Shown one piece after another: positions 1 to 64,000 of a stretch of 64,000 bases of DNA. The stretch is taken from positions 1,216,001 to 1,280,000 of the forward strand of contig CAXXDV010000001.1 of NCBI GenBank assembly GCA_963674745.2, in the 5' to 3' direction. The first letter of the stretch is position 1. The number at the start of each line of letters is the position of its first letter. The stretch comes from Desulfosudaceae bacterium. Lineage in GTDB: Bacteria > Desulfobacterota > Desulfobacteria > Desulfobacterales > Desulfosudaceae. Under the pieces are notes generated by a model. That model had not been told where the DNA came from. It was given only the letters and a program-made list of their open reading frames with translations, and did no database searches. Both the position numbers and the translations under genes were made by a program.

Positions 1-1416
1 AACAACCTGGTCATGATCGAGGAGTTTGAAAAAATGTATGAGGGCGATCAAACCATGACCAGCGTTTCCAGGGTCTATAGCGATTATGACGCCATGAAAG
101 AAGGTGACATGCTTTTGGATTTTGACGACCTGCTGGTTCATACATGGTTGCTGTTGCGGGATGATGAGGACGTAAGAGATAAGTATCGCCGGATATTTCA
201 AAACGTATTAATCGATGAATTTCAGGATGTTAACCCGGCTGAGGTCGAAATCTTAAAGCTTTTATGTTCGGACCCGGACTCAAATATGTTCTGTGTAGGT
301 GATGACGCGCAGAGCATCTATGGGTTCACCGGGGCATCGGTCGGCAATATTTTAAACTTTGATGTCATTTTCCCTGGTGCTGTCAGGATGGTCATGAATT
401 TGAATTACAGATCCACTCCCCAGATATTAACAGCGGCCCAAAGACTGATCAGCCATAACCAGAGAAGGATAAATAAAGAGATAAACTTCACAAATCCAGA
501 TGGGAATAAGGTCATGGTTTTAGAATCGTCATCTGAAGAAAGTGAAGCCCAAATGATTGTCAACGAAATACAGGACCTGATAGGCCGTCATGATTATCTC
601 TATTCAGAGATTGCCTGCCTGTACAGGGCTAACTTTCAAAGCAGACTGCTGGAGGATGCGTTTTTACAGCACAAAATCCCATACCATATAATAAATGGCC
701 TTAGTTTTTACGCTCGCTACGAGGTAAAAATTCTGCTGGATTATCTGAGAGTGGTTTTTGATCCGCTATCCGTATCTGGTGATGAGGCTCTGGTCAACAT
801 CCTAAATGTCCCCAACCGCTATATCGGCCGAAAATTTATACAGGAACTGGAGTCTTTTGCGACGGATAAAGGTATCCATCTTTATGAGGGGTTGCAGACA
901 ATGATTATCAAGCTTCCCTATTTGCGAAAGAACATTCGGGACTTCATCGGTTTTATGGCCCCTTTAATTGAGGATTCTGGCAACCTTCGGCCGGCGGAAG
1001 TAATCCGGTTGATAAGATTATCCATGGATATGGATCGGTTTATATGTGACGAGGACATACCGTCCGCGGACGATTCTAAAATAGCCAATATTGATCAGCT
1101 TCAAATGGCGGCAGCCAGATTCAATGATATAGGTTCGTTTTTGCAGTATGCCGATTCATTTAAAGACGAACCAGGATGTGAAGGCGACAAGGAGGGTGTC
1201 AACCTGATGACGATCCATAAGTCAAAGGGGCTGGAGTTCAGGGCTGTCTTTATCCCGGGAATGGTGACCGGAATTATGCCCTCAAAACGCGGTGAGCTGG
1301 AGGAAGAAAGAAGAGTCTGCTTTGTCGCTATAACCCGGGCCATGGAACTGCTGTATCTAAGTTTCAGCCATACCTATTTGGGGGCAATCGGCAGAAAAAT
1401 CGCTCTTTATCAATGA
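1..1416 (+). CDS. UvrD/PcrA-family SF1 DNA helicase, C-terminal part (5' truncated by window edge; probable frameshift in the last codons)
   Basis: Motifs LIDEFQD, VGDDAQSIYGF, NYRS, LYRAN, MTIHKSKGLEF, EEERRVCFVAITRA; frame open from position 1. Confidence 0.95.
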   Translation, partial: NNLVMIEEFEKMYEGDQTMTSVSRVYSDYDAMKEGDMLLDFDDLLVHTWLLLRDDEDVRDKYRRIFQNVLIDEFQDVNPAEVEILKLLCSDPDSNMFCVGDDAQSIYGFTGASVGNILNFDVIFPGAVRMVMNLNYRSTPQILTAAQRLISHNQRRINKEINFTNPDGNKVMVLESSSEESEAQMIVNEIQDLIGRHDYLYSEIACLYRANFQSRLLEDAFLQHKIPYHIINGLSFYARYEVKILLDYLRVVFDPLSVSGDEALVNILNVPNRYIGRKFIQELESFATDKGIHLYEGLQTMIIKLPYLRKNIRDFIGFMAPLIEDSGNLRPAEVIRLIRLSMDMDRFICDEDIPSADDSKIANIDQLQMAAARFNDIGSFLQYADSFKDEPGCEGDKEGVNLMTIHKSKGLEFRAVFIPGMVTGIMPSKRGELEEERRVCFVAITRAMELLYLSFSHTYLGAIGRKIALYQ

Positions 1417-1560
1417 GGCCTTGGGGCAGGATGAACAAGAGGTCAAAGCATCCGCTTAAACTGTCCCAACCATTCATAAGCACCCGTTCTTATCAGTCTT
1501 AACCCATAGGGTATTAAATATTTTTAACCGTGCATAACCAGCATGAGAAAGGAGAATCGT

Positions 1561-2067
1561 ATGTCATTTGAAATGTTGCATTTCAATGATGCAGAGAACG
1601 TGTTTAACAAGAAAAAATTAACCAAGGATATCCAGCTCACATTGGAATACGTTGATGAGACGCTTCACGGCCGAAGCTATCGTGGCGAGCTTTTGCGGCA
1701 GGCGCTCTCGGATATGGACTGGCGAAATGGAGACCTTAGCATCATCCAAGGAAGGCGCTATTATTATAAAGGCCTCAAGGATTGCGTCGCCATTGACGGG
1801 TCGTTCTCCTGCTATGAATATCTTCTGACCGGATTGTTTCGGCTGCAAATTGGATTCGTCAAGGGAACTGTGGATGCAGGTATTCTTATGCTACCGTCCA
1901 ATCGGGGAGAAAAATCACCTTTAGGCACTACGGCTCAGATTGTGTCCATGGAGATCAAAATTATTAATCAAAGTATAACCGTGCCGGTTTGTATCTGCCT
2001 GTTTGACCTTGGTGTTACCAGCATTCCGGAAGAAGACCAGGACGAAAAAGAATCCATCTCTTCATAA
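1561..2067 (+). CDS. BglII/BstYI-like restriction-endonuclease-fold protein, catalytic motif degenerate
   Basis: KDCVAIDGSFSCYEYL...LFRLQIGF...VDAGILMLP...VPVCICLFD pattern resembles the BglII family; AGGAG RBS before ATG 1561. Confidence 0.55.
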   Translation: MSFEMLHFNDAENVFNKKKLTKDIQLTLEYVDETLHGRSYRGELLRQALSDMDWRNGDLSIIQGRRYYYKGLKDCVAIDGSFSCYEYLLTGLFRLQIGFVKGTVDAGILMLPSNRGEKSPLGTTAQIVSMEIKIINQSITVPVCICLFDLGVTSIPEEDQDEKESISS

Positions 2068-2320
2068 ACAATCCTGCCTGTTTCAATCATTTCCCTCGCA
2101 TAGATAGCGAAACACATCCAGAACCAAAAAAGAAACAATCCCTTCCAGAATCGTTCCCTTCTGAAAGTCCGGATCGGGAGAGAACGTTACTGACTAAGTA
2201 AAATTGAAACAAACCGGGGATTATGACGATGGGGTCAGTTTGTATCCGGCCCGCTTTTTACGTCCTGATCCCCGGTTTTAAACACAAGAATCAAACTAAA
2301 ACTTTGAAAGGAAAAAGCTT

Positions 2321-3256
2321 ATGAAAAACATGACCACACTTGCAGAAGTATCGGACAGGGTCGATCAGATGGGAGAGCATTGTTTTGATCGGACCGTTAA
2401 CGTTTCTGATATTTCGTTTGCCGACCTTGAACATGTCAATATCGCGGGAGATACTTATCCTATTACGCCACTTGCCCAAAGATCGTTCGCCAATAGATTG
2501 GGAATACCCTACCAGTACCTGGCCCGCTGTCCTGCAGAAATCCAGGCGTATAACATGAACCACTGGATTAAAGAAGAACCCAACCCCGAACTGTTTTTCC
2601 GATTCAATGGCCAGGAAGTTCGGGCACTGTTTACAACTAAATACCAGCCAATCGACCACTTCGAAATATTAGAACGAATTGATGCCCTGGGCTACGGGCC
2701 CGACACACAGGTGCAATGTAATTTGGATGATGCATTTATGAGCCTGTCTATACCGGATAAGGAGTATGCGTTCAAAATAAATAAAAAGGACGAACATATT
2801 CCGGGTATATCCATCTCCAATTCTGAAGTTGGCCTGGCTTCGTTATCCGTTGCCGCATATATTCTGCGTTTAGTTTGCTCGAATGGCCTCGTACGCAAGA
2901 CAGAGATATCCGGAAAATCATATCGTCATGTATCCGCAAAGGTTTTGGAAGACCTTCCCCAAACCATCAATATGGTTCGCCTGGACCTGGATAATCAAAA
3001 ATCGCAATTCCTTATATCTTTGCAATATTCGATTGAACATCCCCATGCGTTTATCGAGCACACAAACCGTCAATACCAGTTGAGTCCGCCGGAGAAGGAC
3101 GCTGTGGAATGGTCCGTACCTATGGAGCTGGGCAACACAATGTTCCATGTGATTAACACCTATACCAAGGCCTCGCAATTCCCGGCGCTGTCAGCAGAAG
3201 CCAGCTACAAGCTCCAGAGAATCGGCGGCAGTCTTTTGGATACGGTCAGAAACTAA
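2321..3256 (+). CDS. DUF932-family protein
   Basis: RALFTTKYQPID, GISISNSEVGLASL, LRLVCSNGL motifs; family typical of MGE backbones. Confidence 0.8.
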   Translation: MKNMTTLAEVSDRVDQMGEHCFDRTVNVSDISFADLEHVNIAGDTYPITPLAQRSFANRLGIPYQYLARCPAEIQAYNMNHWIKEEPNPELFFRFNGQEVRALFTTKYQPIDHFEILERIDALGYGPDTQVQCNLDDAFMSLSIPDKEYAFKINKKDEHIPGISISNSEVGLASLSVAAYILRLVCSNGLVRKTEISGKSYRHVSAKVLEDLPQTINMVRLDLDNQKSQFLISLQYSIEHPHAFIEHTNRQYQLSPPEKDAVEWSVPMELGNTMFHVINTYTKASQFPALSAEASYKLQRIGGSLLDTVRN

Positions 3257-3273
3257 CCAGCTAGGAGGTTATC

Positions 3274-3483
3274 ATGCCGATTATCGTATGGTGGATGGTT
3301 GCAGTCGCAATCGGAATATTGGCGGCCAGGGTAGCCATTGATGAACAGACTCCGGTGGAACAAGTTGCAAATCCCATTACACAGATATGTGGCGGGAGCC
3401 TGGAAGTCATTAGCTATGGCATTGTACTCGCGCTCATAATCTTGGTGCTGGGTTATGTCTTCAAACGGAATGGAAAGGGGTGA
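3274..3483 (+). CDS. Small membrane protein (2 TM)
   Basis: AGGAGG RBS, two hydrophobic segments. Confidence 0.7.
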   Translation: MPIIVWWMVAVAIGILAARVAIDEQTPVEQVANPITQICGGSLEVISYGIVLALIILVLGYVFKRNGKG

Positions 3484-4057
3484 TCTGTTGAAACAAACTG
3501 TTGTAGCAATGGTAAGTGTTATGATTGTACTCTTGCTGGTCGGTATGGGGCGGCGCCCGTCAGATGATTATATAAAAGGCTATCAGGACGCCATTGAGTT
3601 TGTCGAGAATCAATCCCGGGAATTTAGAAACGATCTGAAATCAGGTCTCGAAACCCAACTGATATGGTACGCCATCATCATTGTCAGTGTGACTCTCTGG
3701 GGATCGGAAGTCGGGGAATGGGTAAGGGCCAGAATAAAAAACTGGTTCAGGTTAACAACAGAAGCCCAGGTAAAAATCGCCTTGACGGTTTACGGTCTGA
3801 TTATCGCAGGCATTCTGATCTGTTTTCTCGGTACAACCGGTATTTCAGAAAAAATGATCATGCCTATATTGATTCTGCTGGCCGCCAGTCTTATCCCCTT
3901 TATTCGTTATGTCCGTAACCTTGGTAAGGATAACGTCGGCGAGCTTAAGTTAAACCTGGTAAAGGTCAAACAGTTCATTATCATGGCGCTGGTAATCTTG
4001 ATTCTGTATCAAATCCTATCTGACAGCGGATTCCTTGGGATAAAGATCGGCGGGTAA
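3455..4057 (+). CDS. Hypothetical multi-pass membrane protein (start uncertain)
   Basis: 200-aa ORF with about 5 hydrophobic segments, co-oriented in the operon. Confidence 0.7.
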   Translation: MSSNGMERGDLLKQTVVAMVSVMIVLLLVGMGRRPSDDYIKGYQDAIEFVENQSREFRNDLKSGLETQLIWYAIIIVSVTLWGSEVGEWVRARIKNWFRLTTEAQVKIALTVYGLIIAGILICFLGTTGISEKMIMPILILLAASLIPFIRYVRNLGKDNVGELKLNLVKVKQFIIMALVILILYQILSDSGFLGIKIGG

Positions 4058-4071
4058 AATCAGGAGGTGAT

Positions 4072-4578
4072 GTGTTGATGCAAGAACAGCAGTTTTGGCG
4101 GGATCTGAAATCCGGTAAATTCGCCTCGATGGTAAAAGAATCTTCACGGGGCCAGGAGATCAATAATGCTAAGGACGTGTTCAATATAATGAGGCCATTG
4201 TTTGCTGAAAACGATGACGTGGAAACAATCTACTGCATCTTTCTAGACAGCAAAAATAAGATTATTGCCACAAAAAAAATGTTTTCTGGAACCATCGGCC
4301 AGACAGCTGTTTTTCCCCGTGAGATTGTTAAGCAGGTTATCGCTTTTAAATCAACAGCTGTTGTAATGATTCACAATCATCCCAGCAATGACCCCTCACC
4401 ATCAAAAGAGGATAAGCAAATGACGATTTCCGTATGGGTGGCCTTAAGAAGTGTTCAGGTAACTTTCCATGACCATATCATCGTTGGGAAAGGATATTAC
4501 AGCTTTAGTGATGAGGGGTTCTTTGAATCCCTGGACGATGAGTTCAGGCATTTTTTAAGAACACGTAAAATCAAATAA
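4072..4578 (+). CDS. radC: RadC-like JAB/MPN domain protein
   Basis: VFPREIVK and HNHPSNDPSPSKED...DHIIVG motifs; AGGAGG RBS. Confidence 0.92.
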   Translation: MLMQEQQFWRDLKSGKFASMVKESSRGQEINNAKDVFNIMRPLFAENDDVETIYCIFLDSKNKIIATKKMFSGTIGQTAVFPREIVKQVIAFKSTAVVMIHNHPSNDPSPSKEDKQMTISVWVALRSVQVTFHDHIIVGKGYYSFSDEGFFESLDDEFRHFLRTRKIK

Positions 4579-4591
4579 GGAGAATTAGCCT

Positions 4592-4792
4592 ATGATAAAG
4601 CCTAAAGAAAAACCAATTGTCAGGCTTAGCGGCCATGACGGTAATGCTTTTGCCATCATGGAGCGTGTAAAACGAGCGTTACAAAGCGCGGGTGCGGACA
4701 AGGAATATATTGACCGGTATATGAAAGAAGCGATGTCCGGTGATTATAACCATCTTTTATTGGTTAGCATGGACTATGTTGCCGTAGAATAA
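4592..4792 (+). CDS. Small MGE/phage-type hypothetical protein
   Basis: GHDGNAFAI...AMSGDYNHLL pattern; AGGAG RBS; decayed second copy at 10224. Confidence 0.75.
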   Translation: MIKPKEKPIVRLSGHDGNAFAIMERVKRALQSAGADKEYIDRYMKEAMSGDYNHLLLVSMDYVAVE

Positions 4793-4806
4793 AGGAGAAA
4801 ACGAGT

Positions 4807-5076
4807 ATGAATAATGATCGTGTTGAGAACTGGCGCCGTTTCTCTGCGCATATGGAGCAGTACATTCAGGAGCAAACTATCGAGAAATACAAGATGGATG
4901 AGGACAAGGGGATTGACCTTATGAGCATATCGAAGCCTGAAATCTGCGTTTGGAATATTCTTCGATATGCCCTGCGGATGTGGAATGGAAAAAAGAAACC
5001 CCATGATATTGAGAAGGTAGCCCATTACGCTGAGATGTCATGGACGTTACTCGGCGGAGAACAAAAAGATAGCTAA
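4807..5076 (+). CDS. Small helical protein, possibly DUF3310-like
   Basis: WNILRYALR...HDIEKVAHY resembles the DUF3310 core; AGGAG RBS. Confidence 0.6.
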   Translation: MNNDRVENWRRFSAHMEQYIQEQTIEKYKMDEDKGIDLMSISKPEICVWNILRYALRMWNGKKKPHDIEKVAHYAEMSWTLLGGEQKDS

Positions 5077-5096
5077 ATAGTTGATTGTTATCTGCA

Positions 5097-5135
5097 ATAA
5101 AAATACCCCTCAAGTAGGTTGAGGGGTATTTTTTT
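5097..5135. terminator. Bidirectional rho-independent terminator
   Basis: AAAAATACCCCTCAA-gtagg-TTGAGGGGTATTTTT inverted repeat between convergent operons. Confidence 0.85.
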
Positions 5136-5153
5136 GTATGATTATATTGTTTA

Positions 5154-6044
5154 TTAAAACAATTCTACAGTACGTATAATCGAAGGAGACGACTTATCCA
5201 CTTCTAGTTTATCATTATTTCGTCTGAGAAAATTGTTTGGGGTAGATTCCATTTTTAAAGACTTAAGGGCATCGCATCTTTCTGCGGAAATCGTCTTCAG
5301 CTTTTCCGGGATCAGGTTTATAAAATTTAAAAGGCGGAAAACAGGAATAATATAAGCAAAGCCTCTATTCTCATCTCGCGTTTTTCCGTGGACAATACCG
5401 ACTAGTTGGTCAGGTTCCCCTTCGATAAAAACACCGCTGCCAGAATAGCCCGGTGTTGTTACAGCATCGCTAATCATTAAAACACCAAGATCTTCCATCA
5501 ACCAGAAACCTGATATTATACCTCTGCTCATCGCACCATAAAAGGGCTTGCCAGGCTGGCCAAACATAACGATGGAGGTTCCGACTTTTTGATCATTCGT
5601 AACGGGTTGGGCAATATCAAACCCTCCAATATTAATCATCAACAAGGCAGCGTCATTCTCAGGACTTTCATCAATAATTTGAGCTTCAATATCAGACGAA
5701 GAATCCATGGCCCGGCATGGATTGCTGGACCATGGACGTACATAAATTTTTTGCGCTTTATTAACAAGGTGGCTGCTTGTCAATAAAACCGACTGCCTCT
5801 TGTCGGAGAAAACTGAAACAGCAATTCCTCTTTCCAAAAGTAATTTGCCATTTTCTATTCTTTCAGCATATACAAAAAAGGAATTTGTTCTATGAGGTTC
5901 TCCGGCTTTTCCATCATACATAGATTCATCCATATTAGTTAAGCTATGTGTCGATATGGGGTGGTCTTTGTTTGATGTAATGAGAGAACAAGCTGGTGTG
6001 ACCAAGAGCATAATCAGAAAAACAATTAATGTATAGGGTCTCAT
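5154..6044 (-). CDS. Trypsin-like (S1/Trypsin_2) serine protease, probable lipoprotein
   Basis: Triad motifs LLTSSHLV, NDAALL, TPGYSGSGVF; signal peptide ending in Cys (VTPAC). Confidence 0.85.
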   Translation of the reverse strand: MRPYTLIVFLIMLLVTPACSLITSNKDHPISTHSLTNMDESMYDGKAGEPHRTNSFFVYAERIENGKLLLERGIAVSVFSDKRQSVLLTSSHLVNKAQKIYVRPWSSNPCRAMDSSSDIEAQIIDESPENDAALLMINIGGFDIAQPVTNDQKVGTSIVMFGQPGKPFYGAMSRGIISGFWLMEDLGVLMISDAVTTPGYSGSGVFIEGEPDQLVGIVHGKTRDENRGFAYIIPVFRLLNFINLIPEKLKTISAERCDALKSLKMESTPNNFLRRNNDKLEVDKSSPSIIRTVELF

Positions 6045-6055
6045 GTTATACCTCG

Positions 6056-6826
6056 TTATTGATTATGTATTGTGATCGTTACGCGGGCAATACGGTAGTT
6101 TACGCCACGACTTTGAACAACGCCTACCTCAAAGAACTTCTGGATATTTCTTACACTTTCATGTGCACTTTTCAGATATGCCATGAGGCCATAGCTTCGT
6201 AATGCTGCGAGTTCCTCATTGCTGATGGTTTGCCCTGGTCTAATCTTAAATTCAGTGGGATATCCGTTCAGTGTTGTCTCGTTTCTGGACATATTCACAA
6301 TGCCCCATTCGCCCCGGTAATAAAGAGGCCGGCGAATTGGTGTTCCGTCAGCCTGCCCGCTGAACGTTGCACGGATAAAATATTTTCTCATGCCTTCCCT
6401 CTCAAGACGATTTGTGACATCGGCAATCGCCTCACCGACAAGATTTGTAAACTGAAGCGCTTCGCGTTTGTTCAGTAATCTTGTAGATTCCGCTGCCAGG
6501 TCATACTCTCCAAGAGGGAACATAACCGTTGGGGATGACCATACCAGGTCGATTTGTGCACCGTTTGATGTAGGCGTACAGGTAATATCAAAATCTGAAT
6601 TGGGATAATTTTTTGAATAGTATGGATTTTGACGGTAATTCAATTTGATTTGACGGGTTGTGCCTTCACCAATCAGGTATGCTCGGTTCTGGTACGAAGC
6701 GCCTCTATAATATCTCAGTGGGGAGCCATTTTGGGGATTGGTATTTGCAAGCATAAATTCATTTAATGAACTGCACCCGCTTAAGTAACAAGCCATTAAC
6801 AACATAATGATTATTTTATGTTTCAT
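6056..6826 (-). CDS. Lipoprotein with divergent OmpA-like C-terminal domain
   Basis: Lipobox LSGC; FPLGEYDL, GQADGTP, LAALRSYGLMAYL, YRIARVTITI follow the OmpA_C motif order. Confidence 0.6.
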   Translation of the reverse strand: MKHKIIIMLLMACYLSGCSSLNEFMLANTNPQNGSPLRYYRGASYQNRAYLIGEGTTRQIKLNYRQNPYYSKNYPNSDFDITCTPTSNGAQIDLVWSSPTVMFPLGEYDLAAESTRLLNKREALQFTNLVGEAIADVTNRLEREGMRKYFIRATFSGQADGTPIRRPLYYRGEWGIVNMSRNETTLNGYPTEFKIRPGQTISNEELAALRSYGLMAYLKSAHESVRNIQKFFEVGVVQSRGVNYRIARVTITIHNQ

Positions 6827-6854
6827 AATTCTTTCCTCCCGATTTTAATGATTT

Positions 6855-7277
6855 TTATTTAATACCCTGGATTCTTCCAGAATTTTGAGAATAATTATTC
6901 ATGCTATTGATTTGACAATGAGGTGCGATTGCTGTCATTGCGCCGATTCCAGCACCCAGGTGAATGATTCTGCCTTTATTGATTATTCTGTTGTTTCGAT
7001 AAAAAATTCGTCCACCATTCACAGAAGGTCGGATGTCAAGCATGCACGTCGGGTTCCTCGGTCCGGATGTAAGGATTTTGTCAAAGTTAACAATTGTATT
7101 TCCAAACACTATTGTGATGCCGTCGGCGCCTTGCACCCTAACCGGTTGTGTCAAAGTTTCTCCAACTAAACGTTCAACTTCGAGTGTTTTTTGTTCCTCT
7201 GCATACAGGTGACCAGGATTAAACAAATGAGAACTAGATATCACCAGCAACAATGCCCAGAATTTCATCATCTTCAT
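6855..7277 (-). CDS. Secreted protein with three N-x3-N-x-G/D-x-I repeats (putative minor fibre subunit)
   Basis: Signal peptide; GNTIVNFDKI, NNRIINKGRI, NNYSQNSGRI; GGAGG RBS. Confidence 0.65.
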   Translation of the reverse strand: MKMMKFWALLLVISSSHLFNPGHLYAEEQKTLEVERLVGETLTQPVRVQGADGITIVFGNTIVNFDKILTSGPRNPTCMLDIRPSVNGGRIFYRNNRIINKGRIIHLGAGIGAMTAIAPHCQINSMNNYSQNSGRIQGIK

Positions 7278-8397
7278 AATTGCGAACCTCCACTTCTAAA
7301 ATTTTACAATTTTTTTCCAATATATCTTTTGTTATGCAAAGCTGACCTCCCCCCATCAACAGGGATCCTTTAATTACATCCTGAAGAACCGGATCTATTG
7401 GGATGTTTGGGCATAATACTGATGAAAATTGCCTTATTGAAATTTTGTAGAAGTCATTTTTCTTTATGACGCAATTTGCGGATTTTACTCCTAAGCAAAT
7501 TTGAACGTCCTCATTAGTTAACATCAAGTTCAATGGCAATTCACCAGATTTGGTTTTGGCCTGTATGGGAATTTTGGAATTATCGCGGCCTGGAATCTCG
7601 GGGTCACACATTGCGAAGGTCTTATTTAAAAGCGCCGAGGATAAATCTCTAACAGTTGCCGCAACCAGAAAATCGCTTAAGTATTGTATGGCGGCGGTGG
7701 TATTCGCTGCCAAGCTGAAAGCATACTGGCCATTTATCAAGTTGTTACCGGTCAGATGAAAAATACTGGCTCCGGTAGCAGTTGTATACAGGCGGACGGT
7801 TAATGACGTCGTTAGCACAGTTCTTCTGGTATTGGCATCAACAACTTGGACAGATGCTGCAATATTATATGCTTTAACCTCAGCGTTTAGACCCAAAATA
7901 TAATCAACTTCCGCAATGGCTGCTTTGACATTAGTGCAACCATATATAAAGGGCACAATGACAAAATCCGGTCTGACAATATCACCCAAAACTACGTCAT
8001 GAAGGATATTTTCCTGGGTAAAACCAATATTTGGCAACGCCTGCGTTAACCCCTGTATCCCAGTTAAATTTTCGGAGTCATATAGCTCATAGCCAGCGTT
8101 AATTCTGGCGAAAGAATTTTCTACAAAGGGTTTAAGCATTGATGGGAGACAAATTCCCTCAGGATCATTTATAAGTTTGTTAGTTACAGAGGCAACAGTT
8201 ATCTTTTTTGAAAAATTTTGTTCACGCGAAAGTTGACCTGAAAGACAATCCAGCCACCCCGTAGCCGGGCTGAACGCCCCGTAAATTTCGGGATGTATGG
8301 CGGTTGGGACGGCTTTCTCTGGAATCGTTTTGATAATACTACACCCCAAGCATTGGCTAATTATCACCGCCAATATCATTAAATGTTTTTTCGCCAT
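7234..8397 (-). CDS. CsgG/HfaB-like outer-membrane secretion lipoprotein with extra C-terminal domain
   Basis: Lipobox CLGC; ITVASVTN, PDFVIV, VQVVDANTRRTVLTTSL, GASIFHLTGNNLI and closing helix AAIQYLSDFLV match CsgG/HfaB topology; GGAGG RBS. Confidence 0.6.
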   Translation of the reverse strand: MAKKHLMILAVIISQCLGCSIIKTIPEKAVPTAIHPEIYGAFSPATGWLDCLSGQLSREQNFSKKITVASVTNKLINDPEGICLPSMLKPFVENSFARINAGYELYDSENLTGIQGLTQALPNIGFTQENILHDVVLGDIVRPDFVIVPFIYGCTNVKAAIAEVDYILGLNAEVKAYNIAASVQVVDANTRRTVLTTSLTVRLYTTATGASIFHLTGNNLINGQYAFSLAANTTAAIQYLSDFLVAATVRDLSSALLNKTFAMCDPEIPGRDNSKIPIQAKTKSGELPLNLMLTNEDVQICLGVKSANCVIKKNDFYKISIRQFSSVLCPNIPIDPVLQDVIKGSLLMGGGQLCITKDILEKNCKILEVEVRNYEDDEILGIVAGDI

Positions 8398-8420
8398 ATT
8401 CACCTCCACCTTATAGGAGA

Positions 8421-8456
8421 GGTGTGTGCATGGCCCTTATCAACCATACACACACC
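8421..8456 (-). promoter_or_regulatory. Intercistronic 13-bp RNA stem-loop after the first gene of the operon
   Basis: Minus strand GGTGTGTGTATGG-10 nt-CCATGCACACACC, fully paired with one G-U; no U-tail. Confidence 0.65.
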
Positions 8457-8466
8457 GTTTTAGTAG

Positions 8467-8778
8467 TTAATAAGCCTCTTGAGCGACGACTTGGCTTGAG
8501 GCCCCTCCGACGGTTTTCTGCGAGCCCTTAATTTCACCGGAATTTTTATAAACATTTCCGGAGCTTCTATAACTCAGCACCGCATCGAGTTGCGGGGATC
8601 GAGCCCGCTGGGCAACCACCTGATTTGCCGCACCTCCCATGGTGATCTGGTCTGCCAGGATTTTCCCGGTATTCTCAAACCGGTCGTTCTGGGTGTTTAT
8701 TTCGGCTTTATACCCAAAGGCCGTCGCGTTCGTTGTGGTGATCAGAAAAATTGCCAATACCATTAATATATTTTTCAT
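8467..8778 (-). CDS. Small secreted protein made of two ~33-aa N/Q/G-rich repeats (putative major fibre/amyloid subunit)
   Basis: Signal peptide (ATA cleavage); NDRFENTGKILADQITMGGAANQVVAQRA and GNVYKNSGEIKGSQKTVGGASSQVVAQEA; GGAGG RBS. Confidence 0.75.
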   Translation of the reverse strand: MKNILMVLAIFLITTTNATAFGYKAEINTQNDRFENTGKILADQITMGGAANQVVAQRARSPQLDAVLSYRSSGNVYKNSGEIKGSQKTVGGASSQVVAQEAY

Positions 8779-9310
8779 TATAATTCCTCCGTTTTGTTTG
8801 ACTCTGGTTTAAGAAAAAGTTGCATCATTAGCCTTCAACGAATTCGATTTTTTCTACCTCCCTTCTGGAATGTCCTTCACCGATTTTTCCAATATTTAGA
8901 TAATTTTTCATTCTTTGCTGATCAGGAGAATACGGACCTCCATCAGCATCATTTAGGTGATGAACCCTTAGCGCATCCTAAGCCTCCCTATGTTTTATAT
9001 TACTGGTACACCTCATTAAAAATAATCTGGCAGGAACCCAGAGACTATTCCGAGTACCAACATTGAGGTTTAATGATTGGATTTTCAAATACCATACCAA
9101 GGAGGATTGATGTGGACCGATAAAAGGAGTTAATGACAGAAAAGGAAGACAACCTATTGATAAATAGAAGATTTTGACGAAAAATATTAATTTATAATAG
9201 GATTGTTAAAGGTAAACAAATACTGAAAGGATTAAACACTATAGATAGACATTAAGCGCAAGTATCAAATTCGCTACCATAAATATCTTCTGTAGATCTC
9301 AAGTTAATAT

Positions 9311-10000
9311 GTAAGCGTCAAATTAACCCCACCCTAACAGGCCGGGGCGCTCAGAGCGGCCGGATCGAGATGCTGCGGCAGTAATTTCTTGTATCCTTCC
9401 GGGTCGCCAATTAGCGGAAGCTGTCCAAAAATATAACGCAGATATAAATAGGGTTCCAAGCCGTTTGCCTTGGCCGTCTCTATCAGGCTGTTGATAGCGG
9501 CGCTGGCGTCCGCGCCTTTGGGATGGCCGGAGAAGAGCCAGTTCTTTCGTCCCAGCACAAACTGCCGGATGGCGTTCTCCACCAGGTTGTTTTCCAGCAG
9601 CAGACGGCCGTCCTGGACACAGCAGGTCAGCCGATCCAATTAGTCCAGGGTGTAATTGATGGATTTTCCCAGAAGCTCTTGCGGCGGTGTCTGTTAGCTG
9701 CGTTTGTCCAGCCATTTCTTAAAAGAGTTCAAGATGGGCACAGCCTCAGCCTGACGAAGTTTGTATATCGCTTCACAAGAAAACTCGTCTTTTTTCACAC
9801 GGCTCGCCAGTTGATACAGCTTGCCGATAACACTTAAAGCCTTTTCAGCGCTGCCAGCCTTTTGCGATTTTCCTTTCTTCACCGGTTGCCGTGCTTTGAT
9901 CACTTCGTTGAACTTGCGGAGCGCGTGTGCCCAGCAGCCGATATGGACAATACCTTCTTTCTGGTCCAGACCGCGGTTATCAATTCGGGTTTAAGCAGGC
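9311..10000 (-). mobile_element. tnpC: IS66-family remnant: 3' part of tnpC pseudogene plus terminal inverted repeat (upstream boundary approximate)
   Basis: CWAHALRKF and NNLVENAIRQFVLGRKNWLFSG...SLIETAKANGLEP motifs; two in-frame TAA stops; GTAAGCGTC end at 9311. Confidence 0.9.
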
Positions 10001-10223
10001 CGACCAAGCCGGGAATGACGAAACCTGCTGCCAGCGGATACAGATTGGCACGCATTTTCTCAGACTTATATGAAGATGTAGTTTTTTTATAATTCATTCT
10101 TCCCTTAACTCTGCCCGAGTAAAAAATAATATAGAGTAAGTAAAACATTACATATTTATCAGTCGGAGATTTTTCTGTCAGGTGTGCTTTTTCGTCAATT
10201 TATTAATCTGGGGGTAACAATAT

Positions 10224-10576
10224 CAAGGAATATATTGACCGGTATATCAAGGAAGCTATGGCGGGAGATTACAACCGTCTTTTAACGGTCAGGGCATGGA
10301 ATATGCCGCCGTGCAATAAAATCGAAAAATACAAGATGGATGAAAAAAAGGAGTTTGACTTTATAAGTATATATCGCCCAGAAATCTGCGTGTGGAATAT
10401 TCTGCAGTGCGCCTTGCGCATGTGGAATCGGAAAATAGAACCTCATGATGTTGAGTAGATAGCGCATTACGCGGAGATGGCATTCACCCAGAGTGGCGGC
10501 TCAAAAATTACTGAATAGCCTTGAGGGTTACACATAATAAAAAGGCTCTTGATTTCGTTGGGGAGTATTTTTTTGT
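10224..10576 (+). pseudogene. Decayed second copy of the 4699-5137 backbone end (two small genes fused by an ~85-bp deletion)
   Basis: Colinear similarity to 4699-5137; deletion of the segment equivalent to ~4794-4878; AAG-to-TAG stop; eroded terminator. Confidence 0.88.
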
Positions 10577-10835
10577 GCGGTTTATGCAAATGGTATGTTA
10601 AAGAGGTCATATAATCAAAACACCAATTAAAACAGACAGTCTGTACAAGTACATAAATCAGAATCAAAATCAGACCGGTGAACAGTTCTTGTTATTTTAA
10701 AGAACGCTTCAATGCTTATATAATGCTCTGATTAGAAAAGAATATAGTTGATCTCTCCCAAAAAGAATGATTTTATGCATTAATTTGTTTAATTCTCTAC
10801 TGAATCTAATAACGACAACAACCCTTTAATTACTA

Positions 10836-11231
10836 TTGAGGCTCAAAATCTTGAACCCAATTACTGATCGGATAAAAATTGGCACAGTCGGTGAGATTCT
10901 TGTTCAACTCCGGTTATTGGAGCACAATGTTCAGGCTGCTCCGCCCATTAAGGATTCTGGAAACGACCTTATAGCTGTCCGTGGTGAGGTTTTCAGAGCC
11001 ATCCAAGTCAAGACCCGAACGGGTGACAGTTATTCTAAAAACGACTTGCCTGATCTTTATCACGTCCTTGCGGTAGTGCATCTTGTTGCCAATGAAGACT
11101 CTTTACTTTTGGATGAATCACAAGTTTTTTTAATCCCGCGCAATAATGTTGCAGGGGCTTCTACACGCTTTGCGGATCTTGCTGAGTTCGCCGTTTCTGT
11201 CGAGCATGTTGATGCATTGTTTGAAAACTGA
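10836..11231 (+). CDS. Small PD-(D/E)XK endonuclease
   Basis: GTVGEILV...NDLIAV...IQVKT motif order (E, D, QxK). Confidence 0.8.
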   Translation: MRLKILNPITDRIKIGTVGEILVQLRLLEHNVQAAPPIKDSGNDLIAVRGEVFRAIQVKTRTGDSYSKNDLPDLYHVLAVVHLVANEDSLLLDESQVFLIPRNNVAGASTRFADLAEFAVSVEHVDALFEN

Positions 11232-11255
11232 AATATAGGGAGGTCCGACCAAGCG

Positions 11256-11990
11256 GTGGTTAGAATAAAAACGAAAAAAGAAAAAAGATTTGATAAGTTA
11301 AGTGACGATTTTATTTATGTTAAATGCGCATATTCTGATTTCGATATATTTCAAGGAAAAATTGGAGAAATAGTTGCCGCATATCAGCCCAGAATTCTAT
11401 CAAATAAAGTTAATGCTCTTGAAATAGGGTGTGGTTATGGCGCAACAGCTGAGGTGATTTTAAATGCAAGAGAAGATATCGAGTTATTTACTATTGATAA
11501 CGAGCCTAAAATGATTGCAAAAGCGATAAAAAAACTCTCTCCATTTAGAAGAGATAAACGGGATTTTAAAGTTATTGAGGCCGATGCTTTAGACTATATC
11601 GGACAACTTGATGATATGAATGTGGATATTGTAGCTTCTGTTTTAACACTACATAATTTTAAAAAATCTTACAGAAATCCTCTTTTAAAAGAAATCTATC
11701 GGGTTTTAAAAGATGGTGGTGTCTTTGTTAATGCAGATAAATATGCTTTAAATGGAGCACAGCAGAATAAAACTCTTTATTCGGAAATAGAAAAATATTT
11801 TGATACATTTATACCCTTAAAAAAATATGAAACTTTAAGAGAGTGGGTATTACATCATATTGAAGACCAAGCACCCTCAAGAGTAATGCATGAAAAAAGC
11901 TCAATTATAAATCTTAATAAGATAGGCTTCAAAAAACCTCAAATAATTTACCGCAACAATATGATAGCCGTTCTTGTGGCTAAAAAATAA
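11256..11990 (+). CDS. Class I SAM-dependent methyltransferase
   Basis: ALEIGCGYG, IDNEPKMI, LHNF, YRVLKDGGVFVNAD; GGAGG RBS before GTG. Confidence 0.9.
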   Translation: MVRIKTKKEKRFDKLSDDFIYVKCAYSDFDIFQGKIGEIVAAYQPRILSNKVNALEIGCGYGATAEVILNAREDIELFTIDNEPKMIAKAIKKLSPFRRDKRDFKVIEADALDYIGQLDDMNVDIVASVLTLHNFKKSYRNPLLKEIYRVLKDGGVFVNADKYALNGAQQNKTLYSEIEKYFDTFIPLKKYETLREWVLHHIEDQAPSRVMHEKSSIINLNKIGFKKPQIIYRNNMIAVLVAKK

Positions 11991-12358
11991 AATATTTTGT
12001 TTTCGTGATATATGTTTGATATTATGGGTATCAAATTTGACATTAGTGATACCCAAAAATAGAATTATGGTTTTAGTTTGTTGCTGACCAATAATCACAA
12101 GGAAACTGTTCGTTTCAATATAATATTCTGAAATATTTAAACAAAAAGAATATAATTGCTTAAGGCAATAAGACGGCATATATATTGCTTTATAAATAAA
12201 GAGCTAAGCACCAAAATTCCTGTCCTCGCAAAAAAAATGCGGGGAATTACAGGATTGTTGCGTAGCCTTACGGGTTGCCACAATACATTTTCGCAAAAGA
12301 CATGATGGTTTGGCCCTGCACAAGCTACAGGAATTAACGAGTTAAAGGAGATATAATA

Positions 12359-13261
12359 ATGAAGCATTTCAAAGCTAACACACCTAAACTATTATTTTTA
12401 TGCCTCGTAATTATTGTTTCAATTGGGGTTATGGGAGGCTGTGAGCAACTGGGAATAACCGGTAAATTAACCGAAAAAAACGTTGCGAAGGAAACAACCT
12501 ATGACAAAATTATGAAAGCGGGAAAAATTCGAGTTGGATACGTAAGTGTTCCTCCTGCTTGTATTGTTGATCCTGCATCAGGAAATATTTCAGGTATAAC
12601 GGTTGATATTCTCAGAAAAATAGCAAAAGATACAGGACTTGGGATTGAGTTCACCGAGGAAGTCGGCTGGGGAACAATGATCCAGGGGTTAGATGCTGGT
12701 CGCTATGATATTGTCGGCTCAACATCCTGGGCTAATCCTGTACGAGGTAAATTAACGGCTCTTTCTAAACCAATATTTTACAGTGGTATAGGCATCTGGG
12801 TTCGTTCGGATGATAACAGATTTAAAGAAGGTAACAGTTGGGCATCTGTTAACGTGCCTGAAGCGCGACTTGGCGTGATGGATGGTTCAACCGGCGAAGT
12901 AATTGCCAGCACACAATTTCCTAATTCAAAACATGTTACATATACTGATTTAACCGGTGAACCACAACTTTTCCTAGAACTTATCGCTAATAAAGTTGAT
13001 GTCGTATTTGCCGAACCTGTACAGGGTTTGGATTTTCTAAAAAACAATCCGGGTAAAATCAAAAATATAGCAGCGAATTCACCGATTCGTATTTTTGCGA
13101 ATGTATACTTGATGCCGAAGGATGAATTTCAATTCAAAGGTATGATAGACGTAGCTCTTGAAGGCCTTCAAAATAGTGGATTCGTTGATCAGATTTTAAA
13201 AAAGTACGAACCAGGTCCCAATGTGTATTACAGGGTAGCGCGTCCTTACAGAACGAATTGA
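12359..13261 (+). CDS. Polar amino-acid ABC transporter substrate-binding lipoprotein (SBP_bac_3)
   Basis: Lipobox MGGC; GKIRVGY, GITVDIL, WGTMIQGLDAGRYDI, ILKKY. Confidence 0.9.
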   Translation: MKHFKANTPKLLFLCLVIIVSIGVMGGCEQLGITGKLTEKNVAKETTYDKIMKAGKIRVGYVSVPPACIVDPASGNISGITVDILRKIAKDTGLGIEFTEEVGWGTMIQGLDAGRYDIVGSTSWANPVRGKLTALSKPIFYSGIGIWVRSDDNRFKEGNSWASVNVPEARLGVMDGSTGEVIASTQFPNSKHVTYTDLTGEPQLFLELIANKVDVVFAEPVQGLDFLKNNPGKIKNIAANSPIRIFANVYLMPKDEFQFKGMIDVALEGLQNSGFVDQILKKYEPGPNVYYRVARPYRTN

Positions 13262-13305
13262 AACCTGAGCTAAACACAATATGAAAAATTGTATGGAGGC
13301 CTGAA

Positions 13306-14544
13306 TTGAACATACATGAATATATAGCCCAAAAAATTATTGAGGATATTCGTCTCAATAATGGTTTTGATGAGGAATTTATTTTAGAAATTGATAAGCC
13401 GCCATGGATAGAGGAAATCCGAAAAAAAATAAAAAGTAGTGATTTTGAAAAAATTACTAAGCTTGTCCATTCAAGTAACAAGAAAATTATGTCTTTTGGT
13501 ATTAATCTTTTGAAAGAGATTAGAGACACAGAACCAGTTAAAAGATTATTGTTCAATATTTGGGATACTTCACAAGATTATCATGTAAGATCCAAGTTAA
13601 CGTATAGGCTGACGGACTATGCTGACTTAGATATCTCAATGCATGAAAACATTTATGCATTTATAAAACACAACTGGGACACATGGATTGCCGAAGTGAC
13701 AAGATATTTTGGTGGTGCTGATAATGTTCTTAAAGAAGTCGTTGAAACACGGATTAAAAATGGAAAACCTCCTGAATCAAAACTCTGGCTACGCCTATGT
13801 CAATGCATGGCTGCATCCAATAAAAAAGAAGTAGAAAGAATTATTACAGAATATGAAAATTCCGAGCAGCCGCTTGTCAAAAAAGTTTCAAATGATTTAA
13901 AACAAAAATTAGAGGATGAAATAATCGAATTTAAAGCAGAAAAAGCCACAGAGGACATTCGTCATGCTCATGATATTGATGAAGAGGATATAATTGAATT
14001 AGCCCAATACCCTATAGTTAATCACATAAGAAGGAAAGTGAGAGAACAAGATATTGAACTTATCATTAAAAATTTTGTAGAATCTGGAAATGACAATCTC
14101 GTAAAGTTTGGGATTAGTATACTCCGCGAGCAGAGGAATAACAATAATGTTAAGGCATTCTTTTTCAAGTTATGGAACCAGAACGGTGATTACACAAAAA
14201 AATTCAAAGCCATGTTTAGGTTGTTGGACTATCCTGATTTGGATATAACTATACATGAGAGCATGTATGATTTTGTTAAGAGGGACTGGGACAGATTTCT
14301 TCAAGGAATTATTGAGCATTTTGGAGGGACTGAAGAAATTCAAGAAAAAATAATTGGACGGATCAATAATAAAGATTTCCCCGAGACAAAACTGTGGGTG
14401 CGCCTTTGCCAATGCATGGCGATTCCTGACAAAGATCAAGCAGAAATAATTATTGATCAATATGCAGACTCAACCGCCCCGCTTGTTTCAAAGGTTGTAA
14501 AAGATTTGAAACAAAAGCTGAAAAATTCCAAAATTAATGCTTGA
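13306..14544 (+). CDS. Hypothetical alpha-helical protein made of two tandem ~205-aa homologous domains
   Basis: Both halves contain EDIR...DEE, FGI, RLxDYxDLDIxxHE, FGG, PExKLWxRLCQCMA, PLVxKVxxDLKQKL. Confidence 0.85.
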   Translation: MNIHEYIAQKIIEDIRLNNGFDEEFILEIDKPPWIEEIRKKIKSSDFEKITKLVHSSNKKIMSFGINLLKEIRDTEPVKRLLFNIWDTSQDYHVRSKLTYRLTDYADLDISMHENIYAFIKHNWDTWIAEVTRYFGGADNVLKEVVETRIKNGKPPESKLWLRLCQCMAASNKKEVERIITEYENSEQPLVKKVSNDLKQKLEDEIIEFKAEKATEDIRHAHDIDEEDIIELAQYPIVNHIRRKVREQDIELIIKNFVESGNDNLVKFGISILREQRNNNNVKAFFFKLWNQNGDYTKKFKAMFRLLDYPDLDITIHESMYDFVKRDWDRFLQGIIEHFGGTEEIQEKIIGRINNKDFPETKLWVRLCQCMAIPDKDQAEIIIDQYADSTAPLVSKVVKDLKQKLKNSKINA

Positions 14545-14577
14545 ATTTCATTTTTTTACATAAGTTGAGTTAACTCA

Positions 14578-15240
14578 TTGAGTACAATTCAGATTTTTCA
14601 ACAATATAGTGGCAGCATGCTGCGGGGGCTCCAGGTAACCCTTTACCTCTGCCTGATTATCTGGTCCTCAGGCATTGTCATTGGATCATTATTAGGCACT
14701 GCAGGAGCACGGTGGAGATTTATTGCCATACCGTCGAAAGTATTTTCAATTATTTTGGCTGGTGTTCCTGCGCTGGTTTTTTTGTTTTGGATGCATTATC
14801 CGTTTCAGACCCTGCTTAATATTGTTATTGATCCGTTTATCACTGCGGCTGTTTCGCTTTCAATTATTAATATATTTTTAGTATCTGATCTTGTCAGAGG
14901 CGTTATTAACGATTTTCCGACTCAGTATGTGTGGGCGGCAAAGGCCTGTGGACTATCCGAGAGTGAAATAAACCTGCATATTAAATTGCCAATTATTCTT
15001 CGGCAAGTCATTCCCGGTCTCTTAATAATTCAAATTACGATGCTCCAAGCCACTTTGTTTGCCAGCCTGATTTCCGTTGATGAAATTTTTCGAATCGCCC
15101 AGAGGATAAATTCTCAAGTTTACAGACCGGTTCCTATTTATACAATGCTTGCATTATTTTTTGTTTGTGTTTGTGTCCCTTTATTCGGTTTGGCACATTA
15201 TCTCCGCAAGCGATTTACAAGAGATTTGTCAGAGAGATAA
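14578..15240 (+). CDS. Amino-acid ABC transporter permease
   Basis: GLQVTLYL, GVPALV, EAA-like AAKACGLS loop, SLISVDEIF. Confidence 0.92.
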   Translation: MSTIQIFQQYSGSMLRGLQVTLYLCLIIWSSGIVIGSLLGTAGARWRFIAIPSKVFSIILAGVPALVFLFWMHYPFQTLLNIVIDPFITAAVSLSIINIFLVSDLVRGVINDFPTQYVWAAKACGLSESEINLHIKLPIILRQVIPGLLIIQITMLQATLFASLISVDEIFRIAQRINSQVYRPVPIYTMLALFFVCVCVPLFGLAHYLRKRFTRDLSER

Positions 15241-15987
15241 ATGAATTCAGATACTCAAAAGTTACGCGCAACCGAAATAACCAAATCATATGGGAAGGTT
15301 CAGGTTTTAAAGGATATTAATTTAGATATTACTCCTGGCACGATTACCACATTAATTGGACCCAGCGGTAGCGGGAAAAGTACGCTTTTAAGAGCCTTCT
15401 CACTGCTTGACCCACCGGATAATGGGACAATCTCCTTTAGCGGGACGAATTATGTGTTTGTCAACGGTAAAGGTGATGTCGCCCCCTCACCATGGCCGGA
15501 TATTACAGTTGTTTTTCAGCAGCTTTTCCTATGGCCCCATATGACGCTTCGACAAAATATTATGCTTCCACTTAAAAAAAGAGGTATAAAAAAAAATGAC
15601 CGGGTAATCTGTGAATTGATTGATCAGCTGGAGATGTCTTCGTTTGCCGACCGTTATCCGAACGAGGTGTCTATCGGTCAACGACAACTTGCAGCAATTG
15701 CAAGGGCGTTAGCATTGAAACCCAAATTCCTTCTTCTTGATGAAATAACATCAGCCCTTGATGTTGAGTATGTTAGTACGATACTAGAAAAATTAAATCA
15801 GTTAAAGAGTGAGGGTATCGGCATCCTCCTGATAACACATATTATCGGTTTTGCCAAAAGAAGTGCTGATCAGGTAGTCTTTTTAGACAAAGGGGAAATA
15901 GTGGAGTCAGGTGGAACAGAGATATTGACAAAACCGGAAAGTGATCGAATGAAAGAGTTTTTATCCCTTATGATTTCTGCGCATTAA
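15241..15987 (+). CDS. Amino-acid ABC transporter ATP-binding protein
   Basis: Walker A GPSGSGKST, signature VSIGQRQ, Walker B LLLDEITSALD, H-loop ITH. Confidence 0.95.
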   Translation: MNSDTQKLRATEITKSYGKVQVLKDINLDITPGTITTLIGPSGSGKSTLLRAFSLLDPPDNGTISFSGTNYVFVNGKGDVAPSPWPDITVVFQQLFLWPHMTLRQNIMLPLKKRGIKKNDRVICELIDQLEMSSFADRYPNEVSIGQRQLAAIARALALKPKFLLLDEITSALDVEYVSTILEKLNQLKSEGIGILLITHIIGFAKRSADQVVFLDKGEIVESGGTEILTKPESDRMKEFLSLMISAH

Positions 15988-16006
15988 TACTTGATGAAGG
16001 TTTTGA

Positions 16007-18022
16007 ATGGTTAAAAACAGTAACGATAATTCTTTGAAATGTGATGAATATTTAAGGTTAAGTTTAAATTTGCAAAAAGGCAGGAATGAATGTGTTAAAA
16101 TTTTAAATAAAAGCCTAAACACCGAAGAATCAGACACTAAAAAGCTAACAAGTGAAGAATTTTCACATGTTCTTTCTAAAATAATAAAGACAGCGGGTTT
16201 ATATTTAAACAGTTTTTTAAATGACTTATGGCGTGACTCGATTTCAGTAGAGAAACGAATAATGTTTGTATGGCCAGGATACTATACTTATTCTCCATAT
16301 GGAGGTGAACGGGCGGATACAGTAGGCCATGAAAACATAATAGAAATTATTGATAATGAAGAACCGTTAACACCAAGCAAAATTGCTAAACTGAAAGCAA
16401 TAATCAGTAATGCAGTAACGCATCACGGGTACGGAACATATGGGGAAAAAGATGAAAAGTTAACCTTGTTCCCACTAGTTATTTGGTTCTACTTATTTTA
16501 CGCTAAGGAGATAAATAACAATGAAATATACGGTTTTACAAAATGGTTTGAAAAAATTGGGACGTTATATGTTGGAAACGGAAAGGATATAGTTCCACTA
16601 ATCGCAATTGAAGCAACAACGGCTAAAAAAAACGGTTTAGATAAACCACAAATACATAACGGTGTACTGACAATTTATGTGCCTGAACAAAAAAAGAATA
16701 ACCCAGAAAATCTCCTAAAATGTTTTTCCGATTCGCTTAAGGAAGTCGAGTTTTATGACTATTCTAATAATGAACCCCTTAAAATTCCTGTTGAGCAAAT
16801 ACCCGAATACCCGCCAGTTGCTATTACTCAGAAAGAAAATGAGGAGGATATCAGACAAGCATTAAGGATATCATTCTCTTTGCTTTTTCATTCAATTTTC
16901 TTTGGATACAACAATGATGAAGAGTTCCCTCTAAATATGTCGAATTTAGCTAATGATGACACTATAGATGTAATTATTAATCGAATCAATAAAGCTTTAT
17001 ATATATTAAAAAGCTTTAAGCAAGATAACGATTTTAAAAATGCTTCCTTTTCACATTACTATGTTTTTCAAATTAATACTGGTTTTAAAATTAAAAGGAG
17101 TTCTATTGAAATAAATGATTTTCTTGGAACCATGAATTTATACTCTTCTCATGAAATAGAACCAGTTTATCTAAATATGATAAAAAAATTTTTAGATTCG
17201 ATATATGATCAGGTTCGTTTGATTGATGTAACACGGGAAATTGAGGAAGAGTCTTATAATGAAGCAATGGTTGCTGATTATAGAATGAGAGCTCATGAGC
17301 CGATGAAATTCTGTAATTTAATTGATAAGGAAACTCCCTATCAAATTTTAAATAGAATTAGACTTTATTTCCAAACATTTTTCTCAATAGGTCCAAACGA
17401 AATTGAAAATCTTGAAGAAATTCAAAGTATGCTGCCAGATAATTATGCTTCTGGTAACAATTTTCGAGAATATGTTAGGAATGCTATAAAAATATCCTTC
17501 TATTTATTTAGATCAAAAAGTTACATAGAAGATGGGAAAATGGATAAAACGTATGATGATCAATGTGATATTATTCAACACTCTGACAATATCATTGATC
17601 GAATTTATAATGATAGTAAATTACCTAAAACATCATTTAATAAACAAATGAAAAACGAAAATTACTATTTTTTCTCTGCATTAATTGTAATTTTTAACAA
17701 TATATATAAGCACACTACAATGATTTGGGATTTAAATGATATTATAATACCGAAATTAGAGGAAAAAGATGGTAGGAAATATATTGTAATTACAAATTAT
17801 TCATTGCCAGCCGACCCTAACGAAGAAAAAATACAGAGAAAACTTGATAAGAATAAACATAAAGGGACATCCCTATCTGTTCTGACCAATATTCGGAAAT
17901 ATACTTCTAACATTCCAAATAATTTTCGTGTTATCAAACTAAAAAGCCGTGTGGACGGGACAAAGATATGGTTATTTGAGACTAGAGCTCTTTTGCCCGA
18001 TAATTTTTTGGAGATAAAATGA
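16007..18022 (+). CDS. Large soluble protein with divergent C-terminal histidine-kinase-like module
   Basis: H-box-like RAHEPMK, N-box-like FNNIYKH, IVITN and KGTSL in the expected order; canonical DxGxG absent. Confidence 0.55.
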   Translation: MVKNSNDNSLKCDEYLRLSLNLQKGRNECVKILNKSLNTEESDTKKLTSEEFSHVLSKIIKTAGLYLNSFLNDLWRDSISVEKRIMFVWPGYYTYSPYGGERADTVGHENIIEIIDNEEPLTPSKIAKLKAIISNAVTHHGYGTYGEKDEKLTLFPLVIWFYLFYAKEINNNEIYGFTKWFEKIGTLYVGNGKDIVPLIAIEATTAKKNGLDKPQIHNGVLTIYVPEQKKNNPENLLKCFSDSLKEVEFYDYSNNEPLKIPVEQIPEYPPVAITQKENEEDIRQALRISFSLLFHSIFFGYNNDEEFPLNMSNLANDDTIDVIINRINKALYILKSFKQDNDFKNASFSHYYVFQINTGFKIKRSSIEINDFLGTMNLYSSHEIEPVYLNMIKKFLDSIYDQVRLIDVTREIEEESYNEAMVADYRMRAHEPMKFCNLIDKETPYQILNRIRLYFQTFFSIGPNEIENLEEIQSMLPDNYASGNNFREYVRNAIKISFYLFRSKSYIEDGKMDKTYDDQCDIIQHSDNIIDRIYNDSKLPKTSFNKQMKNENYYFFSALIVIFNNIYKHTTMIWDLNDIIIPKLEEKDGRKYIVITNYSLPADPNEEKIQRKLDKNKHKGTSLSVLTNIRKYTSNIPNNFRVIKLKSRVDGTKIWLFETRALLPDNFLEIK

Positions 18023-19500
18023 ACATTAAAATCTACTATATTGAAGATGATGAAAATAAATATAACTGTCTTGACCTTCTTTTACAAAAATTGAACTCGG
18101 ATGATGAACTTAAAGCGGCGCATATTGAAGTTGAAGATGGCTTTAAAAAAAATCAAAAGGCCTATAGGGATGTTTCTGCGCTTTGTGATGCTTTGTTGTC
18201 CGATCCAAATGGTCTAGTTCTCCTAGATTTAATGCTTTTAGATGATAAAGTTCAGCCTCCTTTATTACAAAGAGAAATACCGATAAACTTGCGAAAAAAG
18301 TTTTATGAAATGTTTGATTTGGAAATAGATCGTACAAATAGCCCAATTTCTAGCCAAGAGCTGTTACAAAAGATAAACAAATTATACAATGATGTTGATG
18401 GATTACGCGGGTTCGTTGATGTTGATTTCCTTGAGGATTTAAGATCTCAACTGTCAGATAATAATTTTGATGAGGAAAGCAGGAAAGTAGAGGATATATT
18501 ACAAATAGAAAAATATTCTAATATGATCAAAGAGAAGTATAGCATTAATGATAACTTATCCCCACTTATTTTATCTATGAGTAACTATTGTAAAAAAGAT
18601 GTATTTCTCTGTTCCACAGCATTGCAGCAAATATCATTAGTTATGGGTGAGGATGAACAGTTTTTTGCTAAGGCGGCTTTATTGTGGCCCAAAAAATGTA
18701 ATGGACATTTAAATGGTACAGATTCAAGTTTGATGGATTTATCCTTTAAGCAAATTAAAAGCTACATAATTAATAAATTTGATGATCTACACTGGTTCTT
18801 AAATCCCCCTCAGAAAAAAAATGAGTCAACTTTTGTAACCTGGTTTCAAAACAAAATTGCTCATACCAAAGGTCATATCCTTTTTGAGAAGCACTTAGCA
18901 ACAGTTAAGGATAAATTACCTTCTTGCAATGTTAATGATGCAAAAGCAATTTTACTAGGCACAAAGATAATTTCCGATACGACTAAGAGAATCACTGCAA
19001 AGTGTTTTACTGATTTCTTCCCGGGTTTGGAATTTAAGGGAATAAAGGAAATTGATGAATTCAACTTGCCAATTAGGCCCGCCTATGGATTTCTTGTTTC
19101 AATAAAACTATTTTTGTTTGCTTTGGACAATAACATTAACAATAAATATCAGTTAAGACATGTCTTAATTAGTAAAAACGAATCTTCGAATGGCAAAGAG
19201 ACAGAATTGATTGTCATTGGTGTGGAATCAAAATACTCTAAATATAATCTGCTAAGAAAGTTTTGCATTGACCTACATTCAAATTCTAATTTAGAAGAAT
19301 CTGACGGAGAAGCTGCAATTCTATTAAAGAATGCCTTATTTGCAGAGATATATCCAAAAACAAATAATCAACCAATTAGTCCGCAGGAGCATCTGTCTAA
19401 AATATTAGAGGGATGCGACGAAATGATTGCTTACCCATATTTAACTGATAATTTTATTGGGATTGCCTGGGCACCAGATAATATTTGGAAAAATACATGA
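18019..19500 (+). CDS. Protein with divergent, insertion-containing N-terminal receiver domain
   Basis: IYYIEDDENK and LVLLDLML; ATGA overlap with upstream gene. Confidence 0.65.
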   Translation: MNIKIYYIEDDENKYNCLDLLLQKLNSDDELKAAHIEVEDGFKKNQKAYRDVSALCDALLSDPNGLVLLDLMLLDDKVQPPLLQREIPINLRKKFYEMFDLEIDRTNSPISSQELLQKINKLYNDVDGLRGFVDVDFLEDLRSQLSDNNFDEESRKVEDILQIEKYSNMIKEKYSINDNLSPLILSMSNYCKKDVFLCSTALQQISLVMGEDEQFFAKAALLWPKKCNGHLNGTDSSLMDLSFKQIKSYIINKFDDLHWFLNPPQKKNESTFVTWFQNKIAHTKGHILFEKHLATVKDKLPSCNVNDAKAILLGTKIISDTTKRITAKCFTDFFPGLEFKGIKEIDEFNLPIRPAYGFLVSIKLFLFALDNNINNKYQLRHVLISKNESSNGKETELIVIGVESKYSKYNLLRKFCIDLHSNSNLEESDGEAAILLKNALFAEIYPKTNNQPISPQEHLSKILEGCDEMIAYPYLTDNFIGIAWAPDNIWKNT

Positions 19501-20450
19501 TACCGATACTATTTTATAATCACGACCCTGAAGTTCTACCCATTGAGAGTATTTTGAGTGAACTTGAAAGCCAGAAGAAAATTAAAGTAATTAGTTTTAG
19601 GGATCAAACTCAAAAGCAATATCAAAAGGCCATGGAATGCTTTAAAGTATACCAATACGCAATTTTTCATGGCCCAACCGAATTGTGGGTTGGTGACAAA
19701 CCATTGGATGAAGACATTTGGTGGTATTATAAATTACAAGACTCGACCTTTGAGACATCTAATAATTTAATTGTATTTTTTATCAGCTCTGATTTTTTGA
19801 ACTGGGAGAAGAAAAGAATAAATTTTGGTGAGAATTCCTCTCGATATCTGATCCCGGTACCTCGAACAAAAGAGAGTGGGTTAGTTGGGCCAGGATCAGA
19901 TGCTAATTGGGCCTTAATCTTTAGTGCTATTAGTGACATCAATATTGTTGAAGCATATTTTAACAATGACTCTTCCCATAAGGGTGTCAATGTTTTAAAA
20001 CGATTCTTTGATGCACCTAAACCGAATGTTATTATTGCAGCAATAACTATTATTTGCCAAATATATCTATCTACTCATTCACCGGACAGAAAAGGCAACT
20101 CCAGAATATCAGATATTCTATTTGAGATAGGTTGGTGGAACTTTTGCGAACAACAAAGTTCTTCCAGGTTAGTTGATTTGTTTAAAAGCCATAGAGCAAT
20201 ACTCGAATCATCAGGTTGGTATACCCCTTTAAAAGACAATCTTTCAAAAGAAGAATTACTTAATGAACTTTATACTGAAATAGATAATATGCAATGTAAC
20301 GTAAACGAAAAACTCGATATTGAAAACGTTAAAGATAATTTAGACACTTTTTTGACGGATATTTACAACGAGAAGCCACTTAATCAACCTAGCCATCTCG
20401 AACTTGTAGCAGATATATATATTGATTTGAAACAGTTAATGCAACAATGA
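19497..20450 (+). CDS. Hypothetical protein (possible inactive receiver-like N-terminus)
   Basis: ATGA-coupled ORF; N-terminal beta/alpha pattern ILFYNHD...AIFHG...VFFISS. Confidence 0.6.
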   Translation: MIPILFYNHDPEVLPIESILSELESQKKIKVISFRDQTQKQYQKAMECFKVYQYAIFHGPTELWVGDKPLDEDIWWYYKLQDSTFETSNNLIVFFISSDFLNWEKKRINFGENSSRYLIPVPRTKESGLVGPGSDANWALIFSAISDINIVEAYFNNDSSHKGVNVLKRFFDAPKPNVIIAAITIICQIYLSTHSPDRKGNSRISDILFEIGWWNFCEQQSSSRLVDLFKSHRAILESSGWYTPLKDNLSKEELLNELYTEIDNMQCNVNEKLDIENVKDNLDTFLTDIYNEKPLNQPSHLELVADIYIDLKQLMQQ

Positions 20451-20494
20451 TCTGTTTTAGAAGTTGGAAATAATTTGAAGAAAAAGGTATTGTA

Positions 20495-21025
20495 ATGAGG
20501 AATTGGCAAAACCAAAGAGTAAATTTTAATCATGACTGGTTTGTAAATAAATATTTGAATGGCTTAGATGGTTTTCTTACACGACTTAACCAGATTAGTA
20601 CAGATTCAAAAATAAATGGCCGTTTGATAGGATTTCTTGACGAGCAGTTTCATGAATGGGAAGGCAATAGGAGTAAGGCAAAATGGATTATTGATAATTT
20701 TGAAACTGAAATGTCTCCAAAAGTACTTATGGAATCATACCCTTTAATCCATTGGGATAAACAAAATCGAGAATTGATGGGAGACCTAGTTCACGTGTTA
20801 TGGAAAGGCAGAAACCCGATCACTAAATGGATTAAAGATTGCGAAGAAAGTTATGATAAAGTCGAACATATTTATAATAAAATTAACAATCAACTAACAA
20901 TGACAACACCTATAAAAACGACTGAGTTGATTTCTATGAAACAATTATTTAGAGAATATAGAGATACATGTGAATTGTTTTCGTGTAAGTTAAGTCAACT
21001 TCCAGGTGAAATATTATTTGTATGA
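20495..21025 (+). CDS. Hypothetical helical protein with H-box-like FNHDW segment
   Basis: 176-aa ORF coupled by ATGA to the downstream activator gene. Confidence 0.65.
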   Translation: MRNWQNQRVNFNHDWFVNKYLNGLDGFLTRLNQISTDSKINGRLIGFLDEQFHEWEGNRSKAKWIIDNFETEMSPKVLMESYPLIHWDKQNRELMGDLVHVLWKGRNPITKWIKDCEESYDKVEHIYNKINNQLTMTTPIKTTELISMKQLFREYRDTCELFSCKLSQLPGEILFV

Positions 21026-22794
21026 ACAAACTTCCCAAAATTTTAATCATAGATGACGACTATGGGCATAATAGAGGTGGCCGTAATGTCGACCGCGATG
21101 ATTTCTGTGTTTCCAGAGCGATAAAAGATGTTACAGGAGACATAACCCCCGAAGACATACAAAATCCCATTGTGGAGGCCGTTTTTTACAGCGGTCAGAT
21201 TAATGATGCTGGTTTTATTAAAAATGATATCAGTGGCACTCTCGATGCGATTAAAATGGGATGGAGACAATGGCCTCGTTGGGCTCTAATTCTTTTGGAT
21301 CTCCGATTTGTAACCGGAAAATTAAATGGTAAAGGAATACCTGTCGGCAATCAAAATGATGATGATCCCAAATATTATTTTGGGCTAGAGATTCTATCAA
21401 TGATCGCAAACGACCCGCTGTTGCATGATATCCCCATTATTATTCTATCTTCAATGGCAAGACAAACCGTTGAAAAACAATTTTCAGAATTAGGTGTAAG
21501 AGATTTTATTGATAAAAAAGATCTTACTTCTAAAAAGTTGAAACTTTTTTTAGCTACTTATGGTCTGCTAGAAGATGATGACATCATTGGATGTTCAGTC
21601 CCTTTATTAAAATGCCTTAGAACAGCAAGACGACGAGCTCAATATGGGAATGATAATATACTTATTCTCGGTGAGACAGGTACAGGAAAAGAGTTGTTGG
21701 CAAAGTACATTCACAAACAATCCCCGTATTGCCAAAATCGTTTTGTAAAGCTTAATACTCAAGGTGTGCCGGATACATTGATTGAAGATAAGCTTTTTGG
21801 GCATAAAAAGGGCGCTTATAATGGAGCAAATTCAGAACAGCCTGGCGCTGCTGAACTTGCAAATAATAGTACTCTCTTTATTGATGAATTTGGGGATATC
21901 CCTGCAAATATTCAGTCCAAACTTTTAGATTTGATTGATAAAAATATCAGAACCGTCCAGCGCCTTGGAAGTAATGACAGCAAAAAACTTGAGCTACAGA
22001 TTGTTATGGCCACTAATCGGATGGACATAATGACATCGGATAATTTCCGAAAAGACATACTTTACCGAGCTAAGATTACCGATCCCATAATTCTTCCTCC
22101 GTTACGTGAGAGGAGGGAAGACATTCCGCTTTTAGCAGAATTTTTTTTAAGAAAATACGAAAATGAAACCCATGAAGCGGAACACAGGGACATAGATAAA
22201 GAAGCTTTACATCTCCTGATGGACCATGATTGGCCTGATAATATTCGTGGTCTTGAACAGGTTATTGAGCTGGCAGTCAGCAAATATAAAGGGCTAAAGA
22301 TTTTATCAAAAAATCATATCAGCCTGGCAGCTGATTCAAAAGCTGAAACCACTTCCAAACCCGTGATATCACAAAAACTGAAGAGAGATATCAGATCAGA
22401 AGATATAACTCTTTCGATAAATGAACTTATTGCATGTATAAACAATTTCGAGTTTGACGACGATAATTCAATACAATGGCAATGGAAAGGCAATGATTTG
22501 AGGGAGGCTTTTTTTCATTTAATGGAGCGTTATCTTCGCGCGGGCCTTGAGGCTACTCGAAAAATCAATTTTGAAGACCCAAAGGGAAAAATCCAGCATA
22601 CACCGGCAATAAACTTAATTTTAGGGCCCAAAAAAGGAAAGACCGGAAAAAAAGCGGAATATAATCCGACCGAAGCATATGCTGAGATAAAAAGGCTGCT
22701 GATGTTAAAATCCAAAGAAGTTGAAAATCTGATATCGGATCCGGTTGTCAAAGAGATTTTTGAAAAAGCAAAAAAGAATCGATCTGCGAAATGA
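21022..22794 (+). CDS. NtrC-like response regulator: receiver + sigma54-activator AAA+ domain with GAYNGA loop
   Basis: ILIIDDD, LILLDLRF, GETGTGKE, LFGHKKGAYNGA, LFIDEFG, ATNR, LPPLRERREDIPLL, WPDNIRGL. Confidence 0.92.
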   Translation: MNKLPKILIIDDDYGHNRGGRNVDRDDFCVSRAIKDVTGDITPEDIQNPIVEAVFYSGQINDAGFIKNDISGTLDAIKMGWRQWPRWALILLDLRFVTGKLNGKGIPVGNQNDDDPKYYFGLEILSMIANDPLLHDIPIIILSSMARQTVEKQFSELGVRDFIDKKDLTSKKLKLFLATYGLLEDDDIIGCSVPLLKCLRTARRRAQYGNDNILILGETGTGKELLAKYIHKQSPYCQNRFVKLNTQGVPDTLIEDKLFGHKKGAYNGANSEQPGAAELANNSTLFIDEFGDIPANIQSKLLDLIDKNIRTVQRLGSNDSKKLELQIVMATNRMDIMTSDNFRKDILYRAKITDPIILPPLRERREDIPLLAEFFLRKYENETHEAEHRDIDKEALHLLMDHDWPDNIRGLEQVIELAVSKYKGLKILSKNHISLAADSKAETTSKPVISQKLKRDIRSEDITLSINELIACINNFEFDDDNSIQWQWKGNDLREAFFHLMERYLRAGLEATRKINFEDPKGKIQHTPAINLILGPKKGKTGKKAEYNPTEAYAEIKRLLMLKSKEVENLISDPVVKEIFEKAKKNRSAK

Positions 22795-25370
22795 AAACCC
22801 TTTGGTTTCCTCAAATTGAGTCAGAGAGTGCCTATGGCTCATCACAAGCCCTTACACTAGTTCAAGTCATACAAAAATTTTTTAATTGTTTGGGCTTTGA
22901 CTCTATAAAACTGTCAAAAAATCCGCTTATAATATCCGATCAAACGCAAGTTGAGTTAAAGCAAATAGACGAAATAATCGCTTACCTTAATATGAATGAT
23001 GACAATATTCCTACCCTAGTGTTTGGCATGTTTTCAGAGGATGAGGCGATCGAGCTATCATGGGAAGAGTTCGGACTTAATATATTTGATTTGCCATGGT
23101 TCGAAACAAAGAAAGCCTTTTTATATATACCTGTTACTCATATTTTCATTAAATTAAATAGATTGATTGAAACAGCATATCAACCCATAAATAAATCTCA
23201 ATCTGCCCAACAATTGGAGTACGCTAAATGCCACACAATTGCCTTGAATATTCAAGACGCCTTTGGTCATGGAAATCGTGATGAACTACAGGTGATGTCC
23301 TGCAGAAAAATAGGGAGCACAATCCAAAGGATATATATAGATTATAAAGATAAAAATCTACCTTGTAAAAATGGATGTTCAATAATAAATCAGTTAGACA
23401 ACATAAAATCATCGATTCCAAAGTTAAAGGAAGAAGCTTGTCCTGAAATTGCGCAACGCATTGCTAACCTGGATTGTTCAAGACATAAATATGCTCCGCT
23501 TGGTTATTACCAAGAAGAGCACGATGAAAAACCTTTAGCGTTCAAAAAAATAGTCATCTTGGAAGATAATGTTGTATTTAGAAATCAGTTACGAAAAGAT
23601 ATGCTGGATTTTATCAAATCCGATAATATCAAAATTGATTCAGAGTCGCTTACAGAACACCTGTTTCAGATAGAGAAAGCGGCTGACAAAAATGCGGCTG
23701 ACAAAAATATTGATGAAGACAAAAAAAGAAAAAGAGAAGTAGCAAAATTAGTCGATGAAGAGCTTAAGAATATTCAAATTGCAGACGGTTCAACAATCAA
23801 TAAAATAGAACTATTAGAAATTTGTACCTGGACGATAAATGAGAGCTTCCTTTCCTGGTTTTTTGAAGAGTTTGGAATTATCATCGCATCACCTGAATTC
23901 TCCATGAATAATTGCCGGTTGTATAATTATTGCGGCAAAAATATTCTTGACGAATTGGGAAAAGAAAGCATTCACCCAACCGATATATTAACCTGTTTTG
24001 ATTTGGACCTGAAGTTAAAAGAAAAGCCCAATATTGGAATGGCGGAATTTATGTCTAAAATATACGCCGGATACTGGGTTTTATATGGAACTGCAAACGA
24101 ATATCCGTTAGTTCCCAGGATGGTGATAACCGGTTATCGGCTGCAGGATTTCAATAGCTTTATTGTGGGTGCGGATGCTTATATGATGAAACCCTATACC
24201 AAAGAGGTTTTGAATAAAAGCATTGAGCGTACGCTTTTTGCCAAAAGGTTTATTGTTAAATGGTATTGCCCCAAGCATGTCCAACCCTCTTACAAAGACA
24301 AAGCGTCTTTCGAGAAAGCAAGCCAGTGGTTAGTAAATTGGCTTGAAAATAAAAGAATACATTTGGATGTGGTCGAAAAGTTACATAACAATGACATTTT
24401 GCAAGCCGATTTAATTATTGTGGATGAATGTGTTGAATCGGATTATAGTCAGAGTGGAGTCAGGTCCGTTATTCAGGAAAAGCTTTTTACCTCTATTGAA
24501 AAGATCAAAGATATTAATCCGAACGTCTCTATATTAACCATACTATCCGATGATATTGCACCAGCAGATACTGTTCGCGATTTCTATCAAAAGTTACCAT
24601 TATCATTAAAATCAGGCAAAGACGCTATCATTAGAAAACCCATGTGGTTTATCGCAGAGAAACATCCGGAACCCAAAACCAGTCTTGGTGGAATGATTGA
24701 AAATTTAATCGCTCATCAAGATGCTCATGATATTAAATACCAAATACTGGTTGCCGTATCCGCAGTCCTTGGACGTTTTCCGGCTCAAATCGCCCGAATG
24801 AAGAGAACGGATCCTGCCGATGTCCGTTTTTCTCCATTGCTGCCGTTTTTGATAAATAGTTTTGGGCTTTACTGTAGTCTTAAGGATCTTGAAGAGTATG
24901 GTGACGCAATTAAAGACCGATTGAATGATGAAATAAAGAAAGACAAAAAAAAAGAAAAAGACAGATGGAAAAATGTAAAAGACGAAGATATTGAAGAAAT
25001 ATTAAATGGGTTTTTAAATGCTATAACCGATAATTCAATAAGAAGACACTTGAATATTGAAAAATGGCTACGGGCTATTGTTGATGATTCGCCTAACAAG
25101 ATATTGAATCAAGAGAACATCCATTCCTTAACAGAGCCTCTGGCCCGTGTGTTCGGCGGTTCCACCCGATATGAATTCAGCGTTCGCGGGAGTTGGTATA
25201 AAGATCAGAACCGTATTGATGATATACTAATCGTCGTGGAATTTTGTGCCAAATCCTCCATCTTGGCGAAAAGGTTCATAAGAGAAACCGCCGTAGATTA
25301 TTTAAAACACATCGCCGGTGAAGACCTTGTTCTTGTCCAGGAAATACCGATTCATGGGTATTTCTGGTAA
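22791..25370 (+). CDS. Multi-receiver-domain protein with C-terminal small alpha/beta domain
   Basis: IVILEDN...CFDLDL...MVITG...GADAYMMKP; second REC-like ADLIIVD...ILTILS...IRKP; C-terminal FGGST...GSW...D motif. Confidence 0.7.
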   Translation: MKTLWFPQIESESAYGSSQALTLVQVIQKFFNCLGFDSIKLSKNPLIISDQTQVELKQIDEIIAYLNMNDDNIPTLVFGMFSEDEAIELSWEEFGLNIFDLPWFETKKAFLYIPVTHIFIKLNRLIETAYQPINKSQSAQQLEYAKCHTIALNIQDAFGHGNRDELQVMSCRKIGSTIQRIYIDYKDKNLPCKNGCSIINQLDNIKSSIPKLKEEACPEIAQRIANLDCSRHKYAPLGYYQEEHDEKPLAFKKIVILEDNVVFRNQLRKDMLDFIKSDNIKIDSESLTEHLFQIEKAADKNAADKNIDEDKKRKREVAKLVDEELKNIQIADGSTINKIELLEICTWTINESFLSWFFEEFGIIIASPEFSMNNCRLYNYCGKNILDELGKESIHPTDILTCFDLDLKLKEKPNIGMAEFMSKIYAGYWVLYGTANEYPLVPRMVITGYRLQDFNSFIVGADAYMMKPYTKEVLNKSIERTLFAKRFIVKWYCPKHVQPSYKDKASFEKASQWLVNWLENKRIHLDVVEKLHNNDILQADLIIVDECVESDYSQSGVRSVIQEKLFTSIEKIKDINPNVSILTILSDDIAPADTVRDFYQKLPLSLKSGKDAIIRKPMWFIAEKHPEPKTSLGGMIENLIAHQDAHDIKYQILVAVSAVLGRFPAQIARMKRTDPADVRFSPLLPFLINSFGLYCSLKDLEEYGDAIKDRLNDEIKKDKKKEKDRWKNVKDEDIEEILNGFLNAITDNSIRRHLNIEKWLRAIVDDSPNKILNQENIHSLTEPLARVFGGSTRYEFSVRGSWYKDQNRIDDILIVVEFCAKSSILAKRFIRETAVDYLKHIAGEDLVLVQEIPIHGYFW
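23679..23708 (+). repeat. Perfect 15-bp in-frame tandem duplication (AADKN x2)
   Basis: GCGGCTGACAAAAAT twice. Confidence 0.95.
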
Positions 25371-25909
25371 CAAATTTGATACTTAATGTAGTGAGCTTAA
25401 CATATCCTTATGCTGCCCTCTATTCTCATCTGATACTTCCTTTATTCCAGTTTTTTTTCCTTATCAATTTTGTCCCCAAAAAAAATCATTTACCTGTTTT
25501 ATTTAAGACAGTTAACTCTCTTTTAGTCTAGCGCAATAGCCCCCTCCTGTCGTCTGTAGGCGGTCTGAATGGTCGTCGGTAGATACCATCCGATTTAAAA
25601 AATTTTTTATCGCCCTCTTTATCTCCGGTTTATTTTTTAAAATAGCAAAATAGATTCTTATTTCCCACAAAACACCAGAGGACCAATCCTTCCGCTAAAC
25701 AAACCTATTGGCCATACAGGTTAATTGAATTCAAAACAGCTCTCGTAGTTCAAAACGAATCAGGGTGGCATGATTGATGAATATACACAAAGACAAAGGG
25801 CAGGAACAATTTTGCGAAGGACATATCTGGAGAAGACTTGCCGGGTCGTTTGAAGAATGTTGATGACAGCGCATAGATAATCAAGGGCGGAAATATTTAA
25901 CCGTTCAAC

Positions 25910-28066
25910 TTGGAGGATAAAAAAATGTTAAAAAATTATTTTTCGTTTACTCTCGGTATCGCGGAAGTGGCATCCGATGTTCTTGAAGTTTGCCATTTAG
26001 ACAGCTTTCCCCCTGCAATGAATCTATTAATCTTCAGTATAGGGCTGATTATATCGCCAAAATTCTACAGAAGCCTTCGGCTGGTCACAGCAAAAGCCTC
26101 TCGAATGTGTCGAGACGGACGGATTTTCATTTTGCCATTTTTCCTGTTCTGGTTATTGTGCATGCCGGCGGTCGCCAGCGATACGGTCGCTCGATACATT
26201 TTTTTGCCGGATATTTCCGAATCCATGATATGGCGCTCCCGGTTGGTTAATGATCCACAAACCCCCGGGCAAAAAATTATTCTTTTTGACCAAATCAAGC
26301 GCGAAATGACCCACCTTGTGCAGAGCCTTCCCGCATCACAGCATGCAGAGATTTTCTTTTTCCCTTTCGCTGAAGGCATTTGTGACGAAAAAGCATTTTT
26401 CCTTTCACCTGATTCGGAGCGAAAAGGGTCTAATGCAGAAATAGCCACATATATAAATGAGCTTCAGGCGACTGGGAAGGAAACTTTTATTTTTTCTACC
26501 TTGGAAAAAGTGATCCAGAGGTTCCACAACCAAGCCACGTCCACAAATAAAGCAATCGCAACGACTCTTTTCCTTTTGACGGATGGGGTAGATACCGGAC
26601 CGGATTATGAAAACAATCTTTTGCGCGCTTTAGCCCTGTTCCGCGACTGGGTAAATACCACGGAATATAATAAGCCGTATCTTTTTACCATGCACCTTTT
26701 ACCCGAAAACCTGCCGGATGGACAGGATAAGCTGGCGATGGAGAAAGAAGCGTTTAAAACAATCCCCAACGCCGGGATAGTCACATCAATTATCGGTCAG
26801 GAACCTAAAATACGAATTCTTCGACCACGTATTTCTTCCATTGATTTCGAATATTGGCAGCCTGGAGAAACACTGCCGGCACAAAAAAAGCTCCCCTTCG
26901 AATGGATTACGTCGGAGAAAAAGCAAGAAACCATCCATCTGGATTTTATCCCGGTATTTAAGCGCAACACGAATGATGTTCCGCCGGGCGTGGAAATCAT
27001 ATTTAATAAGGCCTCTGCTGTTCTAAAAACCGAGGGAAGCGGCATCTACGTTGCAGATATTCAGCTGACCCCTGTTCTTGATAATGGAAGACCCGATACC
27101 GATTTTTATGTTGAAGGTCAGATGGCGATCAAAACCGACGAGGGGATTCAAGTACAGCCTGACGATGTAACTTTTAAATTGCATATCGGAGGGAAGCCCC
27201 TGGTTTCTTTTCACGCCCGAGAGAACCCGAAACCAATGCGCTCTAACGCATTACCAACGGCTGTAAATTGGACCTATCAAATTCAAAAAACCGGCCGGGT
27301 GGAAGGACGCTTAAGCGACGTAAAAGTATTTTGGGCGGACGCCACCGGTTTTGACGCACCATCTCCGGTGCTTTCATTAACTGACAAGTCGGGGGCCAAC
27401 ACAAGAAACTGGGATCTGGTGGAATACGCGAAAATAACTATTCCCGTGAGCAAGACATTATGCGCCGGCCGACACACCGAGAATGTCGTCATCCAGACCA
27501 CTGAAAAAAGCCCTTTTCTTTTCTCTGATGGAAACGGACACAGGGTTAAGTCTCTTCACCTACCGGTTACCCTGGAGGTTTTAAAACCGCCTAAACCGCT
27601 TTGGCTGCGTCTGGCCGCTCTCGGCATGAGCCTTGTTGTGCTGCTGGCCGGTTGTATTGCTGTCTATTATCATCGCAAACCCAGTTTTGGCGATGTTGAG
27701 CTTCAGCTCATAAAAACCGGTGATCCGGACAATGTTTATTCATCAGGGGTTCTGGATCGTCTGGTCCTAAAAGGGAAAAAACCTGTGACAACAGGAACAA
27801 CCGCGCCATATCTGACTTCATTCGTTTCAACACTGGTCTGGCGGCCAGACCGGTCGGATGGGCGTGATCTGCTGCTTGTCAGAAACACAGGCAGCGAATC
27901 GGTTGATTTGATGTCACAGGAAAACGAGCACCAGGATGTTCAGATGCACACCGGCAGGGAATGTGAAGTGACGGGCGGCGACGTCCTGACCTGCGGTGAT
28001 TTTTCCATACGGGTTGCCAGCGTTACCTATCAGCGCGAGGAAGACCCTTTGGACTCAACCTATTAA
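25910..28066 (+). CDS. Membrane-anchored vWA-domain protein with C-terminal FHA-like domain (true start probably ~26105)
   Basis: Signal-like FILPFFLFWLLCMPAVA; MIDAS DISESM...T...LLTDG; TM LAALGMSLVVLLAGCIAVYY; terminal GGDVLTCGDFSIRV. Confidence 0.85.
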   Translation: MEDKKMLKNYFSFTLGIAEVASDVLEVCHLDSFPPAMNLLIFSIGLIISPKFYRSLRLVTAKASRMCRDGRIFILPFFLFWLLCMPAVASDTVARYIFLPDISESMIWRSRLVNDPQTPGQKIILFDQIKREMTHLVQSLPASQHAEIFFFPFAEGICDEKAFFLSPDSERKGSNAEIATYINELQATGKETFIFSTLEKVIQRFHNQATSTNKAIATTLFLLTDGVDTGPDYENNLLRALALFRDWVNTTEYNKPYLFTMHLLPENLPDGQDKLAMEKEAFKTIPNAGIVTSIIGQEPKIRILRPRISSIDFEYWQPGETLPAQKKLPFEWITSEKKQETIHLDFIPVFKRNTNDVPPGVEIIFNKASAVLKTEGSGIYVADIQLTPVLDNGRPDTDFYVEGQMAIKTDEGIQVQPDDVTFKLHIGGKPLVSFHARENPKPMRSNALPTAVNWTYQIQKTGRVEGRLSDVKVFWADATGFDAPSPVLSLTDKSGANTRNWDLVEYAKITIPVSKTLCAGRHTENVVIQTTEKSPFLFSDGNGHRVKSLHLPVTLEVLKPPKPLWLRLAALGMSLVVLLAGCIAVYYHRKPSFGDVELQLIKTGDPDNVYSSGVLDRLVLKGKKPVTTGTTAPYLTSFVSTLVWRPDRSDGRDLLLVRNTGSESVDLMSQENEHQDVQMHTGRECEVTGGDVLTCGDFSIRVASVTYQREEDPLDSTY

Positions 28067-28081
28067 TAATGGAGGTAACAC

Positions 28082-30895
28082 ATGAAAACACAAAACAACT
28101 ATTCAAACGGTGAGAACCAGACGGGCAAGACCCTTGCACCGGCTAAGGTTGAACGGCTTCTGATTATTACGACCGGTACAACCGGTGGGATTGTGGGGCT
28201 TTTAGCCAAGCGACACTTCATCGAGGTTCTGGGTTATATCCCCAAATCTGTACGAATCTTGAATATTGACACCGATGAAGCGCCGCAAATCGACGGAGCA
28301 ACATTTGACGACAGCGAGAAAATTAAAATTGAAATCGGCGACGCTCCGGCAGTGGTCAACAATGTTCGGCACATTGGAGATTGGTACCCGAAAAGCATGT
28401 CGGCAGACCCTATTGTTAATGGAGCTGGTGCTCGCCGGCCGCAGGGAAGACTGGCGCTCCACTATGATGCCGCCAGAGTCTTTAACGCAATCAAATCTGC
28501 CTTCGACGCGTTACAGAGCCCTGAGCTTGTTTCCGACCATCCCGACATATATGAGATTCCACCGGGCAGTTCTGTCCGGGTCATCATGGCAGGGTCTGAC
28601 GCCGGCGGTTCAGGCAGTGCGATGTTTGTAGACACCGGGCGATATATTCGTGAAAAGCTGTTTGACGGTAATCAGGCACACCAGTTGTTGGGCTTTCTTG
28701 TGTCTGGCTCTGCTTTTGCCGACAAACCTCATACCGACCTGATAGCGCAAAATGCTTATGCATTCTGGAAAGAAATGAATTATATAGCGGGCGCAGATCC
28801 GCGCCAGGTACCCAAAATCACGCTCAATGGCGTCACCATGCCCCGCGAAGACCGGAAGGGGGTCGATAGCCTGTTGCCTTTCAATAAGCTGGTGATTGTA
28901 GAACCGCGCAATGAGCTTTTTAATTATCAGCTGGAAGATATTTTAAATATTCTGGGTCGGGTTGTTTTTCTGGCATCGGGTTTTTTGGCCGATTCAGCCC
29001 TTCGTGTATGGAAGAATTCAGCAGCTCTTCCGTGGTTTGGACAGTTTCCGATTGTGTCAGGCGTTGGAGAAAGCGAACTGGTTTTTCGGGAAGAAGAAGT
29101 CGCTGATTTTGCCGTGGCCAGTCTGATTAAAAAGTTTATCAACTTTTTATTCGCAGAGGACGGAACAAACACGGTTTCAAAAAAGGATGTCCTTGAACGG
29201 TTGCAGGCGTGGCAACTTGTGGAAGCGGATCAGGACCAGGTAATCGATCGTATTCTCGATCCGGCATTGGTCAGCAATATTCGAAAGCCGAGAAAATTTG
29301 ACAAGCCCACAGCAACCGAGCTTTTGGCCACGGAAGCGGGGCAACGCGGCCGTATGATTGAAAACCTGCGCAAAACAGCCAGCCGGAATGAAAAAGAAGT
29401 GCGCCGGGCTGCTTTTAATGACCTTCACGGACACGCCTACACCGCCGCCAACGAACCCGGCGGTTTACCGGCGTTACAGCGGTTTCTGCGACAATTCAAA
29501 ATTTATTGTGACTCGTATAGGAAAATGATGGTCAATGAGATCAATGATTTTGGGGGCACGGCAAAAATTGCCGGCGAGCAACTCGAAAAAGCCCGCAACC
29601 AGCTTCAGCAAGCCTCGGACCGTTTCTGGGGAAGGGCCAGAGGGATCGAGAAGGCCTATGACGCCTTGGCCGATGCCACCAGAAAACACCTCGTTACGGA
29701 GGCAGAAATCATACGCAGAGATTCGGCCGCATCACTATATAAAGCGCTTATTGAAGAGGCCAATGCTCTGGAGGCGCAAGCGAAGACCCTTCAAAGCAAC
29801 CTTGAAATGGTTTGCAAGCACGCCACTGGAAAACTGAGATCGATTTTTTCACGGCGGCGGCAAAAAAGCCCAAACATTATTGCTGTCGGCGAAAGCCTTG
29901 CCGATAAGGCAATTTCATCTGTTGATCCTGCTGGCTTTTTATCGAAATTTTCCCGTACGCCTTCGTTCTTAGACCTGTTTAACCGGAATGTCGATGATCT
30001 TTACGCCGTAATTGACAGCCACCTCCGCTCCACCCCGGAGGTAAAATCGATTCTCGCGTCAAGCCTGGACGATGTGCTGGGTCGTATGGCCGATGTCGAT
30101 CGAAAACGCATTATGTCGGACCTCGACCGCCTCAGCACGCCATTATGGCGGTGGGACAAGTCTCTCCGGGATATTGCAGAAGGCCGCAAAACGGAAACGA
30201 TCTTCCTGATTGGCTGTGGTTCCGCCCAGAATAATATTTTCAGGCAGCAGGATCTGTTCCGTTATCTTCCATCAAAAGGGGCGACAGATCCTGCCATCGT
30301 CGGGACTGGAGACAGCAATCGTATTGTATGTGTTCAGTTTGAAGACGCCGTACCGCCCTTTGCCCTGAAAACTTTAGGAAGCTGTAAGAGCCGGTATGAA
30401 CGATCAAAGCGGGAATCCGTCACCATGCGAGACCGGGGACAGACCCGGATTGCCTTTGAAATCGATGGGCGATGGGAAGACACGCTTCCGGATATTTTCC
30501 CCAGCCAAGGAAAAGAAGAAGATTTTCAGATATGGACGCTGGCGCATGTGCCTGAACTTTTTGGCCTAATCACCAAGAACAGTTCGTTTTACTACGCACA
30601 TTCAAAGAAGAACGGTCGACCGGGTGATGATTTTAAAATCTCGTTGGCTCAGGGCCGAATCGCTGCTTTTCATGCTTACGTCCAGGATGAAGCGCTTATC
30701 GACGAGCACCGCGACGTCATTGAAAAAATAGCCAAAAAAATGGGGGATACGGAACTGGCTGATCGACTGAAGGAATATCGAGATAACACGCTGATGGACC
30801 TGGCCCGAGCCGCTGCGTCACCGGAGTTAAAGGATCAGGTGGAACGTGAAATCCGGGCTCTTGACGAATTTATAAACGAAATTTCAAGCATTTAG
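28082..30895 (+). CDS. Tubulin/FtsZ-like GTPase (Tubulin_2 / FtsZl family) with long helical C-terminus
   Basis: TTGTTG, NIDTD, GAGARRPQGRLAL, SDAGGSGSAMFVD, NAYAFWKE; GGAGG RBS. Confidence 0.88.
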   Translation: MKTQNNYSNGENQTGKTLAPAKVERLLIITTGTTGGIVGLLAKRHFIEVLGYIPKSVRILNIDTDEAPQIDGATFDDSEKIKIEIGDAPAVVNNVRHIGDWYPKSMSADPIVNGAGARRPQGRLALHYDAARVFNAIKSAFDALQSPELVSDHPDIYEIPPGSSVRVIMAGSDAGGSGSAMFVDTGRYIREKLFDGNQAHQLLGFLVSGSAFADKPHTDLIAQNAYAFWKEMNYIAGADPRQVPKITLNGVTMPREDRKGVDSLLPFNKLVIVEPRNELFNYQLEDILNILGRVVFLASGFLADSALRVWKNSAALPWFGQFPIVSGVGESELVFREEEVADFAVASLIKKFINFLFAEDGTNTVSKKDVLERLQAWQLVEADQDQVIDRILDPALVSNIRKPRKFDKPTATELLATEAGQRGRMIENLRKTASRNEKEVRRAAFNDLHGHAYTAANEPGGLPALQRFLRQFKIYCDSYRKMMVNEINDFGGTAKIAGEQLEKARNQLQQASDRFWGRARGIEKAYDALADATRKHLVTEAEIIRRDSAASLYKALIEEANALEAQAKTLQSNLEMVCKHATGKLRSIFSRRRQKSPNIIAVGESLADKAISSVDPAGFLSKFSRTPSFLDLFNRNVDDLYAVIDSHLRSTPEVKSILASSLDDVLGRMADVDRKRIMSDLDRLSTPLWRWDKSLRDIAEGRKTETIFLIGCGSAQNNIFRQQDLFRYLPSKGATDPAIVGTGDSNRIVCVQFEDAVPPFALKTLGSCKSRYERSKRESVTMRDRGQTRIAFEIDGRWEDTLPDIFPSQGKEEDFQIWTLAHVPELFGLITKNSSFYYAHSKKNGRPGDDFKISLAQGRIAAFHAYVQDEALIDEHRDVIEKIAKKMGDTELADRLKEYRDNTLMDLARAAASPELKDQVEREIRALDEFINEISSI

Positions 30896-30905
30896 GAGAT
30901 AAAAC

Positions 30906-33719
30906 ATGGCCATTTCAACTGCCGTAATCATTGGGGTTGGTTCTCGTGTCGAGCCCTTTTTAGAGGCGACTATGGCCTGGCGAGAAGGTTTGGATCCTGT
31001 TTTTAGGACTTTTATCGCCAATGCCATGCTTTGTGATGATGGTTCAGTATCTTTAAACGGGGGGAAAGTCAGCCTGCTGCTGGAAGGTCTGTCAACAGAA
31101 CTGACCGATGACGCATGGCGGCTTAATCGTGCCATCGGGGATGAGCAGGATACACAAATTCAGGCCTGGCTTCAGTCTATTATTCAGGAGACACGCCAGG
31201 AGTCACATTTAAGAGCCGCCCGTGCCGCAGGATATGAAGTCCAGCCCGGTTTAAGAATCGTTCTGGTCTCAACAACATTTGACCCGGTTGGAGCAGGTCT
31301 TTCCCTTATGTTTTCAAAGAAAATTAAGCAGGTTGCGCGCGCATGCAACCTGCCGGTATGGGTCCACCTTTTCAAAATCGCACCGGATGTTTTCGTTGAT
31401 GGTGTGGCGGGGGTTCCGGAAGAATTCAAAGTAAAAAAGGAGGATCAGGGAATAGCCGGTCTTTTTACAGTGTCACATTTGAATGAACTGACCGATGTGG
31501 CGGCAAAGTTACCACAGGAAGGACGACTTTTTCAGGACTGCTGGATTGTATCAAATGTGACAACACGAAATACCTGCATTAATAATTTTTCAGTGTTGGC
31601 TAACTACCTGGCCGTTTTCGTGTCACTGTTTCATGTTGGAGGCTTTCATCTTTCTGATCATACCGGGATGTACGCCGAAAATGGGGATCTGCCTATCATC
31701 AACTCAATCGGGATTTACGAGTTCCACCTTGACCGGGAAGGATTGCAAAAAACACTATTTGACCGCGTCGCTCATATCGCCTTGGATTTTCTAAACGTTT
31801 GGGAGAAGAAACCGTTTGAACATCAACAGATGAGCTCTGACGTCTCTAACCTGATTTATAAGAAACAGATGGACTTGCTCCGTGAACGTTTTTCCAGAGA
31901 CGACTGCGGAAAAACACTGTATTCCACCTTTCAATATCAAATGAGTGACGGCTTTTTAGAATCCGAAGAGGCGGCAAGATCTTTTGAAAATGATGTTTTA
32001 CGTGCCTGGCGAGAACATCGCAGAAACAATGAGGACTCTCTTTATCAAGGCGCAGCAATCCGCCAAGAACAACTTCTTTCGGAAGACAGTGATTCCGTAA
32101 TGAACAGATGTCGGGAACTTGCCAATGAGGGGGGGGAGATACCGGCGGCCATTGCATACCTGGCAGCCTGGTTAAATATTGATTCTCCCTTTTTGAAAGG
32201 ATGTGACGTCGCCCTCGAGTCCGGGTTGCATCGAATCTGGGAGGCGGTAACGGAATACTGGGATGACTTGATGGGTTCCGGAAAAAAAAGGGCGGAGCTT
32301 AAAAAAATCCGGCAGCAAATTGTAGACAAAACAAGCGTTTTTAAAAACCTTGAACAGGAGAGTGTAGCGCTCCAAAAAATTTTGGAAACAGAATCTTCTG
32401 CCGACAGCGTGCAATCACAGGAAAACGCTGACGCCGGCCAGCCCTCCGCCCATAAACGTCAGTTTGAAAATGAAATAAAGGAGCTAAAAGTCCGCATTTC
32501 AAAGAATCAAGCCGATATCGATTCGCTGATAGCCAGGGAAGGCGACCTTAATATCGAACTGCGTGCCATCGATCAGGGGCTGAATGATCCCGGGACCCGC
32601 CGAGACCTGTTTAAGGAACATGTCGAGGGTAAAGCCCTTGATCGGTTCTCCAAGATTGTCCCGAAACTGGTGAAGTCTTCAGATGAATGCCAACGCACAG
32701 ATAAGGAAGTAGTCCGTAAAGAAAGAGCCAAAACCGGTACCTTGAACTGGTGGCTTTTATCAAATGCCGTGATCTTCGTATGTTCGTTGGTTTTAACCTG
32801 TTTTAACCTGAGTATGGAAATGGTGTTAACAACAATATTACCATGGACCGCAACGGCAATCGTAGTCACCCTGATCGTATTTACGTTTTATTATTACTTC
32901 AAGATTAAGCCGGATTTACACAAAGCTTATAACGATCGACATCAGGCAAAATGGAGTCAACGGAATATTCAAAACGAAATGGTTGCCGTACTTACCCGGC
33001 TGGAAAAAACACGCCCCGACTTTGCGGCCTGTTTTTATGCCATTGAGTGGTTTCATTCTTTAAAGTCAAACATTGCCAATCGCCATAGCGAATTATCGGC
33101 TGCTGTTTCCGGGCTACAAGACCTGCGGAATAAGGCTGTTTCTGAGAGGAGCCTTGCCGAGGACACGGAAAACAGACGAATCGTTCCAAATAAGATCGAA
33201 TTTGAGGCGCTTTGGCCATTAGGCGAAAAATCTCTTCAAAACAGCCTGTTAACGCAACAACTGGTCAAGCTTTATTGTAGAGAAGTCTTTGAGTCCGGTG
33301 CTGCCCAGGCCTTGAGCAAGCTACAGGAAACACTTGAAGCGGTAACCAGGGAATCATTCGGCGAAATTCTGGGAATGGATATCGCAGAACTTTTTGAATT
33401 ACTTGATTCAACAATGCCCGTAGCCGACCTGGATCAAACTTTACGCACGGGGCTGGAAAACACTTCGCCTCTGATCAATATTCATGAGTTTTCCCGGCAC
33501 CAGGGTGCAGTTGAAGAGTTTTTTATATCACTTAAATGCCGGGATGGCGGTGAGACGGCGAGTCGTATTGAAAGACTGTCCCGGGATAAAAGTCTGCAAC
33601 TGATACCGGCGGAATCCCCGGACAATATCCGATTTGTGCGGCTTATTACAAAAATAACGCCATCTCATTGGATTTATTATGCTTATTTCAACAGCCACAT
33701 TAACCATGTGAATGAGTAA
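30906..33719 (+). CDS. Second, degenerate tubulin-like protein with coiled coil and two TM helices
   Basis: AVIIGVG, eroded T4 loop STTFDPVGAG, FQDCWIVSN, NSIGIYEF; coiled coil; hydrophobic hairpin. Confidence 0.65.
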   Translation: MAISTAVIIGVGSRVEPFLEATMAWREGLDPVFRTFIANAMLCDDGSVSLNGGKVSLLLEGLSTELTDDAWRLNRAIGDEQDTQIQAWLQSIIQETRQESHLRAARAAGYEVQPGLRIVLVSTTFDPVGAGLSLMFSKKIKQVARACNLPVWVHLFKIAPDVFVDGVAGVPEEFKVKKEDQGIAGLFTVSHLNELTDVAAKLPQEGRLFQDCWIVSNVTTRNTCINNFSVLANYLAVFVSLFHVGGFHLSDHTGMYAENGDLPIINSIGIYEFHLDREGLQKTLFDRVAHIALDFLNVWEKKPFEHQQMSSDVSNLIYKKQMDLLRERFSRDDCGKTLYSTFQYQMSDGFLESEEAARSFENDVLRAWREHRRNNEDSLYQGAAIRQEQLLSEDSDSVMNRCRELANEGGEIPAAIAYLAAWLNIDSPFLKGCDVALESGLHRIWEAVTEYWDDLMGSGKKRAELKKIRQQIVDKTSVFKNLEQESVALQKILETESSADSVQSQENADAGQPSAHKRQFENEIKELKVRISKNQADIDSLIAREGDLNIELRAIDQGLNDPGTRRDLFKEHVEGKALDRFSKIVPKLVKSSDECQRTDKEVVRKERAKTGTLNWWLLSNAVIFVCSLVLTCFNLSMEMVLTTILPWTATAIVVTLIVFTFYYYFKIKPDLHKAYNDRHQAKWSQRNIQNEMVAVLTRLEKTRPDFAACFYAIEWFHSLKSNIANRHSELSAAVSGLQDLRNKAVSERSLAEDTENRRIVPNKIEFEALWPLGEKSLQNSLLTQQLVKLYCREVFESGAAQALSKLQETLEAVTRESFGEILGMDIAELFELLDSTMPVADLDQTLRTGLENTSPLINIHEFSRHQGAVEEFFISLKCRDGGETASRIERLSRDKSLQLIPAESPDNIRFVRLITKITPSHWIYYAYFNSHINHVNE

Positions 33720-33751
33720 CCGTTCATCACAAACCTGCAAAGGAGACTATC

Positions 33752-34480
33752 ATGAACCGAAATTCAATAATTATCGTTATCTCTGTCATCAGTGTTGCCG
33801 TTATTATCGGAGCGGCAGTCGGAGGATACTTGATCTGGTCTCAAGGGAGCAAGTTTACCGTTGTTTTCAGGGACTCCAAATACCTTCAGCCCGGGGCAAA
33901 CGTATACCTCTCCGGTGTTGTTATCGGAACCGTTAAAGCCGTCGATGTTAACAATAGTGGTGGAGTTAATGTTGTTGTCCGGCTTTCGGATAAAAACATT
34001 AGTCTTTCTCGGGCATCTCAGTTCTTTATCGATACCGGTTACGAACGGTGCCTTATGGTAAAGACGTCAAGCAAACCAGCCCTTCCCATTGCCAATGGTG
34101 ATGTTTTAGAAGGGACGGACAGCTTTCTGATGTGGCAACTGTTGGATGTTGTTGATCAAATCCAGGACGTAGTCGATTCTCCGCAAGCACGAAAGCTGAG
34201 GGCGCAATTCAAGCAATGCCTCACCAGTTTTAGTGAACGGCTGCGACAAATCGACTGGGATAAAATAGGAAATGACGTCAAAGTGCAGGTGGAGTCCTTG
34301 GTCGATGAAATTGACCGGGCTTTACAGTCTCAAGAATTTCAGCAAAGCCTGGAACAGATCAAGGAGAAAATCAAAAACACTCAAAACGCCCTCATAGAGT
34401 TGAAAAACAGCGAAGAAGCGACACGACTCTATAAGGATTTACAAGAGCTTTATAACAGAATCAATGAAAGGCACGATTAA
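33752..34480 (+). CDS. MlaD/MCE-domain protein with helical C-terminus
   Basis: N-terminal TM; FTVVFRDSKYLQPGANVYLSGVVIGTVKAV; AAGGAG RBS. Confidence 0.85.
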   Translation: MNRNSIIIVISVISVAVIIGAAVGGYLIWSQGSKFTVVFRDSKYLQPGANVYLSGVVIGTVKAVDVNNSGGVNVVVRLSDKNISLSRASQFFIDTGYERCLMVKTSSKPALPIANGDVLEGTDSFLMWQLLDVVDQIQDVVDSPQARKLRAQFKQCLTSFSERLRQIDWDKIGNDVKVQVESLVDEIDRALQSQEFQQSLEQIKEKIKNTQNALIELKNSEEATRLYKDLQELYNRINERHD

Positions 34481-34528
34481 GAGCCGGGCGTTTCAACAAG
34501 GCTATAAATCAAGATAGAGGGATATGAG

Positions 34529-35815
34529 ATGCCGGAGTTTAAAACACCAAGCATAACCGGTGTGTATTTTGAAGACACAACAGGGAAACTTCGTCTCTTT
34601 GAAAAGGATTCTATCCTTGTCATGACGGTTCAACCGTTACCGCGGGCATGGCAAAAAACAAGGCGGAAATCCTACTGGATAAATTGCCGGCCAGAGAGGT
34701 TTAAAATTCCAATGGGTAATATAGAGAAACGACTGGAGGGATTGAATTCTCATTTAGACGAAAACGGGAAGCTTTTACCTCAATTCTGTACGTCACCCAC
34801 GGATAAATTCTTGAATTTGGGAATACGTAGTCATCTGATGTTTTGCCTGACTATCTCTAAAAAAGACCGTTTGATTATTCGGCCTTTCCCAACAAGACAG
34901 TGGCATTTATTGTCTCTCTTGGCCGGTTGTGGTGATGCGGCGGTGGAACTGGTTGAGTCAAATCCAACGTTAGGCTTTATGGTGTCGTCCAGTTGGGTCT
35001 TCAAGAAAAAGCCCGTTCAAAAGCCTCTCCGTGCGGCCCGCTCGATAGTTAATAAGAAACAACGGGATATTTTGAGATGGCTCGATTGGCCCAATAATTC
35101 TGAAAGCACAAGGAAAATACTGGCGAAGATAGCTCATCCAGCAATCAATATTTCAAATTTGTTGTATCTGCGGCAGGCGATTTGCGACAAAAAAATAGCC
35201 AAGACCTTGTGTCACCTTCCACGCATCAACACAGGGGTGCTGAGAATTGTCACAGATCCAGGCCTGTCTTCCTTAACAACGCCATCATTATTATTTGAAA
35301 TTGCTCATTGTCGGAAGCATGAAGACAAATATCCCACGGCTGCATATTTACTTCGCGACAGTATCCATATTCAACTCCAGCTGTACGCGAACAGGCGATT
35401 TCCAGGGCCGATTCGCCATTTAAAACAATTGTCGGAGGTTCATGATTCGCTGGTGGAGGATCTCAATTGTGCCAAAAGCCTTAATGAAAACATTCCATTT
35501 CCCGCGCCACCTATTGATGGCACAGAGTTTATCCGCCCAATAACTCAAACCGCTGATTTAGTTCGTGAAGGAATTTTCATGAAAAATTGCGTGGCAGCAG
35601 ACTTATATATAACGAAAATACTACAGCGCGAAATATATATTTACCAGGTATTCAAGCCAGAGCGTTGTACCTTGGCCCTAAAAAGAAAAAACGGGGCCTG
35701 GACAGTATCAGAATTAAAAAGGGCTCGGAACGAGGACCCAGCTTCAATAACGAGATCAGCAGTTGAGATTTGGCTGGCACAAAAGCCAACAAATAATGGC
35801 CGTGGTCAAATGTAA
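34529..35815 (+). CDS. PcfJ-like domain protein
   Basis: C-terminal HD...LVREGIFMKNCVA...RCTLAL motif. Confidence 0.7.
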   Translation: MPEFKTPSITGVYFEDTTGKLRLFEKDSILVMTVQPLPRAWQKTRRKSYWINCRPERFKIPMGNIEKRLEGLNSHLDENGKLLPQFCTSPTDKFLNLGIRSHLMFCLTISKKDRLIIRPFPTRQWHLLSLLAGCGDAAVELVESNPTLGFMVSSSWVFKKKPVQKPLRAARSIVNKKQRDILRWLDWPNNSESTRKILAKIAHPAINISNLLYLRQAICDKKIAKTLCHLPRINTGVLRIVTDPGLSSLTTPSLLFEIAHCRKHEDKYPTAAYLLRDSIHIQLQLYANRRFPGPIRHLKQLSEVHDSLVEDLNCAKSLNENIPFPAPPIDGTEFIRPITQTADLVREGIFMKNCVAADLYITKILQREIYIYQVFKPERCTLALKRKNGAWTVSELKRARNEDPASITRSAVEIWLAQKPTNNGRGQM

Positions 35816-35873
35816 ATACATTAAATTTTGGCAGTCATGGCCGAAAACAATTTCATTCAAGGAGGAACAGACA

Positions 35874-36293
35874 ATGTCAGAATGTATTTTTTGTAAAATT
35901 TTTAATGGTCAGGCTGACGCGAGCATTGTCTATAGAGATGATATCGCCTCTGCCTTTCTCGATATAAGTCCCGTGAATCCGGGTCATGTCCTGGTTGTTC
36001 CCAATGAACATTTTGCAGGTTTAGCAGATCTTCCGGAGAAAACAGCCAAGCATCTGATTTGTGTTGCACAGCGCTTGGCTTCTGCCATCAGGTTTTCGAA
36101 CGATATTAAATGTGAAGGCATCAATCTGTTTCTGGCAGATGGAAAAGCTGCCGGCCAAGAAGTTTTTCATGTCCATCTGCATATTATTCCTCGATTCAAA
36201 AACGATGGATTTCGGTTGGTTTTTTCCGACCATAAGCCAACTCGTTCAGAACTGGAAGAGTTGGCGGTTGGTATTCGAAAGCAATTGGGATAG
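35874..36293 (+). CDS. HIT-family nucleotide hydrolase
   Basis: CIFCKI, AFLDISPVNPGHVLVVP, AGQEVFHVHLHIIPR; AGGAGG RBS. Confidence 0.95.
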   Translation: MSECIFCKIFNGQADASIVYRDDIASAFLDISPVNPGHVLVVPNEHFAGLADLPEKTAKHLICVAQRLASAIRFSNDIKCEGINLFLADGKAAGQEVFHVHLHIIPRFKNDGFRLVFSDHKPTRSELEELAVGIRKQLG

Positions 36294-36335
36294 GGGCTAA
36301 CTAATTCTTTATTTTAATCTGGAAGGTTAACGGAT

Positions 36336-36836
36336 ATGAATTATGAAAAAATCTTTTCGGGTTTATTGGAAACAATGGGTTTGACGATAAAAAATTTCGA
36401 AAAGACCTGTAATTTAGAGCTCACGGAGGATCATTACCGGGTTTTGGTCAGTTGGGCTTGTTTTTCTGCAAAACGGGATATGAAATCAGTGTTGCTGAAA
36501 CGTTATTCAGAAAAAATTCCCACTCCATTTTTGCAATTTGACATCTTTCTCCGAGGAGATCCTTCCAACAATTTTGAACCAGATGGGAAAGGAATTGCAT
36601 TTACAGCTACCAGAACTTGGGAATTGATGGAATGTGCTTTGAATGAAATCAGGCTGTTAATTAGCGCGGACGTATCCAAGGCTGATGTTGAAAGAGGGTT
36701 AGCGCTTTTGTTAATCAGCATAATGGATGATGAGCATGAAGGATTTCAAGAACTGTTAAGTCACAATACAGAGGAGGAGGCTACTTTAGCTTATTTTGCC
36801 AAAAGGAATAAACCAGATAACCGGGTAAAAGGATAG
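36336..36836 (+). CDS. Hypothetical protein
   Basis: 166-aa ORF co-oriented, 4 bp from the next gene. Confidence 0.65.
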   Translation: MNYEKIFSGLLETMGLTIKNFEKTCNLELTEDHYRVLVSWACFSAKRDMKSVLLKRYSEKIPTPFLQFDIFLRGDPSNNFEPDGKGIAFTATRTWELMECALNEIRLLISADVSKADVERGLALLLISIMDDEHEGFQELLSHNTEEEATLAYFAKRNKPDNRVKG

Positions 36837-36840
36837 ACAA

Positions 36841-37647
36841 ATGAAAAAAACTATTTGGGCGAGCGATTTACACTTGGAATTTTTAAAAAAAGAAAAGCGC
36901 AATGACTTTCTAAATCAACTTGCAGCAATGGAGCCCGAAAATATAATTCTCGGTGGCGATACTGGTGAGGCCCCTAATGTCGGATCATATTTAAAACTTA
37001 TCGCGCAACATATGCCTTCCGCTACAAAGATTTACATCATTTGTGGAAATCACGAAGGATATAGGAGCAGCATCGCTGCTGCTAGAGGGGAGATTATAAA
37101 AATCTGTGATGAATCAGATCAACTATACTATCTTCCGAATGAAGGTGTTGTCGAACTATCCGAAAACGTTGGTCTAATTGGTGCTGACTGCCTTTTAGGT
37201 GATGCGAGAATAGGTAACTATAATAATCGTATTCGGCTGGGTGATTTTACCTGGACCGCTGATTTTCAGTGCTTAAATCATAAAGAAAGAATTACTATTC
37301 TGCGAAAGTTAGGAGATCAAGCCCGAGATTATTTTGAAAGTGTTCTTCCTTTAGCGCTGCAAAAATATAATCACGTGGTGATTATAACCCATGCGCCATT
37401 ATTCAGTGAATTCTGCTTGCACGGTGGGAAGCCATCGAGCCCGGATTATCTTCCATACTTCGTCTGCCAGGCTCCTGGCGAAATAGTTTTTAAGTACGCA
37501 AAAGAATTTCCAGATAATTTTATTTACTGCCTGTCGGGACATTCCCACTGTCATGCTGAAGGGAATCTCTTAAAAAATTTGTATGTTTGTGTTTCTGGCT
37601 CCGACTATGGGGCACCGCGTATTGAAACACTTATCATTGAAGAATAA
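36841..37647 (+). CDS. Calcineurin-like metallophosphoesterase
   Basis: SDLH, GGDT, GNHE, THAP, GHSH motifs. Confidence 0.92.
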   Translation: MKKTIWASDLHLEFLKKEKRNDFLNQLAAMEPENIILGGDTGEAPNVGSYLKLIAQHMPSATKIYIICGNHEGYRSSIAAARGEIIKICDESDQLYYLPNEGVVELSENVGLIGADCLLGDARIGNYNNRIRLGDFTWTADFQCLNHKERITILRKLGDQARDYFESVLPLALQKYNHVVIITHAPLFSEFCLHGGKPSSPDYLPYFVCQAPGEIVFKYAKEFPDNFIYCLSGHSHCHAEGNLLKNLYVCVSGSDYGAPRIETLIIEE

Positions 37648-37660
37648 ATATAGAGGCAAC

Positions 37661-39376
37661 ATGAAAAACTTTGTTCATCTTCACGTACATACAGAATACA
37701 GCCTTTTGGATGGAATTATCCGTCTGAAGTCCCTTGCCCAACGCGCTGTTGAATATGGCATGCATTCTGTGGCCATCACAGATCATGGTACCATGTTCGG
37801 AGTTGTACCTTTTTACCAAGCAATGGTTGAAGCCGGAGTAAAACCCATTATCGGGTGTGAATTTTACCTGGCGCCAAGAACGATAGCCGATAAAACCCCG
37901 CAGGATCACGAAGGCCTTTCTCATCTGGTCCTGCTGGCGGAAAATATGAAGGGGTATCATAATCTCTGTCGTCTGGCGACGATTGCTGCGACAAAGGGGT
38001 TTTATCGCAAACCCCGAATTGACAGAGAACTGCTGCGTCAACACAGCTCTGGCCTCATCGCTTTGTCCGCCTGCATGAAAGGAGCGGTGCCTCAGTTGCT
38101 GATGCAGGGAAGAACCAATGAAGCAAATGCCGCGGCCCAGACTTTCTCAAACATCTTTGGAGAAGATCATTTTTTTCTGGAGGTGCAGAACAACGGCATC
38201 CCGGAGCAAAAGGAGTTAAACCGAGCCCTCTTGGAAATGAGCCAACGGCTTTTTATTCCCCTGGTTGGGACCAATGACTGTCATTATCTTGATGCCGACG
38301 ACTGGCGCGTACACGAAATTTTTCTTTGTATTCAAGCAGGTATAACCAGCTATTACACGGACAGACTGAATTTTGATATTAATCAACTCAACTTCAAGCC
38401 CGTACAGGAGATGCTTGATTTTTGTAAGAATTTTCCTGGTGCTTCTGAAAATACTATTGATATCGCCCGGCGATGCAATGTCGAACTTGAGCATAAATCT
38501 CTTCACTTTCCACAATTTGACCCCCCTGCAGGAAAAACGGCGGATTCTTTTTTTGAAGAAAAAGTATCGGCCGGTTTTGAACAACGAATGGAGGCGATCT
38601 GGAAAAACAATTCGCAAGCTACTGACGGCCGGAAAAAATTAATTCGATATCTGGTTGGAAAAGATGGCAAAAAGACCGATGGTGAAGTTTATTTTGTCCA
38701 TGTTGCTACATTAGGCTCTATGAAAAAGGAAACCGTTATCCAGAAGGTTGGTCGTCTTATGGGCATATCTCAGGACAAAATTGACGAAATGATTAGTCTG
38801 ATATCAGACGCTGGGAAACTGGAGGGCAGGTATCAAAACGAGTCAACTCTGAAAGAAATGATCGAATCAAGCCCGGAGCTTTATCAGCTATTCGCTTTCA
38901 GTAGAAGACTTGTAGGCATTCCATGTCATGTCGCAAAAAGCGATGCCTATGTTGTCATATCATCTAATCCTCTGAATCAAGCCATTCCGCTATGCCGGTT
39001 AAATAATAACATTATTATTACTCAGTATAACAAGTGGTCTATCGAGACTTTTTTGAAGGGGTCAACAATACCTGATATTTCCAACATCCGTCTTCTTTCA
39101 TTTCAATATATTAATAAAAAAATAGTCATTGACGGAATTATTACAAAAATTTATCGAAAAAAAACTAAAAAGAACAAAACCATGGCCATTCTTGAGCTCG
39201 ATGTTTCGTGGGGCAATATAAAGGTTCTCATTTTCCCAAAAGTTTACGAATCGTCAAAAACACTCTTAAACGAAGAAGGAGAAGCGATTCTTGTGGAGGG
39301 CCGAGTAGAAACCGACGAAACACCTGCATTAATCGCGGAAAGGCTAACGCGAGTAAATGCCTTAGACCCTACTTAA
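37661..39376 (+). CDS. DnaE-derived protein: intact PHP domain + thumb-region fragment + OB fold, polymerase catalytic core absent
   Basis: HLHVHTEYSLLDG, AITDHG, GCE, TNDCHY; no GRGS or PDIDxDF; C-terminal KTKKNKTMAILELDVSWGNIKVLIFPKVY OB fold; only 571 aa. Confidence 0.85.
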   Translation: MKNFVHLHVHTEYSLLDGIIRLKSLAQRAVEYGMHSVAITDHGTMFGVVPFYQAMVEAGVKPIIGCEFYLAPRTIADKTPQDHEGLSHLVLLAENMKGYHNLCRLATIAATKGFYRKPRIDRELLRQHSSGLIALSACMKGAVPQLLMQGRTNEANAAAQTFSNIFGEDHFFLEVQNNGIPEQKELNRALLEMSQRLFIPLVGTNDCHYLDADDWRVHEIFLCIQAGITSYYTDRLNFDINQLNFKPVQEMLDFCKNFPGASENTIDIARRCNVELEHKSLHFPQFDPPAGKTADSFFEEKVSAGFEQRMEAIWKNNSQATDGRKKLIRYLVGKDGKKTDGEVYFVHVATLGSMKKETVIQKVGRLMGISQDKIDEMISLISDAGKLEGRYQNESTLKEMIESSPELYQLFAFSRRLVGIPCHVAKSDAYVVISSNPLNQAIPLCRLNNNIIITQYNKWSIETFLKGSTIPDISNIRLLSFQYINKKIVIDGIITKIYRKKTKKNKTMAILELDVSWGNIKVLIFPKVYESSKTLLNEEGEAILVEGRVETDETPALIAERLTRVNALDPT

Positions 39377-39394
39377 AATTGATATCCAGCCCTC

Positions 39395-39856
39395 TCATTC
39401 ATAATAGTTGTATTTTGCGATTTTCATGGCTGTTTCAGTAAATAAATATTTCGGATCCGGTATAATGCCGAGCCTGTCAAGATCAAGCCTGTCAGAATCC
39501 CAGCATGCCTTGATTGTCAGGTCATTGGTTTCACAATCATAGGTGTGATGCCGGCAGGCAAAGATAAGCCGTTCCACATCAGACTCGTCAAGGCCCAACG
39601 CCTTCTTTGAAAACGTCTTTATGTATTTTGCCGCTCTTGGGCCATGTTCCGGATCTGACCCGTCAGAAAGCCTCTGACAATCATGAAAATATGCAAAAAG
39701 AGTGATTATTTTCTCATTAACGTCTTCATGTTTTGCAATGGAATGCCCATAATCAGCAACTCGTTCCCAATGCCTATACCCGTGGACAGAGTGTGCGGGA
39801 ACTGGCGTTTCAGCCTTTATACGATAAATTATCTTCTTCATACTCATTATTAACAC
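39395..39856 (-). CDS. HD-domain phosphohydrolase
   Basis: HGYRHWERV, AYFHD, HGPRAA, HH, CWDSDRLDL. Confidence 0.9.
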   Translation of the reverse strand: MLIMSMKKIIYRIKAETPVPAHSVHGYRHWERVADYGHSIAKHEDVNEKIITLFAYFHDCQRLSDGSDPEHGPRAAKYIKTFSKKALGLDESDVERLIFACRHHTYDCETNDLTIKACWDSDRLDLDRLGIIPDPKYLFTETAMKIAKYNYYE

Positions 39857-40032
39857 ACGGTTAGGGGAAATCTACCTAAACAGCAGGCTTAGTCTCTTGA
39901 TATGTATAACATATACTTTTCAATGCTAGAATCAATAGGTGAACAATCTAACAAAAATATAAAATCTGAGTTCAATTAGAATTGAAGTCTTGATCAAGCA
40001 GCGCATGATAATTTATATAATTTCTTATAATT

Positions 40033-40608
40033 ATGAACCAGATACCTACCATAAAAACACATCGCCTGACCCTCCGGCCGTTTACACTTGAAGACGCACC
40101 TGAACTTCAGCGTCTGGCCGGAGACCGGGCCATTGCCGATACCACCCAAAGCATACCGCACCCATACGAAGACGGCATGGCCGAAAAGTGGATTTCCAGT
40201 CATTTTGAAACATTTAATCAGGGGAAAGGTGTGGATTTTGCTATAACCAGAAATTCAGACAAAGCACTTGTTGGAGCAATCAGCCTCATGCACATAATAA
40301 AAGGTCATCAGGCAACTTTGGGTTATTGGATCGGCAAACCATACTGGAGCAAGGGCTTTTGCACTGAAGCGGCCCATGCTGTTTTAAATTTTGCGTTTAC
40401 AAAGTTTAGGATGATTCGTGTTCATGCCAGTCACATTACCCGGAACCCGGCTTCAGGCAGGGTAATGCAGAAACTGGGCTTGCGCCATGAAGGCTGTCAG
40501 CGTCAGCAGATCCGGAAGTGGGGTAAATTTGAGGATCTGGAATTGTACGGCATTTTGGAAGAGGAGTGGCGGAAAGGGCCTAGTGAACCGTTTAGCGGGT
40601 CCTCTTAA
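40033..40608 (+). CDS. GNAT N-acetyltransferase (RimJ/RimL type)
   Basis: THRLTLRPF, LGYWIGKPYWSKGFCTEA, NPASGRVMQKLG. Confidence 0.93.
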   Translation: MNQIPTIKTHRLTLRPFTLEDAPELQRLAGDRAIADTTQSIPHPYEDGMAEKWISSHFETFNQGKGVDFAITRNSDKALVGAISLMHIIKGHQATLGYWIGKPYWSKGFCTEAAHAVLNFAFTKFRMIRVHASHITRNPASGRVMQKLGLRHEGCQRQQIRKWGKFEDLELYGILEEEWRKGPSEPFSGSS

Positions 40609-40747
40609 AAACAGGAGGCCAAAACGCCGAAATAAGCCGATAGAAAGTCGAAAAAACACGAAAAACTTAGCATATTATAAAAGCGTATGTTGAAGCTGAT
40701 AAAGAATAGTCGGAAAAAATCGGGAGCCCTTATTCTGGCAATCGAAT

Positions 40748-40779
40748 AAAAAAGGGGGGTTTTACCCCCCCCCTTTTTT
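40748..40779. terminator. Bidirectional terminator
   Basis: AAAAAAGGGGGG...CCCCCCTTTTTT inverted repeat between convergent genes. Confidence 0.75.
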
Positions 40780-40790
40780 GTAAAACGATT

Positions 40791-41273
40791 TTACAGAAAG
40801 CAAAGTTGCGCTAGCTCGAAATAATTCATGATGAATTGGTAATCACTGATAAGATCTTGATAGGTTATTGAATTCGGACATATCAATGACAAAAACGCAA
40901 CTCCCGAATTATCCTCTTGATAATGCATGTAAAGGGTCGTTACCTCTGAGGAAGGCAGCTCATCTTCCCCGGAAATCATTATGTCGCCCCACATATCGGC
41001 CAGGACATCTACTTTGTCAATTTCTTGCATGTAGACTAAAAAATCTATCACATGGCCACCAATGTCAGTGCTACAGAGCGTAAAAAGGGCCCTACGAATA
41101 CCATCCTCATCAATAAAGATGTCCACACAGGGGGCATTTCGGTCTTTCGATTCTGTCAGAAAAAAACGATAACCCCATTCCTTGTCAAAAATTACCTGTT
41201 GGTCAAAAGATTCAATAGATATTCTTCCACAAATAAACTCATCTTCATCCAGTAGGTACAAATTTTTTTTCAT
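40791..41273 (-). CDS. Hypothetical acidic protein
   Basis: AAGGAG RBS before MKKNLY start; ~160-aa ORF ending at the terminator. Confidence 0.65.
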   Translation of the reverse strand: MKKNLYLLDEDEFICGRISIESFDQQVIFDKEWGYRFFLTESKDRNAPCVDIFIDEDGIRRALFTLCSTDIGGHVIDFLVYMQEIDKVDVLADMWGDIMISGEDELPSSEVTTLYMHYQEDNSGVAFLSLICPNSITYQDLISDYQFIMNYFELAQLCFL

Positions 41274-41825
41274 AAACCGTCTCCTTGAATTAAAATACAT
41301 TTTAATTTTAATTGGTTATTAAAAACTTTAGGCCTTATAACAGAAACCACCCCCTTTCCTAGAGGAGAGGTGCGTGAAGATCCCCAGCCGTCTTTGGAGA
41401 ACACCGCGACCGAAGCAGGTGAGACTATATCTGGTTGCTGTAGTCGGGTGGAGTTCAGGGTGGGTATAATGGTGCGATGCGTTTTGTTTTGCCTGAAAAC
41501 TAAACAAGAAAAACGGTAACATGCTGATACAAAACAAAAAAATCGTCTCACACTCCATGAGCGCACCACTCCTTTCAGTAGTGCCTCAAGAACGAGTAGT
41601 AAGGCGATTTTTTATCGTCTGACAAGCAGTTCTCGTAGCTAAATTAAAAATAATTACGGTCGGAAATTATGCAAGACCAAAAGGCATTTTTTTCGTTACG
41701 TGCCGTTACGTACGAAATTACAATAATATTATCGTAGCACCCTGTTCGAGAAACCCGCGTTCATTCAGAAATCTGCAAAATCGCCCCTATAAGGATCGAC
41801 TTTTTAGCCGGATCTGGGTGCCAGG

Positions 41826-42018
41826 TGTCGGGTTTCTGTGTGTGAATTGTGTGTGAAAGTTTTTCCAAAATAAGCAAAAACGTGGAAAATTGACAAAAAC
41901 ATAGAATTTAAAAACCCAATATTTTCAGCTTCCTAATAAAAAATGAGGAGGTTAGGAAACCCGGGGGTCTTGACTGGCAGTCATGAGGTCAGGGGTTCGA
42001 TCCCCCTCAGCTCCACCA
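41826..42018 (+). repeat. att arm + tRNA-Ala(GGC) 3' half, copy 1 (right junction of the large island)
   Basis: TGTGTGTGAA at 41837 and 41848; TGACTGGCAGTCATGAGGTCAGGGGTTCGATCCCCCTCAGCTCCACCA at 41971-42018; homologous to 44885-45076; no tRNA 5' half. Confidence 0.9.
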
Positions 42019-42037
42019 AAATTCTACAATGATGAGG

Positions 42038-42076
42038 AAGGGTTAACCGAAACGGCGGTTAGCCCTTTTTCTTTTT
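42038..42076 (+). terminator. Rho-independent terminator after tRNA fragment 1
   Basis: AAGGGTTAACCG-aaacgg-CGGTTAGCCCTT followed by T-run. Confidence 0.8.
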
Positions 42077-42220
42077 GTTCACTGGCTGTGTGTGAAAAAC
42101 AATTCGGTTCATGTTACGAAGTAAGAATCCGGATTTTACTTGTTTGTCTGAAGTTGATCATTTATAAATTAAAAAATTATATCCAGATGTTTCTCCTTCA
42201 AGCTCTTGGATTGGTGCACT

Positions 42221-42601
42221 GTGAAACGACGACTACAGGCCATTGGGGGATTGCTTCTATTTGTGGCGGGAACGTTGCTTATCCCTGCCATGCACAAATG
42301 GGAGCTGTCCTGTAGCCACGCCGGAACGACGGGAGGCGCCTTTCATGCGTGCTGCTCCCACGCGCATTCGTCTGATCGCAGAACGCACGGCCATTCGCGA
42401 GATTCCCATCCGGCTAAGAAACACCACGATCCGTCCACCTGCCCGATCTGTCAGATTGCGAAGATGCCGGCCAATATGCCGGCGGTTGGGGTTCCCGTGC
42501 CGCGGTTCGAGCCCGTCAAGATCGTTTTTCCGGTTGCGCCACGGCAACCGGCGTTTAAAACACCACGCCTGCTGCCCTTCTTCCGCGGGCCTCCTGCCTG
42601 A
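42221..42601 (+). CDS. DUF2946-like His-rich leader protein with CxxC and C-terminal RGPP motif
   Basis: Hydrophobic N-terminus, His-rich linker, CPIC, ends RGPPA; lies directly upstream of a TonB receptor; start uncertain. Confidence 0.75.
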   Translation: MKRRLQAIGGLLLFVAGTLLIPAMHKWELSCSHAGTTGGAFHACCSHAHSSDRRTHGHSRDSHPAKKHHDPSTCPICQIAKMPANMPAVGVPVPRFEPVKIVFPVAPRQPAFKTPRLLPFFRGPPA

Positions 42602-42708
42602 TTCTGCACCACACATAATTACATTCATGCGCCCTACACACGTTGTGCCTTGTTGAGGTATGTGCATGGGTTGTTCCCCAACAGAATCACTTACAGGAGT
42701 TCGTTCCG

Positions 42709-44733
42709 ATGAAGATAATATTCGTGTTTATTGCAGCTACACTATGCTGCGCATCGTTTGTTTTTGCCGAAGAACCCATCTCGCTTACGGAAATCGTGGT
42801 GACGCCGACCGGGAGCGAAAAAGAAAAATTCGATACGTCGCTGCCCGTGAACCTGTTGGAAATCAGCGACCTGGAAGATATGATCGCCATCTCAATGGGC
42901 GAAATCTTTCAGAACGAGCCCGGCGTAGATGCTGTCACCACCGGTCCGGGAAGCGTTCATCCCATGATCCGGGGGCTCTATGGAGAGCAGGTGCTGGTGC
43001 TCGTCAATGGCGTGCGCCTGTCTGAACAGCGCCCCGGAGGCAATCATGTGTTTTCTATCGACCCCGCCCAGGTTGAACGCGTCGAAGTGGTCCGTGGCCC
43101 GGCGTCGGTGCTCTACGGCTCCGATGCCATCGCCGGCGTGATCAACTATATCACGAAGCAGGCCGACGAGGAGACCACACCTGAAGCCCGTTTCGGGGGC
43201 GAAGCCGATGTGCAGTATGAGGGCGCGACGGACGGGTGGAAGGAGTCGGCGCACCTGCGTTTTGGCCAGGGCCGGTTCAACGGTTATGTCGGCGGGACCT
43301 ACAAGGACACGGGCGACATCGAGACCCCGGAAGGTGAACTTGCGAATAGCTTCTACGACGGCTATACGGTCTGGGGCGGCGGCAATTACATTGCTGACGG
43401 ATGGAAAACGTATGCCGATTATTCGTTCATGGAAGCGGACATCGCCATACCCGGCCCCGCTGCTTTTGCCGAAGACTATTTCAAAGGAGAAAAGCATCAG
43501 CGGCTGGCGCTCGGCTTTGAAAACAACGCGTTCGGCAGTGCCCCCGAGCGATATAGCATCGATTTCGGCTGGCAGCGGCATAACCGGCATCGCTACCGCC
43601 GCAAGACCGATGCGATTCCCCCTGTCGTGCAGGGCGACCTGGAAGTCAATATCTGGCTCGACATCGACACCTACACGTTAAAGCCGCAGATGGTTCTGGT
43701 TCCCGACGACACGCACTGGATAACGTTCGGGCTGGATCTGTTTTATGAAGACGCTTCATCAGACCGCACGATAAGGGACAGCGCTTCTTCGTGGGTTAAT
43801 CCGGGGTTCGACGACGTTCCTGTCATCCCCGACTCGACCCGCATGAGGATGGGTGCGTTTGTTCAGGACGAAATCGTGATAAGCGACCGCTGGGTCCTCT
43901 CGCCCGGGATCCGTGTTGACCGGATTGAGGCCAAGACGGACGGGCATCCGCGTCACCAGTTGACCGGAAAGGAGGACTCCGGGAGCAGTGCCGTGAGCGG
44001 AAATCTCGGCCTGCTTTACAAGGTAAGTAACGAGATCAACCTTTACGGCAATGTGGGTCGGGCCTTCCGTGCGCCGACCCTGTTGGAGCTGTACTTCTAC
44101 GGGCCCCATGATGTGGGCAACGACATCGGCGACCCGGACCTCGATCCCGAAACGAGCTGGAACTTCGATGTCGGCCTGAAAACCCGGACCGAACGGCTGC
44201 AAACAATGGTCAGCGTTTTCTTCAACATGGTCGACGACTATATCGTCAAAGAGAACCAGGGCGATGGAAACTACCGCTACATGAACTACGCCGAGGTCTC
44301 ACTTTACGGTGCGGAAGCAGGCCTGGAATACGAGCTGGGCGGCGGCTTCTCGACATTTGCCTCTGTTTCGTACGTGCGCGGAGAGAATGACGATACGAAA
44401 GAGGATCTTCCCGGCATTCCGCCGTTGAAAGGCCGTTACGGTGTGCGATACGATGTTGCGTTTGGCGCACAGAACGGCCTCTGGGTTGAGTTGGCCGGAC
44501 TGACCGCATCGGACCAGGACAAGACCGGCCCGAACGAACGCGAGACCGACGGCTACACACGCGGCGACCTGCGCATGGGGGTCGATCTTGGCGAGACATG
44601 GCGTTTTGTTGCAGCCGTCGAGAACTTCACCGACAGACTGTACGAGAATCACCTTTCTTCGTCCTGGCAGGAATTCGGGTTGAACGATCAGCCGGGCAGG
44701 AACATAAAGGTGATGGCCAAAGCGCGATTTTGA
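42709..44733 (+). CDS. TonB-dependent outer-membrane receptor
   Basis: Signal peptide, TonB box EIVVT, IRG, VERVEVVRGPASVLYGSDAIAGVIN, FRAPTLLEL, LDPETS, terminal F; AGGAG RBS. Confidence 0.95.
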   Translation: MKIIFVFIAATLCCASFVFAEEPISLTEIVVTPTGSEKEKFDTSLPVNLLEISDLEDMIAISMGEIFQNEPGVDAVTTGPGSVHPMIRGLYGEQVLVLVNGVRLSEQRPGGNHVFSIDPAQVERVEVVRGPASVLYGSDAIAGVINYITKQADEETTPEARFGGEADVQYEGATDGWKESAHLRFGQGRFNGYVGGTYKDTGDIETPEGELANSFYDGYTVWGGGNYIADGWKTYADYSFMEADIAIPGPAAFAEDYFKGEKHQRLALGFENNAFGSAPERYSIDFGWQRHNRHRYRRKTDAIPPVVQGDLEVNIWLDIDTYTLKPQMVLVPDDTHWITFGLDLFYEDASSDRTIRDSASSWVNPGFDDVPVIPDSTRMRMGAFVQDEIVISDRWVLSPGIRVDRIEAKTDGHPRHQLTGKEDSGSSAVSGNLGLLYKVSNEINLYGNVGRAFRAPTLLELYFYGPHDVGNDIGDPDLDPETSWNFDVGLKTRTERLQTMVSVFFNMVDDYIVKENQGDGNYRYMNYAEVSLYGAEAGLEYELGGGFSTFASVSYVRGENDDTKEDLPGIPPLKGRYGVRYDVAFGAQNGLWVELAGLTASDQDKTGPNERETDGYTRGDLRMGVDLGETWRFVAAVENFTDRLYENHLSSSWQEFGLNDQPGRNIKVMAKARF

Positions 44734-44884
44734 AGTCGAGAAGGATGGGGGGGCGGACAACACCTGAACCGTACACGTGGAGGCCTGCGGACATGGCCTC
44801 CACCGTCCGGTCCGGGTGAACGTATTAAATTTTAAGGTCCTGAATAGAGATCAAAACAAGAACAAGGATCTGAAGGCTTCAGAA

Positions 44885-45076
44885 GTCAGGTTTCTGTGTG
44901 TGAATCATGTGTGAAAATTTTTCCAAAATAAGCTAAAACGTGGAAAATCGACCAAAATGTGAGATTTAAAAATCTTATAAATTCCGTTTCCTACAAACAA
45001 TTGAGGGGGTCAGGAAACCCGGGGGTCCAGCCTGGCAGCCATGAGGTCAGGGGTTCGATCCCCCTCAGCTCCACCA
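44885..45076 (+). repeat. att arm + tRNA-Ala(GGC) 3' half, copy 2 (junction with core chromosome)
   Basis: TGTGTGTGAA 44895 and TGTGTGAA 44908; CTGGCAGCCATGAGGTCAGGGGTTCGATCCCCCTCAGCTCCACCA at 45032-45076. Confidence 0.9.
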
Positions 45077-45087
45077 GAAGTAAATTC

Positions 45088-45120
45088 GCCCGCCTGTCTT
45101 TCAGGCGGGCTTTTTTATTT
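45088..45120 (+). terminator. Rho-independent terminator (probably that of the host tRNA gene)
   Basis: GCCCGCCTG-tcttt-CAGGCGGGC followed by TTTTTT. Confidence 0.88.
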
Positions 45121-45154
45121 GATATCCGTTTGCTGGTAAGTTAAAGTTCAGTTT

Positions 45155-45577
45155 ATGAAACGAATCTGTGTCATTGACGGACAGGGCGGCGGCATCGGGG
45201 CCGCCATTATCAAGCGGTTAAAATCCGCCTTTGGCGAACGTGTGGAAATCATCGCCCTGGGCACCAATGCCATTGCCACGGCACAGATGCTCAAAGCCAA
45301 GGCCAACCGCGGGGCGTCCGGCGAAAACGCCATTACCAGAACCATAGCCGATGCAGACATTATCGTCGGCCCGAGCGGCATTGTCATGGCCCATGCCCTG
45401 ATGGGCGAAGTCACGCCGGCCATTGCCGAAGCCATATCCGGATGCCGGGCAAAAAAACTGCTGATACCCCTGTCCCAGGAAAACATGGAAATCGTCGGCA
45501 TGACCCAGGATCCCCTGCCCCATCTGCTGGACGCCATGGTGGAAATACATTTAAAAGATATTGATCGCAAGGAGTAG
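45155..45577 (+). CDS. DUF3842-family protein
   Basis: VIDGQGGGIG, ALGTNAIAT, GASGENAI. Confidence 0.85.
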   Translation: MKRICVIDGQGGGIGAAIIKRLKSAFGERVEIIALGTNAIATAQMLKAKANRGASGENAITRTIADADIIVGPSGIVMAHALMGEVTPAIAEAISGCRAKKLLIPLSQENMEIVGMTQDPLPHLLDAMVEIHLKDIDRKE

Positions 45578-45582
45578 TTATC

Positions 45583-45780
45583 ATGTGTGAAGCAAACGCC
45601 TATTTAAAAAAAGAGGCCGGTGACGAACTGGTGATGGAATCGGTTGATCTGGTAGAACCGGATGAAGACGGTGACGGCATTAAGCTGATCAGCATTTTTG
45701 GTGAGCAAAAATTCTTAAAAGCCCACATTCATGCCCTTTCACTGGTCGACCACAAGGTGTATTTAAAAGAAAACGTTTAA
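45583..45780 (+). CDS. CooT-family small nickel-binding protein
   Basis: MCEANAY start, IFGEQK, LVDHKV; AAGGAG RBS. Confidence 0.8.
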   Translation: MCEANAYLKKEAGDELVMESVDLVEPDEDGDGIKLISIFGEQKFLKAHIHALSLVDHKVYLKENV

Positions 45781-45800
45781 ACCGAACCGCCGACTCATTA

Positions 45801-47528
45801 ATGAAAGTCTCGATCGCAAAAACATCCGGTTTTTGCATGGGGGTCCGCCGGGCGGTCGACATGGTCCTGGACGCGGCCAACAAATATGACGGCCCCATTC
45901 AAACCTACGGCCCGCTCATCCACAACCCGCAGGTGCTTTCCCTTCTGGAAGAGAAACGCATTTCCGTCATGGAAACCATTCCGGAAAAAGGGGCCGGCAT
46001 TGCCCTCGTCCGGGCCCACGGTGTTCCGCCGGAAAGCACCCGGGCCCTGGAACAGGCCGGGTTTACGGTGATTGACGCCACCTGCCCCCGGGTCATCAAA
46101 GTACAGACCATCATCAGAAAATATGCGGAACAGGGATACGCCTGTATTATTGTCGGGGATGAAGATCATCCGGAAGTCATGGGGCTGCTTGGTTTTGCCG
46201 GCGAAAACGGACATGCCGTCAACACGCTGGATGAAATAAAACGCCTTCCGGCATTTGAAAAAGCCATTATTGTGGCGCAAACAACGCAAAGCGTGCCTCT
46301 GTTTGAACAGGTTACCGCCTGGGCCGCCGAACACCATCCCCACTACCAGGTATTTAACACCATTTGTCCGTCTACCAGGGATCGACAGGCCGAGACAAAA
46401 CAGCTGGCGGACAAGGTAGATGTCATTATCGTGGTCGGCGGCCAGAACAGCGGCAACACCCAGCGCCTGGCCCAGATATCCGAACAAAGCGGAAAACCGG
46501 TTTTTCACGTGGAAACCAGCGCCGACCTTGACGTTAACGCCCTGGCCAAAGCCTCACACATCGGTATCACGGCCGGGGCTTCAACCCCCAACTGGATCAT
46601 CACCAAAATTTTCCGCGAACTCGAGGCGGCACATTACAAATCCAAGGGCCGCATCGCCCGCTATCTGTTCAAATTTCAACGCCTGCTGATGCTGACCAAT
46701 ATCTATCTGGCCATTGGCGCGGCTTTTTTATGTTATTGTGCGTCTCAACTCCGCTTTGCCGATCTGTCCATGCCGCATATTATCATTGCCCTTCTGTATG
46801 TTTTTTCCATGCACACCTTAAACCGCCTGACCGGCATTGAAGAAGACCGTTACAACGATCCTTATCGTGCGGTTTTTTATGAAGAGCACATGTTTCTCCT
46901 GGCCGCCATGGCTATTGCCGCCGGCGCAGTCGGGCTGCTGGTGGCCTTTACGCTCGGGCCGTTTCCATTTCTGATGCTTCTGGTCATGAGCCTGCTGGGG
47001 CTGTCATACAACCTTTTTCTGGTTCCGGACCGCTTTTCGCATTTTCGGATTCGTCGCATCAAGGACATTCCCGGATCCAAAACCCTGTTAATTTCCATGG
47101 CCTGGGGTATCGTAGTGTGCGCCTTTCCGGCGGCCGCCTCCGGATCACTCAACCTGGCGGCCGGTTTAACCGCTGCCTGGTGTATGGGTATCGTTTTCGT
47201 ACGGTCCGCTTTCTTTGATATCATTGCCATGCAGGGAGACCGGATCGCCGGAAAGGAGACCATACCCATTCTTCTGGGAGCGGACAAGGCCCTGCGGTTT
47301 TTGAAATTTGTGTTGGCCGTCCTGTTTGTTCTATTACCGGTGGGGGGGGTATTCGGTGTTGTTTCCGGTCTGGGATACGCTTTGCCGATTCTGTCCTTAA
47401 CCGGCTATGGCCTGCTTTCCGCCTACAAAAAGCAAACCCTTCAAAGCGGCAACCGGCTTGAGTTTCTGGTGGAAAGCCAGTTTGTTCTGGCCGGTCTGAT
47501 CAGCCTGGCCTGGGCCGTTCTTTTTTAA
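45801..47528 (+). CDS. ispH: 4-hydroxy-3-methylbut-2-enyl diphosphate reductase fused to a UbiA-like membrane domain
   Basis: GFCMGVRRA, IHN, AHG, DATCP, HPEV, QTT, TIC, SGNT, TAGASTP; C-terminal multi-TM domain. Confidence 0.93.
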   Translation: MKVSIAKTSGFCMGVRRAVDMVLDAANKYDGPIQTYGPLIHNPQVLSLLEEKRISVMETIPEKGAGIALVRAHGVPPESTRALEQAGFTVIDATCPRVIKVQTIIRKYAEQGYACIIVGDEDHPEVMGLLGFAGENGHAVNTLDEIKRLPAFEKAIIVAQTTQSVPLFEQVTAWAAEHHPHYQVFNTICPSTRDRQAETKQLADKVDVIIVVGGQNSGNTQRLAQISEQSGKPVFHVETSADLDVNALAKASHIGITAGASTPNWIITKIFRELEAAHYKSKGRIARYLFKFQRLLMLTNIYLAIGAAFLCYCASQLRFADLSMPHIIIALLYVFSMHTLNRLTGIEEDRYNDPYRAVFYEEHMFLLAAMAIAAGAVGLLVAFTLGPFPFLMLLVMSLLGLSYNLFLVPDRFSHFRIRRIKDIPGSKTLLISMAWGIVVCAFPAAASGSLNLAAGLTAAWCMGIVFVRSAFFDIIAMQGDRIAGKETIPILLGADKALRFLKFVLAVLFVLLPVGGVFGVVSGLGYALPILSLTGYGLLSAYKKQTLQSGNRLEFLVESQFVLAGLISLAWAVLF

Positions 47529-47542
47529 ATCACGCAATTAAC

Positions 47543-48184
47543 TTATTTTGCCTGGCGGGAATCTTTGTCCCGTTTACCGAAAAACGGCGGTTCTTCTCTC
47601 TTGACCAGCCGGATGATATTGTCTTTATGCCGTGCCACCACCACCAACCCGACAATAAAGGCGCCGGCGCACAAGACCGCGCTTGATGAAAACCACCAGA
47701 CCGCCGGAGCAAGAGTAATGGCAGCGGACATGGACCCGGCCGAAACCCGGCGGGAAAAAAGGACGACCAGCGCGAACACGACTACGGCTGTCAGGCAGGC
47801 CAGGGGTGAAATGACCAGAAAGCAGCCGGCAGCGGTGGCCACGCCCTTACCGCCGCCGCTGAGTTTCGTGTACACCGGAAACATATGGCCTCCGACTGCG
47901 GCCAGGGTCGCCACGGTCATGGAAAAAGACGCCTCTGCCGGGCCCAGTTTGCCGGCCAGAAAAACCGGCAGCGCGCCTTTAACCAGATCAAGGGCCAGGG
48001 TAAACAGACCCAGCCGCATACCGGCCACCCGGGCCACATTGGTGGCGCCAATATTGCCGCTGCCTTTTTGGCGAATGTCCTGCCCTGAAAAAACCCTGGT
48101 TACCAGCACACCGGACGGAATGGATCCCATCAGATAGGCCAGTATAAATATAATGCCGTATCCGGCTAAACCTGTTATTTCCAT
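47543..48184 (-). CDS. plsY: Glycerol-3-phosphate acyltransferase PlsY
   Basis: GSIP, GSGNIGATN, DLVKG, GHMFP, GGKGVAT, RHKDNIIRL. Confidence 0.95.
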   Translation of the reverse strand: MEITGLAGYGIIFILAYLMGSIPSGVLVTRVFSGQDIRQKGSGNIGATNVARVAGMRLGLFTLALDLVKGALPVFLAGKLGPAEASFSMTVATLAAVGGHMFPVYTKLSGGGKGVATAAGCFLVISPLACLTAVVVFALVVLFSRRVSAGSMSAAITLAPAVWWFSSSAVLCAGAFIVGLVVVARHKDNIIRLVKREEPPFFGKRDKDSRQAK

Positions 48185-48288
48185 GTGCTCACTGTTTTTT
48201 AAATTCGGTTGAAACGGTTGCTTATAACGCGTATCCTTTTTAAGACACCCTTTAATTATCAAAACCGGACAGAGAGAACAAGCCTGCC

Positions 48289-48588
48289 ATGATAAAACCG
48301 GTAAAAATTGCCATTACGGATGAGCTTGACCTGCATACGTTCCGGCCGGAAGAAGTAGAAGATCTGCTGAAAGAATACTTTACGGAATGTATTAAGCTGC
48401 ACCTTTTCACGGTAAGGGTGGTTCATGGAAAAGGAACGGGGATGTTAAAAAAACGGGTGCAGGCCGCTTTGAAAAAAAATCCCCTGGTAGTCTCTTTTTC
48501 TGACGCCCGGCCTGAAGCCGGGGGCTGGGGAGCAACCATGGTAACGCTTGATCCTTCTTTTTCTGCTGACACCGGCACAACCTGCTGA
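48289..48588 (+). CDS. Smr-domain protein
   Basis: ELDLHTF, VVHGKGTG, GGWGAT. Confidence 0.92.
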   Translation: MIKPVKIAITDELDLHTFRPEEVEDLLKEYFTECIKLHLFTVRVVHGKGTGMLKKRVQAALKKNPLVVSFSDARPEAGGWGATMVTLDPSFSADTGTTC

Positions 48589-48763
48589 TCAAACCATGAC
48601 TTTCTTGTAAATAACAAAACCATGCGCGCTTTTGGATCTGTCCAAAAGAAGGCCGGCTGGAACGCTAATCACATAACCACTTAAACACATAAGCGCATAA
48701 ACATTTAAGCACCACCATTACTTCCCGGTTTGGCTCCGGGCTGTGCCCGGTCAGGACGCCGAC

Positions 48764-48813
48764 AAAAAAAACCGGCATACCCGAAAGCTCAGATATGCCG
48801 GTTTTATTTTTTT
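48764..48813 (-). terminator. Terminator of the thiolase operon (bidirectional form)
   Basis: AAAACCGGCATA...TATGCCGGTTTT with A/T tails. Confidence 0.8.
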
Positions 48814-48836
48814 AAGTGTTGATTAAAAACAGATTA

Positions 48837-50012
48837 CTAAACTTTTTCAACCAGCAGGGCGCCGCCGTTTCCAAACGCGCCGCAAAGTGAGGCCAGACCG
48901 TATTTTTCATCCGGAAAATCGGTCTTCAAAACGTTCAGCAGCGTTACGATAATGCGGGCACCGGATTCTCCCAGAGGATGGCCAAGCGCAATCGCACCGC
49001 CCCAGACATTGACCTTGTCAAACGGGGCATTGTCTTTGTCCAGTTTCAGCTCCCGAATACAGGCCAGGGACTGACTGGCAAACGCTTCGTTCAACTCAAT
49101 GGCGCCGATGTCAGCCGGTGTCAGGCCGGTTCTCTTGAACAGCTTTTCCACGGCCGGAACCGGGGCCATGCCCATCATTGTGGGATCGCATCCACCCAGG
49201 CTACCATAACTGTATTTGTGCGTATAGGTGCAGCCCAGTTCATCGGCCTTTTTGCGGCTCATCATCAGCAGGCAGCAGGCGCCCTGGGTCAGGGGGGATG
49301 ATGTGGCCGCGGTAACGTTACCGTCGGGTTTAAACGGAGAAACCATGGCGGCCATTTTGGCGGGATCGGTTTTGTCCCGGATCCACTGGTCATGCTCCAC
49401 CAGAAACTCCTTGCCTTCCATATCAAGGCCGGTCACCGGAATGATTTCATTCTTGAACTTGCCGGCATCCCGGGCAGCCGCGGCTTTTTTGTTCGACCAG
49501 ATGGCCATGTTGTCCATGTCTTCACGGGCGACTTTGTAAACCTCGGCGACCTTTTCCGCTGTCGCGCCCATGGGGAAATCCATCAGGTTATAACGATCAA
49601 ACAACCGGGGCGGGAAATCCATGTTGGCGCCCATGGCCACTTTTTCCATATCCTCGACGCCGGCGGCGATCATGATGTCTGTTTCACCGGTCATAATGGC
49701 GCGGGCGGCGTGCATGGTAGCCGCCATGCCGGACGGGCACTGGTTGGTTATGGTGTTACTGGGAACACTTTCCGGATAACCCCCGGCCAGCCAGCCCAGA
49801 CGGCCGATATCGTTCTGCATGCCGGAGGGATTGGCGCAGCCGACTAAAACCGCATCCACGTCTTCCGGCTTTACCTGTTTGTTTCTTTCAAACAGACCAT
49901 CATAAACGGCGGTAAGCATTTGATCCGGTCTTAAGTTCCGAAACCAGCCCTTTTCGGCATGGGCACGGCCATTGGGTGTTCTAACGCCATCAACAAATAC
50001 ACATTCTTCCAT
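48837..50012 (-). CDS. Thiolase (acetyl-CoA C-acyltransferase)
   Basis: RTP, QCPSG, ELNEAFA, GGAIALGHPLGESG, SLCGAFG. Confidence 0.95.
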   Translation of the reverse strand: MEECVFVDGVRTPNGRAHAEKGWFRNLRPDQMLTAVYDGLFERNKQVKPEDVDAVLVGCANPSGMQNDIGRLGWLAGGYPESVPSNTITNQCPSGMAATMHAARAIMTGETDIMIAAGVEDMEKVAMGANMDFPPRLFDRYNLMDFPMGATAEKVAEVYKVAREDMDNMAIWSNKKAAAARDAGKFKNEIIPVTGLDMEGKEFLVEHDQWIRDKTDPAKMAAMVSPFKPDGNVTAATSSPLTQGACCLLMMSRKKADELGCTYTHKYSYGSLGGCDPTMMGMAPVPAVEKLFKRTGLTPADIGAIELNEAFASQSLACIRELKLDKDNAPFDKVNVWGGAIALGHPLGESGARIIVTLLNVLKTDFPDEKYGLASLCGAFGNGGALLVEKV

Positions 50013-50047
50013 AACAGCTCCTCTCTTCAGATAAGTTCTCTTTTGAA

Positions 50048-51907
50048 TTATTTCTTTATTTTGTCTGTAAACGCTTCCTGAGCCATGGCCCGCACTTTTT
50101 TCTTGTCCAGTTTCTGAACCTCGGTCAGCGGCATATTTTCAACAATCTCCACCGCCTTGGGAACCGCGTACTTGGCCACCTGTTCTTTTAGAAAATTTAT
50201 AATGTCTTCGGGTTTCAACAAATCCATTTGATCCGCTTTTGGTTGCACATAAGCCACCACCCGCTCGCTGCCCTCTCTCTCCGGATCCGGAATACCGACC
50301 GTGGCCGCCATCTCCACCTGAGGATGGGAGCACAAAATATCATCAATCTCTCTTGTATATACTTTGTAGCCTGAAACATTGACCATGTCCTTGGTCCGGT
50401 CAACAATATAAAAATAGCCGTCCTCATCCACCTTGACCACGTCACCGGTCCGGACATAACCTTTTTCATCCAGTCCGCTGCCGGGATCCGGCCAGTAGCC
50501 CAGCATCCGTTGCGGGCCCTTGAGACACATTTCGCCTCTTTTACCGGCCAGGATATCCGCCTCTGAAAGCTGAGTTCCGGAATCCACGTCAATCAACACA
50601 ATCTCGGTGTCCGGAAAGGGAATGCCCACAGCGCCTCTTTTTTCGCTGGTTTTCTTTTTCTTTTTTTCGCTGCCCGTACTTTTTACTTTAAACGAAATAA
50701 ACTTTCCGGCGACGGTTCCGATGGTTTTACTTCCCACCATTCGTAATGCCTGATTGGTAATCGGCGTTACGCCGGGCAACCCCAGAAAAGTACTGTTCAA
50801 CCGCTGCGGAATACGCCCTCCGGCCAGCCGCAACAAAAAAGAGGTGTTCAGATGGGTGCAGGGAGACATTTCCGAAAGGCCATAGCCCTCCATGATGGCA
50901 CCGCTGGACTTTTTCTCAAACGCCTCCTGGGTACTCGGCGGCAGGGGGGCGGAACCGGAAACGGCCAGCATGCCGAGACCTTCCATTTCTTCCTGGGCGA
51001 TTTTCAAAAACTGAGTGGGAACACCCATCTGCATGAGCGGCCGATACTCTTTGATCATGTCCACCATTATTTTGGTGTCACGCGCGTCCGTGATCAGAAT
51101 CTGATCTGCACCCAGAATCGTCAACACATGCATAATAATATGACCATATGAATGAAACATGGGCAGCCCGTTTAAAACCGAAATAGCCCCTCTTATAACC
51201 CTGCTGGCCCCGCCCTGGGCCCAGCTCGACTGGATGGCGTTGGCGTAAACATTTCGGTGGGTCAGCATGCATCCCTTGGGCAGGCCGGTGGTACCACCGG
51301 TAAACAGCAGCAACTCCAAATCCTTTTCCACATCGAACTGAATCGTGGGGGGAGTGGGTTGTGACTCGGCGATCAGATCACTCATCCAGAAAGCATTGGG
51401 AATATCAAGCTTTTCATGGCTTGCCGGTGGCGCCAGGGAATAATCATCCAGGCTGGTGACAATAAGAAACTCGATGGCTGTTTTTTCCATGACGGCTTTG
51501 GCCAGGTCAAGGTATTCATCCAGACAGATCAGTGCCCTGGGCGTCCCTTTTCCGAATTTGTGCTCCAGGTTGGCCGGGGGTTCCAGGTTGCTGCTGGGAA
51601 TCTGGACCAGGCCCGCCTTGGCAATACCATAATCCGCTATCACAAACTGAATGGATGTCGGCAGAAGGGTTGCCACCCGATCACCCTTTTTCAGCCCTTT
51701 TGCGGCCAGGGCCGCCGCCAGACGATCCGCATGATCCTTGACCTCGGGATAGGTCATCTTAAACTTGTTTTGAATGACACCTGTCCGCTTGAACTTCCGG
51801 GCGGCCTCGTCCAGAATGTCACCGACCGGTTTGTCCGGATAAGGGGCCAGTGTTTCGGGAATACCGAAAACTTTGTACTCTTTAAACCACGGCATTTTCG
51901 CAGTCAA
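50048..51907 (-). CDS. Long-chain fatty-acid--CoA ligase
   Basis: FTGGTTGLPKG, EGYGLSE, TGD, IVDRTKD, QKLDKK. Confidence 0.93.
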   Translation of the reverse strand: MTAKMPWFKEYKVFGIPETLAPYPDKPVGDILDEAARKFKRTGVIQNKFKMTYPEVKDHADRLAAALAAKGLKKGDRVATLLPTSIQFVIADYGIAKAGLVQIPSSNLEPPANLEHKFGKGTPRALICLDEYLDLAKAVMEKTAIEFLIVTSLDDYSLAPPASHEKLDIPNAFWMSDLIAESQPTPPTIQFDVEKDLELLLFTGGTTGLPKGCMLTHRNVYANAIQSSWAQGGASRVIRGAISVLNGLPMFHSYGHIIMHVLTILGADQILITDARDTKIMVDMIKEYRPLMQMGVPTQFLKIAQEEMEGLGMLAVSGSAPLPPSTQEAFEKKSSGAIMEGYGLSEMSPCTHLNTSFLLRLAGGRIPQRLNSTFLGLPGVTPITNQALRMVGSKTIGTVAGKFISFKVKSTGSEKKKKKTSEKRGAVGIPFPDTEIVLIDVDSGTQLSEADILAGKRGEMCLKGPQRMLGYWPDPGSGLDEKGYVRTGDVVKVDEDGYFYIVDRTKDMVNVSGYKVYTREIDDILCSHPQVEMAATVGIPDPEREGSERVVAYVQPKADQMDLLKPEDIINFLKEQVAKYAVPKAVEIVENMPLTEVQKLDKKKVRAMAQEAFTDKIKK

Positions 51908-51988
51908 AGCTCACTCCTTCTGTTGACGGGTTTATAAAAAAAATAACCATATGGGATGAACGTACGACAAGTCAGTTTTTAATGCTAA

Positions 51989-52549
51989 TTATGTAAACAG
52001 TGGCTGGGTCTGCATGGCAAAGGCCATATCGCCTTCAATCTGCATCCCGCCGGACATAAAAAGGTTAACCGGGTTGGTCTCTTTTTTCACCAGGGCTATG
52101 GAATCGGACATTTTCATCTTAAACGTCGCCTTGGGGGTATCGGCACCGTTCAATACTGTGGCAATGCTAACGACACTGCCGTCATCATTGGCGAGTTCGG
52201 CGACCATTGTTCCTTTCAGACCCTGCAGCGCCTGATATTTTTTCTTGTTCAGATCGCTCTGAATGCCCAGGAGCATGTCAAGGCTGTCGGTCTCAATCAT
52301 TTTCTGCAGGTCACCTTCGGCAATCTCAATAAGGACCATAGCACTGTCAAGATCGCCTTCTTTAACGTCAAAGTCGGTCCCGTTTTTGACCACGTAGCTG
52401 TACTTGGTGCCGGAAACGTCGACCACCATCGTAAGCTCCGTATCCGCCAATTCTGCAGCAGCTCCGCTTTCAGCTATCATTTTTTTGGCCATGTTCGGTG
52501 AAAAATCAAGCAGCAAATCTTTTATACTAATGTCTTTTGGAATATCCAT
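51989..52549 (-). CDS. SCP2 (sterol carrier) domain protein
   Basis: C-terminal NPVNLFMSGGMQIEGDMAFAM. Confidence 0.8.
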   Translation of the reverse strand: MDIPKDISIKDLLLDFSPNMAKKMIAESGAAAELADTELTMVVDVSGTKYSYVVKNGTDFDVKEGDLDSAMVLIEIAEGDLQKMIETDSLDMLLGIQSDLNKKKYQALQGLKGTMVAELANDDGSVVSIATVLNGADTPKATFKMKMSDSIALVKKETNPVNLFMSGGMQIEGDMAFAMQTQPLFT

Positions 52550-52887
52550 TATATTAATTCTCCTCTTTCGGGTTTTTCAAAGCAAAACAAAATTATTAAG
52601 TTATATTCATCCCATATGGTTTCTGTCAACAGAAAGTTAACCTTTAAACTGTCGTCTTTGGCAACTGGCAAAAGAGCGACGCTCCGTATTCACAGGGCTT
52701 TTATCGGCACCACCTCCCATCCAATAACCCATGTCGGCTTTACCGGCTTCGGGTTTAAAGGGCAACACATTTAAAAAAACCTTCGTTTTGACATTTTTTT
52801 ACCGGTTTCATCCTTTTTTAAAACCCGGCCTTGACAAAAAAATGCTTGTGTGTTGACTTTTCTAACTTTATTGTTTACGTTATAAAA

Positions 52888-52903
52888 AACTGACATGTCA
52901 GTT
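52888..52903. promoter_or_regulatory. Perfect 16-bp palindrome, probable TetR operator
   Basis: AACTGACATGTCAGTT in the divergent intergenic region, next to TATAAT (52905). Confidence 0.7.
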
Positions 52904-52959
52904 CTATAATTTAGCCAATCCGTTGTCAACAAAAAAACGGAAAAAAGGACATAAAAAAT

Positions 52960-53580
52960 ATGAAAGCCGAAAAAAGGAAGCAGCTGATACTCTGTTGTGC
53001 CAAAACGCTTTTCTCCACATATGGTTTTTATCGCACCCAGATTTCGGACATTACGAAAAAGGCCAAAATCGCCCGCGGCACGGTATACCAGTACTTTAAC
53101 AACAAAGAGGATATTTTCATCACGCTGCTTGAAAACGCTTATCAGCAATGGGAAATTGCCATATCAAAAGCCGTTTCGGAAACCAACCTGAACACCATAA
53201 CGCCTGTTGATTTCCTAAAACGAAGAATCCGCACAACCGTTGCATTTCTCGTCGCCGACCCGGATATTTGCAACATTGCCATGACCATGGGGTTTGGCCT
53301 GCCGAGCCGGCTGGAATCGGTTACCCGCAGGATCGAAAAAAAAATTGTCATTATTGCCATCAACGACTTCAAGCTGGCATTACATAGCGGTCATGCCCGG
53401 GAAGACCTAAACACCAGACACGTTGCCGAAATGTTGGCCGGGGCTATTTTCTACTGCGTCTACTCGTCGCTTTTGCGGGCAGAAAAAAAGCCAGAGCAGG
53501 TCGATGTCGAAGCCCTGACCGACGAAATTGTCGCCCTTTTCGCACCGGGCATTTTCAAGCTGGAATCCCTAAAGCTGTAA
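52960..53580 (+). CDS. TetR/AcrR-family regulator
   Basis: N-terminal HTH ISDITKKAKIARGTVYQYFNNKEDIF. Confidence 0.95.
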   Translation: MKAEKRKQLILCCAKTLFSTYGFYRTQISDITKKAKIARGTVYQYFNNKEDIFITLLENAYQQWEIAISKAVSETNLNTITPVDFLKRRIRTTVAFLVADPDICNIAMTMGFGLPSRLESVTRRIEKKIVIIAINDFKLALHSGHAREDLNTRHVAEMLAGAIFYCVYSSLLRAEKKPEQVDVEALTDEIVALFAPGIFKLESLKL

Positions 53581-53618
53581 CGTATTTTAAAAAACATCGC
53601 CCTTTTGTTAATTTTCTC

Positions 53619-53646
53619 TTGACAGAAACGGTTTGTAAAATATAAT
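53619..53646 (+). promoter_or_regulatory. Consensus sigma70 promoter of rplU operon
   Basis: TTGACA-16 nt-TATAAT upstream of rplU RBS. Confidence 0.85.
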
Positions 53647-53693
53647 TAACTGTTTTTATAATATAGTGTTATTCCATAAATTAAGGAGTGGTT

Positions 53694-54008
53694 ATGTACG
53701 CGGTAATTGCCACCGGTGGCAAACAGTACCGGGTTGAAAAAGATGACGTTCTGCGGATCGAAAAAATTCCCGGAAATGTAGGGGATTCCGTCTCCTTTGA
53801 CCAGGTCCTGCTGTTTTCTGATAAAGAAAACGTCAGCATAGGACGCCCCCTTCTGGAAAAGGTTACAGTCAAAGGACATATCGTAGAACAGGACCGGGCG
53901 AAAAAAATAATTGTATTTAAGTTCAAGCGCAGAAAACGGTATCGCCGGAAACAGGGGCACAGACAATCGTTCACAGCCATTAAGGTTGACGCCATAGAGG
54001 CTGCCTAA
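53694..54008 (+). CDS. rplU: 50S ribosomal protein L21
   Basis: MYAVIATGGKQYRV...GHRQ. Confidence 0.98.
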   Translation: MYAVIATGGKQYRVEKDDVLRIEKIPGNVGDSVSFDQVLLFSDKENVSIGRPLLEKVTVKGHIVEQDRAKKIIVFKFKRRKRYRRKQGHRQSFTAIKVDAIEAA

Positions 54009-54047
54009 AACGGTTCTGCATTGAATTTTAAAAGTTGAGGTGTTGAT

Positions 54048-54299
54048 ATGGCTCACAAAAAAGCGGGCGGAAGCTCCAGAAACGGTCGAGACAGTCAAGG
54101 TCAGCGACGAGGTGTCAAGCGGTTCGGCGGTGAACAGGTCACCGCGGGCAGCATTATCGTGCGCCAACTGGGTACGAAGTTTCACCCCGGCAACAACGTC
54201 GGACTGGGTAAAGATTATACCCTGTTTGCAAAAATTGACGGTGTCGTCGCCTTTGAAGCTTCGGGTAAGCGAAAAAAAGTCAGTGTTTATGCAGCTTGA
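54048..54299 (+). CDS. rpmA: 50S ribosomal protein L27
   Basis: [16 protein letters not shown]. Confidence 0.98.
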
Positions 54300-55321
54300 A
54301 GTTTATTGACGAAGCCACTATTACAGTCAGTTCCGGCCACGGCGGCAGCGGGTGTGTCAGCTTCAGGCGGGAAAAGTATATCCCGCGGGGCGGACCCGAC
54401 GGCGGTAACGGCGGTAACGGCGGTAATATCATTTTTAAAACAGACACCGGTAAACGCACGCTTCTCGAGTTTCGAACCAAAAGATCTTTTACCGCCCAGA
54501 ACGGGGCCCCGGGTAAAGGCAAACAGCAAACCGGAAAAACCGGTAAAGACACCATCATCTCCTTGCCGCCCGGAACGATCATCAGCGAGGCTGAAACCAA
54601 CCGGGTAATTAAAGACATGGTCCGGCCGGACACGACCTTTGTCTTTCTTAAAGGCGGCCGGGGCGGTAAAGGAAACAAGCATTTCACCAGTTCAACCTAC
54701 CGTTCTCCGAGATTTGCTCAACCAGGCGAACCCGGACAGACCGTAACGCTCAAACTGGAACTGAAAGTTCTGGCCGATATCGGCATTATCGGGCTTCCCA
54801 ATGCCGGTAAGTCCACGCTTCTCAGCGTTATTTCAGCCGCCCGACCCGCTATCAACGATTATCCTTTCACAACCCTGTCGCCAAACCTGGGTATGGTTCA
54901 GGTTAAAAACGGCGAACCTTTCGCCGTTGCCGATATACCCGGCCTGATCGAAGGGGCGCACACGGGTACCGGTCTGGGCATACAGTTTTTAAAGCACATT
55001 GAACGAACCCGCTTTCTGGTTCATTTGATTGATGCCAGTGCCATTGATAATGCCGACCCGTTGAACGGGTTCCGGACGATAAATACCGAACTGGCACAAT
55101 ACGGCAAAAACCTGATGGAAAAGCCTCAGGTGGTCGTGCTTAACAAAACAGATATTCCCGAAGCCGTTGAAAAAGCCGATACATTTATAAAAGCAACCGG
55201 TCTTAAAACCTGTTTTAAAATTTCCGCAGCCACAAAAAACGGTATAGAGGATTTAAAAAACCACCTGTTTGCGCTATTATGCCAATATCATGAACAAGAT
55301 TCGTCACCAGATTCTGAATAA
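54296..55321 (+). CDS. obgE: GTPase ObgE/CgtA
   Basis: [37 protein letters not shown]. Confidence 0.97.
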
Positions 55322-56417
55322 TGCCAGAAGAGTTGTCATCAAAGCGGGAAGCGGCGTTCTGACCGGCCGGCGCGGCCTGAACGACACCGCCATGAAGACC
55401 ATCAGCAAGGGCATCTGTGCGCTGATGGATAGAAACATTGAAGTCATTTATGTTTCCTCCGGCGCCATGGCGGCCGGAGAAAAAAAGCTGGGGTTGACCC
55501 GGCGTCCGACAGAACTGCCGCAACGTCAGGCGGTGGCAGCTACCGGACAGGCCGGTTTGATGATGGCATACGAAAAAGCGTTTGCCCGTTTCGGTAAGCA
55601 GGTCGCTCAGATATTGCTGACCAGCGACGACTTGACCAACCGCAGGCGCTACCTGAACGCCAGAAACACGATTCACACGCTTCTGTCCTGGAAGGTGGTG
55701 CCCATCATTAACGAAAACGATACGGTAGCAACAGAAGAGATCAAACTGGGCGACAATGATAATCTGGCGGCCATGATAACCCTTCTGATGGAAGCCGACA
55801 TTTTGATAAACCTGACGGATATTGACGGGCTCTATGATAAAGATCCGCGTAATGACCCCACGGCCGCACTGATTGACGCTGTGTCGGCTGTTTCTCCGAA
55901 GCTGGAACAGGCGGCGGGAAACATGCCGGGACCCCTGGGCAGGGGCGGTATGCTGAGTAAAGTCAAAGCCGCAAAAAAACTGATGACGGCCGGTATTCCC
56001 ATGATTATCGCCAATGGTCGAAACAACAACATCCTTTTTGACCTTTTTTCCGGTGTGGAAACCGGGACTTTTTTTGAGCCCAAACCGCATAAAATGTCCT
56101 GTAAAAAATGCTGGATCGCTTTCAGTGTAAAACCCAGGGGCGAAATTACGGTTGACGATGGTGCTGCCAACGCTTTGACAAGCCGCGGTAAAAGCCTGCT
56201 TTCCAGCGGAATCACGGACGTAAGCGGTACTTTTACCGTCGGTTCGCCGGTGACCGTAAAAAACCAGTCCGGAGACATCATCGCCACCGGACTGGTAAAC
56301 TATTCGGCCTCGGACATTCGCGCCATAATGGGCTTAAAATCGAGTCAAATCGGAGAAAAACTGGGCTACAAGCCTTACGACGAAGTCATTCACAGAAACA
56401 ACCTGGTTCTTTCCTGA
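55290..56417 (+). CDS. proB: Glutamate 5-kinase
   Basis: VIKAGS, VSSGA, PIINEND, GDNDNL, GGMLSK, PUA domain. Confidence 0.97.
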   Translation: MNKIRHQILNNARRVVIKAGSGVLTGRRGLNDTAMKTISKGICALMDRNIEVIYVSSGAMAAGEKKLGLTRRPTELPQRQAVAATGQAGLMMAYEKAFARFGKQVAQILLTSDDLTNRRRYLNARNTIHTLLSWKVVPIINENDTVATEEIKLGDNDNLAAMITLLMEADILINLTDIDGLYDKDPRNDPTAALIDAVSAVSPKLEQAAGNMPGPLGRGGMLSKVKAAKKLMTAGIPMIIANGRNNNILFDLFSGVETGTFFEPKPHKMSCKKCWIAFSVKPRGEITVDDGAANALTSRGKSLLSSGITDVSGTFTVGSPVTVKNQSGDIIATGLVNYSASDIRAIMGLKSSQIGEKLGYKPYDEVIHRNNLVLS

Positions 56418-56482
56418 TCCCGCCGGACGTTTAAAAAACCCTTTCAGGTGGAACCTTTAACTGTTTTTTAGGGGATTCAAGC

Positions 56483-57739
56483 ATGACCATTGAAAAGATG
56501 ATTGTCACTATGGCAAAAGATGCCCGTAAGGCGGCGGCACATATGGCGAAATGTCCGACCGGGCAAAAAAACGAGGCGCTTAAAAATATCGCCCGCCAGC
56601 TGGAAAAAGACACGGACCGTATCAGGAAAGAAAATGAAAAAGACCTTAAAAAGGCTGAACAGAACGGTCTTTCGGCGGCCATGATCGACCGCCTGACGGT
56701 CAACGACAACACCATTGCTTCCATGGCCACGGGTATGCTCGAAGTCGCCGCCCTGGAAGATCCGGTCGGCTTAAAAGGTGCCACCTGGCGAAGACCGAAC
56801 GGACTGGAAGTGGCTAAAATGCGTATTCCCCTCGGTGTCATCGGGATCATCTATGAATCCAGACCCAATGTCACGGTTGACGCGGCCGGGCTATGCCTTA
56901 AAGCCGGAAATGCGGTAATTCTTCGCGGCGGATCGGAAGCGCTGCACTCCAACCAGGCGCTGGCGACAAGCATCAGGCAGGCGCTTTCAGCGGCCAACCT
57001 GCCCGAAAAGGCGGTTCAGGTTGTTCCTTTGACGGACCGGGAAGCGGTTACCTGTCTTCTGGCACAGGAAGAGCATATCGACCTGATCATACCCCGGGGC
57101 GGAGAAGGACTCATACGATATGTCGTTCAACACTCCTCGATCCCGGTTCTTAAACACTACAAAGGTGTCTGCCATGTTTATGTTGATGAAAATGCCGACC
57201 TGGAAATGGCCAAAGCCATCTGCTTCAACGCCAAAGTCCAGCGTCCGGGCGTTTGCAACGCCATGGAAACCATGCTGGTCCACAAGCAGATCGCTGACGC
57301 TTTCCTCCCGGCCATGGCAGAACAGTTTCTCTCGGCAGGCGTTGTTCTCAAGGGATGTCCTGAAACACAAAAACGGGTGACACAGGCCCAGGCGGCCTCT
57401 GAAGAAGACTGGTACGCCGAATACCTGGATCTGACCCTGGCGGTGAAGGTGGTCGACACAATGGATGACGCCCTGGCCCACATTGCCCGATACGGTTCAT
57501 CCCATACAGAAGCCATTGTTACCAAAGACTATAGCCGGGCCCAGCGCTTTTTAAAAGAAGCGGACGCCTCTGTTGTCCTGGTCAACGCCTCAACCCGGTT
57601 TAATGACGGCGGTCAATTGGGGTTGGGCGCGGAAATCGGCATCAGCACATCAAAGCTCCACGCTTTCGGACCAATGGGTGTGGAAGAGCTGACAACGGCC
57701 AAGTTTGTTGTTCTAGGTGATGGACAGATAAGAGCGTAA
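56483..57739 (+). CDS. proA: Gamma-glutamyl phosphate reductase
   Basis: [39 protein letters not shown]. Confidence 0.97.
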
Positions 57740-57748
57740 AGGCAATCA

Positions 57749-58402
57749 ATGAAAGCAGGGCTTTTCGGTGGGACGTTTAATCCGGTTCATTCCGGACATG
57801 TTTTGATTATGTCCGATATAATTGATGCTTATTCTTTGGATAGCGTCATCATCGTCCCTGCTGCCGTGCCGCCCCATAAACCGGCTGATTATATGGCAGA
57901 TATAAACCTGCGTCTGGAAATGACGCGTCTGGCCTTTGCCGGTTTGCCGCGATGCCGGGTGTCCGATATAGAGGCAAAACGCGGTGGCAGGTCTTATACC
58001 ATTGATACGGTTCACTATTTTTTAAAAAACCTGTCGTCGGAGCCGGAGCTTTTTTTTATTGTCGGCCTGGACGCTTTTCTGGAGCTGGATACCTGGAAAG
58101 ACTACATGGCGTTGCTTAAAACCATACCCTTTATCGTGATTAATCGCCCGCTGACCGATGGTGCGGGGCAGCAGGCACTGGCTTCTTTTCTGACCTCAAA
58201 AATTTCCCCCGGATACGTATTTTCTCCTCAACGAGATGTTTTTGTTGATGATAGGTTTATGCCCGTCTTTTTTCATAAAACGCCGGCCATTGATATTTCT
58301 TCCACGCAAATAAGAGAACGGCTGAAAACAGGCCGCCCGGTACAAGACATGCTACCCGATGATGTTGAACAATTTATTAAAGAAAGAGGCATCTATCAAT
58401 GA
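57749..58402 (+). CDS. nadD: Nicotinate-nucleotide adenylyltransferase
   Basis: GGTFNPVHSGH, PPHK, SYTIDT, ISSTQIR. Confidence 0.96.
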   Translation: MKAGLFGGTFNPVHSGHVLIMSDIIDAYSLDSVIIVPAAVPPHKPADYMADINLRLEMTRLAFAGLPRCRVSDIEAKRGGRSYTIDTVHYFLKNLSSEPELFFIVGLDAFLELDTWKDYMALLKTIPFIVINRPLTDGAGQQALASFLTSKISPGYVFSPQRDVFVDDRFMPVFFHKTPAIDISSTQIRERLKTGRPVQDMLPDDVEQFIKERGIYQ

Positions 58403-58761
58403 CAACCGACATTGTTGCCGCGTTTGAAACGTATCTCTCGGCAATTACGGAAAAAAAAGCCCAGGATGTGGTGTTGCTTGACGTGCGGGGGCTGACGTCC
58501 ATCGCCGACGCCTTCATTCTCTGCTGTGGAAATTCCAACCGCCAGGTTTCCGCCCTTGCGGATCATATTATAAAAACCTTAAAAAAACAGGGGGTCAGAC
58601 CGCTTTCTGTCGAGGGTTTAAGGGAGGGGCGCTGGGTTCTTATTGATTATGGATCCGTTATCATTCATGTTTTTTACGAATCCGTGCGGACTTTTTACGA
58701 TATAGAAGGTCTCTGGTCGGATGCCGTGCGAATCGATATTTCAACTGAAGAAACAACATAA
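58399..58761 (+). CDS. rsfS: Ribosome silencing factor
   Basis: KKAQDV, WVLIDYG, RTFYDIEGLW. Confidence 0.96.
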   Translation: MTTDIVAAFETYLSAITEKKAQDVVLLDVRGLTSIADAFILCCGNSNRQVSALADHIIKTLKKQGVRPLSVEGLREGRWVLIDYGSVIIHVFYESVRTFYDIEGLWSDAVRIDISTEETT

Positions 58762-58778
58762 AAGGAGACAACCGGCTT

Positions 58779-60320
58779 ATGTTAAAAACCAAACGGCCCT
58801 GCCTGCTGATGATTCTTGACGGCTGGGGAATAAGCCCCGAGCTGAAGGGAAACGCTGTGGCCGCCGCCGACACACCGCATATAGACCGTTTATTTGCCGA
58901 GTATGCCCACACAACGCTTCGTTGTTCAGGCGAGGCCGTCGGCCTGCCCGAGGGATACATGGGCAATTCTGAGGTCGGCCATCTGAATATCGGTGCCGGA
59001 AGGGTGGTCTATCAAGACCTGATGCGTATCAACCTTTCCATCAGAGACGGTTCGTTCTTTAATAACCGGATATTCGCCTCGGTCATGGACTCGGTAAAAG
59101 CCCGGAAGGCCGCCCTCCACCTGATGGGTCTGGTTTCCGACGGTGGTGTTCACAGTCATGTCGATCACCTGCAGGCCCTGGTAGAAATGGCTGCGGAACG
59201 CGACATAACGGTTTTTATTCATGCCATTTTAGACGGCCGGGACACCCCTCCGGACAGTGGAAAAGCCTATGTCTCTGATCTTGAAAACTTCCTGTCAACA
59301 TATACCAATGCCCGAATCGCAACCATCTGTGGCCGTTATTATGCCATGGATCGGGATACGCGCTGGGATAGAACTGAAAAGGCTTACCGGTTATATACCG
59401 AAGGCGTGGGAATTGCCGAAACAAACCCCGTTGCCGCGGTTGAAAACGCTTACAACAGGGGAGAAACCGACGAGTTTGTGGTTCCGGTAGCAATATGTGA
59501 TGATAACGGTGCGCCTTCCGGCGTGCTTTCAGAAAATGACGGCCTGATTTTTTTCAATTTTCGCTCTGATCGGGCCCGGCAGATTGTTCGCGCTTTTTCG
59601 GAAAAGGATTTTACATCTTTTTCCAGACCTGTCATTCCACGACTTTGCGACATCGTCTGTATGACCGAATATGATAAATCCCTGGCTCTTCCGGTTGCTT
59701 TTCCGCCAGCTTATCTTACCCATATCCTGGGTGAAACCCTGGCGGGCCAGGGGTATTCCCAGTTGAGAATCGCCGAAACCGAAAAATACGCCCATGTTAC
59801 CTATTTTTTTAATGGGGGTGTCGAATCACCCTTCGATCGGGAAGAACGCATACTGATTCCCTCCCCCCGGGATGTGGCGACCTATGATCTGAAACCGGAA
59901 ATGAGCGCGGCCGGTGTGGCCGAGGCCCTGATTCAGAAAATAAAACAAAAGGATCACGACCTGATGGTGGTCAACTTTGCGAACCTGGACATGGTCGGGC
60001 ATACCGGGGTGTTTGAGGCAGCTGTGTCCGCCTGTCAGACCGTAGACCGGTGTGTGGGTGCGGTAATAAAGGAACTTTTATCTCTTGACGGTTTTGCCCT
60101 GATCACCGCCGACCATGGAAATGCCGAGCAGATGATGGACATAAACGGTTCACCGCACACAGCGCACACGACAAACCCGGTGCCCTTGATTCTGGTTGAT
60201 GACAAGCGAAAAAAAACCGACATGAGGGAGGGAAAGCTGGGTGACATCGCACCGACTATTTTAAACCTCATGGAACTGGTACCCCCGGCTGAAATGACGG
60301 GTATTTCGTTGCTCGGTTAA
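58779..60320 (+). CDS. gpmI: 2,3-bisphosphoglycerate-independent phosphoglycerate mutase
   Basis: ILDGWG, MGNSEVGH, GRYYAMDRD, ETEKYAHVT, DMVGHTG, TADHGN. Confidence 0.97.
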   Translation: MLKTKRPCLLMILDGWGISPELKGNAVAAADTPHIDRLFAEYAHTTLRCSGEAVGLPEGYMGNSEVGHLNIGAGRVVYQDLMRINLSIRDGSFFNNRIFASVMDSVKARKAALHLMGLVSDGGVHSHVDHLQALVEMAAERDITVFIHAILDGRDTPPDSGKAYVSDLENFLSTYTNARIATICGRYYAMDRDTRWDRTEKAYRLYTEGVGIAETNPVAAVENAYNRGETDEFVVPVAICDDNGAPSGVLSENDGLIFFNFRSDRARQIVRAFSEKDFTSFSRPVIPRLCDIVCMTEYDKSLALPVAFPPAYLTHILGETLAGQGYSQLRIAETEKYAHVTYFFNGGVESPFDREERILIPSPRDVATYDLKPEMSAAGVAEALIQKIKQKDHDLMVVNFANLDMVGHTGVFEAAVSACQTVDRCVGAVIKELLSLDGFALITADHGNAEQMMDINGSPHTAHTTNPVPLILVDDKRKKTDMREGKLGDIAPTILNLMELVPPAEMTGISLLG

Positions 60321-60400
60321 TTGCGCCCGGAGCCTGACCGGCCGTTAACAGTCCGGAAGTACAGGACAATAAAAGTATTTTCCCGACAGATCAAAGTGGT

Positions 60401-61075
60401 TTAAGTTGACACCTCTTTACCACAGTGCTTGCAAACTTTTGCTCTTTTTTTAATTATTTCAGCACAATAAGGACACTCGGTGGTAAAATGCCGTTCGTGG
60501 ATCTTTTGGATGGCCGCCTTGACGGTCGTGTCAATTTTTTCATTTCCGCTGATAAAGCCGCGCAAGGGCTCGATCGCTTCCAGATCTCCGATATCACCCA
60601 TCATTTCACCCGCTTTCAACCGCACCCGGGCCGGTGCCGTCACATCAAGCAAGAGCCTCAAGACTTCAATCCACCGGTTTTCCGTGTAAAGTTCAGCCAA
60701 CATCAAAAAGCCCTGTTTGGTGGCTTCTTTGATTCGCTCTTCTTCGGCCAGCACCTCGTCCGTAACAATCTGCCCGGTACCGCCCTGTGAACTGAAAACC
60801 GGCATGCATTCGAATCTTCCGGAGTCCGGATAGCAGATGTTTCGATAGGATGCCGAATGCCCAAAAGAGCCGCCGATATGATCCCACCCCTGCTTGAACG
60901 TCGGGCAGTCTTCATTAAAGCAGACATACAGATAAGGAACGCCCCAGCCCAGCCCGTCACCGAATGACATCGGCGGGACCTCCCAGATTTGCATCTCCTG
61001 ATTACAGCCCGGACATTTTGGTTTTTCCTGTTCCATCATTTTTTCCAGGAACTGTTCTTTGGTTTGAGTTGCCAT
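60401..61075 (-). CDS. Zinc-ribbon/HEAT-like conserved protein
   Basis: CPGC, C-terminal CPYC...CKHC, HEAT-like segment; AAAGG RBS. Confidence 0.8.
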   Translation of the reverse strand: MATQTKEQFLEKMMEQEKPKCPGCNQEMQIWEVPPMSFGDGLGWGVPYLYVCFNEDCPTFKQGWDHIGGSFGHSASYRNICYPDSGRFECMPVFSSQGGTGQIVTDEVLAEEERIKEATKQGFLMLAELYTENRWIEVLRLLLDVTAPARVRLKAGEMMGDIGDLEAIEPLRGFISGNEKIDTTVKAAIQKIHERHFTTECPYCAEIIKKRAKVCKHCGKEVST

Positions 61076-61079
61076 ATGA

Positions 61080-61880
61080 TTAACCTTTCTTAAGCAGAAC
61101 CATTGCGCACCAACCGTTTTCTGAAAACGTCGAAAGACAGTCAAATGCTTTTGTATACACCGACAGAAGGTTGTCGCACTCTTCTACTTTTGCACCGGAA
61201 AGAACCGCCAGACCGTTCTGCTTTGTTTTATCGGATATCTGTTTTGCGTATCTTATCAGCGTCGGTGGCCTCATGTTGCCTATTATTAAATTAAATCGTT
61301 CTGCTATTTTGTCAACGGGCTCATTGCAAACCGAAATCCGGTTTTGCAGATCATTTGCAATAATATTTTCCCGCGCCTCTTTTCTGGCGCAAGGGTCTAT
61401 GTCGATTGCCAGAACCCGCTTTATACCCAGAACCGCTGCGGTTATAGCAAGAATACCCGAACCGGTGCCGATGTCCAGCGCTGTTTTTTCACCCGGTTCC
61501 GATATGTTTTTCGACAAAACGGTATCAATGACGCGAACGGAAAGCCGCGTTGTCGGATGGCGGCAGTCTCCAAAAGCGGCTCCCGGCAGAATCTTTACCA
61601 GCGACAGCCCGTCTGGAAGGGGTGTCTTGTTTTGATGGGTCGCAAGCAGGATTCGCTCGGACAGGCGCACGCCGGTGGTATAATCTTTCTCCAGAAAGCT
61701 CTGACCACTGTCATAGACATATCGAAAATAACCGTCATTCACCAGCCGATGAAGGAACCCCACGGCCTGTCGCATCTTTAAACCGTTTTTACGCGCCAGC
61801 AGCCGGGTGGCCTGATGACAGGAAACCCTGGTGGGCGTTTCTTCCAGCAGCCTGGAAATATCCTCTATTATTTTTTCCAA
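61080..61880 (-). CDS. prmA: PrmA-like (L11) methyltransferase
   Basis: PGAAFGDCRHPTT, LDIGTGSGIL, DIDP, LSG; atypical N-terminus. Confidence 0.75.
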   Translation of the reverse strand: MEKIIEDISRLLEETPTRVSCHQATRLLARKNGLKMRQAVGFLHRLVNDGYFRYVYDSGQSFLEKDYTTGVRLSERILLATHQNKTPLPDGLSLVKILPGAAFGDCRHPTTRLSVRVIDTVLSKNISEPGEKTALDIGTGSGILAITAAVLGIKRVLAIDIDPCARKEARENIIANDLQNRISVCNEPVDKIAERFNLIIGNMRPPTLIRYAKQISDKTKQNGLAVLSGAKVEECDNLLSVYTKAFDCLSTFSENGWCAMVLLKKG

Positions 61881-61955
61881 GGAAAACCAACCCGTTTAAA
61901 AGCACCTGTTATCCGGTAAAACGTTTCAATCCGAAGAAAACAAAACATCGCCGGT

Positions 61956-62309
61956 TTAACGAAACTCAACTCCTTCCTTATCCAGAAGCGCTTTATACCA
62001 GCAGGAAAAGTCAAACATGGCTAAAAAACGATCTTCATTGTTGATCAGCCCCAGGCTCATTTCAACCAATCCCCGCCGGTACTGACCACTGATTTTTTCA
62101 TCACCCCGGGTTTGCAGAAACTCCTTTGTCAAGGTGTGGCTGGTTCTCTGTGTAACGTCTTTTCGTATATCGATGGGATCTTTTGGCGGCTCAAATGGAT
62201 TCCAATCCTCGTACCCTTTCTTCAGAATCCGCTTCTGGCCCCGTTCAGACATGCTTTCAAAAATGGCACGCTTCTGGTTTTCATCTGCTGACATACCGTT
62301 TTCTGTCAT
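61956..62309 (-). CDS. Conserved hypothetical protein
   Basis: AAGGAG RBS; co-oriented in the operon. Confidence 0.75.
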   Translation of the reverse strand: MTENGMSADENQKRAIFESMSERGQKRILKKGYEDWNPFEPPKDPIDIRKDVTQRTSHTLTKEFLQTRGDEKISGQYRRGLVEMSLGLINNEDRFLAMFDFSCWYKALLDKEGVEFR

Positions 62310-62323
62310 CTGAACACTCCTTT

Positions 62324-63016
62324 TTATGTTTGATCCTTTTTTTCGTCTTTATCTTTCTCATCTTCCTTTTCATCAGAAAAACCGAAATAAGCGTCATTAT
62401 AGTCTGTCAAAATGGCCATGGACACCGGAACCAGCAGGCCATCCATGTTTTTGTAAGGCGTTTGGATGGCTTCTACAATTTCAGCGGAAATCCGGTTTAA
62501 CTGATCAAAAAGCTTGTCCATGTTTACCACCGGGTATTTTTCACCTTCTATAAAGCCGCTTTTCCCGCAGGTATGACTCATCCCCTGTATCAAGGTCGGA
62601 ATACCGTAAACCCGGCAGGTAATCGGTCTGTCGGCGTATAAAGAACACATCTCCCTTTCGTTGAGCAGCGGACAACGTATTCTTTCCCGACCCATTTTAT
62701 ATAAAAGTTCCACTTCATTTGATCGGTCTTCCTTGAGCTCTTTGGAAGCCTGTTTTTTCAGCTTGAACACGGCCCGGTCAGCCTTGTTGGCCTTTTCCAT
62801 GAGCTCCGAATCTGCGCCAAAAGCATCCCTGGCCTTTTGGTTCAAGTACAGGGCCTCAACCAGAGAAAGATCAAACAGCGCGTAACAGCAGTCGGTACAC
62901 CCTTTTTTACAGTTAACGCAGGCCGGATACGCCGCTTTAACTTTTTCAACGATCTGGTCTATCTGTTCAACCAGGGCTTCATATTTTTTAAAATACGGGG
63001 AAAAATCAAAATCCAT
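62324..63016 (-). CDS. YkgJ-family cysteine-cluster protein
   Basis: CKKGCTDCC, CPLL, CSLYADRPITCRVYG. Confidence 0.88.
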   Translation of the reverse strand: MDFDFSPYFKKYEALVEQIDQIVEKVKAAYPACVNCKKGCTDCCYALFDLSLVEALYLNQKARDAFGADSELMEKANKADRAVFKLKKQASKELKEDRSNEVELLYKMGRERIRCPLLNEREMCSLYADRPITCRVYGIPTLIQGMSHTCGKSGFIEGEKYPVVNMDKLFDQLNRISAEIVEAIQTPYKNMDGLLVPVSMAILTDYNDAYFGFSDEKEDEKDKDEKKDQT

Positions 63017-63047
63017 AATATGTCCTCACCTTCTGTGTTTTTATTAA

Positions 63048-63063
63048 TGTTTCACGTGAAACA
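63048..63063. promoter_or_regulatory. parS: parS centromere-like site
   Basis: Perfect TGTTTCACGTGAAACA palindrome, intergenic, just downstream of mnmE. Confidence 0.9.
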
Positions 63064-63066
63064 TTT

Positions 63067-64000
63067 TTACTTTCCGATACAAAACCGGCTGAAAATATCA
63101 TCCAGGACATCCATTCCGGCACAATGACCGACGATCTCATTAAGCGCTTTGATGGCATCTCTCAAATCAATCGCGACCAAATCCTCGGGAAGATTGCGGG
63201 TTATGGCGTCCATTGCAGACATTACGGCTTCAAGCGCCTTTTTCAGGGCGGCCCGGTGTCGAATGTTCGGCAGCAGCGAATCCTCTTCAACCATTGTCAG
63301 GCGGCTTTTAAGCCGATTGACCATTAACGCCTTAAGATTGGAGACGCCCTCACCTGTCAGCGCCGAAATCTTAACAGCCGGAAACCGTTCCTGCAACTCG
63401 GAATCAAAATCAAAGCCGTCCGTCTGACAAAGATCTGTTTTGTTACCGACAAGAATCAGGTTGTCCGGCGGAACCGATGCCATCATCTCCAGGTCTTCGG
63501 TAGAAACACCAACCGTGGCATCAACCAGATATACCACCGTGTCCGCTTTTGAGGCAACGTCCTTCGTCCGTTGCATACCGGCTTCTTCCAACACGTCTTT
63601 TTTTTCGATTCCAAGACCGGCCGTATCCGTAAAAACAAAACCATAACCTTCGATCGTCAGCGTTTCTTCTATAAAGTCCCTGGTCGTACCCGGAATGGCG
63701 GAAACAATCGCCCGCTCCCGCCCCAAAAGCGTATTCAGAAGGGTTGATTTGCCGGCGTTGGGAGCACCAATCAGAGCAACCTTAACACCCGTCCGGATCC
63801 AGGCATAGTCTTGATGGCGCTCGATTAACTGCTCCAGTCGAGGAACAACAACAGAACGAAGCCGGTTTTGAACCGCTTCTAAAAAAACCGGTTCCAGGTT
63901 CTGGTCCGAAAAGTCGATTGAGGCTTCGATTTCCGCAAGTATGCCGGAAAGATGTTCTTTTATGGTATCGATTTCCACGTTCATCTTTCCGGCTATCTGG
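63067..64000 (-). CDS. mnmE: tRNA modification GTPase MnmE (5' part outside window)
   Basis: GAPNAGKST, PGTTRD, DTAG, NKTD, terminal FSRFCIGK. Confidence 0.97.
   Translation of the reverse strand, partial: QIAGKMNVEIDTIKEHLSGILAEIEASIDFSDQNLEPVFLEAVQNRLRSVVVPRLEQLIERHQDYAWIRTGVKVALIGAPNAGKSTLLNTLLGRERAIVSAIPGTTRDFIEETLTIEGYGFVFTDTAGLGIEKKDVLEEAGMQRTKDVASKADTVVYLVDATVGVSTEDLEMMASVPPDNLILVGNKTDLCQTDGFDFDSELQERFPAVKISALTGEGVSNLKALMVNRLKSRLTMVEEDSLLPNIRHRAALKKALEAVMSAMDAITRNLPEDLVAIDLRDAIKALNEIVGHCAGMDVLDDIFSRFCIGK

Follow-up and report, generated by a model that had tools for sequence, protein, structure and literature searches.

The window analysed here, a 64,000-nucleotide stretch of a Desulfosudaceae bacterium genome, contains a minus-strand run of five open reading frames (ORFs), located at 8467-8778, 7234-8397, 6855-7277, 6056-6826, and 5154-6044 and separated by spacers of 69, -44, 28, and 11 nt. 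In this order, they encode a small repeat protein (subunit A), a lipoprotein with the CsgG/HfaB fold, a second small exported protein (subunit B), an OmpA-like lipoprotein, and a serine protease lipoprotein. The reading of these ORFs in an earlier note as five co-oriented genes with export signals holds, since the signals, which were assigned by eye, are backed by signal Ala/Cys residues conserved across homologues. A hairpin with flanking A and T runs (5095-5140, no strand assigned) lies between convergent genes at the end of the operon and is strong (z -7.1, 0/200 shuffles); it is likely a bidirectional terminator. A promoter scan remained at chance level (15 vs 11.8 +/- 3.8). The operon is also, as previously suggested, the cargo of an island, which spans ~70 kb and is bounded by tRNA-Ala-derived direct repeats; the right-hand repeat (41971-42061, plus strand) shares 90/91 nt with the 3' end region of tRNA-Ala (G000:C1:1188370-1188460).

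Subunit A (P0001; 8467-8778, minus strand; 103 aa) consists of a signal peptide, whose Ala20 is invariant in 7/7 small-subunit proteins, and an 83-aa mature part, and is the candidate major fibre subunit. It had been described as two N/Q/G-rich repeats of ~33 aa. The duplication is real (score 72, equalled by 0/300 shuffles; profile self-match E 8e-12), but each of the two repeats in a chain measures 42-43 aa, ~36 aa of which form the core, and N+Q+G account for only 24% of the composition. The core of repeat 1 (8602-8709, minus strand; residues 24-59) terminates in the invariant Arg58 and that of repeat 2 (8473-8580, minus strand; residues 67-102) in the invariant Glu101, an arrangement found in 7/7 subunit A proteins. 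The spacing within the repeat is N-x7-Q-x8-Q, and the N/G/Q/G/Q positions are invariant in 14/14 repeats from the seven proteins. The expectation that these repeats are of neither the CsgA nor the FapC type was confirmed: Curlin_rpt matched both curlins used as controls but none of the five operon proteins or of six homologues of the subunits, and neither the three published curli patterns nor a loosened rendering of the published Fap repeat motif matched any of 11 subunits. No curlin repeats were found in the genome, and a single-sequence search with P0001 returned only itself among 6 candidates. Subunit A appears to be a member of an undescribed family of small, self-stacking fibre proteins.

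The AlphaFold2 monomer of subunit A was unreliable and uninformative (pLDDT 43.5, no fold match). The trimer, on the other hand, was modelled as a head-to-tail stack in exact register, with a pLDDT of 85-86, at least 95% of contacts common to the runs, and the best contact pairs lying exactly 43 residues apart (79-36, 83-40, 87-44, 97-54, and 100-57). The ipSAE was 0.82 in three runs, the best of three controls reaching 0.00; in calibration the mark was reached by 20/30 solved homo-pairs vs 1/23 single chains, a setting from which the trimer job differs in its three copies and custom 7-row alignment, and models of this kind may show repeat proteins as stacks irrespective of real polymerisation. 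The modelled stack is open-ended, and a capping domain is absent from subunit A. With these qualifications, the modelling favours head-to-tail stacking of subunit A.

The pore protein (P0002; 7234-8397, minus strand; 387 aa) is a lipoprotein with a lipidation site at Cys19, and this Cys is invariant in 8/8 close homologues. The presence of a CsgG fold with pore-forming hairpins had been set as a check in advance, and the model (pLDDT 82) passes it. CsgG was the best match in both Foldseek (E 4.5e-11) and VIA (Z 13.8 with 181 aligned at rmsd 5.7, against Z 10.5 for the row after it), at a high rmsd of 5.7-8 A. Predicted transmembrane beta-hairpins 1 (7864-7929, minus strand; residues 157-178; one uncharged and one charged face) and 2 (7711-7785, minus strand; residues 205-229) both display a strict charged/uncharged alternation over 30 rows. 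According to the model, the protein carries the CsgG fold with two transmembrane hairpins, and by analogy with CsgG it would oligomerise into an outer-membrane barrel. Fold alone is not diagnostic, because PF03783 is present in 87/121 genomes of the order and the non-pore rings PelC and FlgT share the same core (VIA Z 9-10). This shared core is an argument for a periplasmic scaffold, in which the protein would form a PelC/FlgT-like ring without a pore, on the inward side of the outer membrane, and subunit A a strut from the outer membrane to the peptidoglycan, as might also suit an operon with three lipoproteins among five products, one of which may bind peptidoglycan. However, the protein has the two long hairpins, each alternating as membrane strands do, and ring proteins reach Z 10.5 or less, so that we regard the scaffold as very improbable compared with an exporter of CsgG type.

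At the sequence level, no CsgG match to P0002 was detected in Pfam or NCBIfam, and Pfam CsgG matches 3/31 rows of the pore alignment, including an HfaB-like row. The match of alignment A2 to a CsgG sequence (E 2e-10) is partly owed to that row, and the 14 closest pore rows gave only E 0.22; therefore, the assignment of the fold rests on the model and on a retest without the HfaB-like row. In that retest against 33 references, three HfaB-like proteins ranked on top (77, 35, and 30 bits), curli CsgG scored 23 bits, and generic CsgG-family lipoproteins all scored 16 bits or less. In the tree, 30 pore-family rows lie on one side of a 100/99 branch and curli CsgG on the other. By these sequence comparisons, the pore family is its own clade, with HfaB-like proteins nearest by profile score, and P0002 is not a CsgG orthologue. 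A single-sequence search with P0002 yielded one relative among 3549 candidates, and no relatives were found in 60 related genomes, plasmids, or phages.

The pore protein further possesses a C-terminal Ig/FnIII-like domain of seven strands (7237-7545, minus strand; residues 285-387) with nearly invariant Cys301 and Cys354, which was overlooked in the initial reading. Its match to three CsgH-like sequences was not significant (E 0.07), and CsgH was not found in the genome.

Subunit B (P0003; 6855-7277, minus strand; 140 aa) is exported and basic, and its start overlaps the end of the pore gene by 44 nt; translational coupling to the pore gene occurs in 3/4 loci. Of the repeats related to those of subunit A that had been ascribed to it, the first half of the subunit A repeat (N-x-x-x-N-x-G-x-I) is shared (E 5.6e-5, probability 66%), but internal repeats of its own are not significant (72/300 shuffles; profile E 0.22). 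Subunit B is a candidate nucleator or anchor of the fibre. The OmpA-like lipoprotein (P0004; 6056-6826, minus strand; 256 aa) was recognised by its motifs. In 4/4 OmpA-like proteins the lipoprotein Cys is invariant and the G-x-x-D (here G-x-A-D) and N-x-x-L-x-x-x-R motifs occur in OmpA order, with Asp160 and Arg210 invariant and an insertion of ~35 aa between them, and an Atlas lead to OmpA scored 0.85; profile comparison, however, was not significant (hhalign probability 0.2%), and no Pfam or PDB match to OmpA was obtained. These motif residues presumably bind peptidoglycan, which would make P0004 a probable peptidoglycan anchor. Among 401 genomes of the phylum, the family was found in only one, the source genome itself. 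The protease (P0005; 5154-6044, minus strand; 296 aa) was the only one of the five proteins to be named by Pfam and NCBIfam. It belongs to Trypsin_2 (Pfam E 8e-10, above the cut-off), and both its triad (His92, Asp131, Ser201) and its lipoprotein Cys are invariant in 5/5 proteases, as expected for the trypsin-like lipoprotein with intact H-D-S proposed earlier; no PDZ family was detected in it.

Co-occurrence of the five genes elsewhere had also been set as a check beforehand, and the complete set is found again at three further loci (L008, L009, and L015), where the four smaller proteins are 28-45% identical to those of the operon and the five-gene order is retained at two. Because the pore alignments were too diverged for a related-loci search, loci were located with two degenerate patterns built on 11 and 12 of the 33 pore-family rows, which missed most of the family and gave two genome loci, three metagenome loci, and no viral loci; gene context thus comes from five loci of a family of ~30 clusters. 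No pore-family members were found in the phage or viral collections searched. Subunit A occurs in 2/401 genomes of the class, at three places, each directly adjoining a pore gene; Desulfobacter latus carries two copies. The five genes are therefore confirmed as a conserved module. A search of the accessible literature found no description of the operon; an unnoticed listing in a supplementary table (e.g., PMC3521004 or NanoporeDB) is possible.

At the fifth locus (L016/L017), a protease gene lies directly behind the pore gene, and subunits A and B and the OmpA-like gene are absent nearby, so that the protease is the sole partner of the pore at 5/5 loci. Together with the invariant triad, this could point to a machine with the pore and the protease as its core, serving display, gated export, or peptide import, with subunits A and B acting as plugs, inhibitors, or scaffolds. 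We consider such a machine rather improbable: CsgG-type channels carry unfolded chains (PMC10192328) and would be closed to a folded trypsin domain; the N/Q and Arg/Glu residues of subunit A recur in register, as a polymer requires and an inhibitor does not; and the contigs of L016/L017 end close upstream of the two genes, which may represent a reduced copy.

The explanation that we think likely is a curli-analogous, self-contained and mobile system for the export and assembly of a new beta-solenoid surface fibre of cross-beta, amyloid-like type, with components other than those of curli. The earlier proposal of a secretion/assembly module for a beta-solenoid or amyloid fibre gains support from the CsgG fold, gene co-occurrence, repeats unlike those of curlin and Fap, and the lack of csgE/csgF. 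Fibre formation is a prediction of the models, the OmpA anchor is statistically unsupported, and the role of subunit B is one that we infer. Briefly, Sec would carry all five products into the periplasm, as their conserved signals suggest, and the CsgG-fold lipoprotein would oligomerise into an outer-membrane beta-barrel, as expected from the example of CsgG. Unfolded subunit A would pass this pore and polymerise head-to-tail, and in the modelled stack repeat 2 of each chain would be matched in register with repeat 1 of the chain that follows, yielding Asn/Gln ladders and an alternating Arg/Glu column in keeping with the sequence pattern. The basic subunit B may template or anchor the fibre, like CsgB/CsgF. 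The fused Ig domain, presumably periplasmic and at the place where CsgE binds CsgG, may act as a gate or chaperone in place of CsgE/CsgC/CsgH. The OmpA-like lipoprotein would tether the machine to peptidoglycan, and the protease may process subunits or clear those stranded in the periplasm, like FapD or Prc. With slightly better than even confidence, the operon represents a third independently assembled CsgG-type branch, carried as island cargo among sediment anaerobes, in which a functional amyloid with a previously undescribed two-layer, 83-residue fold is exported through a pore with a fused Ig chaperone/gate, while the system is fastened to peptidoglycan and kept in check by a dedicated serine protease.

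To our knowledge, very few systems have been described in which Gram-negative bacteria make a functional amyloid and export it by dedicated machinery (curli, Fap, and the holdfast anchor), and the operon would, if the proposal is true, add a further amyloid-like surface fibre system to them. CsgG paralogues outside curli operons have long been noted without explanation (PMC3521004), and the operon offers a candidate substrate for one such clade. The minimal 83-aa subunit A, with its repeat unlike curlin or Fap, has a stacking model that is testable at the level of residues and would give protein materials a small scaffold of a new kind. The pore, CsgG-like but with a fused domain and a constriction loop of reduced length, is on offer as well. 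The operon also raises the questions of whether amyloid export is a general function of CsgG-type pores, what substitutes for CsgE/CsgF, and what role a dedicated protease plays in fibre biogenesis.

Several known systems can be compared with the operon. Phage-borne CsgG-like proteins are the top Atlas feature matches of the pore (0.94) and include its top viral fold match (E 2.5e-12, 394 aa), but their gene context is unlike that of the operon. In the Caulobacter holdfast anchor (HfaA/HfaB/HfaD), a small exported amyloid-like subunit is likewise encoded directly before the pore, and HfaB-like proteins are the best-scoring outside relatives of the pore family. It was reported that HfaA forms SDS-resistant, HfaB-dependent surface multimers and that HfaB-like proteins and curli CsgG export known amyloid-like proteins (PMC6707917). 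By this example, subunits A and B, once exported through the pore, could behave like HfaA/HfaD and build a short stack with a cap, an anchor or adhesin that stays bound to the cell and holds something else at the surface, rather than long free fibres, and a probable peptidoglycan tether would suit a load-bearing anchor. This appears unlikely, given the 100/99 separation of the pore family, a subunit A without a capping domain in an open-ended modelled stack, and, by visual inspection, no polysaccharide genes adjoining the module at any of the four loci that have it complete. The operon also lacks a large HfaD-like protein and has a different repeat, an extra Ig domain, an OmpA-like protein, and a protease. 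P0002 and the genome gave no match to the HfaB model NF037935 (true HfaB-like proteins score 186-237 bits), and neither the five proteins nor the subunit homologues matched Hfa models; the NCBIfam HfaA/HfaD models may be narrow, as they also missed the proteins before the HfaB-like genes of L012/L013.

With regard to the exported fibre that we favour, the Pseudomonas Fap system (FapA-F) also combines major and minor subunits and a dedicated protease in a single operon, with long imperfect repeats of one layer each, N/Q ladders, and complementary charges (PMC12392863 and PMC12822426); in FapC, such ladders and charges between stacked imperfect repeats are stabilising (PMC12392863). The in-register ladders and charges modelled for subunit A would be a feature of similar working, not proof of kinship. 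As far as the operon proteins are concerned, a CsgG-type pore stands in place of the trimeric barrel exporter FapF and a trypsin-fold serine protease in place of the cysteine protease FapD; subunit A has two repeats, without the Fap motif or long linkers, and no Fap family in Pfam or NCBIfam matched any operon protein or subunit homologue.

Curli differ from the operon in the repeat (23 +/- 5 aa with N-x5-Q and Q-x10-Q, according to PMC10192328, vs 42-43 aa with N-x7-Q-x8-Q, two per chain) and in the pore, which in the operon forms a separate clade with a fused Ig domain and, by alignment, a constriction loop ~6 residues shorter than in E. coli CsgG. The previously noted lack of recognisable csgE/csgF was verified, with no CsgE or CsgF matches in a 99.96% complete genome and a positive E. 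coli control, and the operon adds dedicated protease and OmpA-like genes. Common to both systems are a CsgG-fold lipoprotein pore with two hairpins, predicted from the model for the operon, a pair of small subunits that are exported by Sec and of which the minor is basic, and open-ended in-register stacking with N/Q ladders, which on the side of the operon is modelled.

The five-gene module probably exports unfolded subunit A through its own CsgG-type barrel, after which A would polymerise into a cross-beta fibre anchored by subunit B, with an Ig domain, a tether and a protease possibly substituting for CsgE/F/C. The fold, the gene linkage and the repeat pattern are established computationally.

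As the earlier note described, the five ORFs lie on the minus strand: A (8467-8778), the pore P0002 (7234-8397), B (6855-7277), an OmpA-like lipoprotein (6056-6826) and a protease lipoprotein (5154-6044). They are spaced by 69, -44, 28 and 11 nt, a hairpin at 5095-5140 closes the unit (z -7.1), and GC content is 41.8% vs 50.8% in the remaining contig. Family libraries of the Pfam/NCBIfam type put a name to one product only, the Trypsin_2 protease encoded by the fifth ORF (E 8e-10). The operon is indeed island cargo: at one end of a ~70-kb island are tRNA-Ala(GGC) and, identified by eye, an integrase-like ORF (G000:C1:1188342-1189612 of the source genome), and at the other is a direct repeat of 91 nt, 90 of them identical (41971-42061). 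The operon's neighbours are UvrD, DUF932 and RadC genes, a set typical of integrative elements, and an IS66 remnant. The UvrD helicase, DUF932 and RadC genes (13-5076) are convergent with the operon, and the broken IS66 transposase (9334-10148), ~550 nt upstream, may have altered the promoter region. The 3' end of tRNA-Ala is copied again over 45 nt (45032-45076), 3 kb beyond the 91-nt boundary, which suggests that another small islet has accreted there. Elsewhere in the genome, genes for CsgG-family lipoproteins and repeat-domain lipoproteins form a cluster of their own beside a protein kinase on a 132-kb contig (G000:C2:70500-78500).

Among 3549 candidates, P0002 has a single close relative (41% identity), and the resulting two-row profile retrieved 31 representatives among 1.84 billion; the pore family comprises 30 rows including P0002, a 40-aa fragment and the HfaB-like row P0036 being left out. 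The AlphaFold2 model of P0002 (pLDDT 82, pTM 0.74) predicts a pair of long hairpins and, at the C-terminus, a domain of seven strands. CsgG is its top match in Foldseek (E 4.5e-11, TM 0.55 on target, rmsd 8.1) and in VIA against 48,161 chains (Z 13.8, rmsd 5.7, 181 aligned), followed in VIA by DUF330, FlgT, PelC and similar cores (Z 9-10.5), which bears out the proposed CsgG fold at the level of the model. Across the 30 rows, a near-uncharged face alternates with a charged face in both hairpins, the pattern that a membrane barrel needs. The fold by itself is non-diagnostic because, of 121 genomes from the order, 87 contain PF03783. Tested on 33 references, a profile built without P0036 gave its best scores, 77, 35, 30 and 23 bits, to three HfaB-like proteins followed by a curli CsgG, and every generic member fell below them (<=16 bits); in a midpoint-rooted 52-row tree including 22 of these references, a 100/99 branch has all 30 pore-family rows on the same side. 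These scores bear on a rival reading, a short Hfa-like anchor, which we consider unlikely; zero matches to HfaB, curlin, CsgE or CsgF were found in the genome, in agreement with the earlier claim that csgE and csgF are not recognisable.

The constriction loop of E. coli CsgG is approximately six residues longer than that of P0002. Residues 285-387 of the pore resemble Ig/FnIII sandwiches (VIA best Z 8.8, rmsd 2.5, 89 aligned). Since CsgG has its CsgE-binding C-terminus on the periplasmic side (PMC12822426), this fused Ig domain should, by analogy, be periplasmic; its comparison with CsgH fell short of showing kinship. A periplasmic scaffold, a further rival reading, is very improbable in our view beside export through the barrel to which the hairpins point. 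A 394-aa phage CsgG (A0A6J5RM04) aligns across the full pore model, and some phage CsgGs may likewise have an extra C-terminal domain.

Search patterns that reach roughly one in three pore-family members identified L008 and L009, both in Desulfobacter latus, and the metagenome loci L015-L017. All five genes occur in the window's order at L008 and L015, and at L009 with B relocated to the front, whereas L016 and L017, counted once because their translations are closely similar, have only the pore followed by the protease; the L017 contig stops 642 nt upstream, and L016 begins within the pore gene. The five-gene neighbourhood therefore recurs as proposed, being complete at four of five loci in three organisms, the window counted and two G208 loci with the same proteins as L008/L009 left out. 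As G208 carries the label of the window genome's own order, the host probably belongs to the Desulfobacterales. Identity to the window proteins is 39-45% for A, 28-34% for B, 35-43% for the OmpA-like protein and 30-41% for the protease, and at each of the three loci where B directly follows the pore, its start overlaps the end of the pore gene by 41-44 nt. No partner other than the protease is present at 5/5 loci, which favours a protease-centred machine, a reading that remains quite improbable next to fibre export.

Subunit A was found in two of 401 genomes of the class, each time adjoining a pore gene; a further subunit (P0053) and a pore (P0012), both on contigs of length 18,435, may be another linked pair. 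Another study's marine sediment run yielded a 282-nt piece spanning the pore-B junction, with 24 letters different. The module is rare: family-level matches occur in two of 401 genomes of the order, or five with HfaB-like and curli matches added. The same order holds separate canonical curli and Hfa-like operons. The former (L014:4896-8998, G041) contains two curlins, csgE, csgF, csgG and a csgH/C-like gene; the latter, outside Alphaproteobacteria (L012:7676-11479, G230; L013:8216-17453, G155), encode a small exported S/N/G-rich protein, an HfaB-like pore and a very large repeat protein (2458 aa in L013). Downstream of the module, L008 alone has a same-strand 692-aa protein of no known family after the protease (3506-5584), and L017 has an 872-aa ORF (3308-5926) resembling, by eye, a candidate CRISPR-associated reverse-transcriptase fusion.

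Fibre growth would depend on subunit A, for which seven homologues are known. The mature protein consists of two repeats, as noted earlier, with a period of 42-43 instead of ~33 residues. Five positions (N, G, Q, G, Q) do not vary across 14/14 repeats of the family, and at another position all seven proteins switch from Arg in the first repeat to Glu in the second. Out of 39,516 six-frame ORFs in the genome, that of A alone has the pattern twice. The repeats are neither of CsgA nor of FapC type, as had been claimed: the curli patterns of PMC10192328 and our own rendering of the Fap motif of PMC12392863 matched zero of the 11 proteins of types A and B. The monomer predicted by AlphaFold2 is unreliable (pLDDT 43.5). 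With three copies, ESMFold2 scored 0.82 in 3/3 runs vs 0.00 for the best of three controls (pLDDT 85-86; contact agreement between runs at least 95%); the calibration mark was reached by 20/30 solved homo-pairs and 1/23 single chains, counts only roughly valid for this trimer, with its three copies and own alignment. In the model, residues 65-103 of one copy lie upon residues 22-63 of the following copy, with an offset of exactly 43 in the best residue pairs, giving a predicted in-register head-to-tail stack with free ends. Asn would thus stack on Asn, Gln on Gln and Glu101 on Arg58, the last explaining the invariant Arg/Glu swap. FapC is stabilised likewise, by residue ladders and paired charges between stacked repeats (PMC12392863). 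A PDB search by sequence returned no like complex; the model supports, short of proof, self-stacking of A.

The related repeats reported for B proved to be the first half of the repeat only (E 5.6e-5, probability 66%), and its C-terminus falls directly after such a half-repeat. B is basic (its final 90 residues have K+R 10-16 against D+E 2-6) and, by analogy with CsgB, may be a nucleator or anchor. For the OmpA-like lipoprotein, G-x-A-D, N-x-x-L-x-x-x-R and a terminal R-x-A-x-V/I-x-I are kept in 4/4 in the order of the genome's own OmpA domains, but with ~35 additional residues separating the first motif from the second; profile comparison with OmpA gave nil support, an Atlas match is a lead only (0.85), and the assignment is reasonably likely. 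The protease is trypsin-like with an intact H-D-S triad, as described, invariant in 5/5. Six positions before the catalytic Ser, the residue is hydrophobic (V/L/F), not Asp, and trypsin-type specificity is therefore unlikely. In one study, Prc reportedly degrades CsgA (10.1101/2024.12.25.630354). Fap secretion requires a cysteine protease (PMC12822426), and either a Fap-like secretion role or a Prc-like degradation role would fit.

Literature searches turned up no description of the operon, supplements aside, and CsgG paralogues without explanation were noted before (PMC3521004). The module would work similarly to curli, yet the tests that define curli set it apart from that system, as those that define Fap and Hfa do from theirs.
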